A stretch of DNA of 64,000 nucleotides. Origin: Thermoanaerobaculia bacterium. Its GTDB lineage: Bacteria; Acidobacteriota; Thermoanaerobaculia; JALWYX01. Made by a program: the position numbers and the translations under genes. Position 1 is the first letter of the stretch; each line of letters starts with the position of its first letter. The stretch covers positions 13,161 to 77,160 of the forward strand of contig JALWYX010000012.1 of assembly GCA_027078415.1 (NCBI GenBank), written 5' to 3'. The notes beneath the pieces are model-generated. The model was not told the DNA's origin and made no database searches. It worked only from the letters and a program-made list of their open reading frames with translations. Of the stretch, positions 1-64,000 are shown one piece after another.

Positions 1-41
1 TAGCGAGTAAATATTCGGGTATCGTAGATAGAGATGAAGAG

Positions 42-1523
42 TTGAGGAGTATAGTAAAAGAGGCAAGAGAGACTCTGGAGACAGAAGCTTTTATCAAGGA
101 TTTCGTAGATAAAGCCAAAAAAGCGCTGCTGGAGGGAAGAGAAGATGAATATTTTTCCTATTTAGAAAGAGCTCGTTCTATAGATCCTACACACCCTTAT
201 ATATCAGAGCTTGAGACTATGTATTTTGAGGTAACAAAAGTAGGGAGTGGTACACCGGGATCTATAACTAAAGTTGTAGGAGGAGTCAAGCCACCAGATC
301 TTGCTAGAGAAAGCGACGATGAAATAAAAGAGATTCTTTACAATGGTTGGCAATCGTTTGTTAATAGAAAATTCCAAGAGGCTATAGATACGTGGTCTTC
401 AATATTGGTTAAGAGAATAGATCATCCCGAGGCAATAAGGCTTATAGAGGAGGCTAAAAAGCTAAGGGATGAGATGGAGAAAGAGGTAAATACCAAAATT
501 GCAGAAGCTGAAGAGCTTATAGATAAAGGTGAAAAAGAAAAGGCTAAAGAGTTGCTTCATAAAATTTTAAAAGATTATCCTGATCACATTGTTGTTATAG
601 ATCTGCTAGAGCGTATAGAGAGAAAATATGATGCAAAGGTTGATGCTGCTGTTGAAGAAGAAGAGGTAAAAGAACAAGCAAAGGTAGAGTTTGAGTTTAA
701 AAAGGCTCCTAAAGTATCTTTAGCAGCTCAGTTGAAGAAATTACCTCTTAAATGGATAACAACTGGGGTTGTTATGGTTATTGCTGTTATTGCGTTTGTT
801 TTTATCCAAATAAGAAGTTCGGAAAAGGAGACAGAAGTGGTAAAAGAACAGCCTATAGTACCTGATACTATAGAGTTAGCTAAGTCTTTGTACAATGAAG
901 GGAAAATAGAACAGGCTATAAAGCTTCTTAAGGGTATAGGTAAAGACGATCCTAACCGTTATCTTAAAGCACAAACACTTATAAAGAAGTGGGAAGCGGA
1001 GATCGTTAAGAAAGGACCTTCAGAAGAGGATTATACTCGTAGGGCCGAACTTATAGAAAAAGCAAGACAATTTTACGAAGCTAGGAATTATCTGTTTGCT
1101 TACAAACTGTTCAATGAAGCAAATTCAATAGCCCCTTTAGAAGGAAACGATAAAACCCTTTTTTTTAAAGCTCAAGAGGAATATATGAAGTTGCTTGATA
1201 TCGTTAAAGCTATAGAAGAAGGACAGTATGAATCTGTGATAAGAACGTTGTGGGAGTTCTACGATGCTAATCCTGCTAGACACGACGTTAGATGGTTGCT
1301 AGCTATGTCGTATTACAATATGGTGATAAACAAATTAAACCAAGGTGATGTAAATCTTGCAAGAGAATATTTAAAAGAGATAGTTAATTTGTATCCTGAT
1401 AGTAAAGAGATAAAAAGATTACTAAACTTTAGCCAGGCTTATAAAAGTCAGAGGAAAGATCCTCTATACTGGATTTTTGTTAAGAGTTTAGAAGAAAAGT
1501 CACTTCTGGATTCTTTTGAATGA
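42..1523 (+). CDS. TPR/coiled-coil repeat protein with one predicted transmembrane helix; TTG start, reading frame open to window edge so may be 5'-truncated
   Basis: 493 aa ORF; repeated helical TPR-like segments, hydrophobic stretch VVMVIAVIAFVFIQI mid-protein; no stop codon in-frame upstream to position 3. Confidence 0.5.
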   Translation: MRSIVKEARETLETEAFIKDFVDKAKKALLEGREDEYFSYLERARSIDPTHPYISELETMYFEVTKVGSGTPGSITKVVGGVKPPDLARESDDEIKEILYNGWQSFVNRKFQEAIDTWSSILVKRIDHPEAIRLIEEAKKLRDEMEKEVNTKIAEAEELIDKGEKEKAKELLHKILKDYPDHIVVIDLLERIERKYDAKVDAAVEEEEVKEQAKVEFEFKKAPKVSLAAQLKKLPLKWITTGVVMVIAVIAFVFIQIRSSEKETEVVKEQPIVPDTIELAKSLYNEGKIEQAIKLLKGIGKDDPNRYLKAQTLIKKWEAEIVKKGPSEEDYTRRAELIEKARQFYEARNYLFAYKLFNEANSIAPLEGNDKTLFFKAQEEYMKLLDIVKAIEEGQYESVIRTLWEFYDANPARHDVRWLLAMSYYNMVINKLNQGDVNLAREYLKEIVNLYPDSKEIKRLLNFSQAYKSQRKDPLYWIFVKSLEEKSLLDSFE

Positions 1524-1909
1524 AAAATTGTATCAACATTTTGCTTCTTAGAGTAGCAGCTTTTGTAATAGATATAAGTGTAATTCTTCTGTATACATCT
1601 TTAGTAGGAGGATTGATAGCTTACTTTGTGGAAGCGATGGAACTCTATATACTGGTTATTTTGGCTCTTATCTTTTCCTTCATTTATATAACTTATACCC
1701 TTTTTTTTTGGAGAGCTACGGTAGGTATGATGTTGTTGAATCTAAAAATAACGGCTGTGGGAGGAGATTTGACGTTAGGTAGAGCTATCGGAAGAGCTTT
1801 TACATTTTTGCTGTCCCTTGGGACATTGGGTATATTTAATATTATATTTCTTCTATTGAGTAAAGATATTTTACTCACAGATTATCTGACATCTACGAGA
1901 ATAGAATAG
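1520..1909 (+). CDS. RDD-family small membrane protein
   Basis: 129 aa, three hydrophobic helices, conserved R...D...D spacing typical of RDD domain (WRATVGMMLLNLKI motif); ATGA overlap with upstream gene. Confidence 0.5.
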   Translation: MKNCINILLLRVAAFVIDISVILLYTSLVGGLIAYFVEAMELYILVILALIFSFIYITYTLFFWRATVGMMLLNLKITAVGGDLTLGRAIGRAFTFLLSLGTLGIFNIIFLLLSKDILLTDYLTSTRIE

Positions 1910-1921
1910 TGTAGGAACGCT

Positions 1922-2524
1922 TTAACTACCGTTTTTTCTCTTGTTGTAAAAGGAGTATAAAAATAACGTGATGTTTGCTGAGAAAAATGCAAAGGCAGAG
2001 ATATATAATGGATGGGTAAATATGGTGAATATACCCATAACTTGGTAGTAAATACCTACGTATTTTAGAATATTGTCCGCTAAAGATCCTAAAGAATAGA
2101 AGGAATGTCCTATTATAAGTAGCCATAACGAAGGAATAATACGAGGTGAAGAAAAAATCAGTAAAGATGTTAAAGCAAGCCCTACTAGCGAAAGGTTGCC
2201 CTGGATAGAATATGCCCAGCCTGAGAGATTTGATATATTTTTGTATCTAGAATTTCTTATTGCGGTGATTTCTATAATGCCACCTAGTAAGACAGAAAAC
2301 GACCATAGAAGAATAATTCCTCTTAATCCGCTCTTTAAATTAACAACAGGGGTTAGCAGTAAAGAAGAGGGCAATATTATAGACCATCCCAACCATCCCC
2401 ACGGTGTAGATAAAAAAGGTTGCGCAGCGTTTTTGAATAGATGTTGTACTATAGATAGATCGTCTCTTATCTCTTTTGAATCTTTGCTTTTTCTTGTGAA
2501 AAATATAGGCTCATATTCTTTCAT
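1922..2524 (-). CDS. hypothetical polytopic membrane protein
   Basis: 200 aa, 5-6 hydrophobic helices, last gene of minus-strand operon with NSS transporter. Confidence 0.45.
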   Translation of the reverse strand: MKEYEPIFFTRKSKDSKEIRDDLSIVQHLFKNAAQPFLSTPWGWLGWSIILPSSLLLTPVVNLKSGLRGIILLWSFSVLLGGIIEITAIRNSRYKNISNLSGWAYSIQGNLSLVGLALTSLLIFSSPRIIPSLWLLIIGHSFYSLGSLADNILKYVGIYYQVMGIFTIFTHPLYISAFAFFSANITLFLYSFYNKRKNGS

Positions 2525-2527
2525 TAA

Positions 2528-2935
2528 CTAGGTAGATGGTGGTAAAGGTGTTTTGGTCAATAGATATATAGAAAAGCTAGCTCCTCCTAAAAGTATAATG
2601 CCTGCTACTACCATAACTATTATTCCCGAGAAAGGAAAATGTGCAAACCTTATAGAAATATTGCGCGTTATTGTATTAGACTCCGTTGTAACCTTTACCA
2701 TCGCTAATCCAGCGTCCTTAGGAACCCAACTAACTTTTCTAGCAGGTGGTGAAACTTGAATTTTCTCATTTTTTGAAGTTCTACTGTTTGGACGGTATAC
2801 TATATCCACTTCCGTTATAGGAGTATCGAATTTAATGTACACATTTGTTCCTTTAATAGGAGGATAGGGTTCTATCTCTATTTTAGTAGCTATCAAAGAA
2901 ACCGGCATTAAGAATAGGAGAAATAGAGTTCTCAT
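2528..2935 (-). CDS. small secreted/single-pass membrane protein, translationally coupled (ATGA overlap) to NSS transporter
   Basis: Likely start at internal Met (MRTLFLLFLMPVSLIA signal-like N-terminus), C-terminal TM helix; start codon overlaps stop of upstream transporter gene. Confidence 0.4.
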   Translation of the reverse strand: MRTLFLLFLMPVSLIATKIEIEPYPPIKGTNVYIKFDTPITEVDIVYRPNSRTSKNEKIQVSPPARKVSWVPKDAGLAMVKVTTESNTITRNISIRFAHFPFSGIIVMVVAGIILLGGASFSIYLLTKTPLPPST

Positions 2936-4446
2936 CTGGGAGCTCCTTTTTTCTTGGTTAAGATGAAGGATATTGTAATAGTCGTTATAAGCCAAAAAAT
3001 TAAAACCGTCGGAGGTAAAATTTTAGATAAGTTGCTCCACTCTAAATCGAATTGCATTTGAGTTCCATATAGTCCTAGGAATTCACCTTTTATAGACGCG
3101 AACAGAATTGCTCCTAGAACAACTGGTATTAAATATTTTACTAATACAACAAAGAGTTTTTTAGGAAATGGAAATGATGAAGATATGTTGTCTGTTAAAC
3201 GCTCTACAGGAAAAAGCCATCCTATCACTATAGCCTCTACTAAAGCTACTATTAGTAATCCATAGCTGAAGGCCCAATGATCTGTAAGGTCCAGTAGAGT
3301 AAGACCTAATGTTCCATTGCCAGCTAGATGTGAATCTACCACTTTGGGAAGTGCAAATAGAATACTTCCTACTATTCCTATTGTGGAGAATACTATTAGC
3401 ACTTTCCTTCTGGGAGTATTAAACTTGTCTATTATAGCTGATATCAACGCCTCTATAAGTGAGATGGAGGATGAAAGACCGGCTAATAGTAATAGTGTGA
3501 AAAATAAAATACCAAAAGTGATTACTCCTGCTGGTAAATGTGCTATACCCTGAGGTACTATAAAAAACATCATGGTTAAAGTAGAAGCTTTTGGGACTAT
3601 AGAGAAAGCGAATAGAATGGAAAATATAGCAAGTCCTGCTATGTATTCAAAAGAACAGTTGAGTAAAGAAGTAGCAACAGCGTTGTTGACGTGATCCGAC
3701 TCTTTAGGTAAATAGCTAGCGTAAGCTGTCATTATGCCAAAACCCAAAGATAAACTGAAAAGAATCTGACTAATTGCCCCTTGCCACACTTCCCAGGAAC
3801 TCATAAGTTCAAAATTGGGCGTAAAAAGAAGGTATATACCTTCTATACCGTACGGTAGTGTGATACCTCGTATAATGAGTATGATCATGAAAATCCACAT
3901 AAGGGGTACAAACCATCTAACGGCTTTCTCTATAGTTTCAATGCCTCTTCTCACTATAACTATGTTAAGTATCCAAATAGCTAGAACTAGTAGTACGCTT
4001 TTGTAGGAAGAGAGTATAGAGAAGAAAAAGCCTGCAGGGTTAGCAAGTTCCTTTACCGCGAATTTAGGCAGGGTAGCAGTTGGCTCCCACAGCTTACCAA
4101 AAGCTCCAAACCACATACCTAAAACCCACGATAAGATTGTTATGTAATACATGGTTATGAAAGTAGCATTTAAAAGAGCCCACCAGCCGATAAATTCACC
4201 TTTCTGTCCCGCTATTTTATACATAGCCTGGGGAAAAGCCCTTTTGGTTACCCCACCTAATCCCATTTCTAGTACCATAAGAGGTATACCTATAAAAAAG
4301 AGAGATAGTAAATAGGGTATATAAAAAGCTCCTGCTCCTAATTTATACGCGTTAGCGCTGAAAAACACGATGTTACCTAATCCTATAGCAGAGCCTGAAG
4401 CAGCAAGAATAAACCCTATCTTGGAACTCCACTGTGGCTTGTCCAT
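2932..4446 (-). CDS. sodium-dependent transporter, neurotransmitter:sodium symporter (NSS/SNF, SLC6-like) family
   Basis: 504 aa; N-terminal motif WSSKIGFILAASGSAIGLGNIVFFSANAYKLGAGAFYIPY characteristic of NSS family; ~12 TM helices. Confidence 0.85.
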   Translation of the reverse strand: MDKPQWSSKIGFILAASGSAIGLGNIVFFSANAYKLGAGAFYIPYLLSLFFIGIPLMVLEMGLGGVTKRAFPQAMYKIAGQKGEFIGWWALLNATFITMYYITILSWVLGMWFGAFGKLWEPTATLPKFAVKELANPAGFFFSILSSYKSVLLVLAIWILNIVIVRRGIETIEKAVRWFVPLMWIFMIILIIRGITLPYGIEGIYLLFTPNFELMSSWEVWQGAISQILFSLSLGFGIMTAYASYLPKESDHVNNAVATSLLNCSFEYIAGLAIFSILFAFSIVPKASTLTMMFFIVPQGIAHLPAGVITFGILFFTLLLLAGLSSSISLIEALISAIIDKFNTPRRKVLIVFSTIGIVGSILFALPKVVDSHLAGNGTLGLTLLDLTDHWAFSYGLLIVALVEAIVIGWLFPVERLTDNISSSFPFPKKLFVVLVKYLIPVVLGAILFASIKGEFLGLYGTQMQFDLEWSNLSKILPPTVLIFWLITTITISFILTKKKGAPR

Positions 4447-5403
4447 TAATTTCCTCTCTTCTTCCTCTTAATTAGCTTTAATATTACCATAAAAAAATAA
4501 CGCTTCCTCTGCTTCAACACGAAAGAGAACCCCCCCCTTTTTGCAAAAGTAGGTTTGTGTATTCTGTATGTTGTAAAGTAAATTTGCTTTTTAAAATATA
4601 ATATCCTTTGTTCAGTTGGCTAATATTTTAGAGAGACCTTAACTGTAAATATTATCTTGAGTCTATTGTTTATGCTTTTTACAGATTGAGAGAGTTTTGC
4701 TATCTGTAGCGGCGGTTACATAGAGAGTGTTTGCCTATTTTTGCTTTAGAGATAACTTTAATATTACACGTTTGTTCCAGTTACCACATCAAATAGTTGG
4801 TTCAATACTACCTGTTACTCTACTTTTCTGCACCTGCTTGTAACAGTATTATTTGAAAATAACAACTGAACCTTATGTAGATGTTGAAATTTAGAAAAAA
4901 TTTGATTTTAAAATTACTTTTATAGTTGTTGTTTGGCGAATATAACTTTGTTTAGTCATTTATTTTTTCAAGAAAGAGCTTTATCTTTTTATTACTTGTT
5001 GGGCTATAAACGGTCAAAATTATTACCTGGTTTTATCTAAATAAAACTTAGTTGAGTAAAACTATACTTATTGTGATATTTATTGAGCTTGAAATACATT
5101 TTGAAAGATGAGGTTCTTTAAGTTAAATGTTGTAACTTTGTTATTTGCTTCTTACATTTATTTAGTGGAAGTAGATATAGTTTTAATAGTGGTTTGAATA
5201 GAACGTGCAAATTGGCTTATGGTAGCTGTGTTGTTATAGGTGAGCTTATAGGGTGCATTTTTTTCTTTAAACATATCTTTTGGCGGTAAGTTGGATTTTC
5301 TCGGTATAGTTGCATTTTATCTAAAGGTATTGATCGTCTGCGCTTATTTGGGTATAGTATTTGGCAGAAGGTTATATCAATAGCAAAGCAGGGAAGAGGG
5401 AGG

Positions 5404-5838
5404 ATGTTAGGTTACAGTATTGGGGAGATAATACTCAATTTCTATAAAGTATGGATTCTGTTTTTTATTAGTTATTTTATATTGAGGAGATATCTTTTTT
5501 TACCTATTCTAAAAGTCATAGATGAGAGAGAAGGGTATATAGAGGATATCGAAAACCGTTATTCGGAAGTTATGGCTTATGCTAAAAAAAAGCTTGAGGA
5601 CGTAGAGAAAGAGATGTTGGAGGTAAAAAAAAGGGCAAAGGAACTTAAAGTTAATGCTCAGCGTGAGGCTGAGGATGAGTATAACAGGTTACTTTCAAAG
5701 GTTTTAGCTGAAGTTGAGAAGAAAAAAGAAGATTTTAATCGTTCTTTAGCATCGCAACTAGATCAAGAGAAAAGAAGAATAGCTTCGAATATAGACAAGT
5801 TGGCTAATATTATTGCTAGAAAGGTTCTAGAGGGTTAG
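5404..5838 (+). CDS. F0F1 ATP synthase subunit b-prime (b-type stator subunit)
   Basis: 144 aa, single N-terminal TM helix followed by long charged coiled coil; first gene of atp cluster. Confidence 0.6.
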   Translation: MLGYSIGEIILNFYKVWILFFISYFILRRYLFLPILKVIDEREGYIEDIENRYSEVMAYAKKKLEDVEKEMLEVKKRAKELKVNAQREAEDEYNRLLSKVLAEVEKKKEDFNRSLASQLDQEKRRIASNIDKLANIIARKVLEG

Positions 5839-5841
5839 AAA

Positions 5842-6399
5842 ATGGCAAAATATTTGCCTTTTATTTTTATCTTTTCTTCCCCACTCTACGCTGCTTCTGG
5901 TGGAGGTAGTTTTCTTGGTTTACCTGTCTGGGTTTGGTTGATTGTTAATTTAATAATTTTTTGGGGTTTCATTATATATTATTTGGGACCTGCGGTTGTG
6001 GAATACCTTACTAATTTGCGTGAGAGTATTAAGGTTAAGTTCGTTAGCATAGAGCAGAAGCGTCTTGAGATAGAAAACATTGATGAGAAGATAAAAAGGC
6101 GCGTAAGGGAATTTGAAAGGGAAAAGGAGAGAATAATTGAATTGGCTAAGAGAGAAGCTGAAAGGGAGCGTGCTAGAATCTTAAAACGTGCTAGAGTGGA
6201 GGAAGCACGTATACATCGCAAGATAGAAGAAGAATTCCAGAGACGTTTAAAACAAGCGAAAGTGGAATTGGCTGAATATGCTACAGAGTTGGCTACGAGA
6301 ACTGCAAAAGATGAAATTGAGAAAAGGATAAAGGAGAAAGGTGAAAAACTGATATTGGCTAAATTGAGTGCTATTGACTTTGAAGAGGTTATTCGATGA
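5842..6399 (+). CDS. atpF: F0F1 ATP synthase subunit b
   Basis: 185 aa, N-terminal hydrophobic segment then highly charged E/K/R coiled coil; position immediately upstream of delta. Confidence 0.65.
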   Translation: MAKYLPFIFIFSSPLYAASGGGSFLGLPVWVWLIVNLIIFWGFIIYYLGPAVVEYLTNLRESIKVKFVSIEQKRLEIENIDEKIKRRVREFEREKERIIELAKREAERERARILKRARVEEARIHRKIEEEFQRRLKQAKVELAEYATELATRTAKDEIEKRIKEKGEKLILAKLSAIDFEEVIR

Positions 6400-6926
6400 A
6401 ACTGGTCGATTTTATAGTGACAAAGATAAAAGATTCAGCTCTTTTAGAAAGGATAGAGAGGGAGCTTGAAACGTTTCTAACTATCTATCGTTATCCAAAG
6501 GTGGCTCTAGCTTTTGTTTCTCCATATATACCTATTCGGAAAAAACTCGATTTGATTACTAAAATTGCATCTAAGTTAAGTTTTAGTAAAAATACAATTT
6601 CAATTCTACGAGTACTTGCTAGAATGCATGCTCTTTCTTCTCTGGATAAGTTAATAAAAGAGCTGAGAAGTAAACGGTATTCTATGTTAGGTATACGGAT
6701 GGTAGAAGTCGTTTTGCCTTCAAAGGACTTTTCCAATTTGGAAAAGGAGATAGCGTCCTTGCTAGAAAAAAAGTTGGGTCGATGTGATATATCCTTTAGG
6801 TACGATCCTAATATAATAGGAGGATTTGTAATAAAGGTAGGCAGTTACCTTTTCGATGCTAGCTTTAGGAATGAATTTGAAAAGATGAAAGTAGCCATGA
6901 GAAGGGTTTTGGAGGTTACGTTATGA
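6396..6926 (+). CDS. atpH: F0F1 ATP synthase subunit delta (OSCP)
   Basis: 176 aa; position between b and alpha subunits; overlapping start/stop coupling. Confidence 0.7.
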
Positions 6927-8458
6927 AAATAAATGCTGAAGAGATTATAGGGTTATTGGAACAGGAACTTGCTGGCTACAAAGTCGAAGTAGATCTTAAG
7001 GAAGTGGGTACAGTTATATCGGTTGGTGATGGTATAGCTAGGATCCATGGTCTTGAGAATTGTATGGCGGGTGAAATGTTGGAGTTTCCAAACGGGGTCT
7101 TCGGGTTAGCTCTAAATCTAGATGAAGATGAAGTAGGTGCTGTTTTGATGGGAGATACAACGCTGGTTGAAGAGGGTGATGAAGTAAAGCGTACCGGTAA
7201 AATTCTATCTGTTCCTGTAGGAGAAGCTCTTATCGGAAGGGTGGTTAACTCTTTAGGTGCTCCTATAGACGGTAAAGGTGTAATAGAAGCGAAAGAGTTT
7301 TATCCGGTAGAACGTTTGGCTCCTGGTGTAGTTGAACGTCAACCTGTTAAGGAACCTCTTCAGACAGGTATAAAGGCGATAGATGCTATGATACCTATAG
7401 GAAGAGGACAGCGGGAACTTATAATAGGTGACCGTCAAACTGGTAAAACCGCTGTTGTGGTCGATACTATTTTAAATCAGAAGGAGAGTGACGTTATTTG
7501 CGTGTATGTTGCTATAGGGCAGAAGAAATCTACTATCGCTCAGGTTGTGAAAACTTTCGAAGATTACGGGGCTATGGATTATACAATAGTGGTAGCTGCT
7601 TCCGCTTCTGAACCTGCTCCGCTACAATACCTTGCTCCTTACGCTGGGTGCGCTATGGGTGAATATTTTATGCATAGAGGTAAACATGCTCTTGTTATAT
7701 ACGATGACCTTTCTAAACACGCTGTTGCCTATAGAGAAATGTCTTTGCTGCTTAGACGCCCTCCTGGCAGAGAAGCGTATCCTGGAGACGTTTTTTATCT
7801 GCACTCTAGATTGCTAGAACGCGCTGCAAAACTATCTAATAAATTGGGTGGAGGTTCTCTCACTGCTCTGCCTATAATTGAAACCCAAGCCGGTGACGTG
7901 TCTGCTTATATTCCTACCAACGTTATATCTATAACAGACGGACAGATATATCTAGAGAGCGATCTTTTCTATGCAGGAGTAAGACCCGCTATAAACGTGG
8001 GTATTTCCGTCTCTCGTGTTGGTGGAAATGCTCAAATAAAAGCTATGAGAAAAGTTGCAGGAAGATTGCGCTTAGAATTGGCACAGTATAGAGAACTCGC
8101 AGCTTTTGCACAGTTTGGTAGCGATCTGGATAAAGCTACACAGATGCAACTTGCTAGAGGTGAAAGGTTGGTTGAGATATTAAAACAAGATCAGTATGAA
8201 CCTTTGCCGGTAGAACTCGAAATACTCTCAGTTTTTGCAGGGACAAGAGGTTTTCTAGATCAATTAAAAGTCGAATATGTCCGTAAATTTGAGAAGTTTA
8301 TACACAGTTTCTTCAATGATGAAGCGCGAGAAGTGCTTTCCTTACTTAAAGAAAAGAAAGATATAGATAAGGAACTAGAGCAAAAGTTGACTGTTGCAAT
8401 GGAAGAAGCTCTCAAACGTTTTCTAGATGAGAATCCAGAAGCTAAATTGGAAGGCTAA
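6923..8458 (+). CDS. atpA: F0F1 ATP synthase subunit alpha
   Basis: 511 aa; Walker A GDRQTGKT, typical alpha motifs. Confidence 0.97.
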
Positions 8459-8461
8459 AGT

Positions 8462-9331
8462 ATGGCTAATTTGAAAGATATAGCACGTAGAATAAAGTCT
8501 GTAAAGGGTACACAACAGATAACTAAAGCCATGAAAATGGTAGCCGCTGCAAAATTAAGGCGCAGTCAAGATAGAATTCTGGCGTCTAGACCCTATTCTG
8601 ATGAGATAAAAAAAGTAGTAGCAAACTTGGCTGCTAGAAGTGGAGATATATACCACCCGTTGCTTAATAAGGTTTCTCAAGATAAGCCTCTACTTTTGGT
8701 AGTCGTTACGGGAGATAAGGGTTTATGCGGTTCGTTTAACTCTAACATTGTAAGAAAGTCTCAAAAGATTATATCTGAGAGTCGTTCTGTTGATCTTTTC
8801 TTAGTAGGTAAAAAGGGATACGATTTTTTCAAAAACAAAGATTTTAAAATTGTAAAGTATTACGACTCTGTTTTTAAAAACGTACGTTACGAAGATGCCC
8901 AGGATATCGGTTGGTTCCTTATAGATAGTTACTCTAAGGAGCGTTATAGGGGTGTTACGGTTGTCTATAACAGATTTAAATCTCTTATAGCGCAGGAAGT
9001 TATTGTAGAGGAGTTGCTTCCAGTAAATCCAACTTCTATAGGATCTGTAACAAAAACAAGCTTAGAATACGAGTACGAACCTTCAGCTTCTGCTTTGTTG
9101 CGTAAAGTTTTGTATAAATACGTTATTTTTCAAATATACCGCATTCTTCTTGATTCTCAGGCTGCAGAACACGCAGCTCGTATGGTCGCTATGGACGCTG
9201 CTACTAAAAACGCAGGTGAGATGATAGATAAATTAACCTTACTTTACAATCGAGTGAGACAAGCATCTATCACTAAGGAAATTCTCGAAGTTGTATCTGG
9301 CGCAAGGGCGTTGGAAGAAGCATCTAGATAA
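8462..9331 (+). CDS. atpG: F0F1 ATP synthase subunit gamma
   Basis: 289 aa; N-terminal MANLKDIARRIKSVKGTQQITKAMKMVAAAKLRR and C-terminal gamma signature. Confidence 0.95.
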   Translation: MANLKDIARRIKSVKGTQQITKAMKMVAAAKLRRSQDRILASRPYSDEIKKVVANLAARSGDIYHPLLNKVSQDKPLLLVVVTGDKGLCGSFNSNIVRKSQKIISESRSVDLFLVGKKGYDFFKNKDFKIVKYYDSVFKNVRYEDAQDIGWFLIDSYSKERYRGVTVVYNRFKSLIAQEVIVEELLPVNPTSIGSVTKTSLEYEYEPSASALLRKVLYKYVIFQIYRILLDSQAAEHAARMVAMDAATKNAGEMIDKLTLLYNRVRQASITKEILEVVSGARALEEASR

Positions 9332-11235
<1,904 letters not shown>

Positions 11236-11382
11236 AACTTAAAAAACTTTAGCAAAAATCTGGTGCGAGTCGAAAATTTTTGTCTAGAAACTGTTAATCG
11301 ATAAAGGGTGATATCTTGCGTAGTAACAGAAAATTTTACATAACATATTATTGATCCGGAAATGTTCTAATTACCTAAAAAT

Positions 11383-11781
11383 TTAATATTTTACAGTTAT
11401 TTGGCAAACACTCTTTGTTTTTTCCTCAAAGCTTATTTCTAGCTCTTTACCATCTTTGATTTCATTCCCACTTAAAATGATGTTCTTTGCTTTTACACAA
11501 CTATGTGGGTATGTGAATTCAACTGTTGTTTCACCCTCTTGAGTAATTATATTTGTAATGGTAGCTCCTTGTGGAATATCTAGGTTGGGAAAATCGGAAG
11601 GTAATATGCCTCCAATTTCTTGTTGTTGTGTTCTACTTTTTACATCGCTAGAAATGTCAACTTTATAATCAACCTGCTCAACTATTTCTTCTGTTTCTAA
11701 TTGCTCTTTTTTATATTCATTTTTACATCCATAAAAAAACACCCCCGCTATTGCGAGGGTGAGGATAAATTTTTTTCTCAT
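11383..11781 (-). CDS. hypothetical lipoprotein
   Basis: 132 aa; lipobox-like LAIAGVFFYGC near N-terminus. Confidence 0.45.
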   Translation of the reverse strand: MRKKFILTLAIAGVFFYGCKNEYKKEQLETEEIVEQVDYKVDISSDVKSRTQQQEIGGILPSDFPNLDIPQGATITNIITQEGETTVEFTYPHSCVKAKNIILSGNEIKDGKELEISFEEKTKSVCQITVKY

Positions 11782-11793
11782 TATTGTGAAAAA

Positions 11794-12348
11794 TTAAGGT
11801 ATTCGACCTACTGAAAAAGAAACTGGGAAACCTCCACCTGCGGCGCTAGGTTCTGCAAATTGTTGAGTGTTGATGACTCTTCCAGTAGGCTGTGCTCCTT
11901 GTGTTCTTTCTTTGGCCCATTTACGTAATCTGTTATATTTGCTAAGCCAGTTAGCTGCAGTCCCTTCTCCTTCCGTTGTTTCACCTTCTGGACCTAGCGC
12001 TTCTTCAAGTACTAGGTCTGCCAATGTGGGAATGATACCAAGATCTATAGTGGTAGTATTTATTATCTTGCCGAACCCCGTTTCTTCTATTTCAGAAGAT
12101 ACCTCTTCAACTTCCTCTAAAGGTATAGCTACTTTGTTTGCTATATCTGTATAGAACACTAAATATTCTTTACCAAAGTAATTCTGTTTCTGGGGTTGAT
12201 ACCGAGTTTCAAAAATTTTTCCATTTTTAAGTACCACTTTTAGTACCGAGAAAGTTTGAGCTTCCACGGAGATTGCAACACTCAGAGCTATGACACCTAT
12301 TCCTACTTTTATTTTCATTCTACGTACCCCCCACTTAATTTTCTCCAC
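11794..12348 (-). CDS. hypothetical secreted protein (probable start at internal Met ~12318)
   Basis: Signal-peptide-like MKIKVGIGVIALSVAISVEA; acidic linker; no recognisable domain. Confidence 0.4.
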   Translation of the reverse strand: MEKIKWGVRRMKIKVGIGVIALSVAISVEAQTFSVLKVVLKNGKIFETRYQPQKQNYFGKEYLVFYTDIANKVAIPLEEVEEVSSEIEETGFGKIINTTTIDLGIIPTLADLVLEEALGPEGETTEGEGTAANWLSKYNRLRKWAKERTQGAQPTGRVINTQQFAEPSAAGGGFPVSFSVGRIP

Positions 12349-12410
12349 TCTACGCTATTATTTTATTATCTACACTAGGAGAAAACAATCTTCTTTTTGT
12401 CCTTTTACTT

Positions 12411-12457
12411 ATCAAATTTCAAAAGCGGGTGGTAATACGTGTTACCACCCGCTTTTG
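12411..12457 (-). terminator. rho-independent terminator: perfect 16-bp stem (caaaagcgggtggtaa / ttaccacccgcttttg) with 6-nt loop, U-rich tail on minus strand
   Basis: Perfect inverted repeat 12420-12435 / 12442-12457 directly downstream of the stop codon of the 12483-13229 gene. Confidence 0.55.
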
Positions 12458-12482
12458 AAAGACATATGTGGATTATTAGTGG

Positions 12483-22117: not shown

Positions 22118-24244
22118 ATGGGAGGTTTTATGAAAAGGGTAATCTCTATGGTGTCTGGAATTTTTATATTTTCTCTGGCTGGCTATGGAGAAAAAATAGA
22201 GTATCCTGAAACAAAAACTGTTAAAGTAGTGGAGGAAAAATTTGGAATCAGACTGGAAGATCCTTATAGATGGATGGAAGATCTTGACTCCCCAGATCTT
22301 AAAAAGTGGATAAAGATTCAGAATAAACTTACTTTTTCATTTCTTGAAAAACTCGATAAGAGAGAAGAGATAAAGAAACGCTTAAAGCAACTTTGGAAGT
22401 TTGAGTATTACGGAGTGCCTAGAAAAAGAGGTAATAGATACTTTTTTTCTTTCAACGATGGTAGTAAAGATCAACCTGTTGTTATTATGAAAGAGAATGA
22501 TGAAGAAAAGGTTGTTATAGATCCTAATAAGTGGTCGAAAGATGGAACCGTTTCTCTCGCGTTCTTTGTGCCTTCTGAAAGTGGTAGATATATAGCTTAC
22601 GGTATTTCAGAGGGAGGATCTGATTGGAGAACTATTAAAGTTTTAGATTTGCAGACAGGTAAGTTATTAGCTGATAAGGTGGAATGGGTAAAGTTTTCCA
22701 CAGTTAGTTGGCTTGGAGATGAAGGGTTCTTTTATAGTAGATATCCTGCTCCTAAAGAAGGGGAGAAATTGGAAGATGTAAACTATTTTCACAAGGTATA
22801 CTTCCATAAGCTTGGAGAAAAACAGAATAGAGACTTGCTAGTTTACGAAAGAAAAGACAAAAAGGAGTGGGGATTCTCAGCAGATGTTACAGATGATAAG
22901 AAGTTTCTTATAATAACTGTCTGGAAGGGCACTGATGAGCGTAATTTGGTATTCTATACTTCTCTTAGCAGTGGGGTTGATAAAAATAAGATTGTAGAGC
23001 TTATTCCTAATTTTGAGAACTCCTATATTTTTATAGGAAACGACGATAAAACATTTTACTTTTTAACGGATAATAAAGCCGAACGTAAAAGAGTTATAGC
23101 TGTAGATATATCGGATCCTGTAAGAGACAATTGGAAGGAAGTTATTCCAGAATCCAACGATACTCTTGTGGATGTGGTATACGTAGGAGGTAAATTTTTT
23201 GCCAATTATTTATCGGACGCTAAATCTAAGCTTGTAGTGTATGGTACTGATGGGTCTTATATAAAGGAAATAGCTCTAGGTAGTATGGGTACTATCTACG
23301 GTTTATCGGGTAGAAGAAACGACGATGAACTTTTCTTCTCCTTTACTAGTTTTGTATCACCTCCTTACGTTTATAGATACATAGTATCTAAGGAAAGTCT
23401 TTCTAAGTTCAAAGAGCCTTCCTTGAATTTTGATCCCTCCGAGTATCAAGTTGTGCAAAGCTTTTACAGAAGTAAGGATGGTACTAGAATTCCTATTTTC
23501 ATAGTGGGCAAAAAGGGTTTTGCTAGAGGCAAAGGTAAATACAAAACGATTCTCTACGGTTATGGAGGATTTAACATTCCTATAACACCACGTTTTAGAG
23601 TTAGTACTATAGTGTGGTTGGAGTTAGGTGGTTTGTATGCTGTTGCCAATTTGCGTGGCGGAGGAGAATACGGCAGAAGTTGGCACGATCAGGGACGGTT
23701 ACATAATAAACAGAACGTTTTTGATGATTTTATATACGCTGCTAAGTACCTTATAAGAGAGGGATATACAGACAGTAAATCGTTAGGTATAACGGGGAGA
23801 AGCAACGGAGGACTTCTTATTGGTGCGGTTATAACGCAAGAGCCATCTCTTTTCGGTGCCGCTGTTCCCGCTGTAGGAGTATTAGATATGTTGCGTTTTC
23901 ACAAGTTTACTATCGGATGGGCCTGGGTCTCAGATTACGGTGATCCAGAAAAAGAAGAAGATTTTAGGGTTCTCTACTCTTATTCTCCTTACCATAAAGC
24001 TCTTAAGGAAAAGAAATGTTATCCCCCTACCCTCATATTAACAGCAGATTACGATGATAGAGTGGTACCTTCCCACAGTTTCAAATTTGCTGCAGCTTTG
24101 CAAAAGTCTCAAATTTGCAACAACCCTATATTGATAAGGGTAGAAAGTAGAGCAGGGCACGGTGCAGGAACTCCAGTTAGTAAAAAGATAGAGGAAGATA
24201 CAGACATACTATCATTTTTTTATAATATGCTAAAACTACATTAG
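22118..24244 (+). CDS. prolyl oligopeptidase (S9A serine peptidase), secreted
   Basis: 708 aa; N-terminal signal-like segment, beta-propeller region, catalytic GRSNGGLL and C-terminal D/H. Confidence 0.85.
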   Translation: MGGFMKRVISMVSGIFIFSLAGYGEKIEYPETKTVKVVEEKFGIRLEDPYRWMEDLDSPDLKKWIKIQNKLTFSFLEKLDKREEIKKRLKQLWKFEYYGVPRKRGNRYFFSFNDGSKDQPVVIMKENDEEKVVIDPNKWSKDGTVSLAFFVPSESGRYIAYGISEGGSDWRTIKVLDLQTGKLLADKVEWVKFSTVSWLGDEGFFYSRYPAPKEGEKLEDVNYFHKVYFHKLGEKQNRDLLVYERKDKKEWGFSADVTDDKKFLIITVWKGTDERNLVFYTSLSSGVDKNKIVELIPNFENSYIFIGNDDKTFYFLTDNKAERKRVIAVDISDPVRDNWKEVIPESNDTLVDVVYVGGKFFANYLSDAKSKLVVYGTDGSYIKEIALGSMGTIYGLSGRRNDDELFFSFTSFVSPPYVYRYIVSKESLSKFKEPSLNFDPSEYQVVQSFYRSKDGTRIPIFIVGKKGFARGKGKYKTILYGYGGFNIPITPRFRVSTIVWLELGGLYAVANLRGGGEYGRSWHDQGRLHNKQNVFDDFIYAAKYLIREGYTDSKSLGITGRSNGGLLIGAVITQEPSLFGAAVPAVGVLDMLRFHKFTIGWAWVSDYGDPEKEEDFRVLYSYSPYHKALKEKKCYPPTLILTADYDDRVVPSHSFKFAAALQKSQICNNPILIRVESRAGHGAGTPVSKKIEEDTDILSFFYNMLKLH

Positions 24245-25473
24245 ATATGTTTTATAACTACTAGAGTTCTATCATCTGGGGGATTAGAAGAGAAATCGTC
24301 GTTTTCTTTAAAGACAGTTTCCACTATTTGGTTGGCGCTTAGATATTTGTTAGATATTACGATTTCTAGTAATCTTTCTAAACTAAACTCCTGATTTTCA
24401 TCGTTGCGAGTTTCTATTATTCCATCTGTAAACATAATTATCATATCCCCGCTTCTTAGTTTGTGAAAATCTCTTTCGTAACTAGCGTGGCTTATAGGAC
24501 CTATAACGGGCCCCCCTACAGATAGATGGTGTATCTCGTTGTCTTTTGTTATTAATACAGGTGGTATATGGCCAGCATTTACATATATAAAATTACCTGA
24601 TAATTCCAGTTCTCCGTAAAAAAGTGCAACAAACCTATTGGTTAATGACGCTTGGTGGACTATATAATTTATTCTTTCTACCGTTCTTACTATTTTGAAA
24701 TCTCTACTCATTCCCATACGTAAACCCATATATATGTCTCTTACTTGAAGTGCTGCCGATAATCCATGTCCTGAAGCATCAGCGATAGCTAATCCTAAAA
24801 TTTTGTCAGTTATGGGGATAAAATCGAAGTAATCACCTCCTATAGTCTCTGCAGGTACAGTTTTACCAGCTATATCAAAATCTCCAAAAAGTGGTTGTTC
24901 ATCGGGAAGTATCGAGTTTTGAATATTCTTTGCTTCTTCTAAAAGGGATTCAAACTTTTTTTTTGTTATTTTTTGGTTTATAAGGTGCCTTATTATGCTT
25001 AGAGAAAATATTATGTTATCAGGATTGAAACCCTTATGGGTGGAAAAGGCAAGTATATACTCTCCATCTCCTACCTCTACACACGCAAAATTTGGAGATC
25101 TGAGAGTTTGTTCAACGTTTCTATCTATTTCAGGATCGTCTTCCCTCGCGTAGAAGATTCCTCTCTTTAGACATTCCTTTACAGGTTTGTAGTTTTTTAT
25201 TATACATAACCCCTGTGTTGTAGGAGTTTCGTCTCCTATCGAGTCTATTAAAATGAATCCTCCTTCATCTTTTTTGTATATGCGTGCAGAATATAGTCCT
25301 AAATCGTTCTTTAAACTCGTTATAATCCCTCTTAAAACGTTTGATAACTCTTCTGTAGTAGAACTACCGCTTTGCTCTTGATCTAAAAGTTTGTTTATCT
25401 TCTTAAATAATTTATAGAACTTAACACTGGAATCTTTATGTGTTTGAGTTTTTACCTTTTTATAAATCGGCAT
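24241..25473 (-). CDS. PP2C-family serine phosphatase (SpoIIE/RsbU-like) with N-terminal GAF domain
   Basis: 410 aa; PP2C motifs GGDYFDF, IADASGHG, FTDGIIE; last gene of minus-strand pyr operon. Confidence 0.75.
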   Translation of the reverse strand: MPIYKKVKTQTHKDSSVKFYKLFKKINKLLDQEQSGSSTTEELSNVLRGIITSLKNDLGLYSARIYKKDEGGFILIDSIGDETPTTQGLCIIKNYKPVKECLKRGIFYAREDDPEIDRNVEQTLRSPNFACVEVGDGEYILAFSTHKGFNPDNIIFSLSIIRHLINQKITKKKFESLLEEAKNIQNSILPDEQPLFGDFDIAGKTVPAETIGGDYFDFIPITDKILGLAIADASGHGLSAALQVRDIYMGLRMGMSRDFKIVRTVERINYIVHQASLTNRFVALFYGELELSGNFIYVNAGHIPPVLITKDNEIHHLSVGGPVIGPISHASYERDFHKLRSGDMIIMFTDGIIETRNDENQEFSLERLLEIVISNKYLSANQIVETVFKENDDFSSNPPDDRTLVVIKHI

Positions 25474-26746
25474 ACACTATCCTTCCTTCTATAATCGTCA
25501 TAACAACTTTACCTTTCACTCTCCATCCTGCAAAAGGAGTGGATCTGCCTTTACTGTAAAATTTTTTCGGGTCTATTGTGTGTTCTCTCTGAGGATCTAT
25601 AACTGTTATATCAGCTACCGAGCCTTCTTTTAATGTTCCTCCTGGTAAAGAGAGAATTTTTGCTGGATTGGTAGACAAAAGCTCAATCAGTCTTTCTAGC
25701 GAGATGATACCTTCTCTAACTAATCTATCCAATAGAACGCTTACCGTTGTCTCTAACCCCACTATTCCAAAGGGTGCGTCTTCGAAAGGAAGTTCTTTTT
25801 CGTCTTTGTGGTGAGGTGCATGATCGCTAGCGATAACGTCTACGGTACCATCTTTAAGACCCTCTATTAGGGCTTTCCTATCCTTTTCCGTACGAAGTGG
25901 AGGTTTCATCTTTACACATGTGCTAAAGTTGTATTCTTCGATAGATCTGTCGGTAAGTAGAAGGTGGTGAGGTGTCACTTCGCAAGTTACTTTTATGTTA
26001 CTTTTTTTTGCTTCTTTTACCAGTTCTAACCCTTTCTTGGTAGAAAGATGCGCGACGTGGTATCTGGAGCCTGCGTAATCAGCTAACATTATGTCTCTCG
26101 CTATTATTACATCTTCGGCAATGTTGGGTATTCCGCGCATTCCTAACCTAGCTGATACCTCTCCTTCATTCATCACTCCACCGTTTGATAAATAATTGTC
26201 TTCAGGATGTTGAATAATCACTGTGTTAAAGTGGTTGGAATATTGAAAAGCACGCAATAAAAGATCGCTATTTTCCACAGAAAAACCGTCGTCTGAAAAA
26301 GCTATTACACCTGCTCTTTTAAGTTGAGCCATAGGAGTTAATATTTTGCCTTCTTGTCTTACTGTTATAGCTCCTATTGGGTATACTTTAGCAAGTTTTA
26401 GTTTGTTTGCCCTGGAAATTATATACTCTGTTATGTAAGGATTATCGTTTACTGGTTTGGTATTAGGCATACAGCAAATAGTCGTAAAGCCACCTGCAAT
26501 TGCTGCTTTTAACCCACTTTCTATGTCTTCTTTATATTCGTACCCTGGCTCTCGTAAATGAACGTGAATATCTATAAAGCCTGGTGCTACTACCAGACCG
26601 TCCAAATCGATCTGTTTTACCCCTCGTTTTGTTATTCTTTCGGCTATTTTGATAACTTTGCCATTCTCTACATAGATGTCCGCTTTATCGTGGATACCTT
26701 CTAAAGGATCTATAACTAGCCCGTTTTTCAATATAAATTTATCCAT
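25460..26746 (-). CDS. pyrC: dihydroorotase
   Basis: 428 aa; metal-binding [10 protein letters not shown], amidohydrolase fold; in pyrR-pyrB-pyrC order. Confidence 0.9.
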
Positions 26747-27671
26747 CCTGTTTCTCCTTCACATTTGCTAATAGATAAAGGATCGCCATTCTGACAGCTA
26801 CACCTGCACTTACTTGATCCAGTATGACAGATCGTGGTGAATCTGCTATCTCTGAAGATATCTCTACTCCTCTATTTATAGGTCCAGGGTGCATAACTAT
26901 TGCGTCTTCTTTCGCGTACTTTAAAGTTTGTGGAGTTAAAGCGAACATCTCATAATATTCTTCTAAAGAGGGGATAAACACTCTTCCTTGGCGCTCTTTT
27001 TGAATTCGCAGAGCCATAATCACGTCGCAGCCTTCTACTGCAGATTGGATAGATTTGCAAATTTTTACACCTAATTTTTCAAACCCTGGAGGGATAAGGG
27101 TAAGTGGACCAGCTACTCTTACCTTTGCTCCTAATTTTGTAAGTAGGTGAATATTGGATCTAACTACTCTGCTATGTGATATATCCCCTATTATAGCAAC
27201 TGATAAGCCTTCAATTTTACCTTTGTGTTCTAGTATTGTAAAAGCGTCCAACAGAGCTTGAGTAGGATGCTCGTGAGCTCCGTCTCCTGCATTTACTACA
27301 CTGCTCTTTAAAATGCTAGCCAACTTGTGTGGTATACCTACTTTTGAATGTCTTACTATAACTATGTCTGGAGCCATAGCTTCTAATGTCAATGCTGTGT
27401 CTATTATTGTCTCTCCTTTTACAAGAGATGATGATGATGATGAAAAATTTAGGGAGTCTGCTGAGAGTCGTTTTGCCGCGATCTCAAAACTTATTCTGGT
27501 ACGAGTTGAAGGCTCAAAAAATAGATTTATAACTGTTTTACCCCTTAAAGTTGGAACCTTTTTTATCGGTCTCGCTGCTACCTCTTTGAAATTTTTGGCA
27601 ACATCGAGAATAGTTAGAATCTCTTTTTGTGAGAGCTCTTTTATACCTAAAAGGTCTTTTTTGTACCACAT
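26739..27671 (-). CDS. pyrB: aspartate carbamoyltransferase catalytic subunit
   Basis: 310 aa; STRTR carbamoyl-phosphate motif, HPTQ. Confidence 0.92.
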
Positions 27672-27676
27672 CGTTT

Positions 27677-28195
27677 TTATCTCCGAATATATATGGATGT
27701 TTCGCTACCGTCGGTTTCAGGAAATTTTACATCTATCTTTTCACCTTTTTTTACTTTTATTTTGAATCCTATAAAATCCGCGCATATAGGTAGTTCTCTC
27801 TCTTCCCTATCTACTAGAACAACTAAGTATACCTTTTTGGGCCTTCCAAAATCTATCAGTTCATCCAAAGCTGCTCTAACCGTTCTTCCTGTATAAAGTA
27901 CGTCGTCTATTAAAACCACAACCTTATCATCTATAGGCGGAAGCTTTGTTGCTTTAACAACCGGGTTTGGTGCTATCTTAGATAGGTCATCTCTATAAAA
28001 GGTGATATCTAGTTGCCCTTTCTCGACAGCTATATAAGGTTTTATATATTCTATAATTCGCGAAGCTAAAGGTATTCCTCTCGTGTGGATACCTATAATA
28101 GCTACACTTTTTTCTGATTTTACTTTTTCTAAAAGCTCACTAGCTAAAGACTCTATACGTTCCTCTACCTCTTTTTTTCCTTTTACCAAGATCAT
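27677..28195 (-). CDS. pyrR: bifunctional pyrimidine operon regulator / uracil phosphoribosyltransferase PyrR
   Basis: 172 aa; PRTase motif [13 protein letters not shown]; only ~15 nt separates it from upstream gene. Confidence 0.85.
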
Positions 28196-28210
28196 AAATG
28201 ACTCCTTATC

Positions 28211-29224
28211 TCATTCTATAAATCTAGTTAAGTAACTGTAACTGCTGTTTTTGAGAATAGATTTTATAGTGATCATAAGAGGAGTGGCAATAAACATCCC
28301 TCCTACTCCCCATATCCAGCTCCATAACATAAGAGAAATTATTATCACTGCAGGAGAAAGTGCGAATTCTCTCCCTACAAGATGCGGCTCTATTATGTTA
28401 CCTATTATAAAGTTAACTAATATGTATACTACTGTCACCAGAATAGCGGTTTTGAGTCCGTTGTCTAAAAGTGTAAAAGCTATAGCGGGGATCGAGGCTA
28501 TAATGGAACCCACGTTGGGTATATAGTTTAAAATAAACGCTATAGTCCCCCACAAGACAGCGAATTGTACGTCAAAAAGGTAGAGGCTTATGCCGATTAT
28601 AAAGCCGGTAACCAAGCTTATTCCAGTCTTATAAAGTAAAAAAGTTTGTATCTCGCTCGATACGTTTTTAAATATGTTATGGGAGAGATCTCCACCTATT
28701 TTAGTTTTCCATTTGGGAGTTTCAAGTAACATGAAAAAGGTAGTTATAAAAACTAACGTTAGAAAAGTTACTATAGTAGCTGCTCCTTTTATGATTGAAC
28801 CTATAAAAGAAGCAAAAAGATCTGTAGGTAAAAGAGGGATAAGCTCGAGTTCTTCTGTATGGATACCTCTTTTTTCTAACCATACTTTAAGCTTTTCTAC
28901 AGAGTTTTTTATACTTATATTGTACTGTGGCATGTTGTTTCTTATTTCTATTATCGCTTCGTTCATTACGCTTATAAGTATAAAAATTGTTAAAACCATC
29001 AAAATTGTAACTATTCCGGCCGCTACTATTCTTGGAATCTTTATTTTAACCAGTTTTTCGACAGCAGGAGCGCCTATTATTGTAAGGAAGAAAGATATAG
29101 CTATAGGAAGCAGTATGGGAGCCGCAAATTTGAGAAAAACTACAAGCAAGATTAAAAAGGTTCCAATTTGTGTATATACTATTATCTGATTTTTATTAGT
29201 GGGAGTTGAGTTATGAAGTTTCAT
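28211..29224 (-). CDS. AI-2E family transporter (PerM/YhhT-like)
   Basis: 337 aa, ~8 TM helices, AI-2E family pattern. Confidence 0.75.
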   Translation of the reverse strand: MKLHNSTPTNKNQIIVYTQIGTFLILLVVFLKFAAPILLPIAISFFLTIIGAPAVEKLVKIKIPRIVAAGIVTILMVLTIFILISVMNEAIIEIRNNMPQYNISIKNSVEKLKVWLEKRGIHTEELELIPLLPTDLFASFIGSIIKGAATIVTFLTLVFITTFFMLLETPKWKTKIGGDLSHNIFKNVSSEIQTFLLYKTGISLVTGFIIGISLYLFDVQFAVLWGTIAFILNYIPNVGSIIASIPAIAFTLLDNGLKTAILVTVVYILVNFIIGNIIEPHLVGREFALSPAVIIISLMLWSWIWGVGGMFIATPLMITIKSILKNSSYSYLTRFIE

Positions 29225-30304
29225 TTATCGGTAAAATGGTTTATCTCTATTTTATACCCTTTCAGCTTGCATGCAGTAGTGGGTATACCGGATGTGACTC
29301 CTGCTGCTACATTGATAGTTCCTTTTTTTGAAGTAGGAGTGAACTCTGCAGAGAATTCAGAGAATACCCTGTTGGTTGTTACAAATATTTCGCCTACTAC
29401 AGAAATTGTCCATTATCATATTTGGAATGTGGATGGTATTGCTTCCTCTATTTATGGGAACGTTCAACTTCAAGGTGGAAGCAGTTGGAGTGTATCTTTA
29501 CGAGATATTTTTTCATCTACCTCTTCAGATTATTTAGAAGCTATTAGAGAAGGTGATTTTTATAGAGGTTTTATTACTATAGATCTTGTAACAGAAGCAA
29601 CCGATCTAAACCCTATGGCTCCAGCTTTTCCTTTTAAGAACCTTAACGTTTTGGAAGGTTTTGCGTATTATGTACGTCTTCCGGAAGGGTCCTCTAACGG
29701 TATAAATATGATACATCTAGAAGCTGTAGGAGAATCTTTACCCGATAGATTGAAAGGTTTTTACGTAGCAAATTCTGGTAAAGGTGTTAGAGAACGTATA
29801 GACGCTAGAGCACGTCTCTGCTCTAAGAGGTTAACTGTTAACTTAGATGCTAGCGATTGTTTAGGTGATGGAGATAACGATATAGATCCAGATAGGGTAA
29901 TAGATAGACTGCATGCTCGTGTATTTCTAAATGAAGATCTTTATGGAAAGAGTAGAATCGTTGTTTTCTTGTGGAATACGACACGTCCCAATGAGGGAGG
30001 ACCTTCTTGGCAATGCGAGAATCTTGGAGGATTAAATTGTAGTGTGACTTACACTTTGACACGTTATCTAGAAAATGGCGAAGTTGCTGATTCTTATGAG
30101 ATTAGGTTGGATGATGTTGTTAACATAATAGAGATAGAAGATCCTAACCTTGTGGGTGATAAAAGTGGCTTTGTCTCTATTAAAGATATTCCGGATGTAG
30201 ATAGAAGTTTACAAGTTTTTCTTTTCTCTATTAACCAGGCTAATCATCCTACGGATCCGTCCCTTACTTGGGATGCTATCTTTGAGGGTGTGGTTATTCC
30301 TTAA
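29213..30304 (+). CDS. hypothetical secreted Cys-containing protein, no recognisable domain
   Basis: 363 aa; N-terminal signal peptide (ISILYPFSLHAVVG); 5' end overlaps divergent AI-2E start by 12 nt. Confidence 0.45.
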   Translation: MKFHLSVKWFISILYPFSLHAVVGIPDVTPAATLIVPFFEVGVNSAENSENTLLVVTNISPTTEIVHYHIWNVDGIASSIYGNVQLQGGSSWSVSLRDIFSSTSSDYLEAIREGDFYRGFITIDLVTEATDLNPMAPAFPFKNLNVLEGFAYYVRLPEGSSNGINMIHLEAVGESLPDRLKGFYVANSGKGVRERIDARARLCSKRLTVNLDASDCLGDGDNDIDPDRVIDRLHARVFLNEDLYGKSRIVVFLWNTTRPNEGGPSWQCENLGGLNCSVTYTLTRYLENGEVADSYEIRLDDVVNIIEIEDPNLVGDKSGFVSIKDIPDVDRSLQVFLFSINQANHPTDPSLTWDAIFEGVVIP

Positions 30305-30337
30305 ACTTTCTAATAAATAGTCAGAGGTGAAGATAGG

Positions 30338-31417
30338 ATGGAAGAGATAAGGTTTTTCCTACCCGGACCTACTTACGTACTGCAAGAAGTAAGAGAAGAA
30401 CTAATAAAACAACCTATTGGTCATAGAAGTCGAGAATTTAGGCAACTTTACGAAAGGATATCTAACAAATTGCCCAAGGTGTTTAAAACTAAGAACAGGG
30501 TTTACACAGTGACCGGCAGCGCTAGTTTGCTTATGGAACTTGCTATACGATCTTTTGTAAACAATAGAGTTCTTTCTCTTATTTCTGGTGCTTTTGGTGC
30601 GCGTTGGCACGATATAGCAGTAAGCTGTGATAAGGAGGCTGATACTCTCGAAGTTCCGTGGGGATCTTTTATCGATCCTGACGATCTACGAAATAAACTG
30701 CGTTCCACTAAATACGATGCAGTAACTGTGGTTCATAGCGAGACCTCCACTGCTACTCTTAATCCTATAAAAGAGATAGCTAAAGTTGTCAGAGAAGAGA
30801 GCGGGGCGTTAATTATAGTGGATGCTGTTTCATCTTTAGGAGGAGTTGAACTGAGGGTTGATGACTGGTTTTTGGATGTAGTTATAACTGGTTCACAAAA
30901 AGCTCTTGCACTTCCCCCAGGACTCTCTTTTATTACCGCATCTCCTCGTGCTCTTAGAAGAGCAGCCTCAATTAGAAATAGAGGGTTTTATACAGATATA
31001 CTGCGTTATGTAAAGAAGGATTCTGAACTGGGTACTCCTACAACTCCCGCTGTTTCTCTGTTTTTTGCTTTGGATAAACAGTTAGATTTGATCCTTAGAG
31101 AAGGATTGGAAAATAGATGGAAAAGACACGTAGATTTGAAAAACAGGATAGAGAAGTGGGTAAAGAAGACAGAGTTCTCTCTCGTTTCAAATTATCCTTC
31201 CCCTACAGTGTCAGCTATATCTACAGAAGATATTGTTTCACCGGGAGAATTGGTATCTAGATTGGCTAATTTAGGTTTTGTAGTTGGTTCTGGCTACGGG
31301 AAGTGGAAAAATTTAACCTTCAGAATAGGACATATGGGAGAGGTAAGGAGCGATGATCTAGAACGTTTACTCTCCACTATAGAGCAGCTAATAGGGGAGG
31401 TTAAGACGCATGGATAA
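30338..31417 (+). CDS. class-V aminotransferase (AGXT-type), probable phosphoserine aminotransferase
   Basis: 359 aa; PLP-fold class V; directly upstream of and overlapping serA. Confidence 0.75.
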   Translation: MEEIRFFLPGPTYVLQEVREELIKQPIGHRSREFRQLYERISNKLPKVFKTKNRVYTVTGSASLLMELAIRSFVNNRVLSLISGAFGARWHDIAVSCDKEADTLEVPWGSFIDPDDLRNKLRSTKYDAVTVVHSETSTATLNPIKEIAKVVREESGALIIVDAVSSLGGVELRVDDWFLDVVITGSQKALALPPGLSFITASPRALRRAASIRNRGFYTDILRYVKKDSELGTPTTPAVSLFFALDKQLDLILREGLENRWKRHVDLKNRIEKWVKKTEFSLVSNYPSPTVSAISTEDIVSPGELVSRLANLGFVVGSGYGKWKNLTFRIGHMGEVRSDDLERLLSTIEQLIGEVKTHG

Positions 31418-32975
31418 GATCGTTCTTGCAGATAAAATGCATCGGAAAGCTAAAGAAACTTTTGAAAAGGCCGGTTATATAGTAAAAGAGTGTTTTGGCA
31501 ATAGGAGTAAAATAGAAGAAGAGATAGAAGATGCTGTCGCTCTTGTTGTAAGAAGTAGTACAAGGGTAGATTCGGATCTACTTAGTAAGGCTAATAGATT
31601 AAAAATTATAGGTAGAGCAGGTGTAGGTGTAGATAATATAGATGTTAAAGAAGCCACTAAACGTGGGATTTTAGTAGTTAATTCTCCTACAGCTAATATA
31701 ATAGCTGCAACCGAGCATACTTTTGCTCTTATTCTTTCTCTTTTACGAAAGGTACCATCTGCAGACCGTTCTATGAAAGATAAGGTGTGGGATAGAAATT
31801 TTGTTGGTGTAGAACTTTACGGTAAAACTTTAGGAGTTGTGGGATTTGGAAAGATAGGCCAGAGAGTAGCTGCAAGAGCTGTAGCTTTTGGAATGAAAAT
31901 CTTGGTTTATGATCCTTATCTTAGTACCTCTTTTGTAGAAAACAAAGGAGCTAGATCGGTTGATCTTGAATATTTGTTAGCTAACTCAGATATAGTAACT
32001 CTCCACCTTCCTATGACCCAAGAAACTAAAAACTTACTTAATAGAACGAGACTAAAGATGATAAAAAAAGGTGGATTTCTTATAAATTGTGCCAGAGGAG
32101 GGATCGTAGATGAAAAGGCCGCTATTGAACTTTTAGATGCGGGACATTTTGCAGGTATAGGAGTTGACGTTTTTCACGAAGAGCCTCCCAAAGATTGGTC
32201 TTTACCAACCCATCCTAAAGTTGTTGCAACACCGCATATAGGGGCGCAAACTAGGGAAGCTCAAGAAAAAATAGCGGACCAGATAGCAAAAACTGTTATA
32301 GAGGCGTTGAAAGGATCTCTAAAAGTAAGCGCCATAAATCTTCCTTTTAGATATTCGGGAGGAAGCGATAGTTTTCTAATTTTAGCCAACAGATCCGCTA
32401 AATTTTTAAGTTACTTAACCGACGGTAATTTTGATAAGGTAGATGTTACTGTAAGGGGACTTTCTGAAGATTTGCTTTTGCCGATATCTATATCTGCTAC
32501 ACAAGGAGCGTTGTCTACTTTTTTGGGGGCAGGAGTTAATCTCGTTAATGCTGTACAAGTTGCACATGATCGCGGAATTAAGATTACCAGATCGTTGGAA
32601 AGTGGAGCCGATACTTATAGTAGATTGGTTACCGTTCGCCTAGTAAAAGATACCAAGGAATGGTTTGTATCTGGTACTGTGTTTGGCGATAACGATATAA
32701 GAATTGTCTCATTTCAGGGTTTTAGATTGGAATTTAGACCGTTTGGAACTTTACTAGTTTTAAAAAATTTTGATCTACCGGGTGTTTTAGGCAATGTTTG
32801 CTCTGTTTTAGGAAAGGCTAAAATAAATATAGCTGAGATCCATCTTTCACGTAGAGCAGTAGGAGGAGAAGCTATATCTGTTATAAGACTTGATTCTACT
32901 CCCTCAAAAGAGGTTTTATCTAAACTTGAAGCTATCGAGAACGTTAATTCGGTGAAACTCGTGAGGATCGAGTAA
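31410..32975 (+). CDS. serA: D-3-phosphoglycerate dehydrogenase with C-terminal ACT domain
   Basis: 521 aa; NAD-binding GVVGFGKIGQRVA, catalytic H in TPHIGA, ACT-like C-terminus. Confidence 0.9.
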   Translation: MDKIVLADKMHRKAKETFEKAGYIVKECFGNRSKIEEEIEDAVALVVRSSTRVDSDLLSKANRLKIIGRAGVGVDNIDVKEATKRGILVVNSPTANIIAATEHTFALILSLLRKVPSADRSMKDKVWDRNFVGVELYGKTLGVVGFGKIGQRVAARAVAFGMKILVYDPYLSTSFVENKGARSVDLEYLLANSDIVTLHLPMTQETKNLLNRTRLKMIKKGGFLINCARGGIVDEKAAIELLDAGHFAGIGVDVFHEEPPKDWSLPTHPKVVATPHIGAQTREAQEKIADQIAKTVIEALKGSLKVSAINLPFRYSGGSDSFLILANRSAKFLSYLTDGNFDKVDVTVRGLSEDLLLPISISATQGALSTFLGAGVNLVNAVQVAHDRGIKITRSLESGADTYSRLVTVRLVKDTKEWFVSGTVFGDNDIRIVSFQGFRLEFRPFGTLLVLKNFDLPGVLGNVCSVLGKAKINIAEIHLSRRAVGGEAISVIRLDSTPSKEVLSKLEAIENVNSVKLVRIE

Positions 32976-34033
32976 TGAAGATAGCTCTTATTTTTGGGGG
33001 AGAATCTGTAGAACATGAGGTTTCTATAAGGTCTGCACGTACAGTTTATAGGGCTCTTGTAGATGCAGGTTACCAAGTGATACCTTTTGCCGTTAATATT
33101 AAAGGAGAGTGGCTTGACGCACAAGATTCAAACGAGGCGTTACAACTTACTCGTATAAATAAAAGAGCACCTAAGACAAACGTTAAAAGGATTATATACG
33201 AAGAGATAGATGTGGCTTTCCCGCTTATACATGGTACCTCGGGAGAAGACGGAACTATACAGGGATTTTTAGAAATTGCTGGTATTCCTTACGTGGGTCC
33301 AGATTTTTCGGCTAGCTCTATAGCTTTTAACAAAGATACAACAAAAAGGTTACTCAATGAATCGGGAGTTAAAGTTGTTCCATGGGTTTCTTTTGATAAA
33401 TACCAACCGTTTTCAATCGATAAGGTAAGAGAGGTTTTAGGGTCCCAGAAGTATTTTTTTGTAAAACCCGCTACTAGTGGATCTAGCGTAGGTGTAAGAA
33501 AATGTTCAGAAGAGGATATTGCAAAAGCTGTAAAAGAAGCGTTACTTATAAGCGATAAGGTGTTGGTAGAGACAGCAGTTTCCGCGCGAGAGATAGAATG
33601 CAGCATTATGGGTTATCCTGAGGTTAGAGCGTCTCAACCTGGAGAAATTATTCCCGGTAGAGAATTTTACGATTATAGAGATAAATATATAGAGGAAAAG
33701 GCACAACTTAAGATTCCTGCACCGTTACCTCAATATATGGCCGATAAAATTAAAATGACCGCTATAAAAGCTGTAAAGGCTATAGGTGTTCACTCTATGG
33801 CTAGGGTAGATTTTTTGCTAACCGACGAGGAGATATACGTGAACGAAATCAATACTATACCTGGGTTTACTTCTATCTCTATGTATCCCAAACTGTGGGA
33901 GATTAGCGGAGTACCAATAAAGGAGCTTGTTTCTTCCCTTGTTAAGTACGCTGTGGCAAGCTTTGAAGATAGGAAAAAGTATAAAAAGGAGATAGAAAGA
34001 TGGATAGAAAAAGAGAAATCGCAATTGTTGTAG
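32975..34033 (+). CDS. ddl: D-alanine--D-alanine ligase
   Basis: 352 aa; ATP-grasp; N-terminal KIALIFGGESVEHEVSIRSA typical of Ddl. Confidence 0.9.
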   Translation: MKIALIFGGESVEHEVSIRSARTVYRALVDAGYQVIPFAVNIKGEWLDAQDSNEALQLTRINKRAPKTNVKRIIYEEIDVAFPLIHGTSGEDGTIQGFLEIAGIPYVGPDFSASSIAFNKDTTKRLLNESGVKVVPWVSFDKYQPFSIDKVREVLGSQKYFFVKPATSGSSVGVRKCSEEDIAKAVKEALLISDKVLVETAVSAREIECSIMGYPEVRASQPGEIIPGREFYDYRDKYIEEKAQLKIPAPLPQYMADKIKMTAIKAVKAIGVHSMARVDFLLTDEEIYVNEINTIPGFTSISMYPKLWEISGVPIKELVSSLVKYAVASFEDRKKYKKEIERWIEKEKSQLL

Positions 34034-35733
34034 TGTTATTTGCTGTTTTACCCGTTTTCCCCCTATCTAACGACACTCTACATCGAACCTTTGACAAGCT
34101 GTGGGAATTTGAACTTTCGGTAAACCCTCTTTTTGCCAGTAGAATAGGTTACAAAGAATTTGACGATAAACTGCCCGACCGCTCTATTGAAGCTATAGAT
34201 AGGATATTTAAGGTAAGAGAGGATTTTTACACCGAATTGTTGAAATTTCAAAAATTGGATTTAAAGTGGCAAGATAAAATTTCTCTTTTTATAGCTCTTA
34301 GATATTTAGACGCTCGTTTAGCCGAATACAAGTTTGGAGCCCATTTTATTCCTATAACCAGCAGGGGAGGTTTTCATGTAAGTTTTGCAGAGCTTCCTTT
34401 AAACTCGGTTTTTGAAACTAGAAGGGATTTAGAAAATTTCTTGAAAAGAATGGAAGCTTTTCCTAAATACGTAGATCAAAATATAAAGCTTATGGAGGAG
34501 GGATTAAAAAGGGGAATAACTTTACCTAAAACAGTTTTGCAGGGGTATGAGGAATCGATAAGTTATCATCTGGATAAAAAACCTGAAGAAACTGTGTTCT
34601 TTAAGCCGTTTAAAAAGTTTAACGACGAGCAGTTGAACAGACGTGCTATAGAGGTTATAAAAGGTAAAGTTATTCCGTCTTATCGGAGGTTTTACAAGTT
34701 TTTTGTCGAAAAGTATTACCCATCTTGCCGTTCTTCTGTAGGTGTATCTGCTTTACCAGGAGGTAAAGATTTCTATCTTAATAGAATCAAGTATTTTACT
34801 ACTTTAGATATTTCTCCTGAAGATATTCACAAAATAGGGATGGAAGAGGTTGAGAAGCTAAAGAAGCAGATGTCGTTTTTAGCTAAGGAGCTTACAGGTA
34901 AGGATCTAAAAGGGTTTATACAATTTCTCCGGGATAATGATAAGTTTTATCCTAAAACTCCACGTGAGCTTTTGGAGAAGGCATCTTTTTATTCCAAAAG
35001 GATAGATGGTAGACTTCCAGAACTTTTTGAGTTGTTACCTAGAATGCCGTATGGAATAAAGGAGATTCCTCTTTTTATAGCTCCTAAGACTACAGTGGCT
35101 TATTATATGCCTCCTTCTGGTGATGGGAAAAGAGGAGGGTTCTACTACCTTAATACCTACGATTTGCGTAGTAGACCTTTATATAATCTTGAGGCTTTGA
35201 CTTATCATGAGGCTGTACCTGGTCACCATTTGCAGATAGCTTTGCAGCAGGAGCTTAAAGGTCTTCCTAAGTTTAGAAGGTTTTGGGGTGTAGGTGCTTT
35301 TGTTGAAGGATGGGCACTGTATGCCGAGGGTTTGGGTAAGATGTTAGGTTTTTACGAAGATCCTTATTCTGAGTTTGGTAGATTAACTTTTTCTATATGG
35401 AGAGCAGCTAGATTGGTTGTGGATACAGGTATTCACTATATGGGTTGGAGTAGACAGAAGGCTATAAAGTTTATGGAGGAAAATACAGCGTTAGCTAAAA
35501 AAGATATAATAAACGAAGTTGATAGATATATCTCGTGGCCTGGTCAAGCTTTGGGATATAAGATTGGAGAGATCTATATAAAGAAACTTAGAGATAGAGC
35601 AAAAGAGGAGTTGGGAGATAAATTTGATATACGCAGGTTTCACAAGGCTGTGTTAGAGGACGGTTCTCTGCCGCTTGAGCTTTTGAATAAAAAGATAGAT
35701 AGATGGATAGGTAAATTAAAAGAGGAGAGTTGA
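34000..35733 (+). CDS. DUF885-family protein (putative Zn-dependent peptidase-like)
   Basis: 577 aa; HEAVPGHHLQ motif typical of DUF885; 34-nt overlap with ddl so true start may be internal. Confidence 0.65.
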   Translation: MDRKREIAIVVVLFAVLPVFPLSNDTLHRTFDKLWEFELSVNPLFASRIGYKEFDDKLPDRSIEAIDRIFKVREDFYTELLKFQKLDLKWQDKISLFIALRYLDARLAEYKFGAHFIPITSRGGFHVSFAELPLNSVFETRRDLENFLKRMEAFPKYVDQNIKLMEEGLKRGITLPKTVLQGYEESISYHLDKKPEETVFFKPFKKFNDEQLNRRAIEVIKGKVIPSYRRFYKFFVEKYYPSCRSSVGVSALPGGKDFYLNRIKYFTTLDISPEDIHKIGMEEVEKLKKQMSFLAKELTGKDLKGFIQFLRDNDKFYPKTPRELLEKASFYSKRIDGRLPELFELLPRMPYGIKEIPLFIAPKTTVAYYMPPSGDGKRGGFYYLNTYDLRSRPLYNLEALTYHEAVPGHHLQIALQQELKGLPKFRRFWGVGAFVEGWALYAEGLGKMLGFYEDPYSEFGRLTFSIWRAARLVVDTGIHYMGWSRQKAIKFMEENTALAKKDIINEVDRYISWPGQALGYKIGEIYIKKLRDRAKEELGDKFDIRRFHKAVLEDGSLPLELLNKKIDRWIGKLKEES

Positions 35734-35745
35734 CTCTATATATTG

Positions 35746-35779
35746 TTGCAAACTTGTGTAAAAATAGCTAATATATAAT
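35746..35779 (+). promoter_or_regulatory. candidate sigma70-type promoter for the tRNA-tuf operon (TTGCAA-17 nt-TAATAT)
   Basis: Hexamers read directly ~25 nt upstream of tRNA-Thr start. Confidence 0.35.
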
Positions 35780-35799
35780 ATGGTATTTGAGCTATGAGA

Positions 35800-35874
<75 letters not shown>

Positions 35875-35893
35875 GGTTGGGGTTGAGAAAGTT

Positions 35894-35979
35894 GGAGGCG
35901 TGCCCGAGTGGACAAAGGGAGCAGGCTGTAAACCTGCCGGCGTAAGCCTACGGTGGTTCGAATCCATCCGCCTCCACCA
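35894..35979 (+). tRNA. tRNA-Tyr (anticodon GTA), long variable arm
   Basis: GGAGGCG acceptor, loop CT-GTA-AA, 14-nt variable arm, TTCGAAT, CCA. Confidence 0.9.
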
Positions 35980-35982
35980 AGT

Positions 35983-36057
35983 GCGGGAGTAACTCAGTGG
36001 TAGAGTGTCAGCCTTCCAAGCTGATGGTCGCGGGTTCGAATCCCGTCTCCCGCTCCA
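35983..36057 (+). tRNA. tRNA-Gly (anticodon TCC)
   Basis: GCGGGAG acceptor, loop CT-TCC-AA, TTCGAAT, CCA. Confidence 0.9.
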
Positions 36058-36107
36058 GATGTTTTATGTTTGCGTAAGAGAGGATAGTGTGCTATACTCT
36101 CGATCAG

Positions 36108-36182
36108 GCCCACGTGGCTCAGGGGTAGAGCACTTCCTTGGTAAGGAAGGGGTCACCGGTTCGAATCCGGTCGTGGGCTCCA
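36108..36182 (+). tRNA. tRNA-Thr (anticodon GGT)
   Basis: GCCCACG acceptor, loop TT-GGT-AA, TTCGAAT, CCA. Confidence 0.9.
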
Positions 36183-36227
36183 AGGTTTTTAGGAGAGAAA
36201 ACTTTTAGTTAAGGGGGTAAGGAAAGG

Positions 36228-37421
36228 ATGTCTAAAAAGAAATTTGAACGCACCAAACCGCATGTTAACATAGGTACTATAGGTCATGTAGATCATGGGA
36301 AAACCACTTTGACTGCTGCTATAACTAGGGTGCTGGCTGAAAAGGGTTTAGCTGAGTTTGTTCCTTTTGATGCTATAGACAAGGCCCCTGAAGAGAGAGA
36401 GAGGGGTATTACTATTGCAACAGCGCATGTTGAGTATGAAACTGAAAAGAGGCATTACGCTCATGTGGATTGTCCGGGTCATGCTGACTATGTTAAGAAC
36501 ATGATAACTGGTGCTGCTCAGATGGATGGAGCAATACTTGTTGTTTCGGCTGTTGATGGTCCTATGCCTCAAACAAGGGAGCACATATTGTTAGCACGTC
36601 AAGTGGATGTTCCGGCTATAGTGGTGTTTATAAATAAAGTTGATGCTGTTGATGAAGAGGATCAAGAGTTGATCGATTTAGTGGAGCTTGAAGTACGCGA
36701 TCTTTTAAACCAATACGATTTTCCAGGTGACGAGGTTCCGGTTATAAGAGGGTCTGCTCTAAAGGCTTTGGAAGATCCTTCAGGTCCCTGGGCCGAAAAT
36801 ATAATGGAGCTTATGAATGCTGTGGATGAGTATATTCCTCTTCCACCCCGTGATGTGGATAAAGATTTCCTTATGCCTATAGAGGATATTTTCTCTATTT
36901 CGGGACGAGGTACTGTTGTCACAGGCAGAGTTGAAAGAGGTAAGGTTAAAGTAGGTGACGAGGTGGAGATAGTAGGTTTGCGTCCTACAAAAAAGACTGT
37001 GGTAACAGGAATAGAGATGTTTAGAAAGATACTGGATGAGGGAGTTGCAGGAGATAATATAGGTGTTCTTCTAAGAGGTATAAGAAAAGATGAAGTTGAG
37101 AGAGGACAAGTTTTGGCCAAGCCTGGTTCTATTACTCCTCACACTAAATTTAAAGCAGAAGTGTATGTTCTTACAAAGGAAGAGGGAGGTAGGCATACTC
37201 CGTTTTTTAGTGGATATAGGCCCCAGTTTTATTTTAGGACTACTGATGTTACTGGGACAGTTAAGTTACCTGAAGGAGTAGAGATGGTGATGCCGGGAGA
37301 TAATGTTAATTTGGAGGTTGAACTTATAGCTCCTATCGCTATGGAACGTGGAGTTAGATTTGCTATTCGTGAAGGAGGAAGGACAGTAGGAGCTGGTACG
37401 GTAACTGAAGTTATTGAATAG
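36228..37421 (+). CDS. tuf: elongation factor Tu
   Basis: 397 aa; [22 protein letters not shown] motifs. Confidence 0.99.
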
Positions 37422-37496
37422 GGCAGTAGCTCAATTGGCCAGAGCACCGGTCTCCAAAACCGGCGGTTGGGGGTTCGAGTCCCTCCTGCCCTGCCA
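37420..37496 (+). tRNA. tRNA-Trp (anticodon CCA); 5' end overlaps tuf stop codon by 2 nt
   Basis: AGGGCAG/CTGCCCT acceptor, GCTC/GAGC, loop CT-CCA-AA, TTCGAGT, encoded CCA. Confidence 0.85.
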
Positions 37497-37514
37497 CCTT
37501 AAGAGGTTGGAGGA

Positions 37515-37757
37515 ATGGTTGATAAGTCAAAAAGGTCTATAAAAGATAGATGGAACTATTTTTTTAAAGATTTTCTTCCCGCTACTTTGGAGGAGTGGAA
37601 AAAAGCAACTAAGCCCAAAAAGGACGAGGTTGTATCTTTGACTATTTTGGTTATAATAGTATCATTTGGTTTTGCAGCCTTTTTATATGTGAGTGATATA
37701 GCTGTATTGGTAGTTCTAAAATGGATTAGAAATCTTGTGGGTTTAGCTTTTGGGTAG
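37515..37757 (+). CDS. secE: preprotein translocase subunit SecE
   Basis: 80 aa, single C-terminal TM helix, position between tRNA-Trp and nusG. Confidence 0.8.
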   Translation: MVDKSKRSIKDRWNYFFKDFLPATLEEWKKATKPKKDEVVSLTILVIIVSFGFAAFLYVSDIAVLVVLKWIRNLVGLAFG

Positions 37758-37759
37758 TT

Positions 37760-38305
37760 ATGGGTAAGGATAACGACTATAAATGGTATATAATACATAC
37801 TTACTCGGGACTAGAAGAAAAGGTACGTGACGCCATATTCCAACGTGCTGAGGCGATGGGACTTTCTGAATATTTCAAAGAGATAAAAATTCCATCTGAA
37901 ACTTATATAGAAGTAAGTGGAAAACAGAAGAAAGAAGTTAAACGTAAGTTGTTTCCTGGCTATGTACTTGTCAAGATGAAAATGACAAACGAGAGTTGGT
38001 TTGTAGTGCGAAGCACTCCCAGAGTTACTGGATTTGTAGGAAGCGGTAAAACTCCTATTCCCCTTAGAGAGGAAGAGGTTATACCTATCTTAGAAATGAG
38101 TAAACGTACTAAAGAGGCTCCTAAGGCAAAAGTTTTTTTCAAGCGTGGAGATCAGGTAAGAATTGTCTCGGGTCCCTTTGCTAGTTTTATTGGTGTAGTG
38201 GATGAAATAGATGAAGAAAGAGAAAAAGTTAAAGTATTGGTTACTATATTTGGACGTCAAACTCCGGTAGAGCTTAAATTTCATCAGGTAGAAGAGGAAA
38301 AGTAG
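37760..38305 (+). CDS. nusG: transcription termination/antitermination factor NusG
   Basis: 181 aa; NGN domain ([11 protein letters not shown]) and C-terminal KOW ([18 protein letters not shown]). Confidence 0.95.
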
Positions 38306-38306
38306 T

Positions 38307-38750
38307 ATGGCTAAGAAAGGTGGAAAGAAAAAGGTAGAAAGGGAGATTAAGCTGGTTGTGCCAGCGGGGCAAGCTACTCCGCAACCCCCTGTAGGGGCTG
38401 CTTTGGGACAGGCTGGTGTCAATATTATGGAGTTTTGTAAGGCTTTTAACGATAGAACTAAAGATATGGAGAGGGGTGTACCTGTCTCTGTTTATATAAC
38501 CGTTTATTCCGACAGATCGTTCACTTTTGTTACAAAGGGTCCGGTTACTTCCTATTTAATCAAAAAATATGCAGGTATAGAGAAAGGGTCGAGTGAACCT
38601 AATAAGAACAAAGTTGGAAAGATAACAAAAAAGCAGTTAGAAGAAATAGCAAAAGTGAAATTGCCTTATTTGAATACCAACGAGTTAGAAAAGGCGATGA
38701 AAATAGTTGCTGGTACGGCACGTTCTATGGGTGTAGAAATAGTAGAGTAA
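38307..38750 (+). CDS. rplK: 50S ribosomal protein L11
   Basis: 147 aa; [30 protein letters not shown] signature. Confidence 0.97.
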
Positions 38751-38763
38751 GGAGTAGGTAACG

Positions 38764-39468
38764 GTGGGGAAAAGAGGTAAAAAATATTTGCAGGCTGTTC
38801 AGAAACTGTCTAAAAGACCTTATTTGTTAAAAGAAGCTATTGAAGCGATAAAGAAAGTTGCTTATGCCAATTTTGATGAAACGCTAGAGATAGCGATGAA
38901 GTTAGGTGTAAATCCTGTTTACGCTGATCAGATGGTGAGGGGTTCTGTGGTGTTGCCTCATGGTACTGGTAAGAGTAAAAAAGTGCTTGTTTTTGCAAAG
39001 GGTGAAAAGGTTAAGGAAGCTAAGGAAGCTGGAGCTGACTATGTAGGTGGTGAGGAGTTTGCAGATAAAATAGCAAAAGAAAACTGGCTTGATTTTGATG
39101 CTGTAGTAGCTACTCCTGATATGATGAGGATAGTAGGAAAATTGGGAAAGATACTTGGGCCTCGTGGCCTTATGCCTAACCCTAAAACTGGTACAGTTAC
39201 TTTTGAAGTGGCAAAAGCTGTAGATGAGATTAAAAAAGGTAAAGTGAATTTTAGGGTAGATAAGGCGGGAAATGTACACGCTCCTGTAGGAAAGCTCTCT
39301 TTTAGTGATGATAAGCTGGAGGAAAACGTTAGAACTTTTATAGATGCTGTTTTGAAGGCAAAGCCTTCAGGTGTTAAAGGAAGCTACGTTTTAAATGTAT
39401 CTCTAGCTTCTACTATGGGTCCTGGGGTTGAGATAGACAAGAGTGAAGTTAAGCAGTTAAGTGAATGA
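38764..39468 (+). CDS. rplA: 50S ribosomal protein L1
   Basis: 234 aa; L1 fold signature, operon position. Confidence 0.95.
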
Positions 39469-39484
39469 TTGGGAGGAGATAGCC

Positions 39485-40015
39485 ATGCCTTTGACTAGAA
39501 AGAAAAAGCTAGAGGTGCTAGAGAGGTATAAAGAAACATTTGCAGATGCTAAGTACGCTGTACTTATAGATTATCAAGGTACTAACGTAGAAGATTTCAT
39601 GGAGTTCAGGGAAAAATTAGCAGAGCGAAAAAGTTCCTGTGTAGTTGTAAAGAACAATCTTGCAAAGATAGCTGTAGCTGACAAACCTCTCTCTAAAATT
39701 AAGGATAGTTTTAAGGGTCCTACAGCAGTTGTTTTTACTTTTGAAGATCCAGTTGGTATGGCTAAGGTGGTTGTGGATTATTCGAAAGATTTTGACTCTA
39801 TAAAGATTAAAAGTGGTGTTTTTGAAGATTCAGTATTAAGCGTTGAGGAAGTTGAAACTTTAGCTAAGATGCCTAGTAAAGAGGAGCTTATAGCTCAGTT
39901 GGTATATTTGTTAGGAAGTCCTATATCACGTTTTGTTAGAACTTTGGGTGCTATACCTAGAAATCTCGTTGTAGTTCTTAATCAAATAAAAGAAAAGAAA
40001 GAAAAAGGAGAGTAG
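39485..40015 (+). CDS. rplJ: 50S ribosomal protein L10 (start chosen at ATG with GGGAGGAG RBS rather than the overlapping upstream ATG)
   Basis: ~176 aa from MPLTRKKK; operon position before rplL. Confidence 0.85.
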
Positions 40016-40019
40016 AGTC

Positions 40020-40400
40020 ATGGGGATCAATGTAGAGGAGTTCATTAAACAGATAGATTCTATGACAGTTTTTGAGTTAAATGAACTTGTAAAAGCTCTA
40101 GAGGAGCATTATGGAGTATCAGCGGCAGCTGCTGCTGTAGCTGTTGCGGCTCCTGCTGCAGCTAGTGGTGAAGCTGCACAGGAAAAGACCGAATTTGATG
40201 TGGTGTTGACCGGTTTTGATGCAAAGGCTAAGATTAAAGTTATTAAGGCGGTGAGAGAGATAAGCGGTTTGGGCTTGAAAGAAGCTAAGGGGTTGGTTGA
40301 ATCGTTGCCTAAGGCTCTTAAAGAAGGTGTTTCCAAAGAAGAGGCTGAAGAAATAAAGAAAAAGTTAGAGGAAGCAGGGGCTCAAGTAGAAATAAAGTAG
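40020..40400 (+). CDS. rplL: 50S ribosomal protein L7/L12
   Basis: 126 aa; Ala-rich hinge [19 protein letters not shown] and conserved C-terminal domain. Confidence 0.97.
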
Positions 40401-40434
40401 TGTTATTTTGCTTTTTTAAAAATTAGTTTGAGTG

Positions 40435-40481
40435 CAGGTCTCCAACGTATAGGCGTTGGAGACCTGATATTATTTGCTTTT
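40435..40481 (+). terminator. rplL-rpoB intergenic attenuator/terminator hairpin (13-bp perfect stem caggtctccaacg/cgttggagacctg, loop tatagg) followed by T-rich tract
   Basis: Inverted repeat 40435-40447 / 40454-40466 then atattatttgctttt. Confidence 0.5.
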
Positions 40482-40492
40482 AGGAGGCTTCG

Positions 40493-43400
40493 ATGAAAAA
40501 AGATAAGAGGTTGGATTTCTCCAAAATAAAAGTTGATCTCCCTATTCCGGATTTGATAGAAGTGCAGAAAAACTCCTACGAGCGTTTCTTGCAAATGAAC
40601 CTTTTACCTGAAGAAAGAGAAAATTACGGATTACAAGGTGTCTTTAGAAGTGTGTTTCCTTTTGTGGATTATAGGGAAATAGTATCGCTCGATTTTGTTA
40701 AATATACTATAGGAAACTGGAGATGTAAATGTGGTCATTTAAAGGGGTTGGAGTATCTTCGAATAAAGTGTGAAAGTTGCGGTGCCCCTGTTATGACAGC
40801 TCATCCACACGAAGAGTACGTTACGTGCAAAAAGTGTGGTTACGAGAATGAAAATAAAGTAATTAGATGTGATATTTGCGGTGGCCCTGTTGAACTTCAG
40901 CATCAATACACTATCCAAGAATGTAAAGAGAGAGGACTTACATATTCTGTACCTTTGAAGGTCACTTTTCGACTTACTATATACGATAAAAATCCTGTGT
41001 TAGGGAAGAAAGTTTTACGAGATGCAAGAGAAGAGGAAGTCTATTTTGGAGAAATCCCCCTTATAACTGATAAAGGGTCCTTTATAGTAAACGGTACAGA
41101 GAGAGTTATAGTAAGCCAATTGCATAGAAGTCCGGGGGTGTTTTTTACTGAAGATCGGCCACGTCACTACATAGCCAAGATAATACCGTACAAAGGTTCT
41201 TGGGTAGAGTTTGAGTACGATCTCAAGCACGTTTTGTATGTAAGGATAGATAGACGTAAAAGAATCTTAGGTACTGTATTTCTACGGGCGTTAGGATTTG
41301 ATAGTGATGAAGATATTCTAACCCGTTTTTACGCTGCTGTTCCTGTAGAAGTAATAGCTCCTGATAAGGTAAGATTGACGGTTACCCAGGATGTGGCTAA
41401 AAGAGAGCTTCTCAAAGAGAAGGTAGCTTATGAAAGGAAGCTCGAATATAAGATATTTGCCGACATTACGATTTCTGCGGATGAATTGGATAAGATTTGC
41501 GAAGGTCAGGAGAAGGCATTTGAAATCGATATATCTAAATTGAGCCATGCTAGATTTTTGCGTGATGTGGTAGATCTTGATACGGGAGAAGTGCTGTTTG
41601 AAGCTAATGAACCTGTACCTACTAATATGGAAAGTAGCATAAAAGATAGAAATATAACCCCTATTGAAGTATTTTTCCCTCAATGGGACGTTGTTGGTGA
41701 TGTTATCTCTAACACTTTAATAAAGGATAATACGTCATCTACTGAGGAAGCTTTATTGGAGATATATACTCGCATGCGTCCCGGCGATATACCTACCTTG
41801 GAGAGTGCTCGTAATCTTTTCAACTCTATGTTTTTTGATCCTAAAAAGTACGATTTTTCAGAAGTGGGGCGGTTTAAATTTAACGTAAAGTTCGATCTTT
41901 CAACTCCTCTTACTAAAAAAACATTATCGCCTGAAGATTTTTGTCTTGTTATAGAGTATTTGTTACGTTTGCACCGTAATATAGGCCAGCTTGACGATAT
42001 AGATAACTTAGCAAACAGGCGTGTAAGGTCTGTTGGAGAGTTGTTGGAAAATCAGTTTTTAATAGGTTTAGCTCGTATGGAGCGTGTTGTTCGTGAGAGA
42101 ATGAGTGTCCATCAAGATCTTGAGGGGGCTATGCCACACGATATAGTGAATTCTAAACAGATAATGGCATCTATAAAGGAATTTTTTGGCACATTCCAGT
42201 TATCGCAATTTATGGATCAGGTTAATCCTTTAGCCGAGATTACTCATAAAAGAAGACTCTCAGCTCTCGGTCCTGGAGGACTTACTAGAGAGAGAGCAGG
42301 GTTTGAAGTAAGAGACGTACACGTTTCACACTATGGGAGAATTTGTCCTATAGAAACTCCCGAAGGTGCTAATATAGGGCTGATATCCTCTTTAGCTACT
42401 TATGCAAGAATTAATAAGTATGGTTTTATAGAAAGTCCATACAAAAAAGTAGAAAATGGAAGAGTAATAGATCATTTTAAAATCACTAAGGTTGGTGATA
42501 GTAATTTTTCTCTTGGAGATATAGTGACAAAAGAGGAGTTAGAGAAAGAGATAAATAGGCTGAAGAGAAAGAAGAACGCTGTACTTCCTGAAGCGGTTTC
42601 CTACGCCTTCTATTTAACTGCCTGGGAAGAGACCAAGTACGTTATAGCGCAGGCTACTTCTCGTGTTGATAAAAAAGGAAGGTTGTTGGACAAGAGGGTT
42701 ATAGCGAGAACCGGTGGAGAGTTTGTTATAGTTGATAGAGAGAAGGTAGACTACATAGATGTATCTCCTAAACAGATTTTTTCGGTAGCGGCTTCCCTTA
42801 TTCCTTTTTTGGAACACGACGATGCGAATAGGGCGCTTATGGGATCTAACATGCAGAGACAAGCTGTGCCTCTTATTCAAACAGAGGCTCCTATAGTGGG
42901 TACTGGTATGGAAGAGGTAGTGGCTAAAGATTCTGGAGCTGTGGTTGTATGTCAGCGTAGCGGTATAGTTGAATCAGCAGATGCTAATAGAATTATCGTA
43001 AGGGTCACAGGTGAGGAAGGAGAAGAGGTTAAGGAGTTTGGTGCGGATATTTACCAACTTACCAAATTTCAACGTTCGAATCAAAATACGTGCGTGAACC
43101 AGCGTCCTATAGTACGTGAAGGTGATAGAGTTAAGAGAGGACAAGTTTTAGCCGATGGTCCTGCTACTGCCGACGGAGAGTTGGCTTTAGGAAGGAATGT
43201 GCTTGTAGCTTTTATGCCTTGGAGGGGTTATAACTTTGAAGACGCTATACTTATATCTGAAAAGTTGGTTAAAGAAGATGTGTACACATCTATCCATATA
43301 GAGGAGTTTGAGATAGAAGCTCGCGATACAAAGCTTGGACCTGAAGAGATCACCCGTGATATTCCCAACGTCTCTGAAAACGCTTTGCGTAACCTTGATG

Positions 43401-44809
43401 AAAGTGGGATAGTTAGGATAGGGGCACGGGTAAAATCTGGAGATATTCTGGTTGGTAAAGTTACTCCTAAAGGCGAAACTCAGATGTCTCCTGAAGAAAA
43501 ACTGTTAAGAGCTATTTTTGGAGAAAAAGCGGCAGATGTTAGAGACGCTAGCCTTAGGGTCCCTCCAGGAGTAGAGGGAATTGTTATAAATGTAAAGGTT
43601 TTTTCGCGTAAAGGTGTTAAGAAAGATTCTAGGCAGTTGCAGATAGAAGAAGATGTTGTAGAAAGGTTAAGGAAGAATTTAAAAGATCAGGAAAGGATAT
43701 TAATAGATGAACGTAACAATAAGATAAATAAACTGCTGATAGGTAAAAAATTAAGTAAAGATCTTTTTAGTAGAGAAGGTGTTATTATAAAAGAAAAAGG
43801 AGATGAGATAGATGAGGACCTTCTTAAGCAGTTAACACGTCAAGAGATAATTGCTTTGCCTTTGGAGAATAAGGAACTTAACAAGCTGGTAAAGAGCCTA
43901 TACCAAAGAACCGATAGGTATATAAAAGTTTTGCGTGATCTTCTTAAAAAGAAGGTGGATCTGCTTCAAGCGGGCGATGATCTTCCTCCAGGTGTTAACA
44001 AATTGGTTAAGGTTTATGTTGCCATGAAGCGTAAGCTACAAGTAGGCGACAAGATGGCTGGCCGGCACGGTAATAAGGGTGTTATTTCTAGGGTTTTGCC
44101 TGAAGAAGATATGCCGTTTCTGCCAGACGGTACTCCTATAGATATAGTTTTGAATCCTTTAGGAGTTCCTAGCAGAATGAACGTTGGCCAAATTTTCGAG
44201 ACTCACTTAGGGTGGGCTGGTAAGGTGCTCGGTCTAAAGTTTGCCTCTCCAGTGTTTGACGGTGTGAAAAAAGAGGATATAGTAGATTTTCTCCAGAAAG
44301 CTGGTTTGCCTAAAGATGGTAAAACTGTGCTTTACGACGGTATTACAGGTGAGCCGTTTGAACAGAAAGTTACTGTAGGTTATTTATATATGATGAAACT
44401 TAATCATCTTGTGGATGACAAGATACATGCACGTTCGATAGGTCCTTATTCCCTTATTACTCAGCAACCTCTCGGGGGGAAGGCTCAGTTTGGAGGTCAA
44501 CGGTTTGGTGAAATGGAGGTATGGGCTCTCGAAGGGTATGGTGCAGCGTATACATTACAAGAGTTACTTACTGTTAAAAGTGATGATGTTGAAGGGCGTA
44601 GCAAAATTTATGAAGCTATAGTTAGAGGGGAAGTTCCTCCCGAACCAGGTTTGCCAGAATCTTTTAACGTTTTGATGCGCGAGATGCAAGGATTATGTTT
44701 AGATGTAGAGCTCTTGAAACTGAAAGAAGGAGAAAATGAACAGGAATCTGCAACTGATGAGGTGTTGGAAGGTATCGATCGATCGGAAAAAGTTCAGAAA
44801 GAAGAATAG
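40493..44809 (+). CDS. rpoB: DNA-directed RNA polymerase subunit beta, with an N-terminal ~60-aa insertion carrying four CxxC pairs
   Basis: 1438 aa; canonical beta motifs throughout; extra segment NWRCKCGH...CESCG...CKKCG...CDICGG between conserved YTIG and [14 protein letters not shown]. Confidence 0.98.
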
Positions 44810-44820
44810 GAGGTGTAACG

Positions 44821-47800
44821 TTGCAACTGTTTAGTAGTTATTCCAAAAGGGAAAAAGCTAGGGAACAACAGGATTTTGACGCTATTAGGATAGGGATAGC
44901 GTCACCTGAAAAAATACTTTCGTGGAGCCATGGAGAGGTTACTAAAGCTGAAACTATAAACTATAGGACTTTTAAGCCTGAAAAAGATGGTCTATTTTGT
45001 GCACGTATATTTGGTCCCCTTTCCGATTTTGAGTGTTTGTGCGGTAAATACAAGAGAATGAAATACAGAGGAATAGTATGTGATAGGTGCGGAGTAGAGG
45101 TAACAAGAGCTCGTGTTAGGCGAGAAAGAATGGGCCATATAACTTTGGCAAGCAGGGTCTCTCATATATGGTTTTTCAGAGGATTACCGAGCAAAATAGG
45201 TAACTTGTTGGATATTTCAATAAAAGATTTGGAAAAAATATTGTATTTTGCTAGTTACATTGTTATAGATCCGGGGAACACTCCCCTTAAAGAAAAACAA
45301 CTACTTAGTGAAGAGGAGTATAGAAGTTATCTGGACGAGTATGGTGAAGGTTCCTTTGAGGCCAAAATAGGAGCTGATGCTATATATGAACTTTTAAGCC
45401 GTTTAGATCTAGAAGAATTGGCAGCTGAACTTAGATATATTATGAAGAGTAACGGTAGTTACATACGTAAATTGCGTGCTACCAAACGTTTGAAAATAGT
45501 AGAGGCTCTGCGTGAAAGTAATAACAGACCTGAGTGGATGATTCTGGAAGTTATACCTGTTATTCCACCTGAGCTTAGACCTTTGGTTCCCCTTGAAGGT
45601 GGTAAATTTGCTATAAGTGACCTTAATGATCTCTATAGAAGGGTTATAAATAGGAATAACAGATTGAAAAAGTTGATCGAACTTGAAGCGCCTGATGTGA
45701 TAATTCGTAATGAAAAACGGATGTTACAAGAAGCTGTAGATGCTCTTTTCGACAACGGTAAAAGAGGAAAAGTTATAAAGGGATCGCACAGTAGACCACT
45801 TAAGTCTCTAGCTGATAGTCTTAAAGGGAAGCAAGGAAGGTTTAGACAGAATTTACTCGGTAAAAGGGTTGACTATTCTGGAAGATCTGTAATAGTTGTT
45901 GGCCCACAGTTGAAAATGTATCAGTGTGGTATACCTAAACCTATGCTTCTGGAGTTGTTTAAACCGTTTATATACAGCTGGCTTGAGAAAAAGGGTTACG
46001 CATCTACTATTAAGATGGCTAAAGAAATTGTCGAGAGAGAGGAAGATATTGTTTGGGAGGCTGTAGAGGAGATTATAAAAGATCATCCTCTGCTTCTTAA
46101 TCGTGCTCCTACGTTACATAAATTAGGTATACAAGCGTTTATGCCGGTTATAGTAGAAGGTAAGGCGATTCAAATTCATCCGTTGGTATGTGCGGCTTTT
46201 AACGCTGATTTTGACGGCGATCAGATGGCGGTACACGTTCCATTATCTCCAAAGGCACAGGCTGAGAGTGCTCTTATTATGTTATCTACACATAATATTT
46301 TAAGCCCGGCTCACGGAAAACCGCTTGCTGTACCTAGTCAGGATTTGGTCTTGGGAGGGTACTACCTTACTCTATCTAGTCTCAGAGAATCTGAACCTGA
46401 AAAAATGAAGGAGTTCTCCGATCTTAATGAAGTGTTGTTAGCTTATGAACTAGGTATGGTAGATACGCATGAACGTATAAGGGTTAGGTATACTGGACAA
46501 CTTATCGATTTGGAGGTACTTCAAGATACCCAAGATATATCGTCTGTTGAGCCGCAGGAGGTGAAAGACGATTATATAGAAACAACTGTAGGGAGAGTAA
46601 TTTTAAACTCCGTCCTACCTGATGAGGTTCCGTTTGTAAACGGAGTTCTTAAGAAGAAAGGTTTGCAAGAGTTGGTAGATTATTGTTATCACCGGTTGGA
46701 TAGGAAGACGATGATTAAAATGTTGGACGATTTTAAAGATTTGACTTTCTATTACGCTACTAAGGCGGGTATATCTTTTGGAATGGATGATATGGTTGTA
46801 CCTCCCTCTAAAGAAAAGATATTAAGGCAATCCCGTAAAGAGGTTATGGATGTAGAGAGACAGCTAGCAGAAGGTGCTATTACAACTGTTGAAAGGAGAA
46901 ATAAGATACTGGATGTTTGGCATAGAACAACTGAAAAGGTTACTGAAGAGATGTTTAAAGCTATGAAACAACGGGAACTTGTTACTGGAGAATTTAACCC
47001 TATATATCTTATGACAGATTCTGGGGCCCGTGGTTCTAGGGAGCAAGTGCGACAACTAGCAGGAATGAGAGGTCTTATGTCAAAGCCGTCAGGTGAGATT
47101 ATAGAAACCCCTATAACATCGAGTTTTGCTGAAGGATTATCTGTATTGGAGTATTTCATTTCCACTCACGGTGCACGAAAAGGATTAGCAGATACAGCTC
47201 TTAAGACTGCAGACTCAGGATACCTTACCAGAAGGTTAGTTGATGTTGCACAAGAGGTTATAGTACAAGAGGAAGATTGTGGCACTATAGACGGTATGTA
47301 TGTATCGGCTATCTTTGAAGGAGGTACAATACTTGAATCCCTATATGAACGTATAGTAGGGAGAATAGCTCAGGAAACGGTTATAGATCCTTTTACCGGT
47401 GAGGTGATAGTAGATGTAGGTGAAGAGATAACAGAAGAAAAAGCTAAACGTATAGAGGAAGTAGGGATAGAGAAGGTTCTTATTAGATCTGTTCTTACTT
47501 GTGAAACTGTAAGGGGAGTGTGCGCAAAATGTTACGGAAGAGATCTTTCTACTGGCAAATTGGTAGAGGTAGGTGAAGCTGTGGGTATTATAGCTGCACA
47601 ATCTATAGGTGAGCCAGGTACCCAGCTTACCATGAGAACGTTTCACTATGGGGGAACAGCTAGTAGAGTTTCTGAACGCTCTAGCCATGTAGCAAAGCAC
47701 GATGGAATAGTTGAGTTTAGAAACGTTCGTACTATTGTTGATAAAGAAGGTTGGAATGTAGTTGTTAGTCATAATTCTAAGTTGGTAATAACTGATAAAC

Positions 47801-48978
47801 GACAGAAAGTTCGTGAAATATATGAGTTGCCTTACGGCGCTAAGTTGTTTGTGAATGACGGTGATAAAGTAAAGCAAGGAGATACGCTTGTAGAATGGGA
47901 TCCTTTCTCTTCTGTAATTATCACGGAGGTTAGCGGTCGAGTTAAATACCTTGATATAGTAAAAGGCGAGAATTTGAGAGAAGAGGTAGATCGTCTAACT
48001 GGTATATCTTACTGGATTATAGTAGAATCTGCAGCGCAAGATAAACGTACTCCTGCTGTTATAATAGAAAGTGAAGATAAAAGCGTACGTTATTATCTCC
48101 CTGCAGGGGCTTATATATTGGTCAAAGACGGAGATGAGGTCTCTGCAGGCGATATTATTGCAAAAAATCCTAAAGAAGAAGTTAAAACCCAAGATATAAC
48201 AGGTGGTCTTCCTAGGGTAGTTGAGCTGTTTGAAGCACGTAATCCAAAAGATGCTGCAGTTATATCCGATATAGATGGGGTAGTAGAAGTAGACGAAAGT
48301 GGCGTTTCAAAGGGGCACCATAAAATAAAAATCAAGGGTTACTCTGGTGAAGAAAAAGTGTATCTTGTACCCAAATCTAAACACGTTATAGTTAGTAGTG
48401 GACAGCATATTAGAGCAGGTGATCCTATAACTAGAGGTTCTATAAATCCTCACGATGTACTTAGAGTTTTGGGAGAAAAAGAAGTGCAAAGATTCCTCGT
48501 TGCTAGAATTCAAGAAGTTTATAGGGCTCAAAGCGTTAATATCAACGATAAACATATAGAGATAATAGTGCGCCAGATGATGCAATTTGTAAAAATAGAA
48601 GATGTTGGTGATACTAGATTTGTATTGGATGAACAGGTAGAGAAATGGAGATTTGAAGAAGAGAACAGAAGAGTCAAAGCCCAAGGAGGAGTACCGGCTA
48701 AAGGAAAGACTTTGCTTCTTAGTATAACTAAAGCGTCTCTTACAACAGATAGTTGGATCTCAGCAGCTAGTTTTCAAGAGACTACCAGAATTCTTACCGA
48801 TGCTGCGGTCGCAGGGAAAGTGGATACTTTAAAAGGGTTAAAAGAAAACGTTATAGTTGGAAAATTGATACCTGCAGGAACCGGCTTTAGAAAATACAAC
48901 GAGATTGTTGACAAAGTTTTACCTGACAAAGAGGAGATAGAAATAGAGATAGAAGAAGAATCGGAACTTACTTTGTAA
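44821..48978 (+). CDS. rpoC: DNA-directed RNA polymerase subunit beta-prime (TTG start)
   Basis: 1385 aa; Zn-finger CLCGKY...CDRCG, NADFDGD catalytic motif. Confidence 0.98.
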
Positions 48979-49023
48979 AAGATACTGCCTATCACTAGGG
49001 CAAGAATTGCAGGTTAATAATAT

Positions 49024-51030
49024 CTAGCGATATTTACTATGAGTATCGCGTGCATAGGAGTAGTGAAGAGATAAGACTATTCTGCGTCCAGGCTCAGGAA
49101 TTTTTCTTCCGGTGAAAAATGGGTCTCTTATGAAAGAAGCGTGTTCGTAGTAATGTTCGTTTAAAATATTCTCTAGACTTAGGTTTATGCTTGTTCCTTT
49201 TAGTATTTTAAATCTGGAATGTAAATTTAATACACTATATGACGGGGTAACAGATTCTCCTAGATAAGAATCTACATACTTTTGTTTGAAAGAATGTATT
49301 GCTTCTAACTCTATAAAGCTAGAGCCTTTTGTATACCTAACAGCAGCTAATATTCTTGGCGGAGGTATATTTGCTAGATCTGGGTCATTATTATCATCCT
49401 TTCTGCCTCGGGTAAAAGAGAATTCCGTTTTTAGGGTAAGGTAACCTATTAGATTGTAGAAAATGCTAAGTTCAGAACCGTACAGTTCTGCATTTGTATT
49501 TGTATAACTTTTAGCGTAGTGTTGATCTGGAGTTGCTAGCTTAGTAAGAGTTATATAGTTAACTACGTTAGAATAGAATATATTACCTTCAAAAAATAAC
49601 TTTAGTCCTTTAAAGGAAATATCTAGATCTATCTCTCTGTTAATTGGAGGTTTAAGGAAAGGATTTCCTACCCAGTCACCTAGATTCTTTTCGATCTGGC
49701 CCATCCTATTTAAAGAGAAAAATAGTTCTTGTGCATCTGGAAAACGTCCCCTTATGCCTGTTTTTAAAGTTAATGAGAAACGGTTGTTCAGAGGGTATGA
49801 AAGAATAACGCTAGCTGACGGTAATATGAAAGTTGCAGACTCTTTGTAACCTTTATGGTATAGAGTGTACAAATTTACGCTTTGTTCCATTATACGAGAT
49901 TTAGCGGAGGAAATATCTATCCTTAGACTCGTTTCAACATGTAGTTTGTCCTTTACCTTTTTACCTATTTTGCCAAAAAAGGCTACATTTCTGTTGATAG
50001 TTAGGGGAAGGGAGTGTTGTTTTAAAGTACCCATAGTAGTTTCAGCTTGCCACTGGTTTTCTATGGCTTCTGCTCCTAATGTTAGATTTTTACTCTGGTA
50101 AACTGTTTTTACCCCATAGCTCAGGTTTGATGAATAGGTTTCTATAAATGTGCCGATTTTCCTAAATTTGTTATTCATAGTATGGAAAACGCTGTTGTAA
50201 AAAACGTTTATCTCTAGGTTCTCTTGCTTTACAGTTATTGTTGCTCGGTCAGATCCGTCTTTGGGAGAGTCCATTGCTAAAGATGGATATAGTGTATCTT
50301 GTGCTCTGTGTAAAGAGTATGAAAAACCTATGGAGTACTTTTTACCAGCTACTTTAGTTTTAAACCAAGCGTTGTGGTTTTTAAAAGCTGGAGCTTTTAT
50401 ATATGATTGTTTGTAGTTGGCATATTCTGTCAATTTTTTACCTTCACCCGATACATAAGGTTTTGAGAGCTGGTACGAATATCCAAACATTGAAGAGATA
50501 TTTTTCCTTCTAAATGAAATTTGTAGCGAAGGACTAAGGTACCCCATATTGTCACTTGTAAAGTTGAAACTGAAAGGAGATCTTGCTGTTTTTTTAGTTT
50601 TTATTATTACGTTTCCTCCTATAGTGGGAGGATTGTTGAGGTCAAATACTCCTTTGTTTACTTCTATCTTTTCTATTTCTGCTAGGTTTACGTGAAAAAG
50701 AGCTGGATCCATTCTAGCTGTACATGCTCCATATATAGGAATACCGTCTATAGTGTAGCCTATATCTTTCTCTCTAAAACCTCTTATTATTACATCGTTA
50801 GCTATGGTTCCTTTTCTCAATTTCCATATGCCTTTACTTTTGCTTAAAGCTTCACCGAGGTCGATAGCATGGCTTTCTCTAAGAGCTTTTTCATCCAATT
50901 CCCATTTTTTCCCTACTACATCTATCTCTGCTTTTATTTCTTTATCGTTAGCAGCGTATATCAAAGGAACGTTACAAAAAATTGTATAAACGGTAGAAAT
51001 CACGATTATTTTTATTCTTACTCTATACAT
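49024..51030 (-). CDS. TonB-dependent outer-membrane receptor-like protein (plug + beta-barrel)
   Basis: 668 aa; signal peptide, plug-domain pattern (DVIIRGF, IDGIPIYG), long beta-strand-rich C-terminal region. Confidence 0.65.
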   Translation of the reverse strand: MYRVRIKIIVISTVYTIFCNVPLIYAANDKEIKAEIDVVGKKWELDEKALRESHAIDLGEALSKSKGIWKLRKGTIANDVIIRGFREKDIGYTIDGIPIYGACTARMDPALFHVNLAEIEKIEVNKGVFDLNNPPTIGGNVIIKTKKTARSPFSFNFTSDNMGYLSPSLQISFRRKNISSMFGYSYQLSKPYVSGEGKKLTEYANYKQSYIKAPAFKNHNAWFKTKVAGKKYSIGFSYSLHRAQDTLYPSLAMDSPKDGSDRATITVKQENLEINVFYNSVFHTMNNKFRKIGTFIETYSSNLSYGVKTVYQSKNLTLGAEAIENQWQAETTMGTLKQHSLPLTINRNVAFFGKIGKKVKDKLHVETSLRIDISSAKSRIMEQSVNLYTLYHKGYKESATFILPSASVILSYPLNNRFSLTLKTGIRGRFPDAQELFFSLNRMGQIEKNLGDWVGNPFLKPPINREIDLDISFKGLKLFFEGNIFYSNVVNYITLTKLATPDQHYAKSYTNTNAELYGSELSIFYNLIGYLTLKTEFSFTRGRKDDNNDPDLANIPPPRILAAVRYTKGSSFIELEAIHSFKQKYVDSYLGESVTPSYSVLNLHSRFKILKGTSINLSLENILNEHYYEHASFIRDPFFTGRKIPEPGRRIVLSLHYSYARDTHSKYR

Positions 51031-51398
51031 TTTTAGCTCTCTTTTTTGTTAAAGTACATTAATTTCACGGTAAGAGACCCGTTAATTTTGAATATATATA
51101 GCTATTCTTTTGGATGGCGCACTTATAGATTGATTTACACAATCTGTATTACTTGTGATAACAGATAGTTGTATGTCAGTAAACTTTTATTGCTACTAAA
51201 TATAAAAAGAGGAGCGCAATCTGTTATATTTAGATTCACTTAACGAGAAATTGGGTAAATTATTTATCGTTGTAAGTGATAAAGAGTAGTAAAACAACTT
51301 ATTTTTTGCTTGATAGTTATCTGTTGTATGTTGTGTTGCCAAAGTTTTAGATTCACTCTAGACATATTCGATGAAACGTTTTACAATCTTTAAATGAA

Positions 51399-51474
51399 GG
51401 GTCCGTAGCTCAACGGTTAGAGCATCCGGCTCATAACCGGAGGGTTCCAGGTTCGAATCCTGGCGGGCCCACCA
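51399..51474 (+). tRNA. tRNA with CAT anticodon (elongator Met or Ile2/lysidine type)
   Basis: GGGTCCG acceptor, GCTC/GAGC, loop CT-CAT-AA, TTCGAAT, CCA; anticodon stem lacks initiator 3-GC signature. Confidence 0.8.
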
Positions 51475-51497
51475 ACCTATAAGTTGGAGTTTTCCTT

Positions 51498-52223
51498 ATG
51501 TATGAAAAAAGTATGGGAGAGCTGGATGTAGTGATAGAGCTGGACAATCTTTATTCTGAACTGGATAAAAAGCAGAAGTCTCTTAACGATCTTCCTTCAT
51601 GGATGCAAAGTGCTTATCAAGAGTACCTTGCGAAGAAAGAAGAGTACGAGCATATAAAGAGTAAGAAAGAATCTTTGGAATCTCAGTTACGGGAAGCAGA
51701 GCTTAGGTTGAACGAGTTGGAGGAGAGTTATGGTAATCTTAACGAGAGAGCGAGCAAAATATCTAATATGAAGCAGTATGAAGCTTATGTTCGTGAAAAA
51801 AAGAGAATAAAGGAAGAGATTGAAAAAACGAAGTCGTTGAAAAATGATATCTCTGCTGAAATTGAACTATTTAAGGAAAATTTTGCAGAGGTGGAGGCTT
51901 CATTTTTAGATGTTGAAAAAACTTATAAAAAAGAGCTCGCTAAGTGGGAAGCGAGCAAACCTGAGATAGCTAGAGAGATAGAGACTATAGAAAAGAAGAT
52001 AAACGAACTGAGGAGTTTGCTGCCACCTAATATTGTACGAAGATTGGAATTGCTACGAGAAAAGTTTGGTAGGGCCACTGCCAAAATATATTCCTCCGAG
52101 GATAACCAGTTTAGTTATTGTTCTAACTGTAACTACGTGGTAAGACCTGTTGTAATTCAAAGAATTAAGCTTGGAATTGAGCTTATAGAATGTGACAACT
52201 GTAAACGTATATTGTACCAATAG
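51498..52223 (+). CDS. COG1579-type coiled-coil protein with C-terminal C4 zinc ribbon
   Basis: 241 aa; long heptad-rich region; C-terminal CSNCN...CDNC. Confidence 0.6.
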   Translation: MYEKSMGELDVVIELDNLYSELDKKQKSLNDLPSWMQSAYQEYLAKKEEYEHIKSKKESLESQLREAELRLNELEESYGNLNERASKISNMKQYEAYVREKKRIKEEIEKTKSLKNDISAEIELFKENFAEVEASFLDVEKTYKKELAKWEASKPEIAREIETIEKKINELRSLLPPNIVRRLELLREKFGRATAKIYSSEDNQFSYCSNCNYVVRPVVIQRIKLGIELIECDNCKRILYQ

Positions 52224-52229
52224 TTTTTC

Positions 52230-52928
52230 ATGACAGTAGCCGAGCAAACTGTTACTTCTAGGGTAAAGAGAATTGTTGAGAGTATATATGAAACTGCGAT
52301 TAAGTGTGGTCGTGATCCTGCGGAGATAACTGTAATAGCTGTTAGCAAAGGTCAGAGCATAGAAAAAATATTGGAAGCTAAAGAGGCTGGGATAAAAATA
52401 TTCGGTGAGAATAGAGTTCAAGAGATGAAGAGAAAATCGGAACAGCTGCAAGAGAGGGTTGTTTGGCATTTCATTGGCCATTTGCAAAGTAATAAGGTTA
52501 AACTTTGCCTTAGGTATACAGATACAGTACATTCAGTGGATAGACTCAAGATAGCTGAGTTGATAGATGAAGAAGCAAGAAAGGTAGGTAAGTCTGTCAA
52601 GGGGTTTATTCAGTTTAACTTAGGAAACGAGCCTACCAAAAGAGGCTTTTTAGCGAGAGATATAGATCTTATAGCAGGCCTTGAGTATAAAAACTTGGAT
52701 ATAGTAGGAGTTATGGCCATTCCTCCGAGGGAAGAGGATCCTAAAAAGCAGCGGTACTGGTTTGCACAGCTTAGAGATATACGAGATAGATTGGTACGTA
52801 TATCCTCTAACTTTTCTCCCTACTACCTTTCGATGGGGATGAGTAACGATTTTAAAATAGCTATAGAGGAAGGGGCTACACATTTAAGGATAGGTACTGC
52901 TATATTTGGACCTAGAGATGAAGGTTAA
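52230..52928 (+). CDS. YggS-family PLP-binding protein (PLP homeostasis protein)
   Basis: 232 aa; AVSKGQ (Lys-PLP) and HFIGHLQSNK motifs. Confidence 0.8.
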   Translation: MTVAEQTVTSRVKRIVESIYETAIKCGRDPAEITVIAVSKGQSIEKILEAKEAGIKIFGENRVQEMKRKSEQLQERVVWHFIGHLQSNKVKLCLRYTDTVHSVDRLKIAELIDEEARKVGKSVKGFIQFNLGNEPTKRGFLARDIDLIAGLEYKNLDIVGVMAIPPREEDPKKQRYWFAQLRDIRDRLVRISSNFSPYYLSMGMSNDFKIAIEEGATHLRIGTAIFGPRDEG

Positions 52929-53246
52929 GATCATCTGCTAAATATAGAGGGGATTCATAACTTTTTAGAAAATAAAGTGAAATCTTCCTATTAGTTAATA
53001 CTTTTTACCTTTCTTTGGTAAAAAATTTGTAGGATACTATTTGACGATTTTTTAAATGTAGCCTTTCATATTGTTTAGTTTTATGGTATATTTATGCGGG
53101 AGGAGAGGGGGTAGTGATAAGAGAATTTTGGCTGTTGGGAGTATGCAGTGGGTTTGTCTTCCCCGAGAGGATGAGGGGGAGAAGGCCACTGCACCGCTTT
53201 AGACCTTCCCGATAATAATCACCAACCGTATCCTAAAGAAAGGAGG

Positions 53247-53621
53247 TTGTTGGATATGGTAGTATTGGGAAGGCATTTAGTAATTGAAGCTTGGGGCGTC
53301 TCGACAGCCGTTTTAGATAGTGAAGAGAGGATAAAAGAGTCGATAAAAAAGGCAGTTGTAGAGGGTGGTGCTACTCTTATAGATATCTGTGTTCATAAGT
53401 TCAGTCCTCACGGTGTTACTGCTACTGCTACTTTAGCAGAATCTCATATAGCTATTCATACTTGGCCTGAGTATGGCTATGCGGCTATAGATATTTTCTT
53501 TTGTGGTAGAGCAAATCCTGAAAAGGCTATGAAAATTTTGCTCCAAGAGCTCGGAGCTTCTGAGATGAAAGTTCACACTATAGATAGAGGATTTACCCCT
53601 GCATATAAGATGATAAGCTAA
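53247..53621 (+). CDS. speH: S-adenosylmethionine decarboxylase proenzyme, small archaeal/bacterial class 1 type
   Basis: 124 aa; GxHL...ES(H) processing region LAESHIAIHTWPE. Confidence 0.8.
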   Translation: MLDMVVLGRHLVIEAWGVSTAVLDSEERIKESIKKAVVEGGATLIDICVHKFSPHGVTATATLAESHIAIHTWPEYGYAAIDIFFCGRANPEKAMKILLQELGASEMKVHTIDRGFTPAYKMIS

Positions 53622-53633
53622 AGGGAGGATAAT

Positions 53634-54692
53634 ATGGCTATCATAGATAGGATAGTTGAAATTCTAGGTGAAGAAGCGGATTACTTGTTGAGTTTCGAGT
53701 GCAAAGGTATTACAAAAAAAGATATATACTTACCGTCTCCAAACCATTTTGAAGATGTTTTTGGTCCCTCCGATAGAAATCAATACGTTCTTATAAACTT
53801 GGAAAGAATAAAAAATAGTGGTAGATTGGCTGGTACAGGTTATCTTTCAATTTTACCTGTAGATCAGGGTATAGAGCATTCTGCCGCTTCCGCTTTTGTA
53901 CCTAACCCTTCCTATATGGATCCGGAGAATATAGTCAAACTAGCTATAGAAGGTGGATGTAATGCTGTTGCTTCCACTTTGGGAGTGTTAGGTATGGTCT
54001 CTAGAAAATACGCTCACAAGATCCCTTTTATAGTAAAACTCAACCATAATGAGCTTTTGAGTTATCCAAACAGGTACAGGCAAACCCTTTTTGCCCAGGT
54101 GGAGCAAGCATGGAACCTGGGTGCCGCAGGAGTGGGAGCTACTATATATTTCGGTTCAGAATATTCTCGGGACGAATTGCAAGAGATATCTGACTGTTTC
54201 GCGCGTGCACACGAGTTGGGAATGGTTACTATTTTGTGGGCATATTTGCGTAACTCTCACTTTAAAGCTAGTAAAGATCACCATACAGCTGCTGATCTTA
54301 CTGGTCAAGCTAACCATATAGGTGTTACTATAGAAGCTGATATAGTTAAACAAAAACTCCCTACCCATAATGGCGGTTTTGTCGATTTAGGTTTTGGCAA
54401 AACTCATAAAGATCTTTACGGTAAACTTATAACGGATCATCCAGTTGATCTCGTTAGATGGCAGGTTGCCAATTGTTATATGGGACGAGTAGGGTTGATT
54501 AATTCCGGTGGTCCTTCATCCGGAGCTAGCGATTTGAAAGAAGCTGTTAGAACGGCCGTTATAAACAAGCGCGGCGGAGGTATGGGGCTGATATCGGGAA
54601 GAAAAGCTTTTCAAAAACCCTTAAAAGAAGGTGTACAATTACTACACGCTATTCAGGATGTTTATTTGTGCGAAGATGTAACAGTCGCTTAA
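53634..54692 (+). CDS. fbaB: class I fructose-bisphosphate aldolase, DhnA/FbaB type
   Basis: 352 aa; near-colinear resemblance to E. coli FbaB ([42 protein letters not shown]). Confidence 0.85.
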
Positions 54693-57194
54693 GTGCCTAA
54701 AAAGTTATATATAGTAGATGCGTTAGCAAATATATATAGAGCCTATCACGCTCTACCTGCATTGACTTCATCTAAAGGTGTACCTACAGGGGCTGTATAC
54801 GGTTTTTTGAAGATAATTTTGAAAATAGTTGATGATAAGCCTGATTATTTAGTGGTAGTATTTGATTCTTCACTTCCCACAGTTAGACATAGGGTGTATA
54901 GTGGCTATAAAAGTACGCGCCCTCCTACACCTAATGAGTTGAAAGAACAGATTCCTATTATTAAGCAATTTTTGTCTGCTATGGGTATCAACTATTTAGA
55001 AGTGGATAAGTACGAAGCTGACGATTTAATTGCTTCTATAGTAAATAAGCTGCCTGACGATCTGGAAGTTATTGTAGTATCTACCGATAAAGATATATTG
55101 CAGCTCGTTAGAAGAAACGTAAAAGTATATAAACCTACCACGGATGAGCTTTTTACAGTTGATATGGTAAAGAAAAAGTTTGGAGTATCACCAGAGTTGA
55201 TACCAGATTACCTAGCGATAGTTGGAGATAAAGTGGACAATATCCCAGGTATCAAAGGAGTTGGTCCTAAGGGTGCTATCGAGATTTTACATAATGCAGG
55301 ATCTTTGGAATCTGCTTTGGAAAAACCAGAATCTGTGAAGAATAAAAAGTTGTCTAAAAAACTTATGGATTTCAGAAATGATGCGTTGTTTTCGTTAACT
55401 CTCGTTCGCTTGGATGATTCAATACCGTTTAGTTTTTCTTTAGAGGATTTTAAATTGTCGGAACCGAATTACTCGGAGCTTAAAAAACTGTTGATAGATT
55501 ACGAATTTTTTTCTTTAATCGATAAATTTTTCCCAGATGCTAAAAATTCCGATAAAAGATGTGAAAAGGTAGATGTAACCGAGATACCAAACGAGTTTGG
55601 TGCATTTTACTTCAGGAAAAATGATTCGTCTTACCAATTAGCTTTTCGTGTGTCTGATGGTAGAGTATATATAGTTTCGTTATCTTCTGCTCAAGTTAAA
55701 AAGTTGTTGCTTTCTCCTGCTTCGTCGTTTTTTTGTTACGATTTGAAGGAGATAGTTAAAGAGCTAAAAGTTGATTTGCATAAGATAGTATTTGATGTCA
55801 AGATTCTTTCCCATCTTGAGAACCCTGATCGTAAAGATTATACGTTATCTACCTTGATATTTGAGAAAACAGCTGAGAAAGTATCTGAGCAAGATCTGGT
55901 TAATTGTGCATGTAGTTTGTGGGATTTAGGTGAGATACTTTGCAAGAAGCTAGAGAATAATAGGTTGTTAGATCTGTATAAAAAAATTGAATATCCTCTT
56001 GTAGAAGTTCTAGCTTTTATGGAGAGGAACGGGGTAGCTCTGGATATAGATTTTCTGAGACAACTTTCTTCAGAAGTTGCTTGCAAAATAGACGAATTGG
56101 AAAGTGAGATATACCGATTAGCGGGTGTTAAGTTCAATATAAACTCTCCAAAGCAATTGGGTTTCATTTTGTTTGAAAAGATGAAACTTCCTATACTGAA
56201 AAAAACTAAGAAGACAAAAAGTTATTCTACTAGTGCCGAAGTACTGTTAGAATTAGCTGAGTTGGGTTATCAGTTGCCAAAAATAATACTTGAGTATAGA
56301 GAACTTACTAAACTTAAGTCCACATATCTTGATGTATTGGTTAAGATGATAGACTCAGAAGGTAGGTTGCATACTACTTACGATCAAATTGGTACTGCCA
56401 CAGGTCGTATATCTTCAAGCAATCCTAATCTTCAGAATATTCCTATAAGGGGAGAGTTTGGGTCGAAAATAAGAAAAGCTTTTGTAGCTCCTGTAGGGAA
56501 GAAAATTATAGCTGCAGATTACAATCAGATAGAACTTCGAATATTAGCCCACCTTTCACAGGATAAGAGGCTTATGAAGGCTTTTGAAGAGGGGTTGGAT
56601 GTACATAGGGTTGTCGCATCTCAGATTTTTAACAAATCTCTTGAAGAGATAACTTCTGAGGAGAGGAGGATTGCAAAGACAGTTAATTTCGGTGTTATAT
56701 ACGGTCTGAGTCCTTACGGTTTATCGCAACAGTTGCGTATACCTGTAGAGGTAGCTAAGAGTTTTATAGAGGGGTACTTCGAGTATTACCCACAGGTAAG
56801 AGAATTTATAGAGCATTTGCAGAAACAAGCTGGTGAAAAAGGGTACGTTAAAACCTATTTTGGTAGAATTAGGTATATACCCAATATCCATTCTAGTAAT
56901 AGAACCCTTCGCGATGCTGCTAAGAGAATAGCTGTAAATACTCCTATTCAGGGAACAGCAGCCGATATTCTTAAATTAGCTATGATAGATCTGTTTGCTT
57001 GGATAAAAACTACCTCGTCTGATACAAAAATGGTATTAACGGTACATGATGAGTTGGTTTTTGAGACTGAGGAGAAGGAAGCAGATTTTGTAGCAAGGAA
57101 GATCAAAGATAAAATGGAACAAGTTGTTTCTCTCTCTGTTCCTCTTAAAGTTGATGTTGGAATAGGAAATAATTGGTTAGAAGCTAAAAAGTAA
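54693..57194 (+). CDS. polA: DNA polymerase I (5'-nuclease + polymerase; 3'-5' exonuclease motifs apparently absent, Taq-like)
   Basis: 833 aa, GTG start; 5'-nuclease motifs, polymerase motifs A (DYNQIELR) B (RRIAKTVNFGVIYG) C (VHDELV). Confidence 0.95.
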   Translation: MPKKLYIVDALANIYRAYHALPALTSSKGVPTGAVYGFLKIILKIVDDKPDYLVVVFDSSLPTVRHRVYSGYKSTRPPTPNELKEQIPIIKQFLSAMGINYLEVDKYEADDLIASIVNKLPDDLEVIVVSTDKDILQLVRRNVKVYKPTTDELFTVDMVKKKFGVSPELIPDYLAIVGDKVDNIPGIKGVGPKGAIEILHNAGSLESALEKPESVKNKKLSKKLMDFRNDALFSLTLVRLDDSIPFSFSLEDFKLSEPNYSELKKLLIDYEFFSLIDKFFPDAKNSDKRCEKVDVTEIPNEFGAFYFRKNDSSYQLAFRVSDGRVYIVSLSSAQVKKLLLSPASSFFCYDLKEIVKELKVDLHKIVFDVKILSHLENPDRKDYTLSTLIFEKTAEKVSEQDLVNCACSLWDLGEILCKKLENNRLLDLYKKIEYPLVEVLAFMERNGVALDIDFLRQLSSEVACKIDELESEIYRLAGVKFNINSPKQLGFILFEKMKLPILKKTKKTKSYSTSAEVLLELAELGYQLPKIILEYRELTKLKSTYLDVLVKMIDSEGRLHTTYDQIGTATGRISSSNPNLQNIPIRGEFGSKIRKAFVAPVGKKIIAADYNQIELRILAHLSQDKRLMKAFEEGLDVHRVVASQIFNKSLEEITSEERRIAKTVNFGVIYGLSPYGLSQQLRIPVEVAKSFIEGYFEYYPQVREFIEHLQKQAGEKGYVKTYFGRIRYIPNIHSSNRTLRDAAKRIAVNTPIQGTAADILKLAMIDLFAWIKTTSSDTKMVLTVHDELVFETEEKEADFVARKIKDKMEQVVSLSVPLKVDVGIGNNWLEAKK

Positions 57195-57347
57195 ATATCA
57201 CTTCCTAGATTTTACTTTAGAGTTTTTCTTGCAAATAGGAGAAAATACCGTTTTGTCACTACCTAGTGTAGTATTAGATGTTTTCAGGTAAGCGGTGGAG
57301 TATTAACTGTTGCGGCAATTAGGATACTTTTTTAAAGGTAACTTGTA

Positions 57348-58103
57348 TCAAGTAAGTAACAACATTACTGTAGCTAAAGCTATCCTGTATATTACGAAAG
57401 GAAGAAAAGTTCTAGTTGTTAGCCATTTGAGTAAAAGTTTTACCGTTATTGTTGCAGTGATGAATGCTGCGATAAACCCTAATAGGTAACTGTTTGTTGG
57501 AAGTATAACTTCTACGCCTTTAAAAAGGTCGTGGATGTTTTTGATTGCTACCATAATGCTTACTGGTAGAGATATCATAAAAGATATCTCAGCTGCGTCT
57601 TTACGTTTATAGCCCAGGGCTAAAGCTGCGGTTATTGTTATACCTGAACGAGACGTTCCTGGTATAAGAGCTAACGGTTGGAAAAGAGAAATTATAAGGG
57701 CATCTTTTATAGAAAACAGTTTTACAGTTTTCCTTTTACTGCTAAAATATTCGCTTATTCCCAACATTATTCCGAAAAAAAAGGTGGTAAGTATTACTAC
57801 ATCTGTATTTCTTGTTAAAGATGCTATTTCTTTTTGGAAAAGAAAACCTACTATACCGGTAGGGATGGAAGTTAATATTATTTTGGCCATTAAAGATTTT
57901 TTTAAAATTTTTTTATAGTATAGAGCTAAGATGGCAAGAAAGGTGGCAGAGTTTACTGTCATATCGAAGAGGAGCCCTTGGTCTGTGGAGGATAGTAGTT
58001 GCCCAATCAGAATAAGGTGCCCCGATGAGCTTATAGGTAAAAACTCGGTCACTCCTTGTACAACTCCTAATACTATTGGATGCAGATGTTTTTCGGATAT
58101 CAT
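57348..58103 (-). CDS. uppP: undecaprenyl-diphosphatase (BacA/UppP)
   Basis: 251 aa; conserved VTEFLPISSSGHL and PGTSRSG motifs. Confidence 0.9.
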   Translation of the reverse strand: MISEKHLHPIVLGVVQGVTEFLPISSSGHLILIGQLLSSTDQGLLFDMTVNSATFLAILALYYKKILKKSLMAKIILTSIPTGIVGFLFQKEIASLTRNTDVVILTTFFFGIMLGISEYFSSKRKTVKLFSIKDALIISLFQPLALIPGTSRSGITITAALALGYKRKDAAEISFMISLPVSIMVAIKNIHDLFKGVEVILPTNSYLLGFIAAFITATITVKLLLKWLTTRTFLPFVIYRIALATVMLLLT

Positions 58104-58193
58104 TGGTCGGTTATTTGTCTATTGTAATATAATTTATAATATTGTGTGATATGATGGGTTTGTTGTGACACCTGACGGGAGGTAGGAGAAAGA

Positions 58194-58778
58194 GTGATTA
58201 ATCTGCACAGTTTTCATACTTACAAGTTAGTAACAAACAAAGCAATTGAGTGTGTACAGGCTATTAGGTTGTTGAGTGAGCTTATAAGTGAAAATCAAGA
58301 GAATGCAGATATAAAAGGCGATTTGGAGAGTATAACAAAGTCGTGTGATCTTCTTGCCTCTTGTATAGATTCGATGAAACTTATTTTTTCCTCAGTTTTT
58401 TCCACCGACGCTAAGAGGTTGAAATTTATAGCAACCGTTATAGAAGAAAGATGGAGTGATCTATTTAAATCCAAGAATATAGAATTTAGGGTGGTGTTTA
58501 AAGATACTTCAGTAAAAGTTTGTTATGGTTTGTTATTGATGGTTGTCGATGCGGTGTTAAAGGAAAGGATTGAAATCCTTGAGGAGAAAGATATAGTATT
58601 TGTTACCCTTGAGACAGGTGATGGTATGAAGGTTAGTATAGTAGACACCGGTAAAGAGGATATAGATAGTGGTACTTTTGAAAATCTTAGGCTGGTTATA
58701 GAATATTTCGGGGGAGAAGTGTATAAAAAGCAGAGCGATGAAGGTTTCGAGATTATTTTTAGTTTTAGTTGCAAATAG
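58194..58778 (+). CDS. standalone degenerate GHKL (histidine-kinase-like ATPase, HATPase_c) domain protein
   Basis: 194 aa; C-terminal pattern VDAVLKE ... VSIVDTG ... FENLRLVIEYFGGEV ... GFEIIFSF resembles HK catalytic domain without DHp domain. Confidence 0.45.
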   Translation: MINLHSFHTYKLVTNKAIECVQAIRLLSELISENQENADIKGDLESITKSCDLLASCIDSMKLIFSSVFSTDAKRLKFIATVIEERWSDLFKSKNIEFRVVFKDTSVKVCYGLLLMVVDAVLKERIEILEEKDIVFVTLETGDGMKVSIVDTGKEDIDSGTFENLRLVIEYFGGEVYKKQSDEGFEIIFSFSCK

Positions 58779-59548
58779 GGAGGGTAGAAGACGTGGATAA
58801 AATAGAAGGAGATTTCCTTATTTTTGAAGAGGATGAGTTGCTATCTCAAATTTATGCCAGAGTTATAAGAAACGTTGTAGAGGGTGAGGTTGTTGTTGTA
58901 ACGAATCTGGATAATTTTAAGAAGTTCTCTTCTGAAGGAGTTTTCACAGGTGTGGTAATGGGGTTTCCCTTTCACGCTTATGAGATAGAAAAGAGTGTGC
59001 AAAATTTCTTGGATAAGAACATGTTTAGTAGAATTATGGTAGTAGAAAGTGAAAGTCTGTTATTTAATAGGTTTATAAGCTGGTTACGAGAGAATTATTC
59101 CGATAGATTTGAAGTTTTAACACGCCCTTTTACCAAAGAAGCTTTTGTTAGGAAGTTGAAATCCCTTGCTGAACAGAAGGTGTCTTGGGATTTGGATAGT
59201 GGTAATGAGGGGGATGATACTAGAGAATTTGCAGAGTCTGGTGAATTTATAATAGGAGTGCCTGAGTATCTGCAGCTTGCTTCTATGATGAGGCATTCTT
59301 TTATTTTGAAAGTCCAGATGAAGGATGGCAGGAAAGGCAAGATATATGTAGTAAATGGAGAAGTATGGGATGCGGAGATAGAGGGTAGAGATAACCCTCA
59401 CGACGCTCTTAGGGTGATGTTGTTTGGAGATGTTAAATCTACTTTTACTAAAGTTCTCAAAGATTTCCCTGAGCGTAAGATAATGGAAGATACAAATTCT
59501 ATTATGTTAAATTTAGCTAAAGATTACGATGAAAAGCAAATGTTATAG
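58769..59548 (+). CDS. pseudo-receiver (REC-like, phosphoacceptor Asp replaced) + C-terminal DUF4388/PATAN domain protein
   Basis: 259 aa; REC-like periodicity ending in LTRPFTKEAFVRKLKSL; C-terminal FIIGVPEYLQLASMMRHSFILKV...KIYVVNGEV DUF4388-like. Confidence 0.5.
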   Translation: MQIGRVEDVDKIEGDFLIFEEDELLSQIYARVIRNVVEGEVVVVTNLDNFKKFSSEGVFTGVVMGFPFHAYEIEKSVQNFLDKNMFSRIMVVESESLLFNRFISWLRENYSDRFEVLTRPFTKEAFVRKLKSLAEQKVSWDLDSGNEGDDTREFAESGEFIIGVPEYLQLASMMRHSFILKVQMKDGRKGKIYVVNGEVWDAEIEGRDNPHDALRVMLFGDVKSTFTKVLKDFPERKIMEDTNSIMLNLAKDYDEKQML

Positions 59549-59580
59549 ATAAAAAGGCAAAAAAAGTTGAGGTCAGATAA

Positions 59581-60405
59581 ATGGGAGGATATTCTATTGC
59601 TATTTCATCTTTAAAAGGTGGAGTTGGTAAAACTACCTTAGCTCTTAATTTGGGCTATGCGTTGGCTAAGCGAGGATGGAGAACGGTTGTTGTAGACGCT
59701 GATCCTCAAGGAGGTATGACGTACGCGTTAGCTGGCAAGGGGACCACTTCTGGTGGGTTGGTTTCTGTTCCTGCAGATCTGGATGAATCGGAGGTTGAAA
59801 AGGTTATTGTGAGATCCAAAAATAAAAATTTTTCTATAATACCCTTTGGCTATGCAAGCGTTGAAGAGGTAGAGAAGTGGAGTGATACAGTAAAAGATGG
59901 AGAATTTTTCTCTAAGTTATTTTCTTACTTAAGCGGTGTTTTTGACATTGTTATGGTCGATACACCACCCGGTATAAGTGGTTCTACTGTAGGAGTTCTC
60001 AAGGCGGTTGATTATGTTATATCTCCTTTGCAGGCAGAGCCTATGGCTGCTAGAAGTGTTTCTAAGATGTTGGAAAGTATTGTAGAACTGCGGAAAAAAG
60101 GTTCTAAAGCTAGGTTATTGGCGTTTGTTATAAATATGTTGGCTGCTAGGGATAAAAACTCTTTAGAGGTAGCACTCTCTGCATGGAAAGCTTTGCCTCC
60201 TGAAGTTGTTTTAGAAGTTACGATCCCCAAACACCCTATCTTTCTAGAAGCTAGTAGGCACGGTTTGCCTGTAGCTCTTATAGGAAGCAAAGAGAAGAGT
60301 TCTATGGTGGGAGTGATTTTTGATCAATTGGCTGCTATAGTAGAGGAAAGAGTAGGTTTGGTGGAGGTTTATGAGCATGATAGAACAGTCTCTCTTTTTG
60401 ATTGA
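59581..60405 (+). CDS. ParA/MinD-family P-loop ATPase (deviant Walker A)
   Basis: 274 aa; SSLKGGVGKTT deviant Walker A, DADPQG, Walker B VDTPPG. Confidence 0.8.
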   Translation: MGGYSIAISSLKGGVGKTTLALNLGYALAKRGWRTVVVDADPQGGMTYALAGKGTTSGGLVSVPADLDESEVEKVIVRSKNKNFSIIPFGYASVEEVEKWSDTVKDGEFFSKLFSYLSGVFDIVMVDTPPGISGSTVGVLKAVDYVISPLQAEPMAARSVSKMLESIVELRKKGSKARLLAFVINMLAARDKNSLEVALSAWKALPPEVVLEVTIPKHPIFLEASRHGLPVALIGSKEKSSMVGVIFDQLAAIVEERVGLVEVYEHDRTVSLFD

Positions 60406-60889
60406 AAACAGTAAACTTCGTGATTTGTGCTCCCTTGCTACAAGAGAAGAGATAGGATATGTGACAGAGAGAGTAAGAGAAACTGTAAAAGTGGAAGAGG
60501 AGAAACCTAAGAAAGAAGTAATACCCCTTTTGGAAATGAAAGGGTTATCTATAAGAAAAAAGCTTTCTTCTTTTCTAGATTGGGCAAGTTCTTTTATACA
60601 AGCAGATGAGATGCTTTTTGTGGACGATGAGGGTCTAATATTACACCGTGTAGGAGAAGAAAAAATCGGCTATTCTGCTATCTCTATGGTTATCAAATAT
60701 ATTTGTAAGATAATAGCAACAAAAGAATGTCTGTTTGAGTACCTTTCTATAAAACTGGGGGATAATGCTATCTACCTGTTTCCGGCAAAACTTCAGGGGG
60801 TGGATATTACCTTAGGTATATATGCTAGGGAGATTGAAGGTTATAAGATAGAAGCTGTTGTTAAAAATATAGGAAAATTGGACCAATAG
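60371..60889 (+). CDS. Roadblock/LC7 (MglB-like) domain protein
   Basis: 172 aa; LFVDDEGLIL ... AIYLFPAKLQGVDITLGIYA pattern matching roadblock fold; overlaps ParA 3' end. Confidence 0.55.
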   Translation: MSMIEQSLFLIENSKLRDLCSLATREEIGYVTERVRETVKVEEEKPKKEVIPLLEMKGLSIRKKLSSFLDWASSFIQADEMLFVDDEGLILHRVGEEKIGYSAISMVIKYICKIIATKECLFEYLSIKLGDNAIYLFPAKLQGVDITLGIYAREIEGYKIEAVVKNIGKLDQ

Positions 60890-60897
60890 GGAGTCTT

Positions 60898-61560
60898 ATG
60901 TCTAAAAGGGAGATTATTAACAAGTTGGTTGAGGCGGAGGAGATTTGGGGAGTAATTGTTGTTTGTAACGATAAAGTCTGCTTTGAGGAATGGTTTGAAG
61001 AGGGAAAAGTTCCAGCTGAATTTGTAAGTTTCTTTTTGGATATTGCTTCTGTTTTCGTAACCAAGTTTGAAGCTATGGGTATAGAAGTGGATTTAGAGAG
61101 TTACTCCGTGATAAGATTTGCTAACTTTATGCTATTTAGCGCTGTATTTGAGAACAGTATTATCGTTTTCTTTTGTGCACCCGAAGCTAGCGTTGGGCTT
61201 GTTAAAAAGTATTATAAAGAAGTTAGAGAGAAGCTTTTGAATACCGCGCTTGCTGAGTATAAGTCAAAGAAAAATGAGGAAGAGCTTATAAAAGAAGAAG
61301 TAGAAGAAGTAAAGGAAAGCTATATCGAAATAGATGATATAGAAGAAAAGAATGGAAATAAAATAAGTGCTAATGTTCTTGATGAGATAGAGAAAAAACT
61401 TTCATATTTGGAAGAGAAATACGGCGATCGAAATCTTATACTTCTTAGATTGGCTGTAAGAAGTGGGATACCACGGAAAAAACTGAACGATTTGAGAACC
61501 TTGTCGGAAGAGGAACTTTTCCAGTTGGGAAGTGCAATAGATAGCGTATATAAAATATAG
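60898..61560 (+). CDS. Roadblock/LC7 (MglB-like) domain protein with acidic coiled-coil C-terminal tail
   Basis: 220 aa; GVIVVCNDKVCFE ... SIIVFFCAPEASVGLV roadblock-like; EEELIKEEVEEVKE acidic tail. Confidence 0.5.
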   Translation: MSKREIINKLVEAEEIWGVIVVCNDKVCFEEWFEEGKVPAEFVSFFLDIASVFVTKFEAMGIEVDLESYSVIRFANFMLFSAVFENSIIVFFCAPEASVGLVKKYYKEVREKLLNTALAEYKSKKNEEELIKEEVEEVKESYIEIDDIEEKNGNKISANVLDEIEKKLSYLEEKYGDRNLILLRLAVRSGIPRKKLNDLRTLSEEELFQLGSAIDSVYKI

Positions 61561-61564
61561 TTTA

Positions 61565-62236
61565 ATGCCCTATTTTTTCCTCTTTGATGTTGATGGTACG
61601 CTGATTAGGTGTGGTGTGCAAGTAAAGCATATTTATGAGGAAGCTCTTCGTGAGATAACAGGGCTTAAAGTTCCAGAAGGCTACGATTTTAGCGGGAAAA
61701 CCGACTCGCAGATAACCTCTGAAATATTATCGTTGGGAGAGGTAGAAGAAGACAAAATAGAGTCTCTTATACCAGTTATAAAAAATCGTTATCTACAACT
61801 TTTAGATATAAAATTGGATCGTTCTAGTGTAGAGGTTTTGCCTGGAGTTTATTCTCTTCTTGATAAGTTAACAATCTTTGATCAAGTAAATGTAGGACTT
61901 CTTACAGGAAATTGGAAAAGAGGGGCTTATATAAAGCTTTCTCCTTTCGGTTTGGATAGTTACTTCCGGTGGGGGTTTTTCGGTGAGGATGGATATCTGC
62001 GTAAGCATCTAGTGCAGAAAGCTGTTAAATATGTTTCTTCGCAAGGAGGAAAAGTTGAAGATATAGTTATTGTGGGTGATAGTTGGCGAGATGTGGAGGC
62101 TGCTAAGGCTTACGGTATTAAAGCTGTTGGAGTAACAACTGGCTGGACTAGTGCAGATACTTTATTGACTTTTGGAGCGGACGTAGTTGTTGAGTCGTTG
62201 GAAGATAAACGAGTTTTAGATTTTCTTATAAGATGA
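61565..62236 (+). CDS. HAD-superfamily hydrolase (phosphoglycolate phosphatase-like)
   Basis: 223 aa; motif I FLFDVDGTL, motif IV GDSWRDVEAA. Confidence 0.65.
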   Translation: MPYFFLFDVDGTLIRCGVQVKHIYEEALREITGLKVPEGYDFSGKTDSQITSEILSLGEVEEDKIESLIPVIKNRYLQLLDIKLDRSSVEVLPGVYSLLDKLTIFDQVNVGLLTGNWKRGAYIKLSPFGLDSYFRWGFFGEDGYLRKHLVQKAVKYVSSQGGKVEDIVIVGDSWRDVEAAKAYGIKAVGVTTGWTSADTLLTFGADVVVESLEDKRVLDFLIR

Positions 62237-63033
62237 TAGAGAGTTTCAAAATTGGTCCCCTGGAAATAAGCCCTTTTGGGATTATGATAGCTATAGCCTT
62301 TTTAGCTTCTTATTGGCAACTGGCTAGATCGTTTGTAAAAAGAGGTATAGGAGATAAAGACGAAGCTTATAACGTTGTATTCGCTGCAGCTATAGGAGGG
62401 ATAATAGGTGCTAAAGTGTACTATGCTGTTTTAATAGGAGATTGGAACGTACTTTTTGAAAGAGCCGGATTTGTTTGGTACGGAGGATTTATAGGAGGTG
62501 CTTTAGCTGTATACGTGTACCTTAAAAAGCGTAATATTCCTATATTGGAAAGTTTTGACGAAATAATGGTTGCCCTTGCCCTGGGATATGGTATTGGTAG
62601 AATAGGTTGCTTCTTGGTTGGAGATGATTACGGAATACCCTCAAATTTACCTTGGGCCGTAGCTTTTCCTCATGGTGTCCCTCCTTCTACGGCGTATTAT
62701 CTTGATAGAGAGTTTGGTATAAAACTCACTGGGGTCTCAGGCGATACTCTCATACGTGTTCATCCTACTCAACTTTATGAGACTTTAGTAGCGTTTTCTA
62801 TTTACCTATTTGCTTTATACCTGCTGCCCAATCTTCCTAAAGGAGCTAAAGGTTCTATAGTTCTTATGTTGCTAGGTTTTGAGCGGTTCTTTGTAGAGTT
62901 TTTGAGAGCTAAGGATGATCGTTTTTTCGGTTATATAACTTTAGCTCAAGTTATTAGTGTAATAGTGATAGGTGTTGCTTTTGTTCTTCTTATATGGATT
63001 ATGCAAAAAGAAAGAAAGATACAAAACAAATAG
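62233..63033 (+). CDS. lgt: prolipoprotein diacylglyceryl transferase
   Basis: 266 aa; Lgt signature GYGIGRIGCFLVGDDYG, multiple TM helices. Confidence 0.85.
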   Translation: MIESFKIGPLEISPFGIMIAIAFLASYWQLARSFVKRGIGDKDEAYNVVFAAAIGGIIGAKVYYAVLIGDWNVLFERAGFVWYGGFIGGALAVYVYLKKRNIPILESFDEIMVALALGYGIGRIGCFLVGDDYGIPSNLPWAVAFPHGVPPSTAYYLDREFGIKLTGVSGDTLIRVHPTQLYETLVAFSIYLFALYLLPNLPKGAKGSIVLMLLGFERFFVEFLRAKDDRFFGYITLAQVISVIVIGVAFVLLIWIMQKERKIQNK

Positions 63034-63803
63034 GTAATATTCTGCTTGTCGGAGGATTTGATCCATCAGGAGGAGCTGGAGTACTAGTTGATTATTATGT
63101 GATACGTAGCTTAGGAGCGGTTGCTTGTGTTTGTCCTACCGCTTTAACCGTACAAACTCATAAGAAGTTTTGGGGTTATAAGCCTTTAGAGAATAAAGAA
63201 TTCGAGGATATATTAAAAGCTGCTGTGGAATCTATGATAGAAGTTGATGCAATAAAAATAGGCATGATACCTAGGCTGGAGCAAGTTTATATATTGTTGA
63301 ACACTATAGCAAACTTGAAGGTGCCTGTAGTTCTAGACCCTGTTGTTTTGTCTACTTCTGGAGGTTATCTTGTAGATGATCTAACCGTTTACAAAGAGCT
63401 GATGAGTGTTGCAAGTTTAGTTACACCTAATTGGATAGAAGCGAGACGTTTGTTTGGCTTGGAATCCAAAGATTTGAACAAGTGGGAAGAAATTTCTGCA
63501 AAATCGGGAGTTGCTATACTTTTAAAAGGGGGCCATAGGAGTGGTAGGGTAGTAGAGGATATACTTTTCTATAACGGTTTGTCTTATTCGTGGAAGAGGA
63601 GTAGGTTGGAAGGTTGTTTTAGAGGTACAGGATGTTTTTTGTCCTCTGCTATAACTTTCTATCTAGGCTGTGGCTACGATCTACCTTCGGCTGTGGATAA
63701 AGCTGAAAACGTTATAACTGGTGCTTTAAAGAAAAGCGTACTTTTGTGTGATGAAGTGTACTTGCCTGTCTATATCCATTTCCGTAGATATTCGTCACTG
63801 TAG
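62994..63803 (+). CDS. thiD: hydroxymethylpyrimidine/phosphomethylpyrimidine kinase (ribokinase superfamily)
   Basis: 269 aa; N-terminal GGFDPSGGAGVLVD and C-terminal GTGCFLSSAI motifs. Confidence 0.7.
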   Translation: MDYAKRKKDTKQIGNILLVGGFDPSGGAGVLVDYYVIRSLGAVACVCPTALTVQTHKKFWGYKPLENKEFEDILKAAVESMIEVDAIKIGMIPRLEQVYILLNTIANLKVPVVLDPVVLSTSGGYLVDDLTVYKELMSVASLVTPNWIEARRLFGLESKDLNKWEEISAKSGVAILLKGGHRSGRVVEDILFYNGLSYSWKRSRLEGCFRGTGCFLSSAITFYLGCGYDLPSAVDKAENVITGALKKSVLLCDEVYLPVYIHFRRYSSL

Positions 63804-64000
63804 TAGAGTTCACCGTTGCTTCTTTTTTTGATAAACGCTTTGTATAACGTTCCTCCCGCTACAAAACCTCCTATATGAGCCCAAAAAGCTATACCACTTA
63901 TATGTTGAACAAGGGGTGTTATTTTTATAAGGATTCCTCCAAATAGTTGTGCTCCGAACCATCCTAGTATATACACGCTCGCTGGCAATTCTATAAATAG
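63770..64000 (-). CDS. rhomboid-family intramembrane protease, C-terminal part only (gene runs off window end)
   Basis: AFWAHIGGFVAGG catalytic-His motif; ORF open to the window edge. Confidence 0.4.
   Translation of the reverse strand, partial: LFIELPASVYILGWFGAQLFGGILIKITPLVQHISGIAFWAHIGGFVAGGTLYKAFIKKRSNGELYYSDEYLRKWI

Follow-up and report, generated by a model that had tools for sequence, protein, structure and literature searches.

Two Roadblock-like protein families encoded with a ParA-type ATPase: a candidate switch module and its reduced variant in a Thermoanaerobaculia bacterium

Introduction

The Roadblock/MglB proteins characterized so far have small GTPases as their targets (PMC4316618, PMC3199381). 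The window, i.e., the whole 64-kb stretch of DNA analyzed here, contains a five-gene cluster for which a preliminary description proposed two Roadblock proteins, a PATAN protein and a degenerate kinase-like protein around a ParA-type ATPase, with no Ras-like GTPase in the cluster. The question that this locus raises is which switch such Roadblock proteins serve. We addressed it by profile and fold searches with the five proteins and by comparison of the gene neighborhood across related loci.

Results

Organization of the locus

The five genes are consecutive, co-directional and tightly packed or overlapping, as initially described, and all are located on the forward (+) strand. They encode p1 (58194..58778; 194 aa), a predicted degenerate, sensor-less histidine-kinase-like protein recognized by Foldseek and by its position in relatives; p2 (ORF at 58769-59548, with the gene callers' start at 58793); p3 (59581..60405; 274 aa), a ParA/MinD-type deviant-Walker-A ATPase recognized by Pfam profiles and motifs; and p4 (60371-60889) and p5 (60898-61560), members of two families that we term famA and famB, respectively. 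The p1 and p2 genes overlap by 10 nt (or are 14 nt apart), p2 and p3 are separated by 32 nt, p3 and p4 overlap by 35 nt, and 8 nt lie between p4 and p5. The housekeeping genes reported downstream of the cluster (HAD, lgt and thiD-type) start 4 nt after p5. The domain identities proposed earlier proved largely correct, and they were reached by different routes: ParA and PATAN were obtained directly with Pfam, whereas p1, p4 and p5 are sequence orphans, each without a Pfam match, and were assigned through homologs or a fold search. With the PADLOC defense-system models, the ParA gave only short, P-loop-level matches (21.8 and 14.4 bits) and the other eight proteins tested gave none; by these models, the cassette is a member of no known anti-phage defense system.

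A ParA-type ATPase as the only NTPase of the module

The ParA/MinD identity of p3 was confirmed by its Pfam scores with AAA_31 (104.1 bits, cutoff 27), CbiA (70.9 bits, cutoff 25.4) and ParA (47.4 bits, cutoff 27.1), and by the intact motifs SLKGGVGKTT (deviant Walker A), DADPQG and DTPPG, which are kept across 41 family members. The NCBIfam equivalog scores remained under the cutoffs for ParA_partition (90.5 vs. 180), BcsQ (74.4 vs. 157.85) and MinD (48.5 vs. 212.9), and no ParB gene is adjacent to p3. The nearest solved structures are those of ParA/Soj, McdA and MinD. Among 8000 candidates scored, 198 were homologous to p3 at E<=1e-20, with 35-45% identity among the matches listed.

Within the module, p3 is the only NTPase. 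No small Ras-like GTPase was found in the 64-kb window, where EF-Tu alone represents the classical P-loop GTPases; likewise, no small-GTPase signature was found in 553 neighboring ORFs of the 75 metagenome loci surveyed below, and no such GTPase in the annotated related loci. The proposal that a ParA is the NTPase of a cluster devoid of a Ras-like GTPase holds for the window and for about 85 related loci. Because none of these loci has an adjacent MglA-like GTPase, we rejected the explanation that the cluster is an ordinary MglAB locus with a gene missing.

Conservation of the cassette

A survey anchored on famB covered 75 metagenome loci, with denominators that differ per neighbor. The gene directly upstream of famB was famA in 55 of 58 cases, and ParA lay upstream in 32 of 33; a double-V4R protein (50/51) and a ~100-aa protein (33/34) were encoded after the cassette, and a PATAN/TPR/receiver adaptor ahead of ParA (23/25). 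In loci anchored on ParA, this gene was followed by famA and famB in 11 of 12. A partial version, in which only a famA-like protein follows ParA, is present in the Prosthecobacter locus L012. Among named records, the carriers of the cassette belong to the Acidobacteriota (including Thermoanaerobaculia) and to the Myxococcota/Polyangiaceae; the cassette is also present in many metagenomes from soil and sediment. By these counts, the arrangement of the five genes is far beyond chance, and the gene order is kept well outside the source genome, in several phyla and in metagenomes. We found no paper describing the ParA-famA-famB cassette in the literature, and the operon is apparently undescribed and widespread in bacteria.

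The conserved unit is composed of ParA and two Roadblock-like proteins, usually followed by the double-V4R and ~100-aa proteins. The input layer is variable and includes PATAN, TPR, receiver and histidine-kinase proteins, with a kinase in a minority of the cassettes found. The loci L011 and L021 show the window order again (histidine kinase, REC-PATAN, ParA, famA, famB), with components that are catalytically intact. What is conserved in general is the smaller core of ParA, famA and famB rather than all five genes. This core is kept in the window, L010 and L079, where the V4R and small proteins are missing. The window locus is best read as a reduced, lineage-specific variant, without V4R or the small subunit and with a putatively degenerate kinase and receiver.

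Two divergent Roadblock-like families

The assignment of p4 and p5 as Roadblock/LC7 proteins was not reproduced by direct searches, since neither the whole proteins nor their isolated domains matched Robl_LC7, LAMTOR or MglB, but it was recovered at the family level through homologs found by synteny. In leave-one-out tests, p4 scored 22.5 bits with the famA HMM (E 1.2e-6 among window ORFs) and p5 scored 17.6 bits with the famB HMM, of which 12.8 came from the C-terminal domain and the N-terminal domain contributed weakly (2.7). These scores link the window proteins to families that both reach Roadblock by transitive homology. The mutual similarity of famA and famB is below detection.

Searching Pfam with 33 famA members gave matches to LAMTOR5 for 10 (best 3.8e-5), to Robl_LC7 for two and to MAPKK1_Int for one. 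Against the PDB, the famA profile retrieved the Robl_LC7 chain 7f8f and LAMTOR5 chains at E 0.14-1.4, with engineered ribosomal protein S6 chains scoring slightly better (E 0.08-0.1). The single-sequence AF2 model of p4 is unreliable (pLDDT 37); its secondary-structure order fits alpha-beta-beta-alpha-beta-beta-beta, and Foldseek returned Roadblock-fold chains as its top nine matches, none of them significant (E 0.17-0.55). At the family level, these results support the view that the globular domain of p4 (residues 57-172; 60539..60886), delimited by the famA HMM and family profiles, is a divergent, LAMTOR5-like member of the Roadblock superfamily.

The 5' end of p4 overlaps the 3' end of ParA by 35 nt, read in both frames (60371..60405), and the ParA stop codon falls within the codons of the conserved N-terminal motif of p4. 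An overlap of 20-38 nt is present in the window, L007, L009, L011, L012, L013, L014 and L090, and suggests coupled translation. The N-terminal peptide of p4, QSLFLIENSKLRDLCS (60386..60433), represents the famA motif [WL]-[IVTP..]-[DE]-x3-4-hydrophobic-x2-[LMW]-hydrophobic, which 49 of 53 famA proteins have at their extreme N-terminus. A charged linker comes after the peptide; relatives have linkers of different lengths there, rich in Pro/Ala. The peptide is hydrophobic and acidic in character, and its conservation could in part reflect constraint from the overlapping ParA C-terminus.

For famB, the PDB matches of the family profile were headed by MglB chains (6h5b, 6izw and 6hjm; E 0.02-0.03), and Robl_LC7 7f8m, dynein roadblock and, from Thermus, a further MglB were also among the best. 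Of 13 matches in all, 8, with the top five among them, were to MglB, Robl_LC7 or dynein roadblock chains. The famB protein of L010, a firm member of the family (58.7 bits), matched Pfam Robl_LC7 at 1.2e-6 / 4e-7. On the basis of the famB profile, the N-terminal domain of p5 (residues 1-115; 60898..61242) is presumed to be of the Roadblock/LC7 type. It is followed by an acidic stretch (residues 116-162; 61243..61383) with 15 Asp/Glu among 47 residues, which stands out in alignment A1 as an insertion that none of the other seven famB sequences has and, judged from this alignment, is specific to the window lineage. Thus, the "acidic tail" reported for p5 is an internal insert, after which comes a conserved helical domain of ~58 aa (LILLRLAVRSGIP...; 61384..61557). 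This C-terminal domain is a hallmark of famB; it aligns with YAPDPHAVLLRVSLRTG... of relatives and had no match in Pfam or among PDB sequences.

Kinase-like and PATAN proteins

p1 had no match in Pfam, HisKA and HATPase_c included, and weak kinase matches in NCBIfam (E 0.03-0.07); among 1.84e9 representative sequences, its sole match was p1 itself. In an AF2 model of modest confidence (pLDDT 54), helices 4-36 and 43-68 are followed by alpha/beta elements, and the gene product (58194..58778) has the predicted architecture of a DHp hairpin with a short CA/GHKL-like (Bergerat) domain. All of the top 50 Foldseek matches of this model were histidine-kinase DHp-CA structures (E about 1e-6, probability 1.0), and superposition on CA-only targets gave an rmsd of 3.5-3.8 A. 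The position of p1 is occupied in L011 and L021 by bona fide HisKA+HATPase_c kinases. In a pairwise alignment with the L011 kinase at 25% identity, read by eye, p1 does not retain the catalytic N/G1/F/G2 boxes and ATP lid: another residue stands in for the N-box Asn, the G1 sequence is DTGKE, GxGLGL of the G2 box is absent and the lid is ~15 residues shorter. This indirect evidence agrees with the preliminary description in pointing to p1 as a catalytically degenerate, soluble histidine-kinase-like protein.

The PATAN (DUF4388) domain expected in p2 was found at its C-terminus (residues 162-256; 59252..59536), where PF14332 scored just above the cutoff (26.2 bits vs. 25; E 8.6e-6). The domain is clear in two orthologous adaptors (44.7 and 40.2 bits) and scores 24.4 bits in a third. 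Between p2 and the L011 REC-PATAN-TPR protein, the PATAN regions share 36% identity (phmmer 2.7e-13). By positional equivalence and alignment, the N-terminal half of p2 (residues 1-161; 58769..59251) takes the receiver place of REC-PATAN orthologs. No receiver was detected in p2 by Pfam, or by a small REC HMM on residues 1-150; the same-position receivers in L011 and L021 match Response_reg at 59.5 and 68.7 bits. In the alignment with these receivers, VVMGFPFH of p2 stands against VLDIHLPG/ILDINLPG, with Gly at the position of the phospho-acceptor Asp, and the conserved Thr and Lys are likewise replaced. This half of p2, described earlier as a pseudo-receiver, may be a degenerate or unrecognizable receiver, apparently with an Asp to Gly change at the phospho-acceptor position.

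Discussion

We propose that the locus is a reduced version of a widespread operon, in which a ParA switch is combined with a famA/famB Roadblock pair, a signal input and a positioning output; taken as a whole, this reading has about an even chance of being right. The results support the preliminary interpretation of the cluster as a positioning or switch module with an unusual NTPase. The module is best read as a ParA-centered counterpart of the MglA–MglB, conservon and Rag–Ragulator modules, with ParA acting as the nucleotide switch in place of their Ras-like GTPase. famA and famB would pair as a Roadblock heterodimer and in this form dock on a ParA dimer with ATP bound, and the famA N-terminal peptide, on its flexible linker, would contact ParA and thereby stimulate or gate ATP hydrolysis. 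The PATAN adaptor would link the switch to the signal input; in L011 and L021, where kinase and receiver are real, this input may be phosphotransfer from the one to the other. With their catalytic residues apparently lost, the kinase-like p1 and the N-terminal half of p2, at the receiver position, may serve in the window as phosphorylation-independent scaffolds. Judged from the families involved, the output would be positioning within the cell, or polarity, of the complex itself or of a cargo. The fact that the Roadblock fold is always paired with ParA here suggests that this regulatory fold also serves a different class of molecular switch.

If the precedent of characterized Roadblock/MglB proteins applies, famA and famB could instead act on an MglA-like small GTPase encoded elsewhere, with ParA merely positioning the complex or being co-transcribed for another reason. 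Such a gene could lie beyond the 64 kb of the source genome, or the at most 20 kb per related locus, that were in view; however, about 85 loci have no GTPase beside the cassette, and the conserved gene overlap ties ParA to famA, which makes this explanation unlikely. An accidental juxtaposition of an orphan or chromosomal Soj-type ParA with unrelated small hypothetical genes might be suspected from the orphan status of p1, p4 and p5, which lack direct domain matches. It is contradicted by the neighborhood counts, with gene order and overlap conserved across phyla, and by the low partition-ParA score of p3 (90.5 vs. 180) and the absence of an adjacent ParB, and we consider it extremely improbable.

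In ParA/MinD systems, a small adaptor is usually encoded directly downstream. The ParA could accordingly be a conventional positioning ATPase, famA/famB being a ParB- or McdB-like cargo adaptor whose Roadblock folds provide only the dimerization scaffold for a V4R ligand-sensing complex, with no part in regulating the nucleotide cycle. The V4R and ~100-aa proteins are nearly always co-encoded, and the N-terminal peptide and linker of famA are akin to an adaptor architecture. On the other hand, since the window, L010 and L079 keep ParA-famA-famB and do without the V4R and small proteins, the latter are not obligatory cargo. We regard a pure cargo adaptor as possible but doubtful; because known ParA adaptors also stimulate the ParA ATPase, it overlaps with our main reading of a ParA switch governed by a Roadblock pair.

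Comparison with known systems

As in the cassette, the Roadblock genes of the MglA-MglB(-MglC/RomR) polarity module in Myxococcus/Thermus adjoin the NTPase that they presumably serve, and this module is known to associate with PATAN proteins and proteins with receiver domains (PMC4316618). MglB and MglC, two Roadblock paralogs able to take part together, share <9% identity (PMC7949163). The module differs in its TRAFAC Ras-like GTPase, whereas the cassette has a SIMIBI-class dimerizing ParA/MinD ATPase and MglA was present in no examined locus; in addition, famA is nearer to LAMTOR5 than to MglB, and famB has an extra conserved C-terminal domain. Conservons (CvnA-D), the G-protein systems of actinobacteria, are operons that bring together histidine-kinase(-like) and Roadblock/MglB proteins, a small protein whose function is unknown and a single NTPase (PMC13343842, PMC13621833). 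The cassette likewise combines a kinase(-like) protein, Roadblock and a small protein with one NTPase as the presumed output, but the NTPase of conservons is a Ras-like one, a small GTPase of the CvnD type, and conservons are without ParA, PATAN or V4R. CvnA is a sensor kinase located in the membrane; p1, with 194 aa, is soluble and of predicted degenerate DHp-CA type.

Rag-Ragulator (LAMTOR) resembles the proposed arrangement of the cassette in building an NTPase platform from paired dissimilar Roadblock domains, and famA matches LAMTOR5 and MAPKK1_Int. V4R has a fold related to that of TRAPPC3/Bet3 (PMC2253512, PMC10933270), and the V4R protein encoded in most cassettes thereby recalls TRAPP. 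These likenesses are at the distant profile/fold level only: those complexes have Rag/Rab GTPases where the bacterial cassette has a ParA ATPase, and the cassette gives no evidence of membrane tethering.

ParABS, MinDE, PomXYZ and McdAB share with the cassette an intact deviant-Walker-A ATPase and a partner gene directly downstream. In ParB, MinE and PomX, short N-terminal peptides activate the ParA-type ATPase, and famA has a conserved short N-terminal peptide on a flexible linker; the peptides of the known activators are basic, whereas that of famA is hydrophobic/acidic. We found no report in the literature of a Roadblock-fold partner for any ParA/MinD system. Finally, p2 resembles the PatA-type regulators of cyanobacteria (PixG and PilG, among others) in joining PATAN to what may be a receiver(-like) domain; contact of PATAN with a type IV pilus motor ATPase has been reported (bioRxiv 10.1101/2021.06.11.447907). 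In the PatA type, PATAN is N-terminal to the receiver, whereas p2 and its counterparts in L011 and L021 have the reverse order, with the receiver(-position) half first and PATAN after it, and relatives of p2 often carry an added TPR tail.

Organization of the five-gene block

The five co-directional ORFs of the preliminary description were each found where it had placed them, all on the forward strand: kinase-like p1 (58194-58778, 194 aa), p2 with its PATAN domain (58769-59548, 259 aa; ATG at 58793 according to gene callers), the ParA-type ATPase p3 (59581-60405, 274 aa), p4 (60371-60889, 172 aa), and p5 (60898-61560, 220 aa). Their dense packing and overlap were also seen, as were the HAD, Lgt and ThiD-type genes, which begin 4 nt downstream of the block; a BacA/UppP gene lies upstream in divergent orientation. 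Translation of p1 begins at GTG, behind a strong ribosome-binding site of the GGAGG type, and the start of p2 is ambiguous between TTG at 58769 (10-nt overlap with p1) and ATG at 58793 (251 aa; chosen by gene callers in two assemblies). A promoter and terminator scan gave counts not above those of shuffled sequence, with no noteworthy terminator within the cluster.

The block was found on two independent public assemblies. At 90% identity each of the eight window proteins checked, DNA polymerase I among them, forms a cluster of its own, which points to a poorly sampled lineage; p3 peptides are carried by no GTDB species representative. BacA/UppP is divergent and upstream of the module both in the window (57348-58103, reverse strand) and in the related locus L014 (5959-6777, reverse strand), and a HAD-type hydrolase adjoins it downstream in the window (61565-62236, forward strand) and upstream in L010 (5195-5974). 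These shared neighbors may be coincidence or remnant synteny. Between 52000 and 64000 the GC content is ~33-41%, GC skew is positive (0.08-0.53) in all 500-nt bins, and every gene except BacA is on the forward strand. An Rfam scan of the window found nothing but tRNAs above threshold: two four-gene clusters at 13369-13686 (reverse) and 35800-36179 (forward), the latter ahead of the tuf, ribosomal-protein and rpoB/rpoC region, and single genes at 37420-37493 and 51399-51471.

Conservation of the cassette in related genomes

The preliminary description identified p4 and p5 as Roadblock proteins, a call that failing profile searches would count against. Taken literally, the direct searches did fail: neither protein, whole or as isolated segments, matched Pfam or NCBIfam. 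Word-indexed homologue searches of 5.8 billion proteins returned only p4 and p5 themselves, and single-sequence PDB searches with p1, p2, p4 and p5 gave only noise. With direct profile searches empty, the question was taken through synteny, which defines the families of p4 and p5, termed famA and famB.

We inspected the loci of twelve p3 homologues. In 11 of the 12, the ParA gene is followed by famA (113-237 aa) and then famB (about 190 aa), and in 10 two more proteins come after famB, one of ~420 aa and one of 100-148 aa. The Thermoanaerobaculia locus L011 repeats the order of the window with its parts intact, namely a HisKA+HATPase_c kinase, a Response_reg+DUF4388+TPR protein, ParA, famA, and famB. 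A partial version occurs in Prosthecobacter (L012, 7001-8663): the famA-like protein that comes after ParA has 290 aa and a very long linker rich in Pro, and neither famB nor the V4R or small protein is found nearby.

Independently of the ParA anchor, metagenome contigs were scanned with the famB alignment, and the resulting 75 loci were annotated with family HMMs and counted only where there was enough flanking sequence. famA is directly upstream of famB in 55/58 loci; ParA is upstream on the same strand in 32/33, the exception being divergent but adjacent; and a PATAN/TPR/receiver-type gene is upstream of ParA in 23/25. Downstream of famB, the ~420-aa protein is present in 50/51 loci and the ~100-aa protein in 33/34. 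Conservation of the gene order outside this genome, on which the preliminary description depended, is thus seen with both anchors, and the composition and conservation of the cassette are solid. As soil Acidobacteriota commonly carry the cassette and it is also present in Myxococcota, it looks accessible to genetic tests.

For ten adaptors upstream of ParA, Pfam assigned REC+DUF4388 to one, DUF4388 alone to three (44.7, 40.2, and 22.6 bits), TPR to four, a Ser/Thr kinase to one, and no domain to one. In L021, a PAS-HisKA-HATPase_c kinase is encoded ahead of the adaptor. Ser/Thr protein kinases also recur beside the cassette (L007, 1-1368; L011, 10579-12645; L012, 8714-11308), and in L068 (1622-3178) and L069 (473-2029) such a kinase occupies the adaptor position directly upstream of ParA.

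The ~420-aa protein (L007, 7970-9232; L011, 8887-10149; L013, 8960-10216; L014, 9170-10450) contains V4R motifs at 28.3 and 22.6 bits, both below the Pfam cutoff of 31. It is also encoded in 58 metagenome loci, and has two V4R-like halves, the motif YVYHCHHFNLFHDQ, and Cys-containing motifs at its C-terminal end. The small protein that follows it (L007, 9229-9588; L009, 9371-9757; L011, 10157-10459; L014, 10464-10781) has Cys residues in its N-terminal part, contains the motif GHE(I/L)AWV..TGR(V/I)Q(I/L)RV, and matches nothing in Pfam or PADLOC. Both proteins are absent from the window, from L010 (Myxococcota), and from L079; the window therefore carries a reduced variant of the cassette.

Assignment of famA and famB to the Roadblock superfamily

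In alignments, p4 shares the famA core (LFVDDEGLIL vs. FVADxEGLxL) and p5 the famB C-terminal motif (LLRLAVRSGIP vs. LLRVSLRTG.P). Against HMMs built without window sequences, p4 scored 22.5 bits with famA (E 1.2e-6) and p5 scored 17.6 bits with famB (E 3.2e-5) in a search of 249 window ORFs, none of the others exceeding 3.4 bits; the N-domain of p5 contributes only 2.7 bits to its match.

The best PDB matches of the famB profile are three MglB sequences (E 0.02-0.03), followed by a Robl_LC7 protein aligned across the whole domain (0.06), dynein light chain roadblock (0.22), and Thermus MglB (0.7-0.9); individually these matches are weak, yet all point the same way. The L010 member, bound firmly to famB by a leave-one-out HMM score of 58.7 bits, matches Pfam Robl_LC7 (1.2e-6 / 4e-7), and three further members match SLM4. 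Among 33 non-redundant famA members, 10 match LAMTOR5 in Pfam (best 3.8e-5), two Robl_LC7, and one MAPKK1_Int. The famA profile reached the Robl_LC7 structure 7f8f (0.14) and LAMTOR5 chains (about 1) in PDB, with engineered ribosomal protein S6 chains slightly above the Roadblock structures. Of two early famA searches of PDB, both discarded, the first was dominated by the linker rich in Pro and Ala and the other was too shallow. The single-sequence AF2 model of p4 was unusable (pLDDT 37); its best nine Foldseek matches are all Roadblock-fold chains and are not significant.

Comparison of famA with famB by hhalign, with shallow and deeper alignments, was not significant (probability below 1%). 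MglB and MglC share <9% identity (PMC7949163), and the dissimilarity of famA and famB is therefore compatible with a common fold. Together, the profile matches give good, though not structural, support for both families as predicted members of the Roadblock superfamily, and the predicted membership of p4 and p5 follows through their families. The Roadblock identity proposed for these two proteins hence stands by way of synteny-defined families, and not by direct profile match.

The N-terminal motif of famA is SL(F/S)WI(D/E)...LL; its relaxed form, [WL]-[IVTP..]-[DE]-x3-4-hydrophobic-x2-[LMW]-hydrophobic, is at the extreme N-terminus of 49/53 members, p4 included. The linker from this motif to the globular domain varies in length and is rich in Pro and Ala in relatives; that of p4 is charged. 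The C-terminal end of famB is a conserved helical domain of ~58 aa that matched nothing in Pfam or PDB. The "acidic tail" attributed to p5 proved in the alignment to be a lineage-specific acidic insert upstream of this domain.

The ParA-type ATPase and the search for a small GTPase

The ParA call for p3 was borne out by Pfam (AAA_31, 104 bits; CbiA, 71 bits). The protein retains KGGVGKTT, DADPQG, and DTPPG, and scores below the NCBIfam curated cutoffs for partition ParA, MinD, and BcsQ. At least 198 full-length homologues were obtained at E<=1e-20 from 8000 scored candidates, 35-45% identical among the matches listed, some of them named Acidobacteriota, Thermoanaerobaculia, Myxococcota, Polyangiaceae or Prosthecobacter in NCBI. 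Four ParAs from a GTDB scan with ParA peptides (L003-L006) are unrelated (23-30% identity) and were left aside.

The 3' end of the ParA gene overlaps the 5' end of famA by 20-38 nt in all loci checked (window, 60371-60405; L007, 6791-6813; L009, 6797-6828; L011, 7758-7783; L012, 7791-7810; L013, 7764-7798; L014, 7794-7822; L090, 8764-8801). The ParA stop codon TGA falls within the (W/L)-I-E codons of the famA N-terminal motif, and both frames encode conserved peptides, ...(S/P)L(F/L)D* in ParA and SL(F/S)WI(E/D) in famA. The overlap sequence suggests coupled translation and a dual coding constraint. A programmed frameshift joining ParA and famA was set aside, as the overlap is not slippery in relatives.

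As the preliminary description claimed, the cluster lacks a Ras-like GTPase: the window contains no small GTPase, and EF-Tu is its only classical GTPase. The annotated loci gave zero Ras, Arf or MglA-type Pfam matches. Among 553 unclassified ORFs of >=120 aa in 75 loci, five have a P-loop and none is laid out like a small GTPase; the sole N-terminal GLPNVGKS motif is in a 419-aa protein. An MglA-like GTPase adjacent to the homologous loci would have made this an ordinary MglAB locus; none was found beside the cassette in the roughly 85 loci compared, and the claim clearly survives.

The kinase-like protein p1 and the adaptor p2

No Pfam or NCBIfam profile matched p1, whole or split into domains, and p1 alone came back when 1.84 billion representatives were searched exhaustively with phmmer. 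In its AF2 model, of modest confidence (pLDDT 54), an alpha/beta domain comes after a long hairpin of helices. The best 50 Foldseek matches are all histidine-kinase DHp-CA structures (E about 1e-6, probability 1.0), SrrB, CusS, DivL, HK853, and DesK among them, and superposition on CA-only targets gave 3.5-3.8 A. These matches, and the position that p1 shares with real kinases, support the kinase-like reading; degeneracy of the ATP lid and of the N, G1 and G2 boxes is suggested by a pairwise alignment read by eye.

The description of p2 as a pseudo-receiver fused to PATAN was upheld for residues 162-256, which match PATAN/DUF4388 at 26.2 bits (cutoff 25). Its N-terminal half was not recognized as a receiver by Pfam or NCBIfam, even as an isolated segment, or by a small REC HMM. 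An alignment to the genuine receivers in L011 and L021 places Gly where they have the phospho-acceptor Asp, and the conserved Thr and Lys are replaced. A putative pseudo-receiver is plausible here.

Proposed mechanism and alternatives

Roadblock/LC7 domains are regarded as small-GTPase platforms, from bacterial MglB to human Ragulator, and ParA/MinD ATPases as partnered by ParB, MinE, PomXY, McdB, and similar proteins. We tentatively suggest, as a possibility still open to considerable doubt, that a heterodimer of two dissimilar Roadblock proteins is a dedicated regulator of a ParA/MinD-class ATPase, acting as an activator or hydrolysis gate, and in most lineages joining the double-V4R (TRAPPC3-like) protein in a Ragulator- or TRAPP-like platform with an ATPase, not a GTPase, at its center. 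In the mechanism that we consider most likely, ParA would be the switch of the module, and a famA-famB Roadblock heterodimer would dock on its ATP-bound dimer. The tethered N-terminal peptide of famA may touch ParA and control hydrolysis, by analogy with ParB, MinE and PomX, whose N-terminal peptides act on their ParA-type ATPases. The PATAN/TPR adaptor would join the switch to its inputs, in some lineages a real two-component pair, and the kinase-like and receiver-position proteins of the window may be phosphorylation-independent scaffolds. PATAN is reported to contact a motor ATPase of type IV pili (bioRxiv 10.1101/2021.06.11.447907) and PATAN-MglB gene neighborhoods are known (PMC4316618), making its role as an ATPase-directed adaptor reasonable. 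The output would probably be the subcellular placement of the complex or of a putative cargo.

The neighborhood counts exclude a chance juxtaposition of ParA with the genes around it. A small-GTPase partner encoded in trans, the first of two rival readings, would agree with the usual view of Roadblock domains, and the NTPase conserved at the cassette itself is ParA. In the second, famA and famB would form a purely passive cargo adaptor for ParA.

Comparison with known systems

PADLOC defense models gave no match for the module. In the literature that we searched there was no account of the cassette; coverage was incomplete, and an earlier comparative-genomics mention is possible. The cassette may be an NTPase switch with Roadblock partners, in an apparently undescribed ParA-based version. 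Wuichet and Sogaard-Andersen (2014) reported 328 MglB homologues uncoupled from MglA, none characterized, and ParA goes unmentioned there (PMC4316618). If the proposal is true, the Roadblock regulatory principle would apply to SIMIBI ATPases as well as to TRAFAC GTPases, the cassette would define a spatial or signaling switch class that is new and widespread in bacteria, and part of the large "orphan" MglB-like pool would gain a function, with a testable partner for some of the 328.

The cassette resembles ParA/MinD positioning systems, but its partner proteins are of a different nature, and a multi-phylum Roadblock and ParA operon would add a new family to these systems. It also resembles MglA-MglB polarity modules and the actinobacterial conservons, in the latter of which a GTPase goes together with a kinase, a small protein and a Roadblock protein (PMC13343842, PMC13621833); however, the small GTPase partner that defines both is missing here. 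Rag-Ragulator and TRAPP likewise differ in having a small GTPase partner, and their likeness to the cassette lies in the LAMTOR-like Roadblock pair and in the V4R protein, whose fold is related to eukaryotic TRAPPC3 (PMC2253512, PMC10933270). The bacterial co-occurrence of Roadblock and TRAPPC3-related V4R proteins bears on the assembly of eukaryotic GTPase-regulator complexes.
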